A stretch of 64,000 nt of DNA from Gracilinanus agilis. Taxonomy: Eukaryota. This document shows, in pieces, positions 1 to 64,000 of this stretch. The notes beneath the pieces are model-generated. The model was not told the DNA's origin. It saw nothing but the letters and a program-made list of their open reading frames with translations, and did no database searches. The stretch lies in assembly GCF_016433145.1 (NCBI RefSeq), contig NC_058134.1, forward strand, positions 216,036,257-216,100,256. The letters run 5' to 3'. The translations under genes were made by a program, and so were the position numbers. Positions within the stretch are counted from its first letter, which is position 1; every line of letters begins with the position of its first letter.

Positions 1-40
<40 letters not shown>
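1..40. repeat. (TA)n microsatellite
   Basis: About 20 perfect AT units at the window start. Confidence 0.95.
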
Positions 41-44
<4 letters not shown>

Positions 45-498
45 GAAGGGGACTGCCCAATGTTTTTTTTGTGTAAAAAATCACCAAGTATTTGGTTTTC
101 TTTTGTTGTAAAAATTGTTGCCATTTCCCACCCCCCTTGTGTTGATGTATATACCCTTCATTTTATTGTGATTGTAAATTTATTTATGTTTATTATGATC
201 CATTGGGGAGACTGGACTCCCAAAGGATCACAGGGGGGAATATGCATTTTAAAATGGCTCTGAGTCCTGGGAGACTACATCTCTTTGTGGGAAGTGTCTG
301 AGGAAAGTATAAGAAGAAGAGAGAGTGAGAGTTTTGGTGCCTTTTTACCCCAGAGTGCCCTCCACCCCCACCCCACCCCCCTGAGGATGGAGGAGTACTT
401 CTGGAGAGCCTAATTTCCCTAACCTTTCTTTACTTTTACTACCTAAATAAAACCTAGTTAAATACCCCCAGAAACTAGCCTGACTTTTTTCAACCTCA
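41..498 (+). mobile_element. Probable ERV LTR (partial or solo)
   Basis: TATAAG at 308-313, AATAAA at 446-451 and a T-rich U5-like end in CA, i.e. an LTR-like layout. Boundaries approximate; no TSD confirmed. Confidence 0.4.
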
Positions 499-1675
499 AG
501 ATACTAGCCTACCCTCCAAAGGGCTCAATTTCCCACCAGGGCTGGGGGCTTCCCCAACTACCTTCATTCCCTTCCTCTGGCTTCCCTACTTTCTATTCCC
601 TTCCTTTCTCCCATCCTTCTTGCTTCCTTCTTTCAACCAAACAGGGTCAAACTAAGAGCTGGGCTTACTGAGAAAGGACTTTAATACAATGGGAAAAGCT
701 ACTAAGACAAATAAGTGTACTCAACATTTGACTATGTCTACCAGTCCCACCCAAACTGGGGTCACCAAACAATTCAAGGTCTATTGTTCAGTCTGAAACA
801 GGTGTGCCTGGTATTTCCTTCAGGGTGAGTTCTCAAGGGGCAGGGGCAAATTTGAAACTGGCAGAAGACCCTGTTGACAGATCAATGCTGTGAATTGGTT
901 CTAAGTCAGAAGAGTGGCGAGGGCTAGGCAATGAGAGTTAAACGGCTTGCTCGTGGTCACACAGCTAGGAAGTGTCTGAGGCCATAGGACCTCCAGTCTC
1001 CAGTTCTGGTTAAGCTACCCTGCTTGTCCCTACTAGTTTCTTTCTATGACTGTATTTTCCCACTAGAATATAAGCTCCTTGAGGTAGGAACTGTCTTTTT
1101 TTGCTTGCCTTTTTGTCATAGCACAGTAGCTGGCATATATTAAGAGCTTAATAAATGCTTTATCTAATAAATTCAACTTTCTGCCACATGGCAACCCTTT
1201 GAAGACTTGATTACAGCTATCATGTTCCTCCCAATTCTTTCTCTAAGATAAACATCCACAGTTCTTTCATTTATGCCCTTCTCTTGAGGCTGCCTAGCCT
1301 AGGTATGTCCTTCCTGTGTGACTGAGACTGTCTGCTTCAGTTTTCTCAACTGGAAAATGGGGATAATAATATCTGCTTCCCAGGGCTGTTGTGAGGATCA
1401 AATAAGATAGCATCCAAAAAGTAGTCTGCAAATCTGAAAAACCCTCTAGAAAACTTAGTCTTGCTATCATTAGTCCTAAACAATGGTGCCCAGAATTGAA
1501 TATGGCAGAGGCCATTCCAGATGGGCAGGGCAGACAAAGGGGCAGCAGCACCATCACTGCCTGCCTCTTTCCTGACACTCGACCAAAAATCTAGCCCTAA
1601 GGTAAAAGTGATGCCCAGCAAGGGTCACGGGTCAAGTGTTTCAAGCCCCAAGGAGGCTAGAGTATTGGGACTGCA

Positions 1676-2020
1676 GGAGAAGGGAAGGAGAATGGGGGGA
1701 AAGGGTGGAAAGGGGTGAAGAGGAAGGAAAAGAGGAGGAAGGGAAGGAGGGAGGCGAAAAAGAAGAGGAAGAGTAGGGAGGGGTGAGATAAGAGAGGTGG
1801 GGATGATGGAGGAGGGAACGAGGAAGGAAGGTCCAGGGAGAGAGAACTGAGACAGGGAAGAGTGAGATAAAAGAGGAGGGAGGGTAGGAGGAGGAGAGGG
1901 GAAAGAGGGATGAAAGGGAAAGGAGGAGGAAGAGAAGACTAAAGATGGGGAGAAGGGGAAGAAGAGGGAGGGAAGAGGAGAAGGGAGGGTGGAAGAGGAG
2001 GAGGAAGAGAGATGGAGGAG
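1676..2020 (+). repeat. Polypurine (GA-rich) low-complexity tract
   Basis: About 345 bp that are almost all G/A, with GGA/GAA/GGGA units, directly upstream of the CpG island. Confidence 0.9.
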
Positions 2021-2029
2021 GGGCGGATA

Positions 2030-2450
2030 GCCCCGAGCTTCCTTTTTCCCTCCTCCCACATCCTCTTCGCCACGCTGACGCTGACGTCTCACGCGCGTGT
2101 CCGCTGCTGCCGGCGCGCCGGGACGTGCGTGCGTCGACGTGACGTTCTTTGTCACAAGGTGCAGGCTAGGGAGGGCGGGGCCAAGGGGCGGGGCCCGAGG
2201 CCGCCCGAGCGAAGGGGAGAGGGTGTTTCCCGAGCACGCGCCTCCGGGCCAGGGCCGGTGACGTCGAGCACGAGAACGCGCGCGCGTCCCCGGTGCTCGC
2301 TCCCTGCTCCTGCTCCTCCTCCTCTCCCACTCCCCCCAGACTGTGCTGAGGTCGGGGCCGGGTCCCGCGGCGGAGGTGAGTGTGGGGGACGCGGGCAGCG
2401 GGCCGCGGCGGAAGGGGAGCCCCCTCCAGCCTTCTGCGCCCCCCAAACCC
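2030..2450 (+). promoter_or_regulatory. JOSD1: JOSD1 CpG-island promoter with CRE/ATF-like sites and GC boxes
   Basis: Dense CpG. TGACGTC at 2082-2088 and 2259-2265, TGACGT at 2140-2145. GGGCGGGG at 2173-2180 and GGGGCGGGGC at 2185-2194. Confidence 0.8.
2270..2375 (+). other. JOSD1: Putative non-coding first exon of JOSD1 (start approximate)
   Basis: Near-consensus donor GAG|GTGAGT at 2375/2376 inside the CpG island. TSS not determinable from sequence. Confidence 0.55.
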
Positions 2451-2469
2451 ATCTAGAGGGGACGGGAGG

Positions 2470-3120
2470 CTTCGGAGAGGAGGGGGCTCAAGATGAGGGG
2501 ATCCCTTCTTATAAATCTCTTGGGGGACTGAGGAACGAAAGGATCCCCCCTCGAAGGCCCATGGGGGCCAGAGTACGACAGAATCCCCTGTCTGTGGGCT
2601 CTTGAGGGGTCAAGGATGAGGGGATCTTCCTCTGTGGCTCGTGGGGGCTGAGGTCGAACAGACCTCCCTCTGTGGGCTCATAGATGGCTCAGGACAAGAG
2701 GTTCTCCCTCTTTGGGTTCTTGGGGATAACGAAGATGTTGAGATTCCCCTTTGGGGCTGAAGACGACGAAGGAGTCCCCACCCTGTGGGCTTATGGACCG
2801 GATGAGAGGATCCCCTCAGTGGGTCTTGGGGAACCGAGGGCGAAAGGACTTCCACTCTGTGGGCTTGTGGGATTGCTGAGGATTGAGGGGATACCTTCTG
2901 AAAGCTCACAGGGGGCTCAGGATGAGAAGATCTCTCTATGAGGACTCAGTCTCTAAGGGCTGGGAGAGGAATTGAGGAATGAGGGGATCCCCCTTTGGGG
3001 GCCCATAGGGGCTGAGGACAGGGGGAATCTCCCCCTTCTAAGGCTCTTGGGAGGCTGAAGATGATGGAATCCCTCCTTAGAAGAGCTCTGTTGCAGGGTT
3101 GAGGACTAGGGAGTCCTCTC
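2470..3120. repeat. Degenerate ~40-bp minisatellite, about 16 units
   Basis: Recurring unit approximately GGGGCTGAGGATGAGGGGATCCCCCTCTGTGGGCTCTTG; recognisable unit starts near 2487, 2527, 2567, 2608, 2645 and 2686. Confidence 0.7.
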
Positions 3121-4296
3121 AGTCTGTCGTCGTCCCCCCACCCCCCAGGTTCCTTTGGAGGGATTTATGTATTCTGTGGGATTTCCTTCCCCCTTCTAAA
3201 TTGTGCACCCCCTACGTGTAGCTGAGTTATTTAGGAGATCCTGAAAAGAAAGGGATTCCTGCCCCCCCCCCCAACTCCCCTTTGGCAGCTTTATGCTCTT
3301 TGAGGGGTGGAGGCTAAAATGCCTTCTCCCCTTGGGTATCATCCTCATGGCAGGGGCCCTGAACCTTGGAGTGAGAATGATTTCTTCCCTCTCCACCTGG
3401 TCCCCATCCCCCGGTAACCGCCTGCTTTACCGAAGGGATCCCTGACCTGGGGATTTCTCCTGCCAATCCTGGGATCTCCCTGCCCAAAACCTTGCCCTAG
3501 GGGCAGGGCGTGGGGTTTGCCCCAGCAATCCTGTTAGTTCTTCCTGCTCTCCTACTTCCCTGTTGGGCTTTGTCCCTAGCCCCCATCCCCCTTTCCATCT
3601 CTGACCCTGGCTTCTGATCTGTGCTTGGCTTCTGGTCTGTTTGTCTGGCCCTGTTTGCTGGCTTCTGGTCATTTGCAAGCAACTTGTTGTCAGGGATGCT
3701 GATTGGAGTTCCTCTCTTCTGCAGGGCCCTAGGAGGAGCCCCAAGGAAGGCATCTCGGTCTCTCCTGGCTGCCTATGCGGCGCTGCCCTCTTCCACCTTG
3801 GCATGTGTTGGGCGGCATCTTGCAGCTCCCAAAGGGATGGAGCCCTGCCCCCAAAGGCAAGGGTGCGGTCCCTGAGGCCTTGGGCCACCACCTGCTAGCC
3901 TGACCTTGCTCCCTTTCTCATTCACTGAGGGAGATGGAAGAAAAAGAGAGATGTGATCCAGCCCCCTTGGCTGCCTTCAATTGAAGTTCACTTGTTCTCT
4001 AAGGCAAGGAAGAAGACAATGGTCCTGGGTTCTGGACATTTTTTTGGTATCCAGCACTTTAGCTGTAGAGATAATGGCAAAATAAACTGAGGCATAAAGA
4101 CTTATTTTTCTACTGCAAATAGGGTTTTGGAGGGTTTTGTTACTGCTGCTGTTTCAACCTCTTCTCCGAGGGAAATCATGGCCCTTAGAGACTGAGGTGA
4201 ACCCACCAATTCCAGAAAGATCCAGGAGGCTACGTTCTTCCTTGGAGGGGAAAGGTAGGGAGCTTCAGAGGCCACCTCCTTCTGGAAAACAAAAAC

Positions 4297-4481
4297 ATGA
4301 GTTGCATGCCATGGAGAGGTGACAAGACCAAATCAGAATCATTAGAACTACCCCAGCCAGCGCCCTCCCAAATCTACCATGAAAAGCAGCGCCGTGAGCT
4401 GTGTGCCCTCCATGCACTCAACAATGTCTTCCAGGACAGCAATGCCTTCACCCGGGAAACACTACAGGAGATTTTCCAGAG
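4297..4481 (+). CDS. JOSD1: Josephin domain-containing deubiquitinase 1, coding exon 1
   Basis: [46 protein letters not shown]..., including catalytic Cys36. 185 nt, donor AG|GTAGGA at 4482, phase 2. Confidence 0.97.
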
Positions 4482-7400
4482 GTAGGAGGATTACTTTCTC
4501 ACCTGGGGTTCTTGTCACCTGGATGCTTGGGATTTCTAGTTTTCCTAGGGGAGGGAAAGGAGTGAAGATGTTTCAAATTTCCTTAAGCACATATACACCC
4601 CTAAAAATGACCCTCCCTGTCAGAAGACTAAAAGCTGCCCTGCCTGAGGACCAGAGCTCTGCCCTTTGAGTTCCTGTCTTTGGGTGTTTTCAGAGGTCAT
4701 GAGGATTATTTCGGCAGTTTTTGGATGAACCCCAAGTAACTCTGTCTGTGAGCCTATTAAAGCTTTTCAATTAGAAGGAGCTGGGCCTGCTTGGGAAGCT
4801 TAGGGACCCTCTGGGGTGATGGCCTCACACAGAAAGGGGATGCTTTGAGACCTCCCTAGTTCATTCCTTCTGAATTAGAAATGCTGCCTCATGGGGCTGA
4901 ACTCCAGCTAGGAAGAAGCACCTTCTTTCCAAGCACCATCACCTTTCTCCTAAAAAGCGGTTGCTCTCCATGGGCCAACTACATTTTAATGGGCATAATT
5001 ATTGTCTAATGTCAACAGTAACTTTATTTGTAGACTACATTGGCAGAGATCTCATTAGCCTGCATCATGGCCATTGGCAGGAGACGAGCAGAATTCCCTC
5101 CATTCAGGAGGTAAAATAACTCGCCCCATGATCACATCACAATATATGGAGGAGGAGAGAGTAGGAACTGTTCTGCTCTTGGTCCATGAAGCTGGCCAGT
5201 GTTACTGAGCACTTCCTGGTCCAAGTTATTTTGTCAGTAGATACCCCTGGAGGAGGAGAAAATAGATTAGCAGCTGCCTTTCCCATGGAGCTTTTTATTT
5301 GGCCCTGGGGAGTGACTGAAAGATTGGTTCTTTACCTCCAGCTATTAAGGACCTGACAGCAGGTGCCTCCAAAGTGGGAAGGAGGCTGTCCTGGCTGTCT
5401 GGCCAAGGTGTGTGGGAGAAACCATAGGCCCATTTCCTGTGACTGGAAGAAGAGGCAGGGAAGTGTGAGGGACTCCAGAGTGCATAAGAAAGACATCCCC
5501 TTGGAGGGACACTAGATGATGATGAGAGCAGACTCGTGTGAACAAGGTGGGATGCTTTGGGCTTTGTGGCCAGTTGGATGGAGCCTGCTTAAGTTGGACC
5601 TTTAAGAAGGGTGGAACATTTCTTACATCCAGAACCCAGTGTGGTCTGGGGTTGCGGGCACAGAAAGTGGAGCATTCAGTGTCTGAAGGGGAAGGAGGCT
5701 GAAACGAGGCTGGGGCCAGACTGTGGGGGGCAAAGGAGAGGTAGGCAGGGGAACCACGAAAGGTTGCTGAGCTTCCTAGGGACTGTTGGCATTCGAACCA
5801 GAGGTTGAAAAGACCCCAATAAAGGATGATAGGAGAGGAGCTGTGCTGGTGAAATGTTTCTGAAATCATCTGCCTGGGAAGGGAGAGTTGGAGGGCACTG
5901 ACCCCATCAATCATCGACGCTAACCCCTTCATTTTTATGGAGGAGGAAACTAGGACCCAGCAGGGGAGGGGCTTGGAAAAGAAGAGAAATCTGGAGCTGC
6001 AAGGGAGTGCAAAGACTAGGCCAACCCCCTGAGTGTGAAGAGGAGGAAACTGAGGAGAAGAGTTCCAGTGACAGGCCAGCGAGCCTCAGAGGAGGCATCC
6101 AGGCCAACCCCCTCCTTTTACAAGGGCAGAGACTAGGACCCAGAGAGCTGAGGGACTGACTCCCAAATGTAAGTGTCTTCCAGGCTTCTCTTCAACCTTT
6201 CAGGAGTAGCAGCATTATGAGAGTCTCTTTAGTTTCAAGCTAGCAGAATGTTCTTCACAAGTAGGGGATGGAAGCTTCCTTGATGGGGGCCTTGTGATGT
6301 GTTTGGTGACAGCAGGATACTTCCTAGAGGCTAAGCAGGGCAGACAAGTTCTCAGGCTTGTCACACTGACTGGAAGGACTCAGCAGACCCTCTGGCCTGT
6401 CAGCCTGAGGGCAGCTGTCCTGGGGGGGGGGGGGGGGGAATTGCCCAGTGCCCCTCTCCTGGAGTGCTTACCAGGGGTTTTCTCTAGCAATAGAGGGCAC
6501 CTCTTAGAATTGATTCCTGGGCCCCCCAGGCTGTTTGGAGAAGGGACTCCACACCATCCCTAGGACCTGGCTTGGGGCTGAGCCTAGGTGAGGCAGTCCT
6601 GTAGGGTTTGAGGTACTGAGCACAGTGCCATACTACCGGATGCTTTTGTCCAGGAATGAGATTGAGGATGCTTCCAGCTGGGCTTGATGAGTCACAAAGC
6701 ACTCCCTTTGTGGCAAGCCCTGACCTAAGGGCTGTAGGGACAGCAGCAGAAGACGGCGTCCCAGCCCCTGCGGAGCTCTTAATTAGTTGAGCAGATGAAT
6801 CTTACCTGCAGGAAACATGCAAGGTAGGATATAATTAAGTGTTAGGCTGGGAGTGCAGAAAGAACTCGGGGAAAGGGCTGAGGGACTGGCTCCCAGGTGT
6901 AAGTGCCTTCTAGACCTCTCTTCTTTAGCCCTTCGGGGTTAGCAGCATCGTGGGGGTCTCCTTAGTTACAGGTCTAATCTTGGCACTCTTGGGGAAAGCT
7001 TTTTGGAGGAGATGAAGATTTAGGTAAATCTGGAAGGAAGTTCAGGACTTGGACAGGTAAGGAGAGCATTCTAGGAACTAGGAAGGGAGCTTGAGGGACA
7101 GGGGCAGGAATGAGCCTCGTGTTTATTGAGAGAAATATGGAGGCCAGTTGTCTGCAGATGAGGAAGGCCTGTGAGATCAGGTTCCAAAGGTAACTGGGAG
7201 CTCATGACATCCCCTAAAACCCCAGCCTTCTCATTGGACTGCCCAGTGAAAGGCAGTTTAGTGTGCCCAGGAAGGCCTGTCACATCTGGCCTTGACCTGA
7301 CCACAGCTCCATCAGGCTACTCAAAGAAAGGAACCAGTGCCCACGCCAAGCTCCTGCTTCCAAGCCTAGAGGATAATTAAAAGGGCCTCACCATCCAGCA

Positions 7401-7933
7401 ACCTGCCCCTTTTGTTGCCTTGGCTTTCCATCTCCTGCCCTGTGTGTGCTCTTCATTCCATGGCCATTCTCACATCAGCTTTATCTCCCTTAAGGAAGCT
7501 AGCTCAGGCGATGGCTCCATCCTTGTCAATCACTTGATAGATCAATTGTTCCCTCAGCCTCCATGATCCTTCTCACATGACCTTTTATCTGTTTATTTGG
7601 AGACCTGTGGTCTTCACTAGCAGGGCAGAGACTTTCTCTTATTGTCTGTGAACTCCCAATTCCCCATCACACTGACCTGCACATAGTAGGTACTTAATTT
7701 ATTTGAGTTCAATTAAAGATGTTTGGAAGATTCCTCTGGAGGCAGTGTGCAGAGGATGGCCTTAGGAGGCTGTTCCAGTGTAGTAAGAGCCCCCCTTGTC
7801 GAGGAAGAGCCCATGGTCATCATGTAGGGAGGACAAAAAGAAGAAGAATCAAATAACCAGAATTGGGGAATCTGGGGGGTGCTGAGAACAGAGACATGCA
7901 ATAGGTAGACTGACTTTGTATATAACCAAAGTT

Positions 7934-8138
7934 GTTTTTTTTAAAAACCCTTACCTTCCATCTTAGAATCAATACCTTGTATTTGTTCTAAGTCAGAAGA
8001 GCAGCAAGGGCTAGGCATTTGGGGTTAAGGAACTTGCCCAGGGTCACCCAGCTAGGAAATATCTATGATCAGATTAGAATCCAGAACCTCCTGTCTCTAG
8101 ATGTGGCTCTCAATCCACTGAGTCACCTAGCTGATCCC
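7934..8138 (-). mobile_element. Marsupial tRNA-derived CORE-SINE
   Basis: Reverse complement of the SINE head, core (GTGACCCTGGGCAAGT) and tail. Boundaries approximate. Confidence 0.85.
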
Positions 8139-8819
8139 TAGCCAAAGTGTTCCAAAAACTTAACTATCAAGGTTTGAGGTATCTGATTGATCTGCTGTGA
8201 ACCACTGGAGTTCAAGAAGGGGAGGGTCAAGGTTAGTACTTTAGGTGGCCACTTTTGCCTGGAGGGTAAATGGGAGTGAGGAAAGACTTGAGGCAGGAAT
8301 GCTGGTCCTGAAGTGCAGGCATAAGGTGAGGAGGAGAAGTATAAGGCCCTTAGGGAATTTAGAGCCCCATTTTTAGATGGGAGAGTGGAGGTCAGGAGGT
8401 GAAACAAAACACAGAGAGGGAAAGAATTTCATTTGGGAGACCAGGCCCACAGAGCAGAGCCTCATACAAGGGAGCTAGGAAGGCAGGCAGTTGAGAGCCC
8501 AGTGGTAGACTTTGAATGACATGCCAGAGTTGGGTTTTGCTATCCATCTGTCTTTAGGCTTTTTGTACAAAGAATGTACCTTCCATTTAGACCCAGAGCC
8601 TTAGGCTCATTGGTAAGGGAGAGGGAGTTACTACTAACAGAGAAACATCCAAGCTAGTGGATTGCAAGAAGAGCAGGGAATGGAGGTTGGGCTGTAGCAT
8701 CCCTCCCTCCTAAGGAGAGAGAACAACATGGCAGCTCCATCAAGAGCAAGGTCCCAGTCTGCCACCTCTAGACAAGACAAGCCCTTTTGTTGGCAGTGAG
8801 GAGAACTCTAGAAAGTTTT

Positions 8820-9650
8820 TTTAATTAATTAATTGATTGATTTTTTTTGCGGGTTTCATTTAATAATGAATTTTCCCATAAGTTTTCCAAAGTTATATGA
8901 TTCATATTCTCTTTCTCCCATCTTCCCTTCCCCTCCCAGAGCTGGCAAAACAATTCACTTTGTATTATCACACAATATATATTCCCATATTATTGATTTT
9001 CATAAGTGAATAATCTTATAAAACAAAAACCCCAAAACAAAGAAGTGAAAAATCATCTGCTTTCTTCTGTTTTTCAACTCCAATGGTTCTTTCTCTGGAG
9101 GTGAATAGCATTCGTTGTCATAAGTTCCTCAGAATTGTCCTGGATCATTGTATTGCTGAGAGTAGCAAAGTCTATCACAGTTGATCATTCCATACTATTG
9201 CCGTTACTGTGTACACATTCTCCTGGTTCTGCTCATTTCACTCTGTATCAGTTCATATAGGTCTTTCTGGAATCATCCTGCTCATTATTCCTTAGAGCAC
9301 AACAGTATTCTTTCACCATCATATACTAGTTTGTTCAGTCATTCCCCAATTAAGGGATGTCCCTTTAGTTTCCAATTCTTTACCACCACAAAAAGAGCAG
9401 CTATAGGGGCAGCTGGGTAGCTCAGTGGATTGAGAGCCAGGCCTAGAGACGGGAGGTCCTGGGTTCAAATCCGGCCTCAGACACTTCCCAGATGTGTGAC
9501 CCTGGGCAAGTCACTTGACCCCCATCGCCCACCCTTACCACTCTTCCACCAAGGAGCTTATACACAGAAGTTAAGGGCTTAAAATAAATAAATTAATAAA
9601 TAAAAAGAGCAGCTATGAATATTTTTGACAGGCAAGTAAGTCCTTTCCCG
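8820..9650 (-). mobile_element. L1 3'-end fragment, interrupted by a SINE
   Basis: Matches the reverse complement of the L1 ORF2 C-terminus and 3'UTR seen elsewhere in the window (compare 61300-61900); T-rich tail near 8820-8850. Confidence 0.75.
9405..9601 (+). mobile_element. Young SINE (SINE1_Mdo-like) with 15-bp TSD
   Basis: GGGGCAGCTGGGTAGCTCAGTGG head, B-box GGTTCAAATCC, A-rich tail. TSD AAAAAGAGCAGCTAT at 9390-9404 and 9602-9616. Confidence 0.95.
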
Positions 9651-10762
9651 TTTTCTGGAAAGTTTTGAATAAGGGAGTAACACAAACACCTAGTAAAAAT
9701 ATCAGTGTTTGGTATGTAGATGGCAGTGTAGTGGAAAAAAAGGACAAGGATGATTTAACCCAATACATTTCTAATTTTTTATTAAATCACCTAAACTTGA
9801 GAGACCCACAATTTTATCAGCGAGGTAGAAGGCAGATATCTTATATATCTTAGCACTTTTGTGTGGTGCATGGTACAGCTTTTTAGTGATCAACCTTATG
9901 GAAAAGGGCCTTTCCAAAGTTAGCTATCATAGCCTCATGTGGAGGCCAGGTATGGTGGCATGATGAACAGTCAATTGTGATGAGGCCCACACTTGGAGCT
10001 TTTTCAGCTCAGGGTACTTACCTAGCATGGCCTTTTAAAATCCAGGGTCCCCAATATTGAAGGACAAGAAGATAACTTACCATAGACAACCCAAACAGTT
10101 AAAATATGTGGAATCACAAGAGCAATTCAAAGTGCTGATGTAGACACCCACTCCAATGAATCTTATCCCTTGGGTGGGGTTGGGGTGGCGGAGTGGTGTC
10201 TGGCAGACCATCCTGGCAGGGGATTCTCTATGGCAAAAGAGCCCTTTATGGTCGGTATAATCTCCAGACTGATACTTAAAGGTACTACACTTGATCTTAC
10301 AGGCCAAGAAGTGATAGACTGATACTAAAGAGAGAGCCCACACCAGAAAACTAGCTTTCTTATGGGATTTAGCTAAATTGCTCTTTGAAGCAGAGTCCAA
10401 TGATGAAGAGTAATAATGTTCAGGAAACAAGTGTAGGGTTGAGTAAGGTTGAACATCCTCTTTAATATTCAGGGTGGCATTGGGCAAGAAGACACATAAT
10501 GTGGCAAGGGGGCTAGATTGGGCATCAGGAGAGTGTGTTTGCGTCTGGGCTTTGCTCCTCAAAAGCTTTATGAGCACAGACAGGGCTGGTCCCCTCTCTG
10601 CCCTTCAGTTTGGTTACCTGTAAAATGGGAATGCCTATACTCTGGATGGACCTAGATAGTCACGTGTTTGAACCCTCTGTTAACTGTCACTTGGGCACAC
10701 CTGGGAGGGACCCATTAACCCTATCAGATCCTAAGAGTGAGTCCATCTTCCTCTGTTTGCAG

Positions 10763-10891
10763 ACTGTCTCCAAACACCATGGTGACACCCCACAAGAAGA
10801 GCATGCTGGGAAATGGGAACTACGATGTGAATGTCATCATGGCGGCCCTTCAGACCAAGGGCTATGAAGCAGTTTGGTGGGACAAGCGAAG
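10763..10891 (+). CDS. JOSD1: JOSD1 coding exon 2
   Basis: Acceptor TTTGCAG|, [42 protein letters not shown], donor AG|GTAACG. 129 nt, frame continuous. Confidence 0.97.
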
Positions 10892-11070
10892 GTAACGGAG
10901 ACCAGCCCTGGCTGGCTGCAGCCTGACACTGTGTATTTACAGCTTGGTCCCTCTTAAGCCTTAGGACTGATGGCATGAGTGGGAGGTGGATGATTATGGC
11001 CATTGAAGTCCAGTAAGCTTGGGGAACAGATGGACTGTTTCCAAGCTTTGCTTCATTTCTTTTTCCTCAG

Positions 11071-11265
11071 GGATGTCAGTGTCATTGCCCTCTCTAATGT
11101 CATGGGCTTCATCATGAATCTCCCCTCTAGCCTCTGCTGGGGTCCATTGAAGCTTCCACTCAAAAGGCAGCATTGGATCTGTGTCCGAGAGGTGGGGGGC
11201 ACCTACTACAACCTTGACTCCAAGCTCAAGATGCCCGAGTGGATTGGAGGCGAGAGCGAGCTCAG
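11071..11265 (+). CDS. JOSD1: JOSD1 coding exon 3 (His139, Asp154)
   Basis: Acceptor TTTTCCTCAG|, [64 protein letters not shown], donor AG|GTGGGC. 195 nt. Confidence 0.97.
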
Positions 11266-11853
11266 GTGGGCCTTCAGCTTCTTCTGTTGTTGAAGCAGGC
11301 CAGTTCTGTAGGTTTGAAGGAGAAACTGGTTTCATTTTTGTTGGGGGGGTCGCGGGGGGGTGGGACAGGACTGACCAAGAAAGGAGAGGGACAGAGTTTC
11401 CATGGCTGCCTTTATTTCACTTTCCCCCCTATGCTTTCCATAAGACCATAGAAATAACTTTTAACCCCCTAAACCTTTACTTTCTGTCAGTAACAACTCA
11501 AGACAGAAAGGCAAAGGTTAGGCAAACAAGGTTAAATGACTTGCCTAGAGTTACATAGCTAGGAAGTGCATTTGAACCCAGGACTTCCTATCTCCAGGCC
11601 TGACGCTTCATCTGCTGGGCCACCTAGCTGCCCACAGAAATAACTTTAAAAAATTAAAGTGGAAGCCTTTTCACTTTTTCATACTCGGCAGGCTGGATGT
11701 GAATTTTCATAATACAAATGTCTGCATAGGGCTGAGCATTTGGGGTTCCGGAAGGTACAACAAAGTCCATGTTTTAGGGAATGGGCTGCCTTAAGAGCTT
11801 GCCATCATTGCGGCCTTTCTCTTCTTTCTCATTAATTTGCCTTCTTGTCACAG

Positions 11854-11953
11854 GAAATTTTTGAAACATCAGCTCCGAGGGAAGAACTGTGAGCTGCTGC
11901 TGGTCGTCCCAGAAGAGGTGGAGGCCCGCCAGACTTGGAGGGCAGACATGTAA
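11854..11953 (+). CDS. JOSD1: JOSD1 coding exon 4 (stop)
   Basis: Acceptor TGTCACAG|, [35 protein letters not shown] at 11951-11953. CDS total 185+129+195+100=609 nt, 202 aa. Confidence 0.97.
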
Positions 11954-13851
11954 CCCAGCTCTGCCTTTCTTTCCCTCTCTAACTCCAAGCCTTCCCCTCC
12001 CCTGAGAGCCTTCATAGTGGTGTGGCCTGTTTCACCACAGGTCTCTTCTTCCTGCCCCCACATCTTGTTGGGTTCATTCTTCCCAGACTCTACAGTGCAA
12101 TAGGTCAGTTATGGGGCAGTCACTTGTTCCTGGAGAAGGAAGAAAGGAAGGAAGGAAGTGAGTGAGTGAGGACACTGTTCACCTTCTCTTAGGCTCCTTT
12201 AAGTGCAGAGGAGAAAAGGTGGTCCTAGCATTGACTTCTTCCTTATAAAGGCCATACTTTGGATTTGATACACAACCTTTGCTGGAGTTTACCACCTGCT
12301 GCCCCCTATTTGGACATGCTGCCTCCATTTTCCCTTTCCTGTCTAATTTATGGGTCTGAAGATACTCATAAAGCCCAGGTTGACTGACTTGGAGGGCCAG
12401 AAGCATAGGGGCCTCTCAGGAAATCATCTCCATAACCCTCCTTAGCAGTGGTACAGCATGCTGAATGATTCTAACCTTCAGCCCCACCTCATCTAAGAGC
12501 ATATCTCTAAAAGAAAAGAGGCCCATTGTGAGTATTTTTCAAGAGGAAAATTTCTTTATCTTGGGCATTAGCTGAAATGTGTCACATTCAGGAGGGGCAA
12601 GGGTTGGGGAGCAATCCATACACTATGGGAGGGGGTAACCTGGCCTTGGGTGTCTGGTTCTATGAAGTCCCCACCATTTCACCACGTTAGAGATGTTTCA
12701 GTGGGGAGGAGGTTGTAGGAGAAAAGGAAGAGATGTCTCCAACTTTACCCCAAGGGTCTCAAAAGGATAAGTTTGAGCTGAGAACATTCTTTTCTAAAGG
12801 AATTGTAGTCGTTGAGGATGGGAAGAGCACAAAGTGTTGGGAGCTAGCAGAAGGACTGGGAGTGGAGGCAACTCTTAAGAGCCAGAGCCCCCAAATCAGG
12901 TAGTGGGAATATTGTGGGGTGTGGCCTTTGACCATCTGCTGACAGCCTTTACAGGTGGCCACTTTTATAATTCTGGAAGATAAGAGCCACAGGCAAATAA
13001 TGGCTTTTGTTTCCCTCTACCCTGGTTGGTCTTCTGAGCTGTTGTGGCTCCCTTAGAAATGGAGACGAGTGATGGTGCTGACTGGTAAGGGTGAACGCTG
13101 CCACATGGGCACACTTCTCTCCAGCAGCAGAACTAGGACCATACGTCAAGCCTGAGCAGGCCAAGCTGGCCTGAGCTATCAGTAGCTTTCTCCCACCTGT
13201 GACTGGAGCGCATGTTTACACCAGCACTTCTGCACACTTACCTACAATCCACCAAGGCCATTTTTTTATGCTGAATGATGGCGGCCAGAAAGCAGTTCCT
13301 GCATCATCCCCTCCCAGCACTTGGCCGCAATGTCTCCTGCACTGTTTTTCACACTAGTTAGACCTGCTGCTTGGCCCCTTGGGGAGCTCTGTGACCCTGC
13401 ACGATGACATTCCATTCACCACCACCAGCCAGAAGATTCAGCCAACTTTGGTGGGCCTGTAGGAAGAGCTCTGTCCATGACAGCAAGCCATTTACTGGGA
13501 AGGAACCTGCTAGATCCATGCAAATGGCACAAGAGGCCTCATGCACATGGAGTCCACAAGCCAATGGAATATGCAAAGACGCTTTATAAACATTTCAGGG
13601 CTGGTTTCTCTGTTCATATCCAATTCTGGTGCTCAGGAACAGGGACCCATGCTGATGCCCAAGGGCATGGAGACCCCTGTCCCTCCAAGGAAGGGGATCT
13701 CCAGGCCCTATTGCCCATCAGTGGGCAACCCTAGGCTGTTTATTTTTCTTGCTTCCCTTCTTCCCTTTTGTTGGCCTTGTGCTGGGTTTGTTTACAGAGG
13801 ATGTATTTTGTTTAACCAAATATTAAAAAAAAAAAAATGGAAAACTCCATA

Positions 13852-13914
13852 AATAAACCCCATTACTCATCTGTCTGCTTGAGTTCTGTAAGTATGTAAA
13901 AGGAAAAAAATAAA
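13852..13914 (+). terminator. JOSD1: JOSD1 polyadenylation signals (tandem AATAAA)
   Basis: AATAAA at 13852-13857 and 13909-13914, followed by a GT/T-rich element (TCTTTACTGTGTTGTTG). Implies a ~1.9-kb 3'UTR. Confidence 0.7.
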
Positions 13915-14560
13915 CCCTTTTCTTTACTGTGTTGTTGATTTCATGTAAAAGGGTTTACCTATCATGGGCAGGACAAGTCTTCCTTGTTGCCCATTTTAAG
14001 TCATTACCTTATGCCCCAGTGTGGCCAAAAAGGCTAAAAGTAGACCCTGCTTTATAGGCTCGGGTCTAAACTCAAGTCTTCCGAGTCCTAACCCAAGTGG
14101 ACTTGTTTCCTTATTTGCAAAATAAGGGGAGATAGCATTTCCCATGATCCTTTTCAGGTGTAAATCTTATGGTCCTAATTTATTAAAAATTTAGATTCTT
14201 AAGAAGTCAGGTGATAGTAGAATCCCTTCCAGTTGTGACTTCCCATTGCATATTTAAAATGCAAATGGACTTTAAAGTAGGCCCTCTTGCTGGCAGTGAC
14301 TTGCTTGACTGTGGCAGGGATCCTCAGACCTCCCAAAATGTCCTTGAGGTTCTCTGCAACCAGTACTTCTTGGGGCAAATTTTGTCTCCATTTTGCAGCC
14401 CCAAACTATAGGCCATTCAAGTTCATGAGGGCCAAGAAAAAGACTAGGAACCAACCTCCTGGAAACCAGCTTCTTGCTGGACTGAATCTTTCCCAACTTA
14501 GTAGGTTCTGCCAGAGATGGTCTTCATCCTTCCCCCAAGTTCATATATGAAATATAGCCA

Positions 14561-14768
14561 GGGGGGGCAGCTGGGTAGCTCAGTGGATTGAGAGTCAGGC
14601 CTAGAGACCACGGGAGGTCCTAGGTTCAAATCCGGCCTCAGATACTTCCCAGCTGTGTGACCCTGGGCAAGTCACCTGACCCCTATTGCCCACCCTTACC
14701 ACTCTTCCACCTGGGAGCCAATACATAGAAGTTAAGGGTTTAAAAATGTAAAAAAAAAAAAAAAAAAA
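14561..14768 (+). mobile_element. Young SINE (SINE1_Mdo-like)
   Basis: Full head, core and poly-A. Imperfect TSD AAATATAGCCA (14550-14560) / AAATGTAGCCA (14769-14779). Confidence 0.93.
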
Positions 14769-15154
14769 AAATGTAGCCAATTTGATTACACATCCTCTAC
14801 TAATGGTTTTTTGTAAGACTATGGCAAGCTTTGGGACCTGCTCTGTTTATCTGTCAGTCAATCCTTTGCAGTACTGAAGATGGACCTCCAGCTAGTCTAC
14901 CCAAAGCAGGTGAATAAAAGCTACTGTCTGAGTAAGAATCTTAATGCAGAAAAACAGAACAGAAGAAGACTGACTCCATGAGCCTTGGATGACTTTCCTT
15001 CTGGGAACTTAACACCTTTGGCTTGGGCTCACTGGGTGGTTGTGCTCCTGGCAACCTAAGTCACATCTAATCCACAGAAGCCAATGTGGAGAATCACAGC
15101 CCTGGAGAGGGAAACAGACAAGCCACATGGCCAAGACTTTGAGTTGGAATAATT

Positions 15155-15167
15155 TTTAATATTTATT
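15155..15167 (-). terminator. TOMM22: TOMM22 polyadenylation signals
   Basis: Minus-strand AATAAA (15167-15162) and ATTAAA (15160-15155), with GT-rich sequence downstream on the minus strand. Confidence 0.65.
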
Positions 15168-15746
15168 ACAAAAAGTTAGCGATGATTTTCTCATACACAC
15201 ATTGCTTTATAGGGCAAACAGAAAACTGCCAGCACGCCAGGAAGAGACCATGACTCCTTCATCCTTCTCCCTGGTTTTAGGTAGAGCTGCCCAGAGCACA
15301 CACATTCAGTGACGCTTATAAACCCCACAGTTGTTGCACTGGGTCAGATTCTGGTTTCTTCCCCTACGGTTCTCAGTGGTCAGACGGAGCTCGATCTTGC
15401 TGACTTCTGTTCCCCAACCCCATTCCCCCCGCAAAGGCAGAGGGGGATCCCTTGACTGATAGCAGCTTAGTGAGGTGGATAGCAAGGCCGAAGGGAGCTA
15501 GGGAGTCACTGCATCCTTGCACTCCCTGGTATCAGTGGGAGGACTGAAGAAAAAGACATCATGCCAGTGTGCACTGCACAGCTCTACAGAGGGGTACAAA
15601 GGATTCTGCCCATAGTGTTCGGATGGTTCAACGTGCCCAAGAAACCCAGAAAAAAACAAAAACATTTCAAACGACCAACAGTTCCCCAACACAGTTGAGT
15701 TTGAAACTTCCCCTCATCGAGCACAGTCAGATGCAGTGGATCCTCT

Positions 15747-15821
15747 CTAAATCTTTCCAGGAAGTGGAGGCAGGGCCCCTGGCATCCCTCCAGACAGACC
15801 TGTGTTAGGGCCTAGGAGGAT
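15747..15821 (-). CDS. TOMM22: TOMM22 exon 4 (stop)
   Basis: Acceptor CTTCTCTTATAG|, ILLGPNTGLSGGMPGALPPLPGKI*. 75 nt; CDS total 138+119+118+75=450 nt, 149 aa. Confidence 0.96.
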   Translation of the reverse strand: MLLGPNTGLSGGMPGALPPLPGKI

Positions 15822-16125
15822 CTATAAGAGAAGGGAAGGAATCACAAGGAAGGAAAAAGACACGTTACACAGGTGATCACTAAAGGAACCTTAAAAGAGT
15901 GTCCAATCCAGTCCCTTTCATTTTATAGACATTGAGGTTCTCCACCCAAAGTTTGGAGATCCCTGATTCAGTCTGGGGTTGGCCTCAGGACTCTAACATG
16001 TCCACACGATGACATACTCAGGCATGTGAATCAGCATCCAAGGGGCTTGATGCAGCACTGAGTATACAGCTGGAAACTCCCACTACGGACCAGAGACTGA
16101 GGAGGTCCCCAGCCAATCTCCTCAC

Positions 16126-16243
16126 CTGCCGCTGCTGTAGCTGTTGCTGCTGCTCCATCTGGAGCTTCTCTGTTTCAAAGACAACCGGCAGAACGAGGAT
16201 CATGAAGGAGGTGGTCCCAATCCACAGAGCTGCCCTGGAGAAC
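16126..16243 (-). CDS. TOMM22: TOMM22 exon 3 (transmembrane helix and Gln-rich segment)
   Basis: FSRAALWIGTTSFMILVLPVVFETEKLQMEQQQQLQQRQ; acceptor GGCAG|, donor CAG|GTGAGG. 118 nt. Confidence 0.97.
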
Positions 16244-16638
16244 CTGCCCCAAACACAGGAAGGCAGATGGTGAGCCTGGCCTGTGGGATCACAGCTGATC
16301 CTGCAGCTTCCTCCAACTCTGAAGAAACCCCCTGGACTAGTGGGAAAGTGATGAATGACCCTTTAGGCATCCCAGCTCCTCAGGACAAAGTCTCCCTTTC
16401 TATAAAATGGGGAAACTTTCTGCCTCGCCGGTTTGCCAGGAGGGAAAGCTTCTAAGTGGCAACCAGGTATTGCCTTTACTTTTGAGAGAAAGCATGCTGT
16501 AGGAAGGAGGAGGCCTGGATTCACATATATGAGTTGGATACCATTGGCTAAATCCCTCTGCTTCTCTGTAAAATGGGGAGAACACACAGCCTCAAGGTGA
16601 GGAAAGCATGGGGTCTGCAGCTCAGGGTCCCTGCTTAC

Positions 16639-16757
16639 CGATACATTTTCTGGGCTACAGTGAGGGAGAGGTCAAAGGTAGCTCCTGCAGCAGACCGGAC
16701 GCATTCTGGGAACATCTCTGTCAGGCCCCACAGTCTCTCGGCCAGGGTCTCATCGAG
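16639..16757 (-). CDS. TOMM22: TOMM22 exon 2
   Basis: LDETLAERLWGLTEMFPECVRSAAGATFDLSLTVAQKMY; acceptor TTCTGCAG|, donor CG|GTAAGC. 119 nt. Confidence 0.97.
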
Positions 16758-17019
16758 CTGCAGAATTAAGAGAAGGTGAAAACCAGTCAAAAGCTGGAGT
16801 GCCCAGGTGAAGGCCCAGCTCTGGGACCAAGTCTTAGATGATGCCTTCAGTTTCCTCCTCTGTAAAAAGAAGGGCTTGGATCAAACAATCACTGACATCT
16901 TTGCTATGATGACTTGGCCATTCCTCCCCCTTCTAGACCACTTTTTTCTACACCTCTTCCCAGCCCACACCCCTCTCACTTCTCAGACCACTGATCTGGA
17001 AAGGACCTTGGTCCTCATT

Positions 17020-17460
17020 TTGTTTTAAACTTTTACTTTGTCTTCCATAACAATTCTAAGTCAGAAGAATGCTAAGGAGGCTAGGCAAAGGGGGTCAAGT
17101 GACTTGTCCAGGGTCACAAAGCTAGGAAGTATCTGAAGCCACGTTTGAATCTAGAGCTCTTGACTCCAGGTTTGGCGCTCTAACCAACCTAGCACTCACC
17201 TAACAACAATAATAATAGTAGCTAACATTTATAAAGCATTTACTATGTGCCAGGAACTGGGCTAGATGCTTTAGCATTAACATCTCAAGAAATCCTGGAA
17301 ACAATCCTGGGAGACTGGTGATATTATACTGCCCCTGTTACAGACCAGTAAAGTGAGGGACAGAAGAGGTGATGTGACCTATCCAGGGTCATACGGCTGG
17401 ACAGGGTCTAAGACTGGATTCTAACTCAGGTTTTCCTGCCCCAGGCCCCAAGTGACCTAG
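17020..17460 (-). mobile_element. SINE plus adjacent MIR-like fragment
   Basis: Reverse-complement CORE sequence twice (AAGTGACTTGTCCAGGGTCAC; GTGACCTATCCAGGGTCA). Boundaries approximate. Confidence 0.7.
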
Positions 17461-17739
17461 CAGAGAGCACAGCTGGTCAGTCCCTAGGCATTGGCCACAA
17501 ATTTACCAAGGGCAGGGGGAGAAGGAGGAAACAAAGGACTCACCCTCTTGGGGGGGAGGGGCACATTGGCAGCCTCCCAGGGTGCTGGGTTCCAGTGCTG
17601 CCTCTGACAAGTCCCTATGTGAGATCCGGGTCAGAAGCCCTGGATTCGAATTCTGAGGCCTATCCTGGCTCCCCTGTGACCTGGACCTCGGGGGGGAGCT
17701 GGGCTGAGCCTTAGTCCCAATGACCTTGGCCAAGTCACC

Positions 17740-18460
17740 TCCTTTCCCGGCGGCGATCTCCCGGTGTCAGATTTCGGAGCCTCCCACCCTCAAATAAGGC
17801 CGATGCTTAATAAAGGCTCGCTCCTGCTGCCTTCGCCAATGTGCAAAGGGCGGAAGAAGGTTTCGAGCCGCGCTCTGTCCCCGGACCTCAGTTTCCCCGT
17901 CTGCAAAATGAGCGCCTCGGTTCCACCCGTTCCCGGGCCCCACGCGCGTTCGTCCGGCCCTGCCCGGCCCCACCTCGTCATCATCTTCGTCCTCCAGCTC
18001 TTCCTCGGCCTTGTCGGCGCCTCCCTGGAGCAGCAGCTCGTCCGTAGACACCGAGGAGCCCGACGGCGAAGGGGCGGCGGCAGCAGTGGCGGAGGACGAG
18101 GCGGCAGCCATGACTCTAGGGGACACAGGAAGCGGAAAGAGAATGCGAGGCGTCGGGGGACAGGCAGAGTTACCGGGCGGGGAGGCGGGGCTGCGAGGGA
18201 GGGATGGAGGGATGGACAGAAGCGCGCGCGCCCCGCGTGGCCGGAGGGAGAAGTGATACCGCGGAAGCCCGGTGCTCAAGGCCGGGCCATAGACACCTCC
18301 CCAGCTAGGGCGGAACCAGCTGATCAGGAGCTGGTCTGGGAGAGAGAGGGTGCGAGCGCCCCCGCGCGTCTGGACGGAGAAGTAACTGCGGCGGCCCCAG
18401 GGCTCTAGTCACCTCCCTGCTAGGCTGGAACCAGTAGAACAGGGGCGGCGCCAGCTCCGC
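17740..18460 (-). promoter_or_regulatory. TOMM22: TOMM22 CpG island/promoter
   Basis: Dense CpG around exon 1; GC boxes (GGGCGGGG near 18175-18190) and ETS-like GGAAG/CGGAA motifs just upstream of the ATG. Confidence 0.8.
17974..18111 (-). CDS. TOMM22: Mitochondrial import receptor TOM22, exon 1
   Basis: MAAASSSATAAAAPSPSGSSVSTDELLLQGGADKAEEELEDEDDDE (acidic cytosolic domain); ATG at 18111, donor GAG|GTGGGG. 138 nt. Confidence 0.95.
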
Positions 18461-19691
18461 CCCACCCCCACCCCAGCAGTGCAGTTCTGGGGCAACCTCA
18501 CCTAGTAAGTGTCCAGGCGATGCCTCGCAGTTCTCCTACAGCCAGGATTAACCAATGGGAAGGGCAAAGTGCATCCTCCAATAGGGTTGGGCCTGCTCTT
18601 CCAGAATACTTAACCCTAAGTATTCCGGGCCTGGAACAAACCTCCTGAGTCTAGGTGAGCCAAGGATTGACCAGGTCAAGGAGGCGATCCTTCCCGTAAT
18701 AATCAATAAGCATTGTCAGTGCCGGTGCTGGGGATTAGGGAGGTATAGCCGCCCAGCCCTCAGGGAGCTCCCCTTCCACCGGAGGACACATCTAGAGGCT
18801 TAGCCAGCCGGTGTGGTCCTTAGAGAGCAGCAACAAAACAAATTGGCTGCACCCTCACCTTTGTATTTCTGATGGAGGCCAAGGGTTTTGGCGATAAGAA
18901 CTCTCCCAGGATTCCAGAGTGTGAGAGCAGCCCCTGCACCAAGGAGCCATCCTGATGATGGCCAAAGGCACCTGGCTTGTAGCACTTACCCCTTGGCCCT
19001 TCCCCAGAGCTTCCTCCAGGCCAGCTCATCTGCTCTGAGAGAGGAGTTGGTGGGGAGAGTGGCCTGGAAGTAAACGCTGGGGTCCTGCTTGGACTGAGGT
19101 GGGAGATGCTGCCCCTCCCAAGGCTCCTGGGTCCAAATGCCTCTTGGTGGCCCTTGGCCAGTTGTTCCTGGTTGTGATGAGCAAGGTGGGCCCTTCTATT
19201 CAAGGGATGAGATTAGAATCTATTCCTTGGAAAGTAACTCTTTAACTGGAGAAACTCAAACCTATTCAATTTAGATTCTCAGTTTTGGTGCTGTAAGTGG
19301 AACCCAAATGATTCCATGAAGCCTGACAGATAAGGCCTCTATCCTGATGGGACTTGGCTCCCATTTCCTCTCCACTGGACAAAGATTTGAGTGAAAGGGG
19401 AAGCTCCAACCCTCACTTGAAATGATATCTGGCACTTAGGGGATGCCCGAGAGTGTACAGAACACATCATCAGATTTGACCATCAGCCCCTCCTTCCCTG
19501 TTGGCTCTCAAGGGATACTCATCATACCTTCACCTCCTCATGGACAAATACATACCCAGTGGCTGCCCTCATTCTCCCCCCCCCAACACTCTGGCTCCAC
19601 CTGCTGCTGAGGCCCCAAATATGTCCAGTCTTTGTACCCTACCCTGCCTGGGTACAATTATCTCAGCCACAGCAAGACTGATTTCACCATC

Positions 19692-19697
19692 TTTAAT
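19692..19697 (-). terminator. CBY1: Candidate CBY1 polyadenylation signal (ATTAAA)
   Basis: Minus-strand ATTAAA about 470 nt downstream of the CBY1 stop. Not verifiable without 3'-end data. Confidence 0.4.
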
Positions 19698-20167
19698 AAA
19701 AAAAGGAAAAAGTGAAAACTAGAAAAACCATACTAGGCCAGAACAGCCTGAAATGGGCAAGCTGCTGTAGCCCCCAGCAAGTAACTTAGGAGCCATGGGT
19801 TAGAGGGTGGAGCTGGACCTGAGGCCACTCCAGAGATTTTCAGAAGCAGCTGACAACCCAGCTAAACAGTGTCCAGAGTGTTAAGGGAAGAATCAGTTGG
19901 GGGGGGGGGTGCTTCTTCCAAGCAGGGCTTGCATCTTCCTCCCCCAACACTTCAACTCTGGCTGGGCCTGCTTCCTTCCCATGTTGCCCCCAAGATTCCT
20001 AGCACATGGAGTCTCAGCATTCCCTGGCCTGGAGGTGAGGCTCCGGCCAGTTCTGCATTCAAGTGTCTTTAGATGGAGATAGCATTTCTTCCTCCCTGAT
20101 CCTGTGGGTACTGATCCTTGACCCTACAACCCCAAGGCTCAGCTAGACAACTTAAAGGCATCTGGCT

Positions 20168-20248
20168 TCACTTCCTCCTCCGGCTGATGCTCTTGAGTTC
20201 ATCCAGTTCCTTCTCCATGAGGTGGGACTCAGCAGTGGTCTCAGAGAG
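20168..20248 (-). CDS. CBY1: CBY1 last coding exon
   Basis: Acceptor CTTTTCTTTTAG|, LSETTAESHLMEKELDELKSISRRRK*. 81 nt; CDS total 78+106+119+81=384 nt, 127 aa. Confidence 0.96.
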   Translation of the reverse strand, partial: LSETTAESHLMEKELDELKSISRRRK

Positions 20249-20426
20249 CTAAAAGAAAAGTAGGACACCATCAACACAACACTGGGCCTCAGGGGTTCTG
20301 GGCCTTCAGCTTGGCTCTCATTCCTGGAGATAGGTGAAGTCATCAAAAGGAGCTAGGTCTCCCCAGCCACCTCACCCTGGGCATCCCCTTCCCCATGTCC
20401 AGCAGGATGCCCCAGGTCCCCCTCAC

Positions 20427-20545
20427 CATGTCCAGCAGGATGTCCACTTTTAGCCTCAGGAGATTGTTCTCTTCTTCCAACTGCTGATTCCTTTTCCGAA
20501 GTCGCTGGGTCTCCCTTCGATCCCCACCTCCGCAGGCCCCTGACT
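20427..20545 (-). CDS. CBY1: CBY1 coding exon 3 (coiled coil)
   Basis: ESGACGGGDRRETQRLRKRNQQLEEENNLLRLKVDILLDM; acceptor CTCCCACAG|, donor ATG|GTGAGG. 119 nt. Confidence 0.96.
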
Positions 20546-20631
20546 CTGTGGGAGAAGAACAGGAGCCATAAGGGTCCATTCCTCTCCCTCCCCACAGGGA
20601 GGGGTCCTAAGGGGCAGCCTATGCTCCTCAC

Positions 20632-20737
20632 CTGCTATCCACTGGCCATTTTCAAACTTGAGGCTCTGCCCAGCCAGGTTCATGGTTGGAGTGCCATAGT
20701 CCAATCCTAACTCAACTTCTCGAGTGGATCTGTCCAG
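20632..20737 (-). CDS. CBY1: CBY1 coding exon 2
   Basis: LDRSTREVELGLDYGTPTMNLAGQSLKFENGQWIA; acceptor CCCTCACAG|, donor CAG|GTGAGG. 106 nt. Confidence 0.97.
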
Positions 20738-22823
20738 CTGTGAGGGCAAAAAGAGCAGAGACCAGCTCAAGTGTGAGCATAGATCCTATCCTGGCTGCCA
20801 CCCTGAGTACTTCCCTCCAGAACAGATGGCCTAATGGACAGTTTCAGAGTAATTCAAGGGCAGGTCCTGGTTCTGCAACTCCACCCTGGTGTCCTCTGGG
20901 CCGCAGCTTCCTCAATCAGAGATCTCTGACAATTTCAGACCTGTTCTGATGATCAAATGAAATCATGGATGTAGGCAGCTAGATGGCACAGTAGATGGCG
21001 TGGCAGGCATTGAGACAGGACGATCTGTTTCAAATCTAGATTCGAACATTTTCTAGGTGTGTGACCCTGGGCAAGTCACTTAACCCCATTTGCCTAGCCT
21101 TTGCTGGCTCTTCTGTCTTAGAACTAATACTAGGACAGAAGGTAAGGGTTTATGGGGGAAAAAATCATGTATGTGATGGACCACAAAGATGTTTTGGGGT
21201 TATCATCATCTTTGGAAGGCCTTGGGGTGGCTGCCAAGATTTTAGGCCCAACTCTTTCTTCTCTTTTTAAATGTAATGACTGCTTTCTGAATAATTATAA
21301 CCTTCTCTCCCCACTGATAGGACAGGGCTTTCTAATCATGGCTGTCCCTTTTGACCTGCCTTGATCCTCCCAACACTGAGGCAGCAACAAGCTTCCTATC
21401 TTTGCCACCATTCTCAGGTAAGGAAACCAAAGCTCACACAGTTAATGACTTCCCCAAAGTCATAAGGTTAGCTCATATTCCTCTTCTAGCTCTCTAGACT
21501 CCCCCTCCCCTCTTGGCCCTTCTAAGTATCCCCTTTCTCTTGACTTTGTATTTATTGACTTGGGTTATAAGCCTCCTATAGAATGTAGCCTCCCTAAAGG
21601 CAGGGATTGTTTCCTTTCTTGATCTTTGCATCCCACATGTCCACTTACAAAAGTCACTTAAATTTTCAAAAACTGAAATATGGCCGTTCTCAGAGAGTTC
21701 TCAGAGAACTATACATGCTACACACTATTCCATGGCAGGTTTTCCTGTGTAAACTGAAACTCTCCAAATTGAATCATATTTAAAATGCACCACAGAGCTG
21801 GTAAATGAAAGGAATCCTACATGGAAATGAATACTCTGGCACGGAAAACCCCTCTTTTTAAAAGCAATTAACTTCCCTCTAATTGAATATTTATGAATCT
21901 AGCTATAATTTGTTTGTTTGTTTGTTTTTCGCTTATGATGGAAATATTTCATCCAAAATGATTTTAGGTCACCTTGATCTGTGCCTCTTGGCACACAGTC
22001 TAGGTTCAGAGAAGTATTTGTGGAGCCAAGTGGGTACCATGCTAAGTAAAGCAAGCAGTCCATACTCTTAATGCCAGAGAAGCCAGGTATATGTATGTAC
22101 AGATACACACATACGTACATGTTCATACGCAAACATATACAGGTGTATACTTTCACTCATATAGCCAAACACAGATTCAAGGCCATTTAAGAGGGGGTGG
22201 GCAGCACTAGCATCTGAGGGGAGAAATCAGGAGAAGTCTCATAAAGGAGGTTAAATTTAGCAGGGGACCTTTAAAACATGGTGCCCCAGAATTGAGCAGT
22301 GTCCCTAGTGTGGTCTGCCCAAGGCAAGGAATAGTATGGCAGGCCTCAATATCCTCTCCAGTAAGCTTGGAGGACTTGCCAAGGTCAAGGGTAGGGTCTG
22401 CCTCCTTCTATTGCAGGGGCCCAAGAGCTCCCTGTCTTATTAGCCTGCTGAAAACAGGGGGTTGGTGGCACTTGGACCAGAGCCTCCTGGTCAGTAGCCC
22501 CAAGGACCCTCTATCAAAGGCCCCTGACCTCTACAAAGCATGGTTACCTCCATAACCTCTGCTCTTTGGCTGGCCCTCTGACCTAGTTTCCTTGGGTTCA
22601 TTGGTCCCTCCTCTGGCTATCTTCACCCTACAGCCTCAGGGGATTTAATGGGTTGTCAGATGTGCTAAGTTCATGCAGTTGATAACTTCCCTCCCCCCAT
22701 CCTGTCCTTGGGTAACAGTTTTCCTAAACAATGCTTTTATAGAATATGCTTGTTTCTTCCACTAGGACATAAACTCCTAGAGAACCAACTGAACGGATTC
22801 CCTCTGAATTTGTTCTTCTAGAG

Positions 22824-23017
22824 CAGCAGTTCCCAAACTTTTTTGGCCTACCACACCCTTTCCAGAAAAAAATATTACTTAGCCCCCTGGAAATTAAATT
22901 TTTTTTAAATTTTAATAGCAATTAGTAGGAAAGATAAATGCACCTGTGGCCATCACCGCCTCACTGGATCGCTGCAGCACCCACCAGGGGGCGGTGGCGC
23001 CCCTTTGGGAAGCACTG
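22824..23017. mobile_element. Non-autonomous hAT (Charlie-type) DNA transposon / MITE, 194 bp
   Basis: Imperfect TIRs CAGCAGTTCCCAAA ... TTTGGGAAGCACTG; perfect 8-bp TSD TTCTAGAG at 22816-22823 and 23018-23025. Confidence 0.93.
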
Positions 23018-24820
23018 TTCTAGAGCCTGATACATTCAGAACAGGGTCTCAATCAAAACCAATTGACTGACTGTCCATTTGTCCTTAGAACATTTCCTCC
23101 TCCTTTCTTCTCCAAACTCTTTTCTGTGACACCCTAAGCTCATTCCATGTCCAGGGGACCTCGTTAATGAGACAAAAGGCTGCATTCAGAGATATGGAGT
23201 GAGTGGTGTCCACACTAAGGAGGGAAGGGTCCTCTTTTGCTGCTATGGTCTGGGGGACCACAATGGAAGTATGTGCTCAATTTTGGATCCATGTTAAGAA
23301 GGGTGGTGACAAAGGACCAGGCAATTAGGAGGACAAGAAAACTCAAAACCAGGCTATAAAAGGCCCAGATGAAGAAGGAGAGATCTCAGGCTCAAGAAGG
23401 GAATTCTTGGGCATGTGACTTTTACCAAGCACAAGAGGGATTCCACTGATTGCGTGCAGTCATAAGATCTAACTATGAGCAACAAATGGAAACTCTGAGG
23501 TTGATTTGGGGGAAATTCCTTACATTGGAAAACCAGAATGGGCTCACTTTGAAGGTAGTGGGTTAATAATAGCAAGGATTTACATAATGCTTTAAGATTT
23601 ACAAAGAACCTTACCAATATTATTTAATCCTTACAATAACACTGGGAAGTAGCTGCTATAATTATCCCCAATTAACAGATGAAGAAACTGAGGTGGAGAA
23701 AACTTTTGGGACTTGCTCAGGATCGCACAGCTAATAAGTGTATGAATCTGGATTTAAACTCAGGTCTTCCTGACTCCAGGCCCAGTGTTAGGTGTACTGT
23801 GGCGCCTTCTAGCTGCCTCTTAGTTTCCTGTGACTCCAGGTCCTGAAAAGTCCAAATGGACAAATTATTTATTGATGTTGTAAAGTGAATCCCAGTTGCA
23901 GAATTGATGGAATTGGTTGTTCTCAGAGGTCTCCCAATGAAGAGATTCTATGATTTTATTCAAATGATGTTAGGGCTTCTCTAAGGGAAAAACAAAGGAG
24001 CTAATTTTGCTCTCTGTGGCCACTATGGTGGAGCTTCAGAGGGATGATGGAGTCAAGTTCAAGTCTGTGCCTCAAGCCAAATCCTGACAGTGAACTTACA
24101 GGCTGAGGAGGAGCTGGTGTCAAACCTTTGCTCTACTTCCTACCTGGGTGACCATGAGCAACCAACTTGTCATTTATCCTGAGACTGTTCCTCCCAATTA
24201 TAGCGCTTTTTTCTCCTCCAAACTTAACTGATGAAAACTGACTTCAGGCTTGGGAACTGTTATGAGGAAAATTAGGATTTTAGACATTTAGTGTAAATAG
24301 CACCCAGGCTGTCAGATAAAACTAAAGGTTCCAGTGATGGAATAATAGTGGCAAGGAAGGAAGTCTTTCCTGAGGACTTTGATATGGAGGGAACAGTGTG
24401 ATGCTGTTTAACTGCCTCTAGTGGAGAGCCCAGGACAGGGGATTTTTCTCTATCAAGGAGTCATCTGTCCTGCCAGGAAGTGCAGGTGTGAGCATTGATC
24501 ACAGCTCTGAAAGGTGGACGTACAGATTGGATCAGCTCTCTGCCTTCATTCTCCCTTTGGATTAATTTGCTGAAGATCTGTGTTCTTGGAAACCCTTGAT
24601 TATCTCTGGAACAGAAGTGAACTCAGTTGTGAGACATCCATTCCCCTTCCAGTCAGTCAGGCTAAACCTGGCAGCCTGCGCTAGTATAATGTAGAGGCTT
24701 TCTCATCTACCTAGAACCCATTCCCTAGACCAGTAGTGTTAGAGTGACCATTTCCCCTTAATCTTACCCTTTAAACTTATTCTTATTATTCTTATTCTAA
24801 TTCTATTATTCTTATTCTAA

Positions 24821-25020
24821 TTATTTTTTTTAAACCCTTACCTTCTGTCTTGGAGTCAATACTGTGTATTGGCTCCAAGGCAAAAGAGTGGTAAGGGTAG
24901 GCAATGGGGATCAAGTGACTTGCCCAGGGTCACACAGCTTGGAAGTGTCTGAGGCCAGATTTGAACCTAGGACCTCCCATTTCTAGGCCTGGCTCTCAAT
25001 CCACTGAGCTACCCATCTGC
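24821..25020 (-). mobile_element. Marsupial CORE-SINE with CTTATT-type tail
   Basis: Complete reverse-complement SINE; simple-repeat tail at 24776-24820. Confidence 0.88.
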
Positions 25021-25543
25021 TCCCTCCCCCTTTTAACTTATTACTAAAACTATTACTTTTAACTTCCTATTGTTTCTTATCAACCCAGTGAACTCACCAT
25101 AGTAAGTAGGTATGCCTGGCTGATGTAGTCTGAGAGTCTGTTGGATCTTAACTGCCACTCACTCAAACTGTCACAACCCATTCCCAAGTCCTGTGTTTGT
25201 GGGTGTGGGTATAATTTCCCTATTTGTATTTGTCCAAGTTAGTTATCCCTCTTCACCCAAACATTCCTCCTTCTCCCCTTCTCTAAACCCAGTGTTTAAT
25301 TTACCCATTTACAGAACTCTGAGCACCAAGGCCATCAAGGATGAAGCCTACTGTCCTGCTGAGACAGAAGGAATGGACCCACAGTGTTCAGGCCTGGATA
25401 CAGCCAATGGAAGAGCTGGCTTTGCTTGCCCAGGCTTATTGGGAACAAGGGCTTTTCTTTTCTTCTGTCCCATGGAAGGAGAGGGAAAAAAAATGCTTAC
25501 TTAATGAAATTATTGCTTAATTTAAAATTATTAAAGTTAGTAT

Positions 25544-25700
25544 GGGGCAGCAAGGTGGCTCAGAGGTTAGAGAGCCAGGCCTGGAGACAGGAAGTCCTGG
25601 GTTCAAATCTAGCCTCAGAAATGGCCTATCTCTGTGACCCTTGGGCAAGTTACTTAACCTCTATTACCCAGCTCTTGCAACTCTTCTGTCTTAGAATCGA
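25544..25700 (+). mobile_element. Older marsupial CORE-SINE
   Basis: GGGGCAGCAAGGTGGCTCAG head, GGTTCAAATC B-box, core GTGACCCTTGGGCAAGT. Confidence 0.8.
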
Positions 25701-26730
25701 TTGGTTCCTAGGTTTTTAAAAACCTAGGAGACAAATGCTATCATTTCCATTAGATCAAAGCATTCCATTTTCCACTTTATTTCCTTCATGAGTTTATTAT
25801 AGTATGTGTGATATGTATCTTCTATAACAATATGAGCCAAAAGGAAATATGTATTGTATGAAAGTATGGGTAAATTTATATCAGACTAATTTATGGCTTT
25901 GGGGGTAGGAGGTAGGGAGAAATCTGAATCCTAAAACGTCTGAAAACAATTGTCAAAAAGTATTTCTACATGTAACTGAAAATTTTTAATTTTTAAAAAT
26001 TAGTTTAAATTAGCTAAAATCATTCATCTAAACAAAATTTAAATCAATTGAAATTAAATTAAAAATTGATTTTTAAAACCCTGATATCCCAGAATCCTAA
26101 ATGTTGAGACATTAGAGGTTATCCAAGGAAATTTGGACTTTAGTGATGTGTCTGATTTTCTCATGGTGTGGTAGATGGGCAACTCTCTAAGGGAATTTCC
26201 TCACCTCCACCATTGAAACCCCAGGTTCCAATTACTATCCCTAGCTCAGAAACCTGAGAATCCAGCACTCTGACAAGTAAATGTAGTTTGTCCTCCTGGG
26301 GCTCAGGATGGGGCATCTTCTACTTGATCCAATGAGGCTGGTATAACACTGGGCCAAGGCCCTGGCACATGTTCTTCTGGAGCTCTACCATGAAGGAGAA
26401 TCTTTCCCCTTTCCTCAAAGTGGGTCTGAATTTTGCAACCATCAAAAGTATTTGGCACCAGGCCTGGGGAAGTATGATAAAGCTAGGTAGCCAACACTGG
26501 TTTTATTGTTTTAAAAATGAATGAACTATAACTGTGCAGCAAGGAGACACATTTTCTTAGATGACAAATGGGCTGAAGCCCCCAAACCTCCCGAGCAATG
26601 CCAGCCTTATTAGAAGTTGTCCTAAGTCCTCCTGGGACTGCCTTGAAGGACAGTCTGCTCTCTGTCTTTGTATCTACTCCTCTGACTCTAGCTGGGTGGG
26701 TCCTGTGCCCCCACCACCACCACCACTCAC

Positions 26731-26808
26731 AGAATGCAGATTGGAGAGAGAGGCTGACTTCCGAGGGGGTGTCTTCTTGGGACTGAATGTATTCCCGAAG
26801 AGGGGCAT
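26731..26808 (-). CDS. CBY1: Chibby homolog 1 (beta-catenin antagonist, basal-body protein), first coding exon
   Basis: MPLFGNTFSPKKTPPRKSASLSNLHS; ATG at 26808, donor TCT|GTGAGT. The exon's acceptor TTCCCTCAG| is at 26849, leaving 40 nt of 5'UTR in the exon. Confidence 0.96.
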
Positions 26809-28799
26809 CTCTAGTGGGCTCCCAGCACAGCTCTGCCTTCTCCTGGAGCTGAGGGAACAAAGCAGGGGCAGAAGTTAGATGACCAGTGGGGATAGTCTCT
26901 GTCACTGAGCCTATATCAGGACATGCTGCCTAGCACCCCCTGCCAGCACATCAATGACCCTCCCAACCACTATCAGATGCTTCTTTCTATCTTGGACTGC
27001 AAACACCCCCCAAGGCCAAGTGCCATTCCTTCATTAATTATCTCTGCAAAGCAACAGCAGGCACTCAGAAGAGGTGTGCTAACCTGCAGACAGAATGTCT
27101 TGGTCATCACTAGACTTACTGAGACAGAAGAATGGGGCTGATATCAAGCTACTTGTCTGCTACTTGGGGTCCTCACTAGGCTTTTACTGGCCACCCCAAA
27201 GGACCATTTGAGGGTTTCTGAGGCAGCCCAAAGCAGTGGAGGTAGAGTCATAGAATCACAGAGAGGACCAGCCAAAAGAGATTTTCTTTTACAAAAGAGG
27301 AAACTGAGGCCCAGAAAGGTTGCCTTGCCTTGGGTCATACAGGTAGTGGACAGCAAATCTGGGATTTGAACAAAGGCCCTTGGGCTCTGTAGACATTCTA
27401 TGCTCTGGCTATTAACTCATGGCCAGGGATCGTATATTTCTCCAACACTCAGCAGCCCCCCAATCTGCCCTCTCCAAAGCAGCTCATTAGAGAGACCAGG
27501 CTGGTTTTACAAATCACCCTCCTTTCCCAGTTTACCCATTTTCTCCATTGGATTACTGGTACTAACTGTGATTCCACTACTAACTCTGTCTGGAGGAATG
27601 CTCCTAGGGATGCTAAAGTCTAAGTGGGCAGAAGGCAGGAATCATTTTGGCAATTATCTGTGGAACCACTTAACCTTCACTTTCTAATGTGCCCATGACT
27701 ATGACAATCTCCAAGGCTTCTCAATTTAAGTTCAGATGTGAGGGTCAGAGGGAGGTCTCTCACAACTCTCCATTGCCAAGACTGACCTTATTTACCATTG
27801 GGTTGTTGAGAGGGTTCAAGGGATCCAAAGCCACAATCTGGTCAAGGGCCCTAAAAATGTTTCCCCTTAAAAATTATTGTTCTGTTACTGTTAAGCACTT
27901 CTAGACAGTTTATCATATGTCTACGGCATGCCAAAAGGGCAGGCATGTGCACAGCACTGTGGACATAAAGAGGAATCTAAGTCTAGTCCAGAGGAGAGAT
28001 GGGTGGAGAGACCAGAACCCCTGGAGGACACCACTCTCAGCTTGGCAAGCCCTTAGAAGCCATCAAGTCCAACAAGTTACAGATGAGGAAACTGAGGTTG
28101 AGACTTTGCCCAGCGTCATCTAGTAAGTTGGTAAGGGGTTGAGGCAGAATTCAAACCCTGAGTCTTCCTAACTGACCCCTGGCATTCCAACCCCCAGACC
28201 CCTTGGACTCTGAACAAATCTCTGAAGCTGCTTCTAGAGCTCCAACACCTATGCTCCTAAACCCAGGGAGATGGTGATAAAGAAAGAGAGAACCCTTAGT
28301 CAATTTTAGGACGTTGAACAAACTGGAACCATTATTAATAGCCCCAGGCTAAACCCTGTATCCCAAGTATTCACCAAACAGGAGCTTCTGTTCTGAGACA
28401 ATACAACTGCCAACAACAACATACGGACTCCTACTATGTGTCAGGCACTGTAGAAATCGCTTTACAATCATTATCCCATTTGATCCAACAACTCTGGGAT
28501 GCAGGTGTTATTATCATCTGTGCTTTACAGATGGGGAACACTAAGGCGGACAGAGGTGAAGTCACTTGCCCAGGGGGTCACACTGCTGGGAAGTGTCTGA
28601 AAATGGTTTTGAACTCAGATCTTCCTGACTCTAGGACCAGTGCTCTATCCATTTCATACATACAAACCAGGCAATCACTTAAAATATGAACATTAAGCAC
28701 TTGCTGTGTCTGGCGCCTCTGTGGGTACCCAGGATGGCCAAATACAAACAAGTCTGCCTTAGGGAACTGATTGCCTACTGGGAGAGCATCATCAGCAGA

Positions 28800-29900
28800 G
28801 ACAAGTACGTGCAAGGCGCCCGCTGCGCGTTGGCTGGGGCTGTCTAGGCGAGAATCGGAGCCTCCCCTAAGGAAGCTCACATTCTGTTGGGAAGACAACT
28901 CGTTCGCAGACATATACATGCAAAGCCACCGCTTCCCGTGCACACATCTGGCGCCTGCTGTGTGATCAGCCCAGGAATTGGGGGCGCTGACTGACTGGGG
29001 GAAGAAGATGCTTAGGCAAACAAAAAAATGGCTACAGAACCAAAAGAAAGATGCTCACGTACCTGCGGGACGCAGCCTGCGCCCACTCAGCACAAAGTCG
29101 CGCAGCTCAACGGCCCGCCCAGCCCCGCATGCGCAGCATCGCTATGGGCTCTACCACTTCTCCGGAGCGGGGGTAGCGGGAGATTGCCCGGGAGGTGGAA
29201 GTTAAGACAGAGGGATGTTGTACTCTCTCTCGAGCTATCCTCGGATTCCTTTGCTCTTCTTGGGTCGGAACCACAAGGGTTGGCTTGAGTCTGCTCCCTG
29301 ATAGAAACAGGAAATGGGGAAATATTACCTTCTCCCCCGTGCCTTCTACCCTGTTGCGCTCATCCCCACGCCAACAATAATTGTTCACTGAGGTCGCCAT
29401 GGTAATGGCCTCGCGGCGTTCTTAAGAGGCACGGGAGCGCGCACGAAGGCACGCGGTTTTCCTTAGGTAATAGCTGACTCAAGAACTACACGCACGGTAT
29501 TGTAAATTCATGTGAACGACGGTGGCCGCAAAGGGCCAACGCCTGGGTTCCCATGGGAACGCAGAACGCACAGTAGGCCGAAGTCAAGCAATGGCTACCT
29601 GTCCCGGAGGCCCCACCCTCATGGGGCCCCATCTCTTGGCCTCGGGTAATTCCTCAGGGTGGTGAAAAGGTCGCTCCACCAGGTGCCAGATGGTGCCAGG
29701 GCCAGAGCACATCTCCTCTCGGTTAGACGGGATTGGCCTCGGGGCAGGTAGCATCTACCCTGCTCAGGTAACTGTGCCCGCGGCGGCTCGCCCTTCACGA
29801 CAGCGAACAGCCGTGCTTTACGACTCCCCTCCCCTCTGTTCTTTGTCTCGGTTTGGTGGCGCTTGAACGTGAGCCCTGGTCTTTGGGAATGAGGTGGGCT
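28800..29900. promoter_or_regulatory. Bidirectional CBY1/FAM227A CpG-island promoter with RFX X-boxes and an NRF1-like site
   Basis: CpG-rich. X-boxes GTCGCCATGGTAAT (29393-29406) and palindromic GTTCCCATGGGAAC (29547-29560); CGCATGCGCA at 29126-29135. Candidate first-exon donors: minus CAG|GTACGT at 29063/29062 (CBY1), plus CAG|GTAACT at 29767/29768 (FAM227A). Confidence 0.75.
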
Positions 29901-30286
29901 CCACTTATAAAGCCCGTCATTAGTTCCCCTACAACATTCCATCTTCCACTCCGTGCCATTGTTCTCATTCCTAGCCATTTAGCTAGGGGCCCCTCTCCCT
30001 GGAAGAACTTGGCAGTATGTAAGCCTGGGTCATTCAACCTTTGTAGCCTCCCTGGTTGTGAGGATCGAAGAGAGAATTTTTGGGAAGGTCCTGGCACACA
30101 GTAGGAGCTCAATACATTCTTATTCCCTCCCTTCTGATAGAATGAAGCTCCCTGAGGGAGCCCACAGGGTGCACTGTACACGGGAACATTGAATGAATGC
30201 CATTTTGTAGGTCGAGCTTTGCCATCTCCACGTCCCAGCACAGTGCCTGGCACACAGTAAATGTTAGTCTTTAAAGTGCACAGAGA

Positions 30287-30392
30287 CCAGCTGTGTGACC
30301 CTGGACAAGTCACTTGACCCCCATTGCCCACCCTTACCACCCTTCCATCTATGAGCCAATACACAGAAGTTAAGGGTTTAAAAAAAAAAAAA
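30287..30392 (+). mobile_element. 5'-truncated young SINE
   Basis: 3' half of a SINE1_Mdo-like element with poly-A. Confidence 0.85.
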
Positions 30393-31309
30393 TTAAGTGC
30401 AGGGAGAGATTTGTCTTCTAACAGCCCTGAGGCAAAGTCAGAATCCCAGTGACCTGCCAGAAGCCATAGAACTAGTCAGTTTGTCCTGGGATAAATTGTT
30501 ATTTGATAGTAGAAGGTGATTTGGACTGAGTAGGGGGGCTGGGAATGGGCATTTATTAAGTACTTATTGTGTGCCTAGTACTGTGATAAACATATTTCTA
30601 ACCCTTTGATCTGAATTCTGAGGGTGTTAGATTCCTTTAGAGTTTACCTTAGAGCCCAAGGGCCACTTCTTGCATTGGCCCCTCTTCAGTTCTGCTTCAT
30701 TTCTACCCCTCCTTGGTGCATAAGCCCCTTTAGGGCAGAAAGAATTGGGCTCTTTGTATCCCCATAGCCAAACCTGTAGGAAGCCCTTAAGAAATAAATG
30801 TTTGTTGACTGATGGCTGGGACCCCTTCCTTTTGTGTCTTTGTACTCCTTGAGACTAGCCTGGACCATGTTTAGTGAAAGAATGAATGAATGAATGAAGT
30901 GTATGAATGATTCCAAGCCAGCTGAACCCATCTGGATGAAGCTTCTCCTTCAGGCTGTACCTCCTGACCCTGGTGATTGACCCTGGCCCTCTACCACTGA
31001 ATGTTAGCCTACCCATAGAATTTAGGAAGCATGAATCCAGAATAATTGTGATGAAAAGAAAGACAAGCTGAACAAAAGTCAAATCAGAGGAGGACAAGGA
31101 GAGGGACATTTAATAGTAGACCAAGGTCCCAGTTGTGCCATGGAGAAGCTTTGGGACCATTAGCAAAACCTTTCTCAGGGCCTCAGTCTCTGTACTTGTC
31201 AGATGAAAGATGTGGATGGGATGTTCTCTAAGGTCTCATTAGGAGTAAGTCACAGCAACTGTCTGTGTCCCAGCCATCCTCCCGACTGCTCCTTAAGGGG
31301 GACTCCCTG

Positions 31310-33350
31310 TGTTATGGGAAAGCTTTAAGGTAAAATCCTGGATGTGGACAGGTTGCCTTTGTCAAAAATGACAGACGCCAACAGCTAGCTTAAGAATTAA
31401 GAGGTTTTTTTCTATCCATAATTTTTTTATTGTTGTTTTGTTGATTAATTGGGAAGAAAGATTTATTCATTTGAATGTAAGTCAAATGGTTAAGTCCAGT
31501 TGGATAGCTGAGGGAGGCAGAGCAGGTAGAATGCTGCCTCCTAGAGATGTGTTCTGGGCTTTTTATACCCGGTCAACAACAGGGCCTATGTGACTAGATA
31601 GGATAATGATGGCATGTTACTGGGTCTTTTATTTAATTAATTAAATGGAAATTTTCAATTAAAAAATAAAAACACCCCCAGAATTAAAAAGAAAAGAAAA
31701 AGGAGCAGCCAGGTTGCACAATGAATAAAGCACCATGCCTGGAGATAGGAGGTCCTGGGTTAAAATGTGACCTCAAACACTTCCTAGCTGTTTGTGAATG
31801 TGTTGTCAATGTGAAATCTGGGGGACCCCAAAGTCTGTGTGTCTATTTGAATTTAGCAACCCCAAGTTTAGTCAGCTTGAAAGATGGAGACCCCAAGAGT
31901 CCTGATTCCCATGAGAATTCACCACAAAGGGAATCTCAGTCTACCAGTTTCAGACTGAGGTCCTAGGTTCAGATCTGGCCTCAGACACTTACCAGCTGTG
32001 TGATCCTGGGCAAGTAACTTAACCCCCATTGCCTACCCTTACCACTCTTCTGCCTTGGAGCCAATATTAATATGGTAAGAACTCCTAGAATGGTGACTGT
32101 ATAAGTGATAAGAAGGGGACTTGTGGGACAGATATTACCAAGGTGGAAATGATAGGCTACAGCTACCTATTGCATGTGAAAGTGAGGAGTCGAGGAAAAT
32201 ATAGTGACTGGGAAACTGGTTACCTGGCAAGATAGTGGTACCTTAACAGAAGTAGGGAAGCTCAGAATAGGATTGTGTTTTGGGCTAAAAGATAAATTCT
32301 GTTTTGGATATGTTCAATTTGAGATGTTGGAATGTAGGCACCACCTGTGGGTTTTAGCTTCCTTTCACTGTGTGTGGACAGGTGAATCCTTGCACTACTC
32401 AAAGAATATTGGCTCCAAGGCAGAAGGTATAGAGGACCAGCTCTATATGGCAGGGGTCCTGAGTGGCGTTTTACGGCGTCGGATTGCTAAGACAGGAAAA
32501 GAAACTGAGAACAGCCGAACTAGAGGTTAGCCCATGCTGATCCCATGCTATGGGATTTTTGACTTTATTTTATACTGGTTTCAAACAAAGAACACAAAGA
32601 AAGAATCACAGCTGTGAAGGAGGTTATAAATCATACACAATCCATTAAAGTCTAAAAAGTAGAGATATGGGTGCAAGGACAAGGGCCAAATTCCAACCAC
32701 CAATTAGTAGGGTTTACTTCTGGGAGCAGAAATAAATTTCATGGAGATGTTTACTAATTGCGTTCTGCCTTGATTTACAGATCTGCACCTGGTCAGATAG
32801 TCTGGACTAAATTGTCCGGCTCCAGTCTTTATCTAAGTAATATATTTTTTAGGTTTCAGGCTTCTTAATTATCAAGGAGAGAAATTGTCAAGGAGAGGAA
32901 TTGTTAACTCAGTAGCTGCTGGTCTGGTTAAGGACTCAAAGCTTTCCAATAAGAATGTTGAGAGAATGTGGGGATCTAAAAATGAGTCAAAAGAGGAGCC
33001 TCAGATTTTTACCTTAGATGGTCCATTCTATCTGCATCTGACATGTAGTGCAGAAAAATCATACACGCAGTTTTACTTGCCGATGATTTTGTAATGGGAT
33101 CCAGATAAAACATCTATTACAGACTCTGTTTCTCTAAATGACTCCTAATAGCCTCTTGGAGGGGTCAAGTTGTTTTTGGATTAATCTACCTGCTGGTATC
33201 AGAGCTTTTCAGGGCTCAGGTGACCAGGACCAAACACAAAGACTGCCTCAGCCTGGATTGGTCACGTAGGGAATCCAGATAACAGGCCCTAAATTTGACC
33301 CTATTTCTCCAATTGGCTTTTTACATATAACGGCTTTCAACAAGAAGGTA
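31310..33350 (-). mobile_element. Cluster of degraded LTR pieces and SINE fragments
   Basis: Minus-strand TATA-like (TTTTATACCC near 31561) and AATAAA-like (near 31472, 32563) motifs in LTR-like sequence; a SINE broken into pieces at ~31705, ~31955 and ~32400. Boundaries uncertain. Confidence 0.45.
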
Positions 33351-33403
33351 AGGGTTTTAAAAAACAAACAAATAAACACCCTGGTCCTAGTAGCTTCTCC
33401 CAT

Positions 33404-34024
33404 TGTTTCAAAGAACTTCCTTAAGTAGCCCAGCCCTGGTCTGGATATTTTCCTTTAGTATCCATGGTAAGTAGTCCACTCCAAGACACCTAACCTCTGG
33501 CCTTGGTTCCTTTCCTAAACCTGTCAATGTAGTTTGAACACTTCCATTTCTTTTTGTTTGTTTTTTAAATCCTTACCTTCTTGAAATCATTGTTTTGGTT
33601 CTAAGGCAGAAGAATGGTAAGGGCTAGGCAATGGGGATTAAGTGACTTGCCCAGGGTCACACAGCTAGCAGTATCTGAGGTCATATTTGAACCCAGAACC
33701 TCCTGGCTCTCAATCCCCTAAGCCACCCAGATGCCCCCACTCCCATTTCTTTGTAACCATAGTAATTGTCAGTCAATCATGTTTCCCTGACCTTCAGTTC
33801 CCCAAAAGGTATATAAGTTGCCCAAATTCTTTTGTTCTTCAGATCTATTATCTCACAGGGTGATTTCTCCCAGGGATCAGTAGCCAGAGTCTCCAGGTCA
33901 TTGAGCTCTGTGTGGTTTTGAACCTGTGACTCAGTGGAGGCCTAAGGATGTACTGCATCCCTCTCCTGGTTAAAGACGTGGGTTTTCTGACTATAATAAT
34001 TTTGTGTTTTTTTCCAGTTTAACA
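33404..34024 (+). mobile_element. Solo LTR related to the adjacent provirus LTR, interrupted by a minus-strand SINE (33553-33742)
   Basis: TATATAA at 33810-33816. Its U5 end (GGTTAAAGACGTGGGTTTTCTGACTATAATAATTTTGTGTTTTTTTCCAGTTTAACA) aligns by eye with the provirus U5 end. SINE TSD CCATTTCTTT. Left boundary uncertain. Confidence 0.65.
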
Positions 34025-34740
34025 CTGTGTAACCCTGGATAAGTCCCTTAATCCTGATTGCCTAGACTTTGCCAGGAAATCTTAGAATTAATGCTATAAT
34101 AAAAGGTAAAGTAGAAAGTAGAAAAGTAGAAAAAGAAAAAAACATTTCTGAAGAGTATATAGGTTTTCCCAGACAAACACCCAAAGGTTAAAAGTCCGGG
34201 TCTGTACTATAGTCTAAGTACTCCATTTTACTGATGAGGAAACTAAGGCCTACAAGTTGATATAATTTGTCTGTGCAATAATGCACAGAATCATGGGAAA
34301 TTCAAATCCATACCTTTAGATTACAAAGTCCAATTCTTTTCTGCTTATTACATATGCTCCACTGCTTTGGAGCTGAGGGTCAAGAAGAAGAGATAGGCCT
34401 AAGGCCATTGTTTTAATGTCCCCTTGCCTCCTTTCACCTCCATTTTTGTTTTTTTCTGAACTTGAAGGAATCTTGGAGATCTTCTATGTCCAGTGATCAC
34501 ATTTTATAGAGTAGGAAAATGAGGCCCAGTGCCATGAAGGGGCTTGTCCAGGGTCACATCCCTAGGTTGAAGTGGCCCCTGGATCCAAGGCGAGTTTCTT
34601 GCTTCTTTTCCCAGTTGGATGACACAGTACTTCATGCCAGGCTTTCAAAGCTGAGGAGACTCTATGGATGTCCTTAGCTGCCCTCATGCTTGAAACCCAA
34701 ATGCCCTTGGAACTGCCCTATAACCTGAGGGAGACAACAC

Positions 34741-37700
34741 TGTTGACTGGGAAAAAACACAGAACTATTAAATAGTCAGAAAAGCCACTCTTTAATCAAG
34801 GAAAGGAGTACAGGGCCGAGTTAGGCCTCTACACAGAGCTACAAGCCAAAGCCTATGCAGAGTCTGAGGATTGAACTCTGGATGCTCTGGTCCCTAACCC
34901 CTGGGAAAGCCAACTGCACTAGATTGGACAATTCCATGGAGCCATTGAGGTTGGGAAACAAATATCTTTCTTGGGGAACTTGGGAACTGAAGATGAGAGG
35001 CATAGTTGATTGACTTTACAATGGTAACAAAGGAAAATGGGGAGTCTCAGACAGGAATAACTAGTGAGGGGCAGATGCTTTACAATGGACACAGAAAGGA
35101 AAGACCCAGCCAAAGGCTGGGCCACCTTAGTAAAGGGCTTTGGCCTAAGGGGAGAAACCATTGGGACAAAAGAGATACTTAACTTTTGAGGGGATTAGCC
35201 ATCCCCATTAAGGCCCATTGTTAGTCTGAGACTAGTGAAGTTGGACTTTCCCTCGGGGAGGAATTCTATTGTGACAAGGTTAAACCTGAGGCTTTCACCT
35301 TCAAGCTAAGTAAACTGGGGTTCATTAAATCTTTCTAGGCTACAAGTTTGGGGGCTTCTAGATTCCACGTTGACACACACCCCTTTTGGTCAAGACTGGA
35401 CATCACTGACCAAACAAACGGACAAATGGGTGATGCTATATAGGGTTGGACTCTGTCACTAATGGTGGGAAAGCCTTGGGGTACAGGTATGGGCCATTGG
35501 CATTTGGGGGCACTCCCCAATGCCCGGCGCATTGACAGTTGTGCCAGAGAAAGGTAGGCAGTCTACCCTTGGCAAATTTTTGACAACACAACATTACCCA
35601 AATCCCCCCAAAGTCTTTAGTCTCTTGAATCCAGTGAGTTCTGCTGGTGGGTCCTGATAAAATGGCTTCAGTGCCTTTTCTCTTGCTGATTCCTCCTTCC
35701 TGTAGATAGCTTCATTTGCTGTAAGGGAAAACAAGAGAAATCCATAAACACATTCTCTAACAGGACTTAATCAATTCTCAATATACTTACTCACTATGAA
35801 GATTATTCAAGATGTTAATCTTAGTCTGCAATCCCATATTCGATTAAGGTTCTACACCAATTATGAAATTCTGTAAACTACATGCTTAATCAGAAAGATT
35901 GCCTTACTCTACCAAATTAATCATATTTAAAAAAAAAAACCCTACAAACTATAGAAATATGAAGGCAAAAATAAAATGACGGGTTAATCAGGGTTTATAA
36001 ATCTGAAAGTGGCCCTTCCCTTGTTTGTGGCCAAAAATTAAAATATCATCCCATACTAAGTTAATTATTAAATATTCTATTACAAAAATCCCAAAATCAT
36101 ATTAAAAAAACTGCATGACAATTTCAGATTCAAAACAATTTTGAAAGTCAAAATTAAAAAGTCTCAAATTAACTCCAAAAATCCTCAAAATTAAAAATGC
36201 TTCTAACTTTCCTTAATTTTAAAGGTCTCACACGCCCCACTTTGGGGAGGTTGAGATGCTAGAGATTTTAAAAATTGTTTTCATTCACCTTTAACTACTT
36301 AAAACTATGATCATGCTTACTTAGACTTTTTTTTGTCCTATTAACTACCACTTTGTATGAAAGAAATAATGCTGCATCTGAGTCAGCCAATGCAAAAAGC
36401 CTGTAGATAAAAATTATTGTGAAAATAATTCTCTTGTTGTGGCAGTATCACAGGATCTCCTGATTTAACTGAGTTCTAGCCTTGACTAAATTAGTTTTGG
36501 GTACATATTTTCCAATTACCTGAGTAATTCATTGGCAATAAGGACTCATTTACCATTGGACCTGGGCCTTATCTATAGGTGATTTCATAAGTATTCCTAG
36601 GCACAAAAGCTTTTTGTAATCTCATGTTTCCTGCCTTGAAACTCCAAAATGTAAAAAATTTACTTGTACTGAGAAGCAGTTCAGCATTCTATCTGAAACG
36701 TGTTTATTTAAAATGCTGCTTAGAATCTACTATTTATATGTGAGGTTTCCCCCCTTTTTAGCACTGATATTTTGCCAGGTTTCCATATGACCTAAATTCT
36801 TCCTCCTTTTAAATCCTTAAGAAAAAGGAACCTCTTTAATTTGCTACCTCATTTAAAATGGCTAAAAACTTCTATCTGCCTTCATAATTCCTATATTCTA
36901 GGCCTTGCCTTTCTAAGGCTTCCTTCATTATGTGATTACAGAAAATTTGCTGTGACAGGAGAAAAGTGGGAAGTAACTTAAAATGAGGGAGAAAAACTCC
37001 CATAATTTGGAATATTAATGCCATGCATGAATGGCAATGATCAGCAGTCACCAGGAGAATGTGACAGAAAAGTAGCTGGGCCATTTCTTAGCCCTTCCAC
37101 ACCCTTGTGACTATCAATGACCAATTTTCCTCCATAGCTTTCTTTTCCCAATTATCTTCCCATACAATTCATCCTTAGATGGCAATTCTCTCTAACCATG
37201 CTTAGGATTCAAAATTAATTATCTTCTGTTATTAACAATCATTTCTAGGCTCTATCACTTTTTTCCTAAATTTTTCTGATACTACTTTGAGACAAACATC
37301 TTGCCATCTAGGCCTATACTGAATCTATGTTATGCTAACTTAGGAAAGCACTCTGGAATCTCTGTTGCAGATTCTCAAATCTAACTAATATTACCTTTTT
37401 AATCTCTTAATAAGGTAAAATGCTATTATATTTTAAACCTTCCCTACTTTAGCTAAATTTGGGGAATAACTCTCTTCTCTCTAGGTTCTCTATTAAAAAG
37501 GGACTTTGCTCAGGGTAAATATAATTCTCAAGGGAAATAAAATGGCCAGTTTTATGTCTGTTACAGAAATATTTCTAAAAGTCAATGAAAATGATGAGAA
37601 ATAATACTTATCTGGATTCAGTTTCTTGGGGGCTCCTCCCAATTTCCTGTAGAGATGTCTTCTTCAAGAATCCTTCAGATTCTAGGCTTTTGGCTCCATT

Positions 37701-39537
37701 TAACGCAAACCTTTTCCCAACAATGTCTTGTCTTTTTACAACAATGCAATGGCCAAAAATAAACTCTTTTCTTTTCTTCAGACCACACACAAGTTAATTA
37801 GAAAATCTTGCTCTCTGGAAACAAATAACAGCTTGACAAAAATGTGAAATTATAGTACTTTAATCAAAAAAGTTAATACCCAGAATAAAACCTCTCTCAT
37901 TACCAATATTAAAATTAACCACATTAGAATCTTAAAGTTATGAATTTCTGGACCTCCTTTTGCCTCCTGCTGGATAGTTACATATCCAGATTACCAGCTC
38001 CTGCCTCTTCAGCTTTTGGAAGGAATTAACTGTTAATACAACTTTATAGACATTATTTGCTAACATATCACCAGCATTTAGAATACCATTAGACATGCAA
38101 TATAAGCAAAACCTCACAGAACATTGAGAAGAAATGCAGAACTTAAGTTCTTAAACTTCTATGAAAAGCTCTTTCACAAAAATGTACAACCATTTAAGCC
38201 TTAAGCCATGGCATCTCAAGCCGAGAAGAACCTTTCCCTATTTTAATGGACTTAAAGCAGTTACTCAGAACTTAACACTCAGGCCCCCAAATTCCAGCTC
38301 AGTTTCCCATTCAACGTTTTCAGCCAATCATTCATGCCTCTGAACTATACTCTCCTTGCCCTTACTTTTACCACCAACACACACACACTCAAAAATTTAG
38401 TCAAGCTTGGAGCTTGTAGTCAGGTTGAACTAGACTCCCATTTTGTCCAATTTACCTTGGGATCAAATTCTGCTACCATCTGTCATCTTAGCCAAACCTT
38501 TGCCTGCACTAGATTCATATCTATATATAAGTATATATAAAATATCTCCTTTGCCGCCATTTTGTCAGGTGGTTCCTTGGGCTGCCGGCTGCCCCCACCT
38601 CCTCCAGGGGCCACAGACATGCTGTTCCCCATTCCAGCAGCCCCCGAGTGGCTCTGGATTCTGCAGCTCTCTGTGCAATCCACAAACCAATGCTTGATGC
38701 CCCCTTAATTAAAGAATGGGTCACTCCCAAATACAGGAGACTGAGTCCTTTTTCTGAGAGTCACTTACCTGGCTCCTCTGCTAACTGGACTCATGACTTA
38801 ACCCTAAACGGGCTATGTGGGTACCTCACGTCTTGGGGTCCTCCTCAGCAGGGTGGCTCAGGCAACTGGGATTTTGGAATCTTGGTGGGACCTCCATTTG
38901 TTGACTGGGAAAAAACACAGAACTATTAAATAGTCAGAAAAGCCCCTCTTTAATCAAGGAAAGGGGGTACAGGGCCGAGTTAGGCCTCTACACAGAGCTA
39001 CAAGCCAAACGCCTATGCAGAGTCTGAGGATTGAACTCTGGATGCTCTGGTCCCTAACCCCTGGGAAAGCCAACTGCACTAGATTGGACAATTCCAAGAA
39101 GCCACTGAGGTTGGGAAACTTAAATACCTTTCTTGGGGAACTTGGGAACTGAAGATGAGAGGCATAGTTGATTGACTTTACAATGGTAACAAAGGAAAAT
39201 GGGGAGTCTCAGACAGAAATAACTAGTGAGGGGCAGATGCTTTACAATGGACACAGAAAGGAAAGACCCAGCCAAAGGCTGGGCCACCTTAGTAAAGGAC
39301 TTTGACCTAAGGGGAGAAACCATTGGGACAAAAGAGATACTTAACTTTTGAGGGGATTAGCCATCCCCATTAAGGCCCATTGTTAGTCTGAGACTAGTGA
39401 AGTTGGACTTTCCCTCAGGGAGGAATTCTATTGTGACAAGGTTAAACCTGAGGCTTTCACCTTCAAGCTAAGTAAACTGGGGTTCATTAAATCTTTCTAG
39501 GCTACAAGTTTGGGGGCTTCTAGATTCTACATCAACA
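34741..39537 (-). mobile_element. Two-LTR non-coding ERV (class I-like, VL30-like), 4797 bp
   Basis: Direct repeats 34741-35375 (3' LTR, 635 bp) and 38899-39537 (5' LTR, 639 bp) with TG...CA ends. 4-bp TSD ACAC (34737-34740 / 39538-39541). PBS TGGAGGTCCCACCAAGAT (minus, 38896-38879), 17/18 to the tRNA-Gln PBS. PPT AAAAGGGGTGTG (35387-35376). No internal ORF above 100 aa. Confidence 0.95.
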
Positions 39538-39878
39538 ACACGCAGTGAGCTACAGGTTAGTCTGATGGAAAGGCCAATCCGGCTCTTGGGCTTCTGGCTT
39601 CCCCAGATTCACTTAATGGGACCTAAGACCATTGCTTCTCTGTGGGCTTTGTCAGGATCGAATAACAATGAAGATGCACTTAGCACAGTGCCTGGTGCAT
39701 AGTAGGCCCTATGGAAAGGCTAGCTCTGATTAGAAATAGTTGTTTTTTCTGCAAGGCTTTACAGCTAGTTTACAAGCCCTTTCTGTAGCCCATCCCCACT
39801 CTATATACGAAGAAGCCCCAGGGCAGCATGGTGAAGGAATTTCCCCTGAAGCAAGTAGCTCAGAAGAGGCCTTGAACT

Positions 39879-40040
39879 GGGGCAGCTAGGTGGCACAGTG
39901 GATAGAGCCTCAGGCCCAGAATCCAGAGTACTTGGGTTCAAATTTGACCTTGGGCAAGTCCCTTAACTCCCTTTGTCTGGCCCTTACCCTTTCTGTCTTG
40001 GGGCTATTCAGACATAAAATAAGAGTTTAATTTAAAAAAA
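39879..40040 (+). mobile_element. Older CORE-SINE (internally deleted)
   Basis: GGGGCAGCTAGGTGGCACAGTGG head, B-box, core, A-rich tail. Confidence 0.75.
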
Positions 40041-40409
40041 TAAAAAGAGAGGCTTTGAACCCAGACTTTGGTAACTACAGACCTTTTCCCTGTCTGATGC
40101 TGGCCTTGCTAGGGTATTTTAAATGATGAATGACGTTAAAAGCCCCCAGTCTCCCTTTAAGAGGCTCCCTATTGCCTGAGTGGCCTTCCTCATTTAATAT
40201 CTGCTGGGTCTTTTGTCTGAAGAATTAGCAGATGGGTCTTAGTTGGTCTTTTCCACCTTCTGGTTTCCCCAGATGGTCCTGAATTATTTGTGACTCCTGT
40301 CAGTTGGTGGATCAGAGAAGGGGAGGGGTGCTTTTTGTTTGTTTCTTTTATTTTTATGAAAACTTTCTGACAGTGTGGAGGAACGTGGATAGCGTTTGGT
40401 ATTGACAAA

Positions 40410-40533
40410 ATGGAGATTATCAACTTCAGCGCCATCCCCATGATCCCCCTGGATGAAAAAGTGGAGATTCCACCCTTGATGAGAAGCAAAATTCATGAAA
40501 AGTTTAAGAATTACCTGGTAGAAAACCCACCCC
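40410..40533 (+). CDS. FAM227A: FAM227A first coding exon
   Basis: MEIINFSAIPMIPLDEKVEIPPLMRSKIHEKFKNYLVENPP, resembling the remembered human N-terminus MEVINLTTLPMIPVDE...LENNPP. Kozak AAAATGG; exon acceptor CTGACAG| at 40373; ends at U12-type donor |GTATCTT, phase 1. An upstream in-frame start cannot be excluded. Confidence 0.85.
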
Positions 40534-41657
40534 GTATCTTCTGGTGATGTCACTGGTCTCTGACCATCTGGGGCTAGGGGGAGGGGTTTGGGGAGGCAGA
40601 GTCAGACCCTGGAAACATGGCCTGACTTAGAGAATTTAGGGAGCTCTTGGGACCTTCACATCACCCCAGACAAGGAAAAAGGGCTCCCTTATAAGAAGTC
40701 AGGCTTTCACGCTCTCTTTTTCTTCATTCTGGGCTTCATAGAAAGAGAAGGGACCCAAGCAGTCATCTGGTCCACATTTATGCCTTTGGGCCAGTCAGGA
40801 GGCTTCCACTGTTGGGAGACAGTTGGCCTGGGCTCAGGCACCATGTAGTGTTTATCTTCATCCAGGAAATGGAGTCAGAGAAATAAGATCTGAAGGCCCT
40901 TCCTCCTTTGCCATCTATGAGGAGACAACTTACCTCTGCCTCCCCCTCAAGAGCCACTCCCCAGGTGGGCCTCTCTCCTTGGAGGCCAATTATCACAGGG
41001 GTCCCCCTGCCTCATTTACCCTCCTCTCCAACTGCCCCTCTCATTAAATGGGACAACCCTTCCAGTGTTACCTGCTTAGATCTTTCCTGTGGAGCTCAGC
41101 CAGTCTGGGTGTCCAGACACAGGAGCTCCCATGAAGCCCTTCAGGCTCCCTTCCTCCCAGTTCAGGGAGAGGTAATATCTCTAGCAGAGCTCATCTTACC
41201 TTTGAGGCTTATTACCTCCCCATAGAGGGGAGGAAACTGAGCTTCAGGGGAGGCAAGAATGCCAGCTGGAAAGTGGTCCCAGCTCCTTGGTGACTGCCTC
41301 CTAGGTGTGGACACATGTGGCCAGCCCTCCTGCCTGCCTCTTCCTTCCCTTGTAACCAGTGGTAGCCAGACTTATCTCCTCTGCTTTTTCCCCAGTTGGC
41401 CTAAACCTGCTTCTTTTCTTCCCTTTTCATTCTGTCCAGTCTAGACAGGACTAGAGTTGAGTAGAGACTCTGGGAGAGACAGTGGTGTGGAGTCAGGAGA
41501 TAGGAGCTGTGTGGCCATGGGCCTATCTGTTGCCTCTGGGACTCAGGGGTTCATTTGCAGAATAAGGAGGTTTTACTAGGCTGGGGGGCTCAGGGAGGCT
41601 CCTTCTAGCCCAGCTCTCTCCAGTGCCATGAGGTTCTTTAACAGCCATGTCTTCCAG

Positions 41658-41755
41658 TGTGTCTTGTGGGCTCCTTAGACAAGGTGAACAGAAAGATCGC
41701 CCAAATCGACCTGAAAATGAAATTCCAGACGACCGGCATCCAAAGCCATTTACTG
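41658..41755 (+). CDS. FAM227A: FAM227A coding exon 2
   Basis: (L)CLVGSLDKVNRKIAQIDLKMKFQTTGIQSHLL; acceptor CTTCCAG|, donor CTG|GTAAGA. 98 nt, restores phase 0. Confidence 0.88.
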
Positions 41756-43699
41756 GTAAGAATGGGGCCCAAAGAGACTTCTGGGCTTTTGTGGCTGGGG
41801 CTGGGGGGAGTCAGCACTTCAGTTCTTCTGGGCATCCCTTTAGGCACTGCCTCCACTGATACCAACTCCATCCCCCTTCTTCCAAGCAGCAAGGCATCAT
41901 TGTGGACAAAGAGAGATCTGGCTTCTGAAACAGGAAGACTTGGGCTCGAATCCTGCCTCTGACACATGTAGGCTAGGTAACCCTGGGCACCGGAGTGCTC
42001 TAGGCAACCTCTGATATTAAAAATTGCAGAAAAGGTGCCAACCTGTATTGGTAGAGAGAGTTTCTTCTCCTTGGAGTTCCTGCTGACCAATGGTTTAGTC
42101 CCCAGCCTTTTCGTTTCCCCTGAGGAGGTCTTTCTGAGTCGCTCAATCTGAAGATACATGCCAGGCCAGACCTTAGATCATAGACATACAGGCCATCAAC
42201 AGGCCAAACTTGGCATTCCAAAAAATGATGGTCATCTCCATGACTGTCTAGTTCTCTAGGGAAACTTCCGTGCTAGAAGAAAAAAGAGGGAATAGTTGAG
42301 CGAAGGGAGGAATTTTTAACTATCAATAATAGACAAGAGTAATTCTTACCCTCCCCCACATTGGCATGGCCCTTCATTGGATAATGGCACTTTAATTGGT
42401 GTCATCCATTGACTCTCCCCAGGAGGGAATGGGTCTTGGAAGGAGTCTTGAAAGAGATCTTGGGACCAAACTACATACATTTCACTCAAAAACTTGATGT
42501 TGGCCAAGTCCTGTGGTTCTATTGGGCACTCTGATTTTTTGTCTTCATTTGTTTTGGATTGTAAACTTGCCTCTTCCCTTGTGATTAAATTTTTGCTAAA
42601 CTCAATTGTGACCTGGCTGTAAGGGAGAAAAGGGGCTAGGGTTGGACCAAGGAGGAATCAGACTTGGCAGCACACGCTTGGAGCTACAGTGAGACCCAGA
42701 ATACAGTGGGGGTATTGGGCTATGGGAGATTCCCTGAGAGAAAGCCAAGAAGTCATCCCCAGAAAGCAGGCAGGGCAGCTGCCAAATCCCTGACCCACTG
42801 CTGGTCATTCGAGTGACCTTGGGAAGGTCTGTTATCTCCTTAGGCCTCTATTTCCTCATCTATAAAGGAGAGGGCTCAGACTAGATGATTTCTGAAAATG
42901 CAGCCAACTCTGAACCATCTGAACCCAACCTGTACCTCAGGACACTATGGACACTGGTCTAGTGGCAGACCCAGGTTCACTACCTAATGCCCTGAACATC
43001 TTGGTAGACAGTTTCATGAGTCACTGTAGCTTGAACACATCCTTACAGGATGGCAAAGCTTGAAATTAGCTCCTCCCAACTTAGTTAGCTGGACCTTGCC
43101 AAATGTGACATTGTTCATTATGGACTCCTCCTTGGAGGTGCCATGACTCATGCTCCTTGGGCATACCCTTTAGGAGCCAGGGGCAGGGCCCTCCCCAGGT
43201 AAGGCCAGAGATCAGTAAGAAAGGAGGAACCACAGTCACATCCAAGTGAAAACAAAAGTACACAATAACCTTAGCCTATCTTGTGTCCAGGCCCTCCTCT
43301 GGCTGCCCTTCCTCTTCTCTGAGGCACTCCTGATTTCAGGGCAATGTGGGGTCATGGGAAAGCATGCTTGCTTGCAAGGCAGAAGACCTACATTTAATTA
43401 CTAGCCTTGCCATGGAGCAATTGGCAAAGGGACACTTGGTCTCTTTCCAGGCCATTACTCCTCTCCCTCTTGCATAAATGCTCCTTCCTCCCATAGCGGG
43501 TATGAGGGTCAAATGAGTTATTTGGAAAGCATTTAGTGCTGGTACATGTTACTACTTAATCCATCCTTCCTTCCTCCCTCCTTCCTTCCCTTCTGCCTTT
43601 CTTCCCTTCCTTCTCTTTTTCTCCCTTCCTCCCTCTTTCCCAACTTGATTAATACATTGAAAAATGCTTGAAAACATGTGCAATGTGTAACACCAGTAG

Positions 43700-44185
43700 A
43701 CCACCCCACTTCCTTCCTAGGAGGGGGTAGGTAGAGAGTATCTTCTCATCTCTTCACTGAGGCCCACTTGGTCTTTGTAATTTTGTTATATTTACCTTTG
43801 ATTTTGGGGGGGTGTCATTCTTTCTGTTTGCATTGTGTATCTTGTTTTCTTGGCTCTGTTTACTTCACTCTACCTCAGTTCACATAGATCTTTCCAGGCT
43901 TCTCCTTGTTCATCACACACATCAATATTCATGTTCCAAGATTTGTTTGTCCATTCCCCAATTGATAGGCATCTGCTTCATTTCCAATTCTTACTTGTCA
44001 CAAAAAGTGCTGCTATAAATAGTTTGGAGGAGATTGGGTCTAGTTTCTTATTGATAGCTTCCTTCCTTGAGGTATAAGCCCAGCAATGGAATCTGGTTCA
44101 ATGGGTGTGGACATTCTAGTCACTTTATTTGCTTTCCAAAATGCTTGTACCACTTAACAGCACCACCAACAATGTATTAGTATAA
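43700..44185 (-). mobile_element. Old L1 fragment
   Basis: Degraded reverse complement of the L1 ORF2 3' region (CCATTCCCAATTGATAGGCAT..., CACCAACAATGTATTAG). Confidence 0.65.
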
Positions 44186-44554
44186 CTTGCCTAGGGTCAC
44201 CTAAATGCTGAGCTTCAGATTTGGGAAGCAAATCCAGTTCTCCCAATCCCATGTCCTGCTTTCCTCTTACTACCCTGCTGCTGTTCAGAGGAGTGAACTG
44301 AAGCAGAACCCCAGTTGCCATAGGAAGACAAGATAGGATCCAGGCATACCAACACATGCTGAGGGGAGCTTTTGGTCCAGCCCCCACTCTCTGGGGGCAA
44401 GATGCAGGGCTGTTTCCTCTAGAGGCCCCCTGGCCCCAAAGCGGGGAGTAGCAGCAGTGCAGTGCATGACTCTGGAGTGGGCCAGCTGGCTGGGAACACA
44501 CCTTTTGGGAGGGGAGAGATTGACCTTCAGTGTATTTTGTGTTTGTTTCCGAAG

Positions 44555-44618
44555 GGCATAGAACAACTGGAGGCAGAGAAAAAAGAGAGAGAGCAGCAGC
44601 GCATCCTGGAAGAGAAAG
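44555..44618 (+). CDS. FAM227A: FAM227A coding exon 3 (3' boundary inferred, GC donor)
   Basis: Acceptor TTTGTTTCCGAAG|, GIEQLEAEKKEREQQRILEEK (compare remembered human AIERFELEKK...EDK). A phase-1 end is required by the next exon and is met at AAG|GCAAAA. Confidence 0.7.
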
Positions 44619-45289
44619 GCAAAAATCCTTTTAACAGCCTGATCCTGGGGGTAATGAGTTGTGGGGCAGCTGAGGATGAGGCAAGGCCTCTTCTTGGCTT
44701 TGCTGCTCATTTGGAGTGGGGACCTCAGGGCAAATCCCCCAGGCTCTCTGTAGAGATGATCAGAAGGAGGGGATCACTGCACCTCTCCTTCAGCTCAAAG
44801 CTTCTCCAGGCATTTCCCCACTTGAACCCTCTGAGTCTCTGTACTATGAAGGAAGGGAGAAAAACAGACCCCTTCCAGCTTGCAATCCTGGGACCTCGCT
44901 TGGTTTCTCTCAGGCCACTTCCTATGCCCTACCTGTCACTCCTTTCAAAACCTATCTTGTGGAGTTAGATACTTCTATAGTTAAAATGGACACATGGGGA
45001 AGCTGAGGCCCTGAAAGACTAAGTGATTTCCTTGAGATCATGCAACTCCCAAATGGTAGAGCCTGGACTCCAGTGGAGGTGACTGGCACAAGTCCCCCCT
45101 ATGGTTATCTTGGCCTGTAGTGCTTTTGGGCTCCCCTCATCCACCAGGCCTCACAGAGCAGGACATGCTATACCCCACTCACCTTGATTGAGGCAGGAGG
45201 GGCCTTATCTGAACTTTCCCTTTTCTCCAAACCCCAGCAGCTTGTAAACTAAAGAGATTTCTGCTAAAGGAATCCTGGATAGGAACACT

Positions 45290-45501
45290 NNNNNNNNNNN
45301 NNNNNNNNNNNNNNNNNNNNNNNNNNNNNNNNNNNNNNNNNNNNNNNNNNNNNNNNNNNNNNNNNNNNNNNNNNNNNNNNNNNNNNNNNNNNNNNNNNNN
45401 NNNNNNNNNNNNNNNNNNNNNNNNNNNNNNNNNNNNNNNNNNNNNNNNNNNNNNNNNNNNNNNNNNNNNNNNNNNNNNNNNNNNNNNNNNNNNNNNNNNN
45501 N
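45290..45501. other. Assembly gap (212 N)
   Basis: Run of n characters. Confidence 1.
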
Positions 45502-45941
45502 CTCTTCCCCTTTCCCTCCTTTCCCTCCTCTGATTCCCCCTTCCTTTCTCTATGCATATATGTATGTATATATCTATATATGCTTACACATATTTAAAAT
45601 TCACTTTTCCGTACGTGTATTCCCCTCCTCTCCCTTTCCCCCTTCCCCTGCCCCACCATGCAAACTACTTGGGATCAAGGCTGTTTCATCTTTAAGTCTC
45701 TAGCACGTAATCCAGTGCCTGGAATGTGGTAGGTACCTAATAAATGTTGAATGACTGAATGAACAATGACCACCCAGTGTTATCAGTTAAGGTCAGTGAA
45801 GGAAAGAGGTCTCTATAAATGTCTGTATCCTCTCTGGTGTACTTTGGTGAGATTTATGGAAAACACCCTCCAAAATGGTTCCTGTCAATGAAAAGACCCC
45901 TCCACGTCTAGTATCACCCCTCCTCCCCTTGTCCTTTGTAG

Positions 45942-46033
45942 AGAAGGCCAGCAAAACCAAGAAGAAGACGCGCAAGTTAGTCCCACAGTCAACTCCATCA
46001 ACTATAAGTGGTCCACATCCTGGTCCAAAAAAG
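45942..46033 (+). CDS. FAM227A: FAM227A coding exon 4 (low-complexity, basic)
   Basis: Strong acceptor CCCCTTGTCCTTTGTAG|, (E)KASKTKKKTRKLVPQSTPSTISGPHPGPKK, strong donor AAG|GTAAGC. 92 nt, phase 1 to 0, which fits the downstream exon. Confidence 0.8.
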
Positions 46034-47960
46034 GTAAGCGGTCTGAGCTTGGGTGATTGCTCCCTGATTTCCTTGGGGGGTAAATTCAGTTTCATTTCTG
46101 GGGCCTGTGAGCATTCTGGGGCCTTGGCCCCCAGGGTTGAAAGAACTGATAAATCAGAATGGCTATAACAAATGGGATACAATGGGTGGTTTCTTGTAAG
46201 GACTGCCATGGTTGTGTTCTGGGCTTGGACACAGAAGGTTCATGTGTGAAGCTCATCAGGCTGCCGGGCAGCCTCCTCTGTGTACCCTGCTGTTTCAGCC
46301 CAATAAGACGGAGACCTGGCCCCCAGCCCTGTTGCTACCACAACAGACTAGGGCCTGGGGCTTTCAGTATTTGGAGAGGCAGCAGGGCATGGCTCTTGGG
46401 CTTTGGAGGCAGGAAGCCCTGCATTCCAGACCTGCCTCTGATATGTCCTGGCAACATGTGTGATGTGGAAAGAGTGCTTTAACCTCTCAGTGTCCCCAGG
46501 GGCCTCCTCTCTAAGACTCTTAGATTGTAGCAAAGGAGGTAGAGAGAATTTCATCCTGGGACTCCCCTGAAGTGATTAAAAACCAGTCTGATTTCAAACA
46601 GAAACCAAGCTGTACATGTCCCAGCCCCCTCTTGCCATGGTAGGGCATTTCCAGGAGTCCTGTGGCAGAGAGAAGTTTCTGGGTTGGGGATGGATCTTTA
46701 AGGGTTGTCCCCTTTGCCCATGATGGGACAGTTGTTGCCTCCTCAGGCCTTTCCCCCTGGGGGTAGGATGCTCAAGACTTCAGGGTCCCCACCATGCTGT
46801 GATTTTGCATCAGAGGAGAGCTTTACTCCTAGATTAGATTCATGTGAGGGCCTCTGGAAGGGGAAGTGTGAGGCACAAGGTTAGAGCTTGAAGGGGCTTT
46901 GGGGAGTGTTTGACAGAAGGTTGGATAGAAAGGCCCAGGTCCCCTTAGGGGCAGAGGAGAGGCTGGAATGGAGGCCAGCTACCAAAGTATTCACAACATT
47001 CCTATTATGGGCATACCTCACCTCAATGCAGGTATTAATGAAGTCTGTCTGTCTCCACCTGGCAAACAGGGTTGTACTCCAGAGGTTGGTTTGTGAGTCA
47101 GAATGCATTTTCCCATAGAAACAATGTTATAATTAGCAGTCAAATTCTGTCACCAGCCCACAAAGGCTTATTTAACTTCTAATCTTGCTGAACTATGGAG
47201 CCAGTAATAGCATTAAATTCTGCAGCCACCCAGGCACAAATAAAGGCAGAGGGAAAATAGGAAGGTTGGAGCTGACTGGGTTGGGGATTGGGGCAGCTGA
47301 GCAGCATCCTGGGGAAGAACTAGAAGGGCACTAGTATGGGCAGCTCTGATCCCAGGCCTCTGCACTTGCAGGCCACAGATGCACATCAAGGCCCTGCCCC
47401 AGAACCCATGATTTCCCTTTCAAGAGATCTCCCTTTGGAAAGAAAATGACCTTGGGCTTCCTAGAGGATATCCATCTTCCCATCAGAGCTGGACTGGCCA
47501 GGAGCTCCTTTTTCTCTATCCTCTTAAAAAAAAAGATAAATGAAGGAAAATAAGATGTACTATGTCTGCAAAGGTAGATAGATAGGAGCTGGGTTCTAGA
47601 CCATTTGAAATGCTAGCCTGAAGAATTTGCATTTTAAAGAATCCAGGATCCCAGAGAGCCTTTGAGCCTGGGCAATGGCATGGTTAATAAGTCCTGGGAA
47701 GTTGATATTGGCAGCTGTTTGGAAGATATCTTGGAAAAAGAGATTAGAATATCCCAATGGGGAGTCCAGGTAGGAGAGGATGAAGATCTCTGAAGTAGGG
47801 TATTGGGTGAATAAATGGTTGCAAGTGGCCTCTAAATAGCAGGATGGTGTTTTCTCTTGTGTAAAATGGGAATAATAAATGCCCATAGGACCTGCTTCAC
47901 AAGGTGCTGGGGCACACAGATCTGAGAATGGCTTATCAAATATGTGTAATATGTATTTTA

Positions 47961-48210
47961 GGCAGCTAGGTGGCACAGTGGACAGAGTGCCAGGCCTGGA
48001 GTTAGGAAGACTCATTTCCTGAATTAAAATTGGCCTCAGACACTTATTGGCTATGTGACCCTAGGCAAGTCACTTAACCCTGTTTGTCTTAGTTCCCCTA
48101 TCTGTAAAATGAGCTGGAGGAGGAAATGGCAAACTACTCCAGTATCTTTGTTGAGAAAATTCCAAATGAGGTCCAGGAAGAATTGAACATAACTGAAAAT
48201 GTCTGAACAA
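47961..48210 (+). mobile_element. MAR1/MIR-type SINE
   Basis: GGCAGCTAGGTGGCACAGTG head, core, and ...GGAAATGGCAAACTACTCCAGTATCTTTG tail. Confidence 0.85.
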
Positions 48211-48399
48211 TGGAGGGTGCTCCCTCCATTGATGCAGATCACAGCCCCTCCAGGCCTCTTCATGACCATACACTCCCAGGCTATGGCTAAGTACTGTTTC
48301 TAGATATCTTGGACTCATGAGCTCATCCAAAAGAATTATTGCCTGGGCACTCTCTCTGTCTCTCTATCTGTCTGTCTCTGTTTATCTCTCTGTGTCTTT

Positions 48400-48582
48400 A
48401 AATTCTTTCCTTCTACCTTACAATTAATACTGTGTATTGGCTCCAAGGCAGAAGAATAGTAAGGGCTAGGCAATGGGGGTTAAGTGACTTGTCCAGGGAC
48501 ACACAGCTAGGAAATGTCTGAGGCCAAATTTGAACCCAGGCCCTCCTGTCTCCAGTCATACCTGAGCCACTGGGCTGCCCTC
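48400..48582 (-). mobile_element. CORE-SINE with (TC)n tail
   Basis: Reverse-complement SINE following a TC/TCTG microsatellite at 48350-48400. Confidence 0.8.
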
Positions 48583-49048
48583 TTCTACATTTGATATAAT
48601 TATATGCTTTTTGTTATTGATAATGTGGTTACTTGTGCTTCTAGTTTTCCTAACATTGAATCAGTGCTGCCTTCCTGGCATAAAACCAACCAAGTCACAG
48701 TATATATGGCCTTTGTGATATTTTTCATTGCTAATTCATGCCGGTCCCCTAAAGCATTTTAAAGCTGATGCGTCGATGAGGAAGCACACTTGTTTCCACG
48801 GAGGCCAAAGGGTAAAAGTGTTGGTTGTGAGTATAAGGTGCAGAAAGTCAGACTTCAGCTTGAGGGGTTGAAACAGTAGCTCCCCCTTCCCATGAGGCTT
48901 TCAGGCCATGGCTGGATCACCGCTTGTTGGGGATGCTGTGGAAGAGGGGGAAGGGAGGACTTACCCAGGATGAAGGTTTAGCAGACTCAGAGTTCTCAGA
49001 CTGACCCCACATTTATATGATGACTCGTGCCTTCTTGGTCCTCTCCAG

Positions 49049-49192
49049 AGAGCCCAGAAGGATGGGCTGGCTGAGCTATTCCATGCTCCAGACTTCAATG
49101 AAGAGAAGCCCAGTGAGCTGCCAAACGGGGTGAACTACAGTGAGATGGTGGGCAATGTTATCCGGGCTCAGGAAAGCAACATCACTGGCAAG
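49049..49192 (+). CDS. FAM227A: FAM227A coding exon 5
   Basis: RAQKDGLAELFHAPDFNEEKPSELPNGVNYSEMVGNVIRAQESNITGK (LPNGV..MVGNV motif of FAM227); acceptor CTCTCCAG|, donor AAG|GTAATT. 144 nt. Confidence 0.92.
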
Positions 49193-49524
49193 GTAATTGG
49201 AGGAGGCACAGATGAGGCACATGGGGCCCAGAGACCTCAGGAAGACAGCTGTCAGCTGCCCAAAATGCTGCCTGTCCATTGTCTTCTGTGTTCCTCGAAA
49301 CCCAGGAATGGGGCTAGGATACTGCTCAGAGACTTCCTGGCTTCCATGGTTGGAGGACCTTCACAGAGGAGACCTCCCTCCATTAGGGCAGATCACAGCC
49401 CCGCCAGCCCTCCTCATGACCACACACTTCCAGGCTATGGCTAGGTACTCTCTCTAAAGGTCTTGAACTCATAAGGTCATCCAACAGGGTTATTGCCTGA
49501 GTTCCTTATCTCTCTCTCTCTTTT

Positions 49525-49680
49525 TAAATTTAAACCCTTCCCTTCTATCTTAGAATCAATACTGTGTATTGGTTCCAGGGCGGAAGAGTAGTAAGGGCTA
49601 GGCAGTGGGTTAAGATTTGCTCAGGGTCACATAGCTAGGAAGTGTCTGAGGCCAAATTTGAACCCAGGACCTCCCATCCC
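49525..49680 (-). mobile_element. CORE-SINE (5'-truncated)
   Basis: Reverse-complement SINE tail and core. Confidence 0.8.
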
Positions 49681-49724
49681 TAGGCTTGTGGCATGCCAGA
49701 GACCTTCTTTTCAAGACCTTTTAG

Positions 49725-49907
49725 GGGGTAGCTGGGTAGCTCAGTGGATTGAGAGTCAGGCCTAGAGACGGGAGGTCCAGGGTTCAAATCCAGCCTCAGA
49801 CACTTCCTAGCTGTGTGACCCTGGGCAAGTCACTTGACCCCCATTGCCCACCCTTACCACTCTTCCACCAAGGAGCCAATACACAGAAGTTAAGGGTTAA
49901 AAAAAAA
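49725..49907 (+). mobile_element. Young SINE (SINE1_Mdo-like) with 12-bp TSD
   Basis: Complete element; TSD AAGACCTTTTAG at 49713-49724 and 49908-49919. Confidence 0.95.
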
Positions 49908-52900
49908 AAGACCTTTTAGTATTTCATGAGTATCAGGTAACACCCTAATGTTTGCCTGTTACCACTCACTTTTGGTATGTAACCTTCCTCCACTATTATA
50001 TTTGAATGATATCCCTTATAGCATTTGGGGGATAAGGTGAGGGCAACCCCCCCTTACCCCCCATTTAAGCACACATGGCCCCAGAGGTTCCTTCCAGCTC
50101 TGAGAACCAGGGATTCTTTGGGAAATTCTTCAGACCCTCTTATTCAGAAAATAGCTTCCTCCTGTGTCCATCATAATGGACTGCCCCCCAGAAAGTATCT
50201 AAGCCAAGGGGAGGAGAGAAGAAGGGCCACATCACTGTCTCTCCTTCCTGCCCTCTCTGAGATGCTGACTGGTCCCAAGCCATGGAGCTCAGTGCCCCTC
50301 ATTTCCTTAGGGAGGACCATCTGTTCCAGAATAGCAAGCTCCTGGGGAAGGAGAATCAGACCAGCCAGGGAGTGGAGGAGGAGAATTCTGGGAGAACAGA
50401 AATCTCCCAAAGGTCCATTGGGGTTTTCCACAGGCGGTATTAGGAAGGGACAGAGAGAAGGAAGAAGAGTTTCACAGTCAGCATTAACCCTGATTCAAAG
50501 TGTGAACTGTTAAGAGTCCTAAGGCTGCATGATTTGCTTGGTGTCCTTGGGCAAGTTCTTAACCTCTTGGGTCTTAGTTTACATAGCTGTAAAATGGGGC
50601 CCAAAGGATCACGATCTCCCTCCCAGCTCTAAAAGGCTACAGAACAGGTGCTTGACCTCAGAGCCTCTGGTAGAAGAGTCCCCATTCCTCTTCAGGTTGG
50701 GAGTCTGGGCCTTGGCTAGTGGGAGAGCTCCTAGGCAACACTGGGGAAATCTCATCACACCAAAAGCTCCTTCTAATCCGCACTAAGCAGACCCCCCCAC
50801 CCCCATCCTACTCCTAGATACTCTTCCTCTGGTGCCTGAACCAGTTCTGTGGAGTTCCTGCTATCCAAGACAGGTTACTGCTTCAGTGGAACTCGGTGTG
50901 TCAGAGAGGGAGGCCCAAGATCCTTTAGTTGGGGGGCAGCTGTGTGAGGAATGAAGTTTGTAGGAGGTCATAGGTCTTGTGCTTTGCAGTCCAGGTTCCC
51001 TCTCTGGAGATCTGTGGACTTCGATAGAACCCAGACCAAGGAGACTAGGGCATTTAACCTAAAGGAATGGCAGTGCCCAGGGGTCAGAGTCATCAAGTCC
51101 TTCCTCCCTGGTGACCCTGGGCAAGTTACTTCACCTGTCAAGGCTTCAGTTCCCTCTGATGGCCAAGACTAGATCCTCTCTCAGCTTCATTCCCACTCCT
51201 GTGATTTTGAAACTCCTTAAGGATGTGCAGGGATGTTATCTGGAAGTGGAGTCAGGCCTGTTTTCTTTGGCCTCACAGGGCCGGAGAAAGTAAGGCTTAC
51301 TGGGTGGGAGAAGCTGTGGAGAGACACAGATGGAGACACAATGTCAAGTAAGGCTTGCTGTTAGCTCTCCCTGAGAAGGGGGTGCTACTTGGCAGGAATG
51401 ACTTTCCCATCATGGAGGTCTTTTAATAAAGAGGCTGGTAGCCCACTGGTAAGGGATGTTGACAAAGGGATTCATTCTCTGGTGTGGTTGGATTTGATTA
51501 TCTCCAAAGCCCTGGGACCCTGTGGGCAGCAAAGAGGGTTCCTTTCTGGGCTCAAGTGAAAGAAAAGGAATAATGGGTTAGATCTGCCCTACAAGTGGGC
51601 AGAGACAGTGAGAAAGAGGAGGATGAACAAAAGAAAGGTGAGAAAAGCTCTAATCTTGAGTCTGTGTGTCAGCCCTCTATGAGCATGGGCTCTACAGTAT
51701 GGCCTTGGAGGACAGGAGTTTGGGACCCAGCTCCATAATCAACCTTTATTGACCCTACTGACCATAAGCCCCTTCTCCAAACCTTAGTGTCTCCACTGTA
51801 GGAGCAGTCTGGCCAGGAGAGAAAGCCTGCTGGGCTCAGCTTCCCAGTCTGACACATAGTCTCTGTGACCTGAGGCAAATATTGACCTCTTGATGGTCCA
51901 GACTATTTTCTGATTGTCAGTATGGGATGTCAGCAGCAGCCTCAGCTAATGAAACCATCAGGCTACCATCAACGAGGAAATCCTTCCTCTGCTGATTCAT
52001 GGGATTCCTAGGAGGAATCTGTCACCTATTGGGTAGATAGAAACAGGAGAGCATCTCATCCAACCCCATCATTTTCTCATAGGAAAGTCCAGAAGGGAGG
52101 CGATTTAGAATCCTAGGATTTAGAGTAATGGAAACAATCTCATTTCACCTCTTCAATTTCTACATGTGTTCAGATAAATTTTAGTGATATCTTTATTCTT
52201 TAATGTCACAATAATTTCTGGAAATAGCTTTTGTCTCTACCCCCAAATTGGACTCCCAGATTGAGCAAAGGAGTCTTGATGGTGAGGGGACTAAGACAGT
52301 TAGCTTGGAGGAGAGCCTGTACCCAGGGGTTGGAGTCATCAAAAAATGGAAGAAAAGAACTGTGCAAAAACCCTGCATCTAACATCGATAGCTTTCTGCC
52401 CTAATCACTCCCTCCCTCCCTCTCCTGAGAAGCTTGAGGTAGAGCTTATCTGCCCCGCACAGTCATTGGTTTTTATGGGGGCAGTCATTCATCTCCTTTG
52501 AGGGAGCTTCTCCCTTGCATTGTTGTGGTCGTTGTATATAAAAGGTATCTGAGCGCTAGCTACCATTATCATTATTATTCTGACTGAATCAGTTCATATA
52601 GCCCTTCCTCTTATTCTTCATTTCCTGATACATAGAAATATTCCATTATATTTATACACCAGTTTGTTGTTTAGCCATCCCCAAATCATTGTGTACTTAC
52701 TTTGTCTCCAGTTCTTTGCTCCCACAAAAAATGTTGCCATGAATTTTTCAGTATGTATTGGACCCTTGTTTTGGTCTGTGGGATCATGGCTTTAATAGGT
52801 ATAGACAGTTGAGTGGCTTTGTGTACGTCATCATTCCTGATTGATGTCCAGAACCATCAGAAGCCTTCCCAACTCCACCTGCAGTTCCTCTTGTTCTTGT

Positions 52901-53196
52901 TTTCCCACAGTCTCTTTGGCACTGCCTCTTCTCATGACTTAACATCTTTTCTACTTTGTAGACTGTGAGGAGAAACCCTCTTCATTTTATAGATGAATTC
53001 TTTATGGCACTTCCCCAAGTAGCACAGCTCAGTAGTGACAAGCCTGATGGACTCCTGATACTAGGCTCAAAGCCTTTTGCTACTCTTAAGATGTCACCAG
53101 CTCTCTTATCTCTCTCCTCTATCCCCAGCCCCCAGACACCACCTTTACCCCAGAAAACCACACTTCCAGTTTAGGCTGTGAGGAAATGACCCCTCC

Positions 53197-54565
53197 ATCA
53201 AATTAACAGTCTCAAAAATGAAAGGGGAAATCTCACCTCTAATGAAGAGGAACTTAAGGCAATTATTAAGAACTAATTTGCTCAATTATATGGCAATAAA
53301 TACGAAAATCTAGGTGAAATGAGTGAATATTTACAAAAATATAAATTGCCCAGATTAACAAAAGAGGAAATAGAATACATAAATAATCCCATATCAGAAA
53401 AAGAAATTGAACAAGCCATCAAGGAACTTCCTAAGAAAAGATCCCCAGGGCCAGATGGATTCACAAGTGAATTCTATCAAACATTTAAAGAACAACTAAT
53501 CCCAATACTATACAAATTATTTGACAAAATAAGCAAAGAAGGAGTTTTACCAAATTCCTTTTATGACACAAATACGGTACTCATTCCAAAGCCAGGCAGA
53601 CCAAAAACGGAGAAAGAAAACTGCAGACCAATCTCCTTAATGAACATAGATGCAAAAATCTTAAACAGAACACTAGCAAAAAGACTCCAGCAAATGATCA
53701 CGAGGGTTATTCATTGTGATCAGGTGGGATTTATACCAGGAATGCAAGGATAGTTTAAAATTAGGAAAACCAGCCACATAATTGACCATATCAACAAGCA
53801 AACCAACAAAAATCACATGATTATCTCAATAGATGTAGAAAAAGCCTTTGACAAAATACAACACCCATTCCTACTGAAAACACTAGAAAGTTTAGGAATA
53901 GAAGGGTCATTCCTCAGAATAATAAACAGTATATATTAAAAACCATCAGCAAGCATCATCTGCAATGGGGACAAGTTAGAAGCCTTCCAAATAAGATCAG
54001 GTGTGAAACAAGGATGCCCATTATCACGCCTATTATTTAACATGGTACTAGAAACACTAGAGAAGAAAAAGAAATTGAAGGGATTAAAGTAGGCAACGAG
54101 GAGGCTAAACTATCACTTTGCAGATGATATGATGGTCTACTTAGAGAACTCCAGAAAATCAACTAAAAGGCTAGTGGAAATAATTAACTTTAGTAAAGTT
54201 ACAGGGTACAAAATAAACCCACATAAATCATCAGCATTTCTATATATTTCCAGCAAAACTTGGCAGCTTAGAAAGAGAAACTCCATTTAAAAATCACTCC
54301 AGACAATATAAAATATTTAGAAATCTGTCTGCCAAGATAAACACAGGAATTATATGAACACAACTACAAAACACTTTTCAAACAAAACTAGATCTAAACA
54401 ATTGGAAAAACATTGATTGCTCATGGGTAGGACGAGCTAACATAATAAAAATGACAATCCTACCCAAATTAATTTACCTATTTAGCGCCATACCTATCAA
54501 ACTACCAAAAAACTTCTTTATTGAATTAGAAAAAATTATTGTAAAGTTCATCTGGGAGAACAAAA
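53197..54565 (+). mobile_element. L1 ORF2 internal fragment (reverse transcriptase region, inactivated) with 16-bp TSD
   Basis: KSPGPDGF-like, [22 protein letters not shown] motifs; FADD at 54117-54128; premature TAG at 53751-53753 plus frameshifts. TSD AGGAAATGACCCCTCC at 53181-53196 and 54566-54581. Confidence 0.95.
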
Positions 54566-54841
54566 AGGAAATGACCCCTCCTCTGACCAGGCCAGGTTGG
54601 CCAATGTCAATGTTATGGGCAGGCTAGAATGATAGCAATAACAACAATAATAATAATAACCACAGTCATGGGCAGTATATGATAAAAATAACAACTACAA
54701 TGATAACAGTGTTATGGGCAATATATGATATTACCATTAATGACAACCTCAACAATAACTGTCATGGACAGTGTATAATAACAATAACAGTAACATGGCA
54801 GTATTTAACCACAACCACCACTCTGGCTTTTATTCCCTCAG

Positions 54842-54943
54842 GCCTTCTGTGCACCTTTAGAAATGGCTAAATTCTTCACTTCTCCATACTCCAAAGCTAT
54901 CGTCTTGGATTGCTTCTGGTGGATCTTTCATGAGAGATATGAG
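54842..54943 (+). CDS. FAM227A: FAM227A coding exon 6 (FWWIFH motif)
   Basis: AFCAPLEMAKFFTSPYSKAIVLDCFWWIFHERYE; acceptor TTCCCTCAG|, donor GAG|GTAAGG. 102 nt. Confidence 0.95.
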
Positions 54944-55919
54944 GTAAGGAGAGAGGAAGCTGGTGAAGGCTGACCCGCAAAGGAGGGAAGTGATGAACGA
55001 GGATCCCAGAAATTGTGCCCTTTGGTATCTCTGGATTCATCATTTAGGCCGTGGCTGTTCCAGTTGCCAGACTGAGCAGTTGAGGTTCTCATGTGGCTTT
55101 TGTTTCCCCACTTCAATCCTCCCATGGCACCTCAACTTAACATGAGGGTGACTCTGACTAGTTGGAGACAGAGGGAAGCCCAGGCAGGTCCTGACAAGCC
55201 AGAAGAGCCCCTGCCTGGGCAGCCATCACCTGGGGGTTTGGCTCTTGTCTCTTGGGTTCATCCTGAATCATCACATTGCACTTTAGAAGCAGCTGGAGAT
55301 TTTGTTCTCATCACATCCATTTCAGGCAGAAATTCTAACCTGAGATCCACAGAACATAGAGTTCTGGGAGGTCTATGAACATGCATGGAAAGAATATATA
55401 CCTTTATTTTCACGAGGTTCTTATTGAAATTGAGCACTTCCTTCAATTATCAATTAAAAACCAACCCAACCTGATTTGGAGAAGGGATCCACAGACTTCA
55501 TCAGATGTAATGATGAAAAAAGGGAAGCCTCCCTGCTCCGCAAGGAAAATGGCTTCTTCCAAGGCCAAAGAGAAAAAGAAATTAATAGAAGGATTTTGAG
55601 AGGGAGTCCAGAGATAGCTGCCAAATCTTATTGCCCCAGGTAAATGCTGGGCCCTGCCTGGGAACCTTCCTCTCATTTACAAGTTAGCCTCACTTGGAGG
55701 ATCAGGTAGGTAGGATGGTTCGCCAGCATGTTAGATGGGAATTCTGGGGTCCTAAATACACTAAGCCCCAATCTACTAAGATGAAGTTTAATCAAGGAAA
55801 GTCCTAAAGTCCAAAAAAATCAACTTCACACATACACCATGGAGAAGGCATCGTTGGCTAAGAGCAGGGATGGCAAAGATCTGAGGTTTGGTAAAGCTAA
55901 AGGTCTGCGTGAGTCATCA

Positions 55920-56400
55920 AAGAAACATGGGTGCCAAAGAAGGCCATGCCACGTCAGGCTGCATTGGGAGCACCTCAGAGGAGGGCAGCAGGCCCAAATC
56001 CCGCTGTAGTCCTCCACCCTGATCAGACCTGTGCTGGGACACCATGTTCAGTTCTGGGTGTTTTAGGACAAGTGTTGACAGTCTTGAGGTCCAGAGGCCT
56101 AGAGATCAGGCCATGGAATGAGGAGGTGAAGGAACTTGGCAATTTGAGCCTGGAGTCAGAAGATTTAAGGAGGGTTAGTCAGGATGGGTGTCTTCAACTA
56201 CTTAAGGGCTGGGGTATGGAAGAAGGTTTATATGTAGTTTGCCCTGACTCTAGGCAGCAGATCTGAGAGCAGAGGCAGAAGGCCCAAGGAGGCCAATCTA
56301 AGCCCCTCACAATTAGAATTCTCTCACATAGGAGACTGTCTGGGGGATCATTTGGTGGTAATAGAGTAGGGATTCTTGCCCAGGGCTGGGATCAACTAGA
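55920..56400 (+). mobile_element. CR1/L3 LINE 3' fragment
   Basis: Degraded CR1-type 3' sequence (...GTTCAGTTCTGGG..., ...TTTGAGCCTGGAG..AGAAGATTTAAGG...). Confidence 0.55.
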
Positions 56401-56467
56401 TGACCTCAGAGTTCTCTTCTGGCCCCAAGGCCCTGTGAAGCAAAGTCATTTAAAATGAGGGCTCTTT

Positions 56468-56670
56468 GGGGCAGCTGGGTGGCTCAGTGGATTGAGGGTA
56501 ATACCCAGAGAAGGGAGGTCCTGGGTTCAAATCTGGACTCAGAAACTTCCTAGCTATGTGACCCTGGGCAAGTCACAACCCCCATTGCCTAGCCCTTACC
56601 ACTCTTCTATCTTAGAACCAATATACAGTATTGATTGTAAGATGGAAGGTAAGGGTTTTATTTTTTTAAA
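56468..56670 (+). mobile_element. Marsupial CORE-SINE
   Basis: Complete head, B-box, core and tail. Confidence 0.88.
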
Positions 56671-56757
56671 AAAGAACTCTTTATATAAATGTTCAACCTC
56701 TTGGCTAGATCAGCAACAGTGTCTAATAATTCTTCTCCCCTTCCCATTTGTGCCAGC

Positions 56758-57504
56758 ATGTGGCAAAATTGGGATATTAATGCATTGCTGGTGCATTCTG
56801 AATGGCAATTTGGAACTATGCTCAAAGAGTGCTAAAAGATTGCCTACCCTTTGATCCAGCCATACCATTGCTGGGTTTGTACCCCAAAGAAATTATAGAT
56901 AAAAATACTTGTACAAAAATATTTATAGCCGCACTCTGTGGTTGCAAAAAACTGGAAAACAAAGGTATGCCTGTCAATTGGGGAATGGCTGAACAAATTG
57001 TGGTATATGTTGGTGATGGAATACTATTGTGCTCAAAGGAATAATAAACTGGAGGAATTCCATGTGAACTGGAACAACCTCCAGGAACTGATGCAGAATG
57101 AAAGGAGCAGAGCCAGAAGAACATTGTACACAGAGACTGATACACTGGTAAAATCGATTGTAATAGACGTCTGTACTAGCAGCAATGAAATGACCCAGGA
57201 CAACTATGAGGGATTTATGTAAAAGAACGCTACCCACATTCAGAGGAACTACAGGAGTGGAAACACAGAAGAAAAACAACTGCTTGAACACATGAGTTGA
57301 TGCGGACACGATTTAGGATGTAGACTCTTAATGACCACCCTAGAACAATTATCAATAATATGGAAATAGGTCTTGATCAATGACACATGAAGAAACCAGT
57401 GGAAATGCAAGTCAGCTTTGGGGGGGCAGGTAGGGGGAGAGAACAAGAACATGAATCATGTAACCATGGAAAAAATTTTTCTAAAAAATTAAAAAATCAA
57501 AATG
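56758..57504 (+). mobile_element. 5'-truncated L1 (ORF2 C-terminus plus 3'UTR) with TSD
   Basis: PFDPAIPLLGLYPKEI and EWLNKLWYM ORF2 motifs, 3'UTR, A-rich tail. TSD CCCATTTGTGCCAGC (56743-56757) / CCCATTTGTGTCAGC (57505-57519). Confidence 0.92.
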
Positions 57505-57755
57505 CCCATTTGTGTCAGCTGTTATTGGGCTTCCTGTTGTTATGCACTGACATAGACAGGAGGATAAAATTGAGGGGCTGGTGTTGCTCTCTCTCTTTTC
57601 TTGCTACGGCAGCTTGGACCTCGGGACAGCAGCTGTTTGAACAGTCTAAGCTAGCATGGCACGTGGCTTCATTTTCTAGAGATTAACAATAAATCTTACA
57701 AAAACCATAATAATTTTAAAGTTATTATTATATATTAATTTTATTTCTTACATAG

Positions 57756-57860
57756 CCAAACAAGGAGATTCAGAAGAAATTGTTTAACCGAGTGGCAAAG
57801 AACTACGCTCACCTCCTGATAAACACAAACAGGACACCCCATGAAGAAAGTATCTTAAGA
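57756..57860 (+). CDS. FAM227A: FAM227A coding exon 7
   Basis: PNKEIQKKLFNRVAKNYAHLLINTNRTPHEESILR; acceptor TTCTTACATAG|, donor AGA|GTAAGT. 105 nt. Confidence 0.95.
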
Positions 57861-58439
57861 GTAAGTACCTCAGGGCATGGTGTGATGATTACATTGGTCA
57901 CCTGGTCTGAGAGGGAACTGGCAGCTCCCTTTGAAGATGAAGCAATGAGATCCAGAAAGAAGGAGTGACTTGTCCAGGATCCCACAGGGAGTGAGTGGCA
58001 GACTTTGGGTTGTACCATAGGCCTTTTGCCTCAGGGAACCCCTTAAGTCTTCCGAGATGCTCTCAGTCTTCATCAGAGCTGAGGACTAGGCACTGGGCAG
58101 TTTGAGGTTTCCATAGTATCTTGTGCCCTTGGCTACCTTGCTTGGGGGAAGTACCAAAATATGTTTATCCTCCTTCTTGTACCCAGCCATACTGTGAATC
58201 AGTATCAGAACCAAGATTTAAATCCTCTGGCCCCAAGCCTGGCCCACTTTTCACTGTACCTCATGTCTTGACCATGAAAACTGGAATAGGAAAGTCAGTT
58301 CCTGTCTACCCAAACTTGAAGGATTTGGCTGGAATGCCACTGACAATTGTTTCAGGATTGTAATGGAGAGTTTGTTAATGATGATGACTGTGAGGCTTCT
58401 TGGTTAGAGCATTAGCAGTTTTCAAAGCCTTTTGGAGAA

Positions 58440-58640
58440 GGCTCAGCTGGGTGGCTCAGCAGATTGAGTTCCATGCCTAGAGATGAGAGGTCCTGGATTC
58501 AAATTTGGCCTCAGACAATTCTTAGCTGGGTGAACCTTGGCAAGTCACTTAACCCCCATTACCTAGCCCTTACTGCTCTTTCATGGAACTAGTACACAGT
58601 GTTGACTCTAAGACAGAAGGTAAGGGGTTTTGTTTTTGTT
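58440..58640 (+). mobile_element. Marsupial CORE-SINE
   Basis: Head, B-box, core and tail present. Confidence 0.82.
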
Positions 58641-60169
58641 TTAAGTTTTTGTAGGTCAAGAGCTCTGATTTAATTGGTGAGGAAGCTTTGAGTGAGATGA
58701 GCCCCTCCACCTAGACCATGGGCACTTGTGGGCAGCTTAGAGTTTTGGGTAGTTTCCTGAGCTTTATTGTTTGTTCTGAAAAGAGGCCTAAAAGGTAATG
58801 AGTTATCAAGGGTTTCTTAAGGGTTCAGTCTGCTCCAACCTCTGAGGATGCAAAGAAGGGGCTGAGTGTGATCCCTGCTCTCACTGGAGAGGTCCAGGCT
58901 TTAGTGGGGTTGACATCACACAGATAATTGGTACATAAAAGGTAGATAAAGGATCGTGGGAACTAATCCCAGAAGAACAACATTAGCATGGGGGGATCTG
59001 GAGGAGTTTGGGCTGAGTCTTCAAGGAAACCAGAGAAGCTAGGAATCTGAGGGCAGGAGGGAGCGCAGTGCAGGCATGGCAGGCAGTGAGTCTGAAGGCA
59101 AAGAACCAAGAGAAGGCTGGATGTGAGGAAGAAAGGTAGCCGGCTCCTAGGGAATAAATCACAAGAGCATTGGAAAGGGGTGAAGGGGCACACATGCCAA
59201 ACAGTGGAGTTAATGTTTGATCCAGGAGGGAGCAAGTGGAGTTAATTGGGGTGGAGTGGGGTTACATGGTCAGACCAGGGCTTTGTGAAAATCTCTTTGG
59301 AAGCTGAGTGGAGTGGAGAGAGACTTGAGGCAGGAAGGCCAGTGAGTAGGCCATCACTGCAGGAGGCCTTGCAGGAGACCATGATGGCCTTTACAAGGGT
59401 GGTAGGGAGTTACATGAGTGGGAAGAAAGGGATGATGATGAGGGGAGAAGTGATGAAGGGGAGAATGGCAAAATGTGACTGTGTGGGGTGAGTGAGAGGA
59501 AAGAGTTGAAGATGATGGTCTGGGCCTGATGACTAGGAGGAAGAGGGAGAAGGTTTGGAGGGCAATGAATGAGCTATTTAGCACCAGGTGAGTTGGAGAT
59601 GTCTGTAAGCAGTTAGAAATGTGAGTCTGTTTTCAAACCTGGCTTTCTTGATGCTGGGTCCTAGCAGCTTTATCCACTTTGGGCTGCTGCTGGTGCACAG
59701 ATTATATCACTGGCCATGGTCACCAAGCTAATCATTGCTGAGAAGCCAGAAGCCCCTTTCTTCACCTCCCTTATCCCCCCAGTGTATACTTCCAGACTAT
59801 GCCTTGTAGAATCATCCCCAGGGCTCCACAGGATGTGGGTATAGGCTCCCTTTGAAAATGTTGGAGCTAAGAACATTTGTGCCTCTAGAATATTCAATAT
59901 GATAGAGCCTCAGAATCATCTTGTCTAACCCCCACCCACCCATTTTAGAGAGTGGAAAGCTAAGGCCCAGAGGTCCTCCAGCCAGCATAGAGCAGAGCCA
60001 CGATTTGATCCTGGGACTGTGGCCTGCAGAGCCAGTGCTCTGACTTGCCCGCTAGTATTCTGGATACTAGACAAAGAGCTGGGAGACATTTTTGAGACCA
60101 TGTAACTCGACTCCTTCATTTGAGAGGTCACACTTCTCTACTAGCAGCAGTGCAATAATCCAGGACAAT

Positions 60170-60455
60170 TCTGAGGGACTTATGGAAAGACGCTATTCAC
60201 ACTCAGAGAAAGAACTTCGGGAGCAGAAATGCAGAAGAAAAACAACTGCTTGATCACATGGTTCAATGGGGATGTGATTGGGGATGATGTAGCCTCTAAT
60301 CTATCACCCTAATGCAAATATCAGTAATATGGAAATAGGTCTGGATCAATGACATATGTAAAACCCAGTGGAATTGTGAATTGGCTACAGGAGGGAAGTG
60401 GGAGGAGAGAGGGAAAGAACATGAATCACATAACCATGGAAAAATATTCTAAATT
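60170..60455 (+). mobile_element. L1 3'UTR fragment
   Basis: Homologous by eye to 57200-57480. Confidence 0.8.
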
Positions 60456-60650
60456 GGGGCAGCTGGGTGGCTCAGTGGATTGAGAGCCAGGCCTAGAGAC
60501 AGGAGGTCCTGGGTTCAAATGTGACCTCAGACACTTCCTAGCTGTGTGACCCTGAGCAAGTCACTTGACTCCCACTGCCTATCCTTACCACTCTTCTGCC
60601 TTAGAACCAATACACAGTATTGACTCCAAGACAGAAGGTAAGGGTTTAAA
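60456..60650 (+). mobile_element. CORE-SINE inserted in the L1 tail, 16-bp TSD
   Basis: TSD AAAAATATTCTAAATT at 60440-60455 and 60651-60666. Confidence 0.95.
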
Positions 60651-60967
60651 AAAAATATTCTAAATTAATTAATTAAATTAAATATTTCAAATCACATTTG
60701 AGAGATCACAGGTGACCATTTTTCTATTAAAAAAAAACACAACAGGCTGAATTTCTTCTCTTTGACTCCAGAATTTCTCCCACCTCACCCCTCTTTATTC
60801 TAGGATTGTACCACACCCTTCAGAACTCTTTAGACCAATAGTTCTGGAGTCTACACATGTATTTCTCTTTTTTAAAAAATGAACATATTTCAGTGGATTG
60901 TATTGAAAGTGATATGACTCGGGCTGCCAATACCCAGGTGATGGAGGAGGATGCTCAAACACTGTAG

Positions 60968-62684
60968 CAGGGGTCGGCAACCTTTTTGGTCGTGAGAGCC
61001 ATAGACGCCACCTTTTTTTTTTTAATTTTTAATTTTTAAATTTTTATTTAATTAATTGAGAATATTTTTCCATGGTTACATGATTCATGTTCTTTTTCTT
61101 TCCCCCTCCCTCCCCACCTCCCAAAGCCAAAGAGCAATTCCACTGGGTTTTATAAGTATCATTGATCAAGACCTATTTTCATATTATTAATATTTGCAAT
61201 AGATTGATCATTTAGAGTCTACATCCCCAATCATATTCCCATTGCTGTATATATATATACATATATATATTTAAACATTTACTAATATTCATTTTTAACA
61301 TGGTTACATGATTCATGCTCCTGCTTTCCCCTTCACCCCCCGCACTCCCCCCACCCATGGCCGATGCACATTTCCACTGGTTTTGTCATGTGTCCTTGAT
61401 CAAGACCTATTTCCAAATTGTTGGTAGTTGCAATGGTGTGGTGGTTTCGAGTCCACATCCCCAATCATGTCCACCCCGACCCATGCGTTCAAGCAGTTGT
61501 TTTTCTTATATGTTTCCTCTCCTGCAGTCCTTCCTCTGAATGTGGGTAGCATCTTTTCCATAAATCCCTCAGAATTGTCCTGGGTCATTGCATTGCTGCT
61601 GGCACAGAAGCCCATTACATTCTATTTTACCACAGTATATCAGTCTCTGTGTACAATGTTCTTCTGGCTCTGCTCCTTTCGCTCTGCATCAGTTCCCGGA
61701 GGTCTCTCCAGTTCGCCTGGAACTTCTCCAGTTTATTATTCCTTTTAGCACAATAGTATTCCATCACCAGCATATACCACAGTTTGTTCAGCCATTCCCC
61801 AATTGAAGGACATCCCCTCCTTTTCCAATTTGTTGCCACCACAAAGAGCACAGCTATAAATATTTTCGTACAAGTCTGTTTATCTATGATCTCTTTGGGG
61901 TACAAATCCAGCAATGGTATGGCTGGATCAAAGGGCAGGCATTCTTTTATAGCCCTTTGAGCATAGTTCCAAATTGCCAGCCAGAATGGCTGGATCAGTT
62001 CACGGCTCCACCAGCAATGCATTAATGTCCCAATTTTGCCACAATCCCCTCCAGCATTCATTACTCTCCCCTTCTTTCATTTTAGCCAATCTGCTAGGTG
62101 TGAGGTGAAAAAAAAAAAAAAAAAAAAAATGCATTTCTCTAATTATTAGAGATTTGGAACACTTTCTCATGTGCTTATTGATACTTTTGATTTCTTTACC
62201 TGAAAATTGCCTATTCATGTCTCTTGCCCATTTATCAATTGGGGGAATGGCTTGATTTTTTATACAATTGCTTTAACTCCTCGTATATTTGAGTAATTAG
62301 ACCCCTGTCAGAGTTTTTTGTTATAAAGATTTTTTCCCAATTTGTTGTTTCTCTTCTGATTTTGACTACATTGTTTTTGTTTGTACAAAAGCTTTTTAGT
62401 TTAATATAATCAAAACCATTTAATTTACATTTTGTAATTTTCTCTAACTCTTGCTTGGTTTTAAATTTTTTCCTTTCCCAGAGATCTGACAAGTATACTA
62501 TTCTGTGTTCACAACGCCACCTTTTTTAAAAATGTAATTTCGTGAGAACCGTACAGTGCTCACAGTGAGCACTCCTGTGACAGCACCTGAAAAAAAATGG
62601 ACTTTATGGCTCCTGCAGAAAGAACCATATCTGGCCCTCAAAAGAGCCAGATATGGCTTGAGAGCCATACGTTGCCAACCCCTG
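60968..62684. mobile_element. hAT MITE (~210 bp) split by a nested L1 insertion
   Basis: TIRs CAGGGGTCGGCAAC (60968) and GTTGCCAACCCCTG (ending 62684); 8-bp TSD CACTGTAG (60960-60967) / CACTATAG (62685-62692). Confidence 0.9.
61019..62513 (-). mobile_element. L1 insertion with two tandem L1 3' ends, bounded by one 14-bp TSD
   Basis: TSD ACGCCACCTTTTTT at 61005-61018 and 62514-62527, the latter followed by AAAA (TTTT/AA endonuclease site). ORF2 C-terminal ORF 61627..62061. Confidence 0.9.
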
Positions 62685-63036
62685 CACTATAGCCTCCAAG
62701 GTCCCTGCTGGCCTTGGGAGGAGGGGTCCTGCTCTCTTGTCACCCACAGTCTCATGATCAAGGCTCCCTTCGGTGGGGTTTGATTTGAAACCTTGTGGCT
62801 CTCATTTGTAATGAGAAAAACTTCTGTTGTCCCTCATATGCCAATTCTTACCTTCACTTTAGCCTCAGAAGCTTTGGAGGTGCTGACTGGCTAAGGGAAG
62901 ACATAATGGAGTTTGAGCATGATTTTCTTGATTCATGATTGGTCTTCTGGGCAGCTTGGCCCTGGCACCACCTTCTGTCCCCTTGACATAGGCAGCTCTG
63001 ACTCAGGAGGCCTGTGTTGAATCATAATTGGCCTAA

Positions 63037-63471
<435 letters not shown>

Positions 63472-63639
63472 TAAATCTTCCTATTGATTGTCAGATTCTC
63501 TCTTTGTTTTGGCTTGGTTACAGCCAGGCTTCTTGCCTGTGCTCCCTTGACAAGACTATTTGGACCATCCTTAGAAGGATGCTCTTTTCTCGCCCATCGG
63601 AATTGGTGCTAAGTGTGTCCCTCTCACCACTTTTTTTAA

Positions 63640-63834
63640 TTTTTTAATTTTAATTTTATTTATTTTATTATTTATTTGTTTGTTTATTTATTTGTTTATT
63701 TATTTTTTTAAAAAAACCCTTACCTTTCGTCTTGGAGTCAATACTGTGGATTGGCTCCAAGGCAGAAGAGTGGGAAGGGTAGCCATTGGGGGTCAAGTGA
63801 CTTGCCCAGGGTCACACAGCTGGGAAGTGTCTGA
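63640..63834 (-). mobile_element. 5'-truncated SINE with long (TTTA)n tail
   Basis: Reverse-complement SINE 3' half at 63715-63834, preceded by TTTA repeats. Confidence 0.85.
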
Positions 63835-64000
63835 CTTTCACCACTTTCCCATCCTGAGAATGCCTTTCCAGAAACTGGCAAGTGTCTCACTCAACTCTGG
63901 CTTCCAGCTAGGTAGTTCTATTGGCCTAGAAGCCAAATCTTCTGGCTTTTCTTTATTCATAGAGGAAAACAGACAGCAACATACACGGACATTTTCCACA

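What the first reader, a model, noticed from the sequence alone, without database searches (positions are those of the whole stretch)
34741..39537. Young, complete but ORF-less tRNA-Gln-primed LTR element: a VL30-like retroelement in a marsupial
Seen: all cis-signals are present - paired LTRs, ACAC TSD, Gln PBS, PPT, consensus splice donor CAG|GTAAGT (38769/38768) and an acceptor with a long pyrimidine tract (AG at 35720-35719). My manual LTR alignment gave 14 substitutions and 3 small indels over ~635 bp (about 2%), several of them CpG decay (terminal CGTTGACA / CATCAACA both derive from CGTCGACA). The 3.5-kb interior is AT-rich with no gag, pol or env ORF. Established: rodent VL30s are ~5-kb non-coding gammaretrovirus-like elements with 4-bp TSDs, moved in trans by helper viruses. 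Inference: a recently active non-autonomous family implying an autonomous helper ERV in the same genome.
Basis: partly seen in the sequence, partly recalled or inferred. Interest (0 to 1): 0.7.

Follow-up and report, generated by a model that had tools for sequence, protein, structure and literature searches.

The report
Old marsupial freeloader retroelement copy
This is one copy of a large family of gene-less jumping elements in a marsupial genome that share their ends with a rare gene-bearing relative and likely borrowed its proteins to spread; this copy belongs to an old branch of the family, and its young look is likely misleading.

Summary
The element is real: minus strand, 4,797 bp, LTRs 2.2% apart, 4-bp TSD, tRNA-Gln PBS, no long ORF. 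The family-level guess holds. The interior is shared by many copies. 24 of 29 recovered gag junctions leave gag at one point, about 60 codons in. A coding relative (G000:C11330: gag-pro-RT-RNaseH-IN, no env frame in the 1.2 kb held) shares the gag start and the post-pol region and nests among the younger non-coding copies. So the family is likely a trans-mobilised deletion derivative of a cognate, env-less, epsilon-like ERV1: more ETn/MusD-like than VL30-like. 'Young' and 'complete' are not supported for this copy. No other scored copy exceeds 87% in four regional searches. Its interior sits on a 0.10 branch in an old star radiation. It lacks about 690 bp that 30 of 30 comparable copies hold. 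The 2% LTR distance more likely reflects LTR-to-LTR gene conversion than a recent jump; this is unresolved. A really young subfamily exists elsewhere in the genome. The scan's three notes on this genome do not describe this family; Repbase/Dfam could not be checked. New member of a known kind; modest interest.

The parts
38899..39537 (-). 5' LTR (639 bp, TG...CA)
34741..35375 (-). 3' LTR (635 bp, TG...CA), 2.2% from the 5' LTR
39538..39541 (.). target-site duplication, upstream copy (ACAC on +)
34737..34740 (.). target-site duplication, downstream copy (ACAC on +)
38879..38896 (-). primer-binding site for tRNA-Gln, 17 of 18 match (the mismatch is at a CpG)
38763..38771 (-). splice-donor-like site in the leader; donor motif kept in 19 of 29 other copies hit
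   Evidence: use untested
38438..38632 (-). gag 5' stub (about 60 codons, frame broken in this copy) ending at the family-wide junction after the W-T-K-W codons
37461..38437 (-). AT-rich filler shared by the non-coding copies, in place of most of gag and pol; no pol or env remnant detected
37688..37696 (-). junction of a ~690-bp deletion private to this copy
35376..37460 (-). post-pol non-coding region; its first ~1.1 kb is 77% identical to the region after the integrase stop of the coding relative L041 (whose contig ends there)
35719..35745 (-). pyrimidine tract and acceptor-like AG; motif kept in 16 of 23 other copies hit
   Evidence: use untested
35376..35389 (-). short polypurine tract before the 3' LTR

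Best explanation
The element is one copy of a multi-copy, protein-less LTR family that shares its gag start and post-pol region with a rare gag-pol-bearing relative in the same genome and likely spread in trans on that lineage's proteins; this copy belongs to the family's old branch, and its 2% LTR distance likely comes from LTR-to-LTR gene conversion rather than a recent jump. Steps. SHOWN: shared interior, one shared gag junction across old and young copies, a coding relative with homologous ends, no long frame where env would lie, old-branch position, private deletion. INFERRED: (1) an ancestral env-less class I (epsilon-like) element lost most of gag and pol, with an AT-rich filler in their place; (2) the RNA kept the LTR promoter, Gln PBS, leader, gag stub (likely part of the packaging signal; analogy to MLV recalled) and PPT, was co-packaged with helper RNA, reverse-transcribed and integrated with 4-bp TSDs in the germ line; (3) co-packaging let helper and freeloader swap ends, which is why the coding copy nests among the younger non-coding copies; (4) this copy inserted in the older wave, then lost ~690 bp and had its two LTRs largely homogenised.
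For: Family: interior search 623 candidates, 40 scored, the 39 others 73-84% in their best piece. Of 29 gag junctions recovered by a motif, 24 continue into the same filler (19 by the strict pattern, 5 more by eye) and 5 run on differently, among them the coding L041. The interiors ride on several LTR subtypes. Coding relative L041: zf-CCHC, RVP, RVT_1, RNase_H, rve, MLVIN_C. Its first 151 nt are 83-93% identical to the younger non-coding copies and its post-pol region up to 98%, and it nests in their 20-row clade (100/97). Cognate RT copies are rare: 1 at 100%, 1 at 76%, the other 148 of 150 scored at 47-52%. No sense frame over 54 codons after pol in L041, or over 104 in five younger non-coding copies. 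The stub is not kept as protein: three other insertions (L002, L056, L094) show the same shifted reading as this copy, and changes among non-coding copies are spread evenly over codon positions, while comparisons with L041 lean to third positions (34 codons only). Age: best other matches are 87% (LTR), 84% (interior), 85% (leader) and 87% (3' end). LTR tree star-like, median end branch 0.083; interior end branch of this copy 0.10. Such branches predict about 67-127 LTR differences against 14 seen. None of 39 other hits spans its deletion junction.
Against: Trans-mobilisation was not assayed. L041 is cut by both contig ends, so its LTRs, PBS and last 1 kb are unseen, and its gag and pol are each split over two frames. 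L041 is 18% from this copy in the post-pol region, so it is not this copy's own helper. For conversion: the differences between the two LTRs are only weakly clustered (scan p = 0.10 for all 17 differences; 0.016-0.024 in two post-hoc subsets). Only 40 candidates were scored per DNA search, and near-identical siblings are the ones an assembly collapses. Other old-type copies also have closer LTRs than their branches predict (L002 6.5%, L003 5.5%, L098 2.7%), which fits conversion or unsampled relatives equally. This copy's LTRs carry fewer private changes than the others (0.06 vs 0.081 +/- 0.008), which could reflect a lineage that kept replicating, GC-biased conversion, or only the way the others were chosen.
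Confidence: 0.68

Rival explanations
1. Same family and mechanism, but this copy really is a late insertion: an aged, already deleted non-coding copy was re-mobilised once, which reset its LTRs; the source copy was lost or is not assembled.
For: LTR pair 2.2%, the lowest of 8 clean pairs (the other seven 3.7-5.7%); intact TSD; no secondary insertion in 4.8 kb; fewer private LTR changes than solo LTRs; L098 shows a similar 2.7%; differences between the LTRs not clearly patchy.
Against: No source or sibling above 87% among the 40 scored in each of four searches; deletion junction private; the window copy holds no N, unlike several of the younger copies.
Confidence: 0.3
2. VL30 in the strict sense: the family is packaged by an unrelated helper, for example the abundant ERV family with long pol frames in this genome.
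For: Such a family exists: many of the 150 RT hits lie in 1,195-codon open frames at 47-48% identity.
Against: The non-coding copies share 90-98% sequence and a clade with L041, not with that family; its RT is 46% from L041's. Integrases are usually LTR-specific (as argued in PMC6112702, passages seen).
Confidence: 0.08
3. A single provirus whose gag-pol-env decayed in place.
For: A gag stub is present, and the post-pol region lies where env would be.
Against: Shared junctions in independent insertions; no pol or env trace by Pfam, tblastn or nhmmer; younger copies and L041 are already non-coding there.
Confidence: 0.02

Closest known systems
Mouse ETn (non-autonomous) / MusD (helper) pair
   Same: Non-coding LTR element that shares sequence with a rarer, env-less coding relative that supplies the proteins (PMC6466679, passages seen).
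   Different: ETn/MusD are class II (beta-like) and highly polymorphic; this pair is class I, epsilon-like by RT neighbours, Gln-primed with 4-bp TSDs; mobilisation here is inferred, not shown.
Rodent VL30
   Same: 4.1-6.3 kb, no intact ORF, 4-bp TSD, LTR 436-681 bp, class I, 10 of 86 copies Gln-primed (PMC4859993, passages seen).
   Different: VL30 is co-packaged with MLV (PMC6466679, PMC4859993). Here the likely helper is a cognate element with homologous ends; its RT is only 42% identical to PERV-B and groups apart from it. Sequence kinship with VL30 was not tested.
Human HEPSI / MER4-group class I elements
   Same: Epsilon-like class I supergroup holding MER4, MER65, MER34 and PRIMA4 (PMC4724089, PMC5753468, passages seen); that many MER4-group interiors are non-coding is recalled.
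   Different: No HEPSI or WDSV reference was in my tree, so membership is untested; the human ones have LTR divergences of 13-31%.
Koala PhER / recKoRV
   Same: Marsupial high-copy LTR element without intact coding regions, recombining with a co-packaged retrovirus (PMC6112702, passages seen).
   Different: PhER recombines with an unrelated gammaretrovirus; sequence kinship with this family was not tested.

Membership tests
Non-autonomous LTR/ERV family | paired LTRs, TSD, PBS, PPT | tested here: met
Non-autonomous LTR/ERV family | no gag/pol/env coding capacity | tested here: met
   only a broken gag stub
Non-autonomous LTR/ERV family | independent insertions share the defective structure | tested here: met
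   24 of 29 gag junctions
Non-autonomous LTR/ERV family | mobilised in trans by a helper | not testable with these tools
   inferred from shared junctions and the nesting of L041
ETn/MusD-type pair | cognate coding relative sharing internal sequence | tested here: met
   L041
ETn/MusD-type pair | helper shares LTR and PBS | tested here: inconclusive
   L041 lacks its ends; gag-bearing L042 and L046 carry family LTR ends and a Gln-like PBS
ETn/MusD-type pair | helper lacks env | tested here: inconclusive
   no frame over 54 codons in the 1.2 kb after pol, but the contig ends there
ETn/MusD (the family itself) | class II beta-like pol | tested here: not met
   MLVIN_C domain and class I neighbours
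VL30 (the family itself) | MLV-type gammaretroviral helper | tested here: not met
   cognate RT groups with opossum, turtle, fish and amphibian proteins apart from PERV-B, 100/99
VL30 (the family itself) | sequence homology to VL30, PSF-binding motifs | not tested
   no VL30 sequence at hand
HEPSI / epsilon-like class I | Pol clusters with WDSV/HEPSI references | tested here: inconclusive
   nearest named proteins are from opossum (89%), turtles, hagfish and fish; no labelled epsilon reference in the tree
Recently active family (at this locus) | near-identical siblings | tested here: not met
   best others 84-87%

The most novel reading that the evidence does not exclude
A long-lived helper-parasite ERV pair in marsupials. 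A gene-less RNA lineage has outlived waves of LTR turnover by swapping ends with an almost single-copy, env-less, epsilon-like helper. Its youngest branch (leaders 0.4-0.9% apart) is still polymorphic or active: a marsupial counterpart of ETn/MusD with a far deeper record.
Probability: 0.3. Interest if true: 0.5.

Novelty: new member of a known kind. Interest (0 to 1): 0.27.

Why it matters
Non-autonomous ERV families with a traceable helper are well studied mainly in mouse. A marsupial class I example with shared junctions, a rare cognate coding copy and both old and young waves would extend that pattern and let one time helper-parasite recombination. The locus is also a caution that LTR-pair dating can mislead. 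It is likely already catalogued as an anonymous opossum ERV1 interior in repeat libraries, which I could not check.

Tried and rejected
Pfam on 18 read-through frames of this and four other copies: 0 families at E<=1. Gag-stub peptide against the protein database, longer proteins: none; Pfam none; it was identified only through L041. nhmmer and tblastn (BLOSUM45) of L041 gag-pol against seven non-coding interiors: only the gag stub; best pol hit E 0.055. A selected micro-protein from the stub: rejected (shared shifted frame, even codon-position spread). GC-biased conversion signal (GC>AT 0.06-0.07 vs 0.098 +/- 0.015): not used as support, since the comparison set was picked by likeness to this LTR. 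L070 was dropped from the LTR-pair count (its second LTR hit aligned over only 416 columns and is not a true 3' partner). Sequencing runs: 18 listed, no RNA holder listed; no reads or contigs were laid, so orthologous-site status and expression remain open. The Genome Research opossum repeat paper (Gentles et al. 2007; id recalled) was not held. Seven literature searches listed no paper describing this family, judged from titles and abstract starts only.

Full report
1. Observation. On the minus strand the element runs from 39537 to 34741 (4,797 bp). The 5' LTR (39537-38899) and 3' LTR (35375-34741) differ by 14 substitutions and 3 internal indels, 2.2%. The TSD is GTGT on both sides. The PBS (38896-38879) matches the 3' end of tRNA-Gln at 17 of 18 bases: a pattern for that tRNA end has 10 exact genomic hits against 0 for its control, and ARAGORN calls tRNA-Gln at 3 of the 4 loci fetched. 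The PPT is short. The 3,523-bp interior has no sense frame over 91 codons and no Pfam family. The host is a marsupial by inference: the closest named protein to the coding relative is from Monodelphis domestica.

2. It is a family. In the own genome the LTR has 3,790 first-look candidates and the interior 623; 40 of each were scored. Of the 20 best other LTR hits that I fetched, 19 have no family interior beside them, and 12 of the 20 have an exact 4-bp TSD: mostly solo LTRs. Copies of the interior ride on several LTR subtypes that share only the first ~65 bases and the R/U5 end with this LTR. 30 of 30 loci holding both sides of interior position ~1205 have 641-1,160 extra bases there (median 693), and none of 39 other hits spans this copy's junction. 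So this copy is not complete: it has a private deletion.

3. The coding relative. Reading other copies showed a recurrent short frame after the leader. Searching with it gave 150 scored places, nearly all in open frames under 175 codons. One, G000:C11330 (L041), continues into gag (zf-CCHC), protease, RT, RNase H and integrase with MLVIN_C. Non-coding copies match L041 over its first 151 nt and again after the integrase stop (from nt 5187 or 5263), and nowhere between. Of 29 gag junctions recovered by a motif, 24 go into one shared filler right after the W-P/T-K/E-W codons (19 by the strict pattern, 5 by eye), in old and young copies alike, this one included; 5 run on differently. After pol, L041 has no frame over 54 codons in the 1.2 kb held, although its gag-pol region is nearly open; five younger non-coding copies have none over 104 codons. 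Cognate RT is rare: 1 hit at 100%, 1 at 76%, and the other 148 of 150 scored belong to more distant families at 47-52%. L041's RT groups with opossum, turtle, hagfish, fish and amphibian proteins, apart from PERV-B and bird and bat proteins (100/99; 26 rows, 23 of them picked by me from the 120 listed). I read this as epsilon-like class I; no labelled epsilon reference was in the tree.

4. Mechanism. Shown: shared defective structure in independent insertions, homologous ends with a coding relative, and L041 nested among 19 younger non-coding rows in the post-pol tree (100/97). Inferred: the non-coding RNA kept all cis signals and was packaged, copied and integrated by the helper lineage's Gag-Pol inside germ-line cells. 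The nesting needs recombination between helper and non-coding RNA, as co-packaging allows. The gag stub is likely kept as RNA (packaging region; MLV analogy recalled). Three other insertions share this copy's shifted reading of the stub, and changes among non-coding copies are even across codon positions, e.g. 6/4/6, against 1/1/5 and 7/5/11 for pairs with L041 (34 codons, small numbers).

5. Age of this copy. Four regional searches found no other copy above 87%. LTRs of this type form a star with median end branch 0.083 (28 rows). In the interior tree (33 rows) this copy ends a 0.10 branch among old copies (0.06-0.12), while the younger clade has branches mostly of 0.02-0.055. Six younger copies have LTR pairs 3.7-5.7% apart, roughly in line with their branches. 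For this copy branches of 0.053-0.10 predict 67-127 differences and 14 are seen. Either the LTRs were homogenised by gene conversion, a known limit of LTR dating (PMC7251063, passages seen; plant data), or an aged copy jumped late and left no sampled source. Against conversion: clustering of the differences is weak (p = 0.10 overall), and old-type L002, L003 and L098 also have close LTRs (6.5%, 5.5%, 2.7%). I put conversion at about 2:1. A really young subfamily exists elsewhere (leaders 0.4-0.9% apart). No reads were laid, so the orthologous site in related species is untested.

6. Comparison. VL30s are 4.1-6.3 kb, non-coding, with 4-bp TSDs, 10 of 86 Gln-primed, and likely complemented by MLV (PMC4859993, passages). 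ETn is moved by MusD, its env-less coding relative (PMC6466679, passages). This family works more like ETn/MusD but is class I, so it is a member of neither. HEPSI/MER4-group elements are the human epsilon-like class I counterpart (PMC4724089, PMC5753468, passages); koala PhER is a marsupial analogue (PMC6112702, passages). Seven searches (listings only) showed no description of this family. The opossum repeat paper was not held and Repbase/Dfam are not on hand, so it may already be named. No supplements were read. The scan's three notes on this genome concern other things; one on a palindromic LTR-end insertion resembles a piece at L029.

7. Verdict. A real element and a real non-autonomous family with a cognate coding relative, but this copy is neither shown to be young nor complete. 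New member of a known kind; interest 0.27.

Noticed in passing
G000:C11330 (L041) 1-6289: Coding relative: gag with zinc knuckle, then pro-RT-RNaseH-IN; gag and pol each lie in two frames; both ends cut by the contig. Closest protein is a Monodelphis domestica entry at 89%.
   Followed up: partly
L076-L080 (G000:C3:441570000, C54585, C53599, C1:155618900, C2:95968000): Youngest subfamily of the non-coding family: leaders of L077-L080 0.4-0.9% apart, interiors of L076-L078 and L080 1.7-4.9% apart; several copies sit on ~4-kb unplaced contigs.
   Followed up: partly
many places, e.g. L049 120-3704: A different, abundant ERV1 family with many 1,195-codon open pol frames at 47-48% RT identity to L041.
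   Followed up: no
L008, L045, L046, L057, L089: Intermediate forms that keep much of gag, then join the AT-rich filler: a second deletion class.
   Followed up: no
L067 2030-6234: A non-coding copy whose interior runs into gag-pol frames of another ERV (Gag_p30, RVP, RVT_1): nested insertion or recombinant.
   Followed up: partly
   Followed up: no
window 10994-11290 +, 20459-20785 -, 63037-63471 +: Josephin, Chibby and FWWh domains. From recalled synteny (JOSD1, TOMM22, CBY1, FAM227A), the element likely lies antisense near the 5' end of FAM227A, about 830 bp before a putative coding exon at 40371-40547 (identified from memory, no Pfam hit).
   Followed up: partly
L013 (G000:C8076): Two 100% identical 4.9-kb copies joined at a single N: likely an assembly duplication.
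   Followed up: no
window 53277-53753 +, 61627-62525: Frames that read like LINE-1 ORF2 pieces (recognised from memory).
   Followed up: no

What the first reader, a model, noticed from the sequence alone, without database searches (positions are those of the whole stretch)
40534..41657. U12-type (minor spliceosome) intron in FAM227A with a frameshifting cryptic U2 donor beside it
Seen: frame continuity puts the donor at CCC|GTATCTTCT, a very poor U2 site but close to the U12 consensus GTATCCTTT. The 3' end has TTCTTTAAC (41634-41642; U12 branch consensus TTCCTTAAC) 15 nt before the AG, with no long pyrimidine tract. A U2-like donor CTG|GTAGAA lies 16 nt upstream (40517/40518); using it would shift the frame. 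Established: minor introns are rate-limiting, and cryptic U2 sites are used when U12 splicing is impaired. Inference: FAM227A output depends on minor-spliceosome activity, right after its start codon.
Basis: partly seen in the sequence, partly recalled or inferred. Interest (0 to 1): 0.7.

Follow-up and report, generated by a model that had tools for sequence, protein, structure and literature searches.

The report
Known minor-class intron in marsupial FAM227A
The intron right after the start-codon exon of the cilia/testis gene FAM227A in this marsupial carries the signals of the rare minor (U12) spliceosome. Human and mouse FAM227A are already catalogued as having such introns, so this is a real but ordinary feature.

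Summary
The exon starting at ATG 40410 ends at 40533 in phase 1. The intron starts GTATCTTCT, has TTCTTTAAC with its branch A 16 nt before the last intron base, a weak pyrimidine tract, and ends AG at 41657. Exon 2 is 41658-41755.

The gene is FAM227A: two downstream exons match Pfam FWWh, and CBY1 lies head-to-head upstream.

FAM227A is already listed in the Minor Intron Database, with two minor introns each in human and mouse, one of them 5'-proximal. GTATCTT donors and TCTTTAAC branch sites both occur among accepted minor introns.

In a distant marsupial relative the first 18 intron bases are identical, while the exon is only 49% identical in protein and the rest of the intron does not align.

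No RNA evidence could be obtained, so the junction is inferred from sequence alone.

Verdict: a U12-type intron, about 80% confident, already known in kind, low interest. This scan also noted the same stretch once before (s1-153941), as the same first-reader finding.

The parts
40410..40533 (+). First coding exon of FAM227A from the ATG (its 5' boundary was not determined). 41 codons plus 1 base, ending in phase 1.
   Evidence: The ORF and ATG are kept in the relative L001, with dN/dS about 0.48.
40534..41657 (+). The intron (1124 nt), GT-AG termini, read as U12-type.
40534..40542 (+). U12-type 5' splice site GTATCTTCT (consensus GTATCCTTT; T at +6, C at +8), preceded by C-2 C-1.
   Evidence: GTATCTT occurs 40 times against 853 GTATCCT among the MIDB 5'ss strings, and KRTCAP2 ACT|GTATCTTCC scores 81. 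As a U2 site it scores about -1.0 bits.
40534..40551 (+). 18-nt block identical in a distant marsupial (GTATCTTCTGGTGATGTC).
   Evidence: 18 of 18 identical, against 81/124 in the exon and about 35% in the following 200 intron columns.
40544..40549 (+). U2-like donor GT (CTG|GTGATG, junction 40543|40544, phase 2) inside the conserved block.
   Evidence: about 5.4 bits, 92nd percentile of GTs, identical in L001. Frame consequences.
40518..40523 (+).
   Evidence: about 3.2 bits. Not present in L001. Gives a stop at codon 39-43.
40545..40547 (+). In-frame TGA four codons into the intron. A retained intron would end the protein after 45 residues.
   Evidence: conserved in L001.
41634..41642 (+). 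U12-type branch-point motif TTCTTTAAC (consensus TTCCTTAAC). The likely branch A is 41641, 16 nt from the last intron base.
   Evidence: TCTTTAAC occurs 49 times against 243 TCCTTAAC in the MIDB table, and TTTTCTTTAACT scores 91.
41656..41657 (+). 3' splice site AG; the first usable AG after the branch motif.
41658..41755 (+). Exon 2 (98 nt), frame A: (L)CLVGSLDKVNRKIAQIDLKMKFQTTGIQSHLL. Ends in phase 0 at a strong U2 donor, CTG|GTAAGA.
41677..41678 (+). Second AG, 21 nt downstream and also in frame. It is 37 nt from the branch A, too far for U12-type use.
49049..49192 (+). Downstream FAM227A exon (phase 0 to 0) carrying the start of the FWWh domain.
   Evidence: PF14922, profile 2-23, E 0.011.
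54842..54943 (+). FAM227A exon with the FWW motif of the FWWh domain.
   Evidence: PF14922, 42 bits against a cut-off of 25, E 1.1e-10, profile 27-64.

Best explanation
The 1124-nt intron at 40534-41657 is a GT-AG U12-type (minor-spliceosome) intron of FAM227A. It lies between the start-codon exon and the next coding exon. It is most likely the orthologue of the 5'-proximal minor intron already catalogued for human and mouse FAM227A.

Inferred mechanism, from established knowledge of the minor spliceosome: the U11/U12 di-snRNP recognises GTATCTTCT and TTCTTTAAC together. The T at +6 still allows a G-U wobble with U11 and U6atac, while the C at +8 costs one pair. The first AG at a permitted distance, 16 nt after the branch A, is used. 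This joins C|TG into a Leu codon.

With C-2 C-1 and no G at +5, U1 cannot use this exact site, so correct FAM227A mRNA needs the minor spliceosome. A retained intron terminates translation at the TGA at 40545-47.

Shown here: the sequence anatomy, the frames, donor conservation and gene identity. Inferred: the junction itself, which spliceosome acts, and intron-level orthology.
For: 1. Anatomy and frames. Among the donor, acceptor and middle-exon combinations tested, those that read exon 2 in its better coding frame all use the donor at 40533|40534. They stay open into the Pfam-confirmed FWWh exons.
2. The 5'ss scores about -1.0 bits as a U2 site, the 43rd percentile of all GTs, against 9-10 bits for neighbouring real donors.
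3. Both variant motifs are accepted in MIDB. GTATCTT occurs 40 times, including KRTCAP2 ACT|GTATCTTCC (score 81) and RALGAPA2 (75-81). TCTTTAAC occurs 49 times, with scores of 78-91. By analogy with MIDB criterion 3 (minor 5'ss above 50 and BPS above 65), this intron should pass.
4. FAM227A has two minor introns in both human (one at chr22:38645646-38650026) and mouse (chr15:79648832-79649636) in MIDB Table S1. Table S2 gives CCT|GTATCCTTC and CCC|ATATCCTTG, the same '..CC+pyrimidine' exon end as here.
5. In a distant marsupial (exon dS about 0.78), intron bases +1 to +18 are identical. The base just before them differs, C against T, which would be synonymous (CTG/TTG Leu) if the relative's exon 2, which was not obtained, also begins with TG. 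The three preceding codons all differ at third positions.
6. The 3' end has a weak pyrimidine tract (9 of 13 nt; acceptor score 3.5 against 7.5-9 for neighbouring U2 acceptors) and a C at BPS position 11. The exon starts with T, not G. The 2024 taxonomy paper links these features to ZRSR2 and minor-spliceosome use.
7. Exon 2 frame A has GC3 of 0.69 and a codon log-likelihood of 7.9. The other open frame has 0.28 and 4.0.
Against: No annotated orthologue protein spanning the junction could be fetched, so the junction rests on sequence logic alone.

The 5'ss has two departures from consensus, and the branch motif lacks the CC at positions 5/6 that the 2024 paper ties to firm minor-spliceosome recruitment.

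The conserved block runs nine bases past the U12 5'ss and contains a U2-like GT. Together with a 92-nt candidate exon, that GT also gives an open reading chain.

Which of the two catalogued human and mouse introns Table S2 describes is not stated, so intron-level orthology is inferred. The 3' end of the relative's intron was not available.
Confidence: 0.8

Rival explanations
1. Both spliceosomes use this intron. The U12-type donor at 40533|40534 would give the catalogued mRNA. The conserved U2-like GT at 40543|40544 would give an alternative mRNA that stays in frame only when the 92-nt exon 45942-46033 is included, and that reads exon 2 in its second open frame.
For: The GT and its surroundings are identical in the distant relative. 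It is the best U2-like site nearby, at about 5.4 bits. The chain 40543 + 41658 + 92-nt exon is open into the FWWh exons. The 92-nt candidate has the strongest splice-site pair found between exon 2 and the FWWh exons and is not a repeat within the window.
Against: With 2 U2-like donors x 2 acceptors x inclusion or skipping, I expect about 0.3 open chains by chance, so one open chain is not significant. Frame B of exon 2 has GC3 of 0.28, far below the other exons. The 3' end looks U12-type and has a weak pyrimidine tract. No RNA or orthologue supports the 92-nt exon.
Confidence: 0.08
2. The intron is in practice U2-type. The major spliceosome uses CTG|GTGATG at 40543|40544 as the only productive donor, and the U12-like motifs are relics or coincidence.
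For: As for the dual reading: the GT is conserved and the chain is open. TTTAAC also fits the degenerate U2 branch consensus yUnAy.
Against: It needs a U12 5'ss and a near-consensus U12 branch motif at the right distance to sit by chance at a frame-compatible junction (my estimate: about 1e-5). Otherwise it needs a switch that changed the reading frame of exon 2. GTATCTT would then be coding, yet it shows no synonymous change while the three codons before it all changed. Human and mouse keep minor introns in this gene.
Confidence: 0.05
3. The donor is right, but the acceptor is the AG at 41677-78. The exon would then start at 41679, seven codons shorter.
For: It is in frame and open. It is preceded by tgtgtcttgtgggctccttag, a moderate pyrimidine stretch (acceptor score 3.0 against 3.5). 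The 21-nt piece has a slightly negative codon score.
Against: It lies 37 nt from the U12 branch A. From established knowledge, U12-type 3' sites lie about 10-20 nt from the branch, and MIDB cites an optimum of 11-13. A U2-type acceptor cannot pair with this non-U1 donor.
Confidence: 0.04
4. The gene model differs. The true first coding exon or exon 2 of FAM227A lies elsewhere, and this pair of open frames is not joined in mRNA.
For: Exon 1 found no annotated FAM227A in 1.84 billion representatives, only a genomic ORF. Exons 1 and 2 have no Pfam match.
Against: The ATG, the frame and the 'NPP' exon end are conserved with dN/dS of 0.48 in a distant marsupial. The exon lies between CBY1 and the FWWh exons, on the correct strand. 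The splice signals sit exactly at the ends of the open frames.
Confidence: 0.03

Closest known systems
MIDB minor introns of human FAM227A (chr22:38645646-38650026, 5'-proximal; chr22:38597357-38599763) and mouse Fam227a (chr15:79648832-79649636; chr15:79620856-79623454). Olthof et al. 2019, PMC6717393, Tables S1 and S2.
   Same: Same gene, with a minor intron in its 5' part. The human site is GT-AG type, CCT|GTATCCTTC with branch GTTTCCTTAGCA. The exon end is '..CC + pyrimidine', as in the window (CCC|) and consistent with the relative (CTT|). The gene is testis-enriched in their expression table.
   Different: The marsupial donor has T at +6 and C at +8, and the branch motif has T for C. The mouse site is AT-AC type. 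It is not stated which of the two catalogued introns the printed 12-mers belong to, so intron-level orthology is inferred rather than shown.
KRTCAP2 and RALGAPA2 minor introns (MIDB Table S2)
   Same: They carry the same weakened 5'ss variant. KRTCAP2 has ACT|GTATCTTCC, identical to this intron through +8 (score 81). RALGAPA2 has CTT|GTATCTTTT (75-81). Both are accepted as minor introns.
   Different: These are unrelated genes. They only show that this 5'ss variant is tolerated.
'Minor-like' introns of the six-class taxonomy (PMC11347168)
   Same: Consensus scores are reduced compared with textbook minor introns, and the branch motif lacks CC at positions 5/6.
   Different: [quoted passage not shown] It therefore resembles the minor-spliceosome-dependent subset. 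Its class under that scheme could not be computed here.

Membership tests
U12-type (minor) intron, GT-AG subtype | 5' splice site close to |RTATCCTT and not dependent on an exonic AG | tested here: met
   GTATCTTCT matches 7 of 9 consensus positions and is preceded by CC. The GTATCTT variant occurs 40 times in the MIDB 5'ss strings, with scores of 75-81. No PWM score was computed for this site itself.
U12-type (minor) intron, GT-AG subtype | Branch-point motif TTCCTTRAY about 10-20 nt upstream of the 3' splice site | tested here: met
   TTCTTTAAC matches 8 of 9 positions at 41634-41642, with the branch A 16 nt from the last intron base. TCTTTAAC occurs 49 times in MIDB, with scores of 78-91.
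U12-type (minor) intron, GT-AG subtype | No strong polypyrimidine tract between branch site and 3' splice site | tested here: met
   There are 9 pyrimidines in 13 nt, interrupted. The crude acceptor score is 3.5, against 7.5-9.0 for the three neighbouring U2-type acceptors.
U12-type (minor) intron, GT-AG subtype | Splice signals conserved in orthologues | tested here: inconclusive
   The 5' side is met: +1 to +18 are identical in a relative with exon dS of 0.78. The 3' side could not be tested because contig L001 ends about 200 nt into the intron. Human and mouse FAM227A are catalogued minor-intron genes, but intron-level orthology is inferred.
U12-type (minor) intron, GT-AG subtype | Junction seen in RNA, and splicing dependent on U11/U12/U4atac/U6atac | not testable with these tools
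U2-type (major) intron | 5' splice site fitting MAG|GTRAGT at the frame-preserving junction | tested here: not met
FAM227A (FWWh-domain protein next to CBY1) | FWWh domain (PF14922) encoded downstream on the same strand | tested here: met
   Exon 54842-54943 scores 42 bits against a cut-off of 25, E 1.1e-10, profile 27-64. Exon 49049-49192 matches profile 2-23 at E 0.011.
FAM227A (FWWh-domain protein next to CBY1) | Head-to-head synteny with CBY1, which separates FAM227A from the paralogue FAM227B | tested here: met
   Minus-strand frames read MPLFGNTFSPKKTPPRKSASLSNLHS near 26.8 kb and NQQLEEENNLLRLKVDILLDM near 20.5 kb. The motifs were recalled from memory of CBY1 and no family scan was run. 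That the two genes are neighbours in human is also my own knowledge.

The most novel reading that the evidence does not exclude
The conserved 18-nt block holds two overlapping donors for two spliceosomes: a U12-type site at 40533|40534 and a U2-type site 10 nt downstream. The U2 choice would be coupled to inclusion of the 92-nt exon 45942-46033. Both mRNAs would then return to the same downstream frame (+10 +92 = 102 nt) but translate exon 2 in two different frames. Minor-spliceosome activity would thereby switch the N-terminus of FAM227A instead of simply limiting its output.
Probability: 0.06. Interest if true: 0.6.

Novelty: already known. Interest (0 to 1): 0.14.

Why it matters
It matters little beyond annotation. 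It shows that the catalogued 5'-proximal minor intron of FAM227A probably reaches back at least to the marsupial-eutherian ancestor. In marsupials it persists with a weakened 5' splice site (T at +6, C at +8) shared by two distant lineages. That makes it a small data point on how far U12 signals can drift without class conversion. The conserved U2-like GT just downstream and the strong 92-nt candidate exon would be worth a look in RNA-seq, but nothing here makes an open question newly testable.

Tried and rejected
2. Orthologue proteins across the junction. Word searches with exon 1, with the exon-2 ORF and with the FWWh-start exon all came back blank. Full-length FAM227A lies outside the length band for such short queries. 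The one exhaustive search, with exon 1, gave only a 70-aa genomic ORF. That ORF is a singleton cluster on a single 1.6-kb contig.
Exons were joined only inside a local script to test frames, and no sequence was printed.
4. PDB, Pfam on exons 1 and 2, the ESM Atlas and Rfam over 39500-42500 gave nothing.
5. The supplements of the intronIC paper, the ZRSR2/U2AF1 paper, the 2024 taxonomy paper and the Mendelian-disorder paper hold no FAM227A entry as text. Two FAM227A variant papers gave no coordinate-to-codon link.
6. Codon-usage scoring separates the two open frames of exon 2 only weakly, 7.9 against 4.0 bits.
7. The candidate exon 41844-41976 was rejected by eye. Its translation ends in a string typical of a common marsupial SINE; this is my own knowledge and was not tested.
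8. Only generic 7-8-nt motif variants were counted in a published table. No DNA from the stretch was sent to any sequence collection, and no human contig was fetched.

Full report
**What is there**

An ATG at 40410 opens 41 codons (MEIINFSAIPMIPLDEKVEIPPLMRSKIHEKFKNYLVENPP). Base 40533 (C) is the first base of codon 42. The next bases are GTATCTTCT.

At the far end, TTCTTTAAC lies at 41634-41642. Thirteen bases follow (AGCCATGTCTTCC, 9 pyrimidines), then the AG at 41656-57.

Exon 2 runs from 41658 to 41755. The C of exon 1 plus TG makes Leu. The frame then reads CLVGSLDKVNRKIAQIDLKMKFQTTGIQSHLL and ends in phase 0 at a good U2 donor, CTG|GTAAGA (about 9.1 bits).

**Gene identity**

Two downstream + strand exons match Pfam FWWh (PF14922), the FAM227 domain. 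Exon 54842-54943 scores 42 bits against a cut-off of 25, E 1.1e-10, profile positions 27-64. Exon 49049-49192 matches profile positions 2-23 at E 0.011.

On the minus strand upstream, two frames read clear Chibby-like strings near 26.8 kb and 20.5 kb. The motifs came from my memory of CBY1, and earlier notes of this scan also name CBY1 here. A FWWh gene head-to-head with CBY1 is FAM227A rather than FAM227B; that synteny is my own knowledge. Earlier notes call the genome a marsupial, apparently an opossum. I did not test that.

**Is it more than chance?**

Taken singly, the motifs are not unusual. RTATCYT occurs 15 times on the + strand against about 16 expected. TCYTTAAC occurs twice against about 2 expected.

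The signal is the placement. The donor motif starts exactly at the only GT that keeps exon 2 in its better coding frame. The branch motif sits 16 nt before the AG that opens that exon.

That is the 43rd percentile of all GTs in the window, while confirmed neighbouring donors score 9-10 bits.

The acceptor has the weakest pyrimidine tract of the four acceptors examined: 3.5 against 7.5-9.0 on a crude scale.

**What is known**

FAM227A is already a catalogued minor-intron gene. MIDB Table S1 (Olthof et al. 2019, PMC6717393) lists two minor introns for each species:
- Human FAM227A: chr22:38645646-38650026 (4381 nt) and chr22:38597357-38599763.
- Mouse Fam227a: chr15:79648832-79649636 (805 nt) and chr15:79620856-79623454.

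Table S2 prints one pair of sites for the gene. Mouse has CCC|ATATCCTTG with CTTTCCTTGACA. Human has CCT|GTATCCTTC with GTTTCCTTAGCA. 5'ss scores are 98-99 and branch scores 82-88.

The exon end '..CC + pyrimidine' fits the marsupial '...CCA CCC C|' and gives Leu with a following TG. The table does not say which of the two introns it shows, so I treat intron-level orthology as likely but not shown.

**Are the variant motifs tolerated?**

In the same table GTATCCT occurs 853 times and GTATCTT 40 times. TCCTTAAC occurs 243 times and TCTTTAAC 49 times. KRTCAP2 (ACT|GTATCTTCC, score 81) matches this donor through +8. RALGAPA2 (GTATCTTTT) scores 75-81. Branch strings such as TTTTCTTTAACT score 91.

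MIDB calls an intron minor if, among other routes, the minor GT-AG 5'ss score exceeds 50, beats the other matrices by 10, and the branch score exceeds 65. By analogy this intron should pass. I could not compute the scores themselves.

The 2024 taxonomy paper (PMC11347168) ties use by the major spliceosome to A-2 G-1 at the 5'ss, a G at the first exon base after the 3'ss, and a pyrimidine tract. It ties minor-spliceosome use to CC at branch positions 5/6 and a C at position 11. Here the 5'ss has C-2 C-1, the exon starts with T, position 11 is C, and positions 5/6 are CT. That is three of four features on the minor side.

**Conservation**

The exhaustive protein search with exon 1 found one hit, a 70-aa genomic ORF on a 1586-nt Logan contig, L001. 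Flanking non-coding sequence aligns to the window, so it is the same locus in another species, evidently a distant marsupial.

The exon is 49% identical in protein, with dS about 0.78 and dN/dS about 0.48. The ATG, the frame and the final Asn-Pro-Pro are kept, although all three of those codons differ at their third base.

The last exon base is C here and T there. That difference would be synonymous (CTG/TTG) if the relative's exon 2, which I could not obtain, also starts with TG.

The next 18 bases, GTATCTTCTGGTGATGTC, are identical. After them the intron aligns at about 35%, which means it does not align. So the weakened donor, T at +6 and C at +8, is old and under constraint.

The contig ends about 200 nt into the intron, so the branch site could not be compared.

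CTG|GTAGAA at 40517|40518 is real, lies 16 nt upstream and is in phase 0. With either acceptor it runs into a stop by codon 39-43. It scores only about 3.2 bits. The relative has no GT at that position, only a weaker one three bases further up. It is an incidental GT, of the kind expected near any exon end.

It scores about 5.4 bits, the 92nd percentile of GTs, and lies inside the conserved block in both species. Used with 41658 it shifts the frame. Exon 2 is also open in that second frame.

A 92-nt candidate exon at 45942-46033 has the strongest splice-site pair found between exon 2 and the FWWh exons. It is not repeated within the window. Including it would restore the frame.

I do not give this much weight, for four reasons:
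- With the combinations tried, about 0.3 open chains are expected by chance.
- The second frame of exon 2 has GC3 of 0.28, against 0.5-0.69 for the other exons.
- The 3' end looks U12-type.
- If GTATCTT were coding, some synonymous change would be expected there.

The nine conserved bases beyond the U12 5'ss remain unexplained.

A second in-frame AG at 41677-78 lies 37 nt from the branch A. That is too far for U12-type use.

**Limits**

No annotated orthologue spanning the junction could be fetched. The exons are too short for the length-banded word search. Exons were joined only in a local script to test frames. No human contig was fetched. Human information comes only from the coordinates and 12-mers printed in the MIDB tables.

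**Verdict**

This is a U12-type GT-AG intron of FAM227A, at about 80% confidence. The remaining 20% is spread over dual use, U2 use from the downstream GT, the later acceptor, and a wrong gene model.

It is a real feature but already known in kind. The gene is catalogued in human and mouse, and its dependence on the minor spliceosome is the generic expectation for such genes. Interest is low.

Noticed in passing
window 40543-40551: Nine intron bases beyond the U12-type 5' splice site (GGTGATGTC, containing a U2-like GT and an in-frame TGA) are identical in a distant marsupial, although the rest of the intron does not align. The constraint on these bases is unexplained.
   Followed up: partly
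window 45942-46033: A 92-nt candidate exon has a 20-nt pyrimidine tract, TAG| and AAG|GTAAGC, the strongest splice-site pair between exon 2 and the FWWh exons. If included after exon 2 in the main frame it brings a TAG at codon 87, so it would act as a poison exon. It is in frame only with the downstream U2-like donor. It has no Pfam match and is unique in the window.
   Followed up: partly
window 40241-40320: An 80-nt non-coding block about 100 nt upstream of the ATG is nearly identical between the two marsupials (75 identical columns, plus one 11-nt indel). That is far better conserved than the coding exon (81/124). It may be a promoter or 5'-UTR element of the FAM227A/CBY1 region.
   Followed up: no
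window 40410-40532 against L001 1240-1365: The FAM227A N-terminal exon evolves fast: 20 of 41 residues identical, dN/dS about 0.48, one codon indel. It found no annotated FAM227A among 1.84 billion representatives at E<=0.001.
   Followed up: partly
window about 26750-26830 and 20440-20500, minus strand: CBY1 coding exons (MPLFGNTFSPKKTPPRKSASLSNLHS; NQQLEEENNLLRLKVDILLDM) lie head-to-head with FAM227A, about 13.6 kb before its ATG. Earlier notes place an LTR element in part of that gap.
   Followed up: partly
window about 45290-45500: The window contains 212 N in total. An ORF listing shows a long X run here, inside FAM227A intron 2.
   Followed up: no
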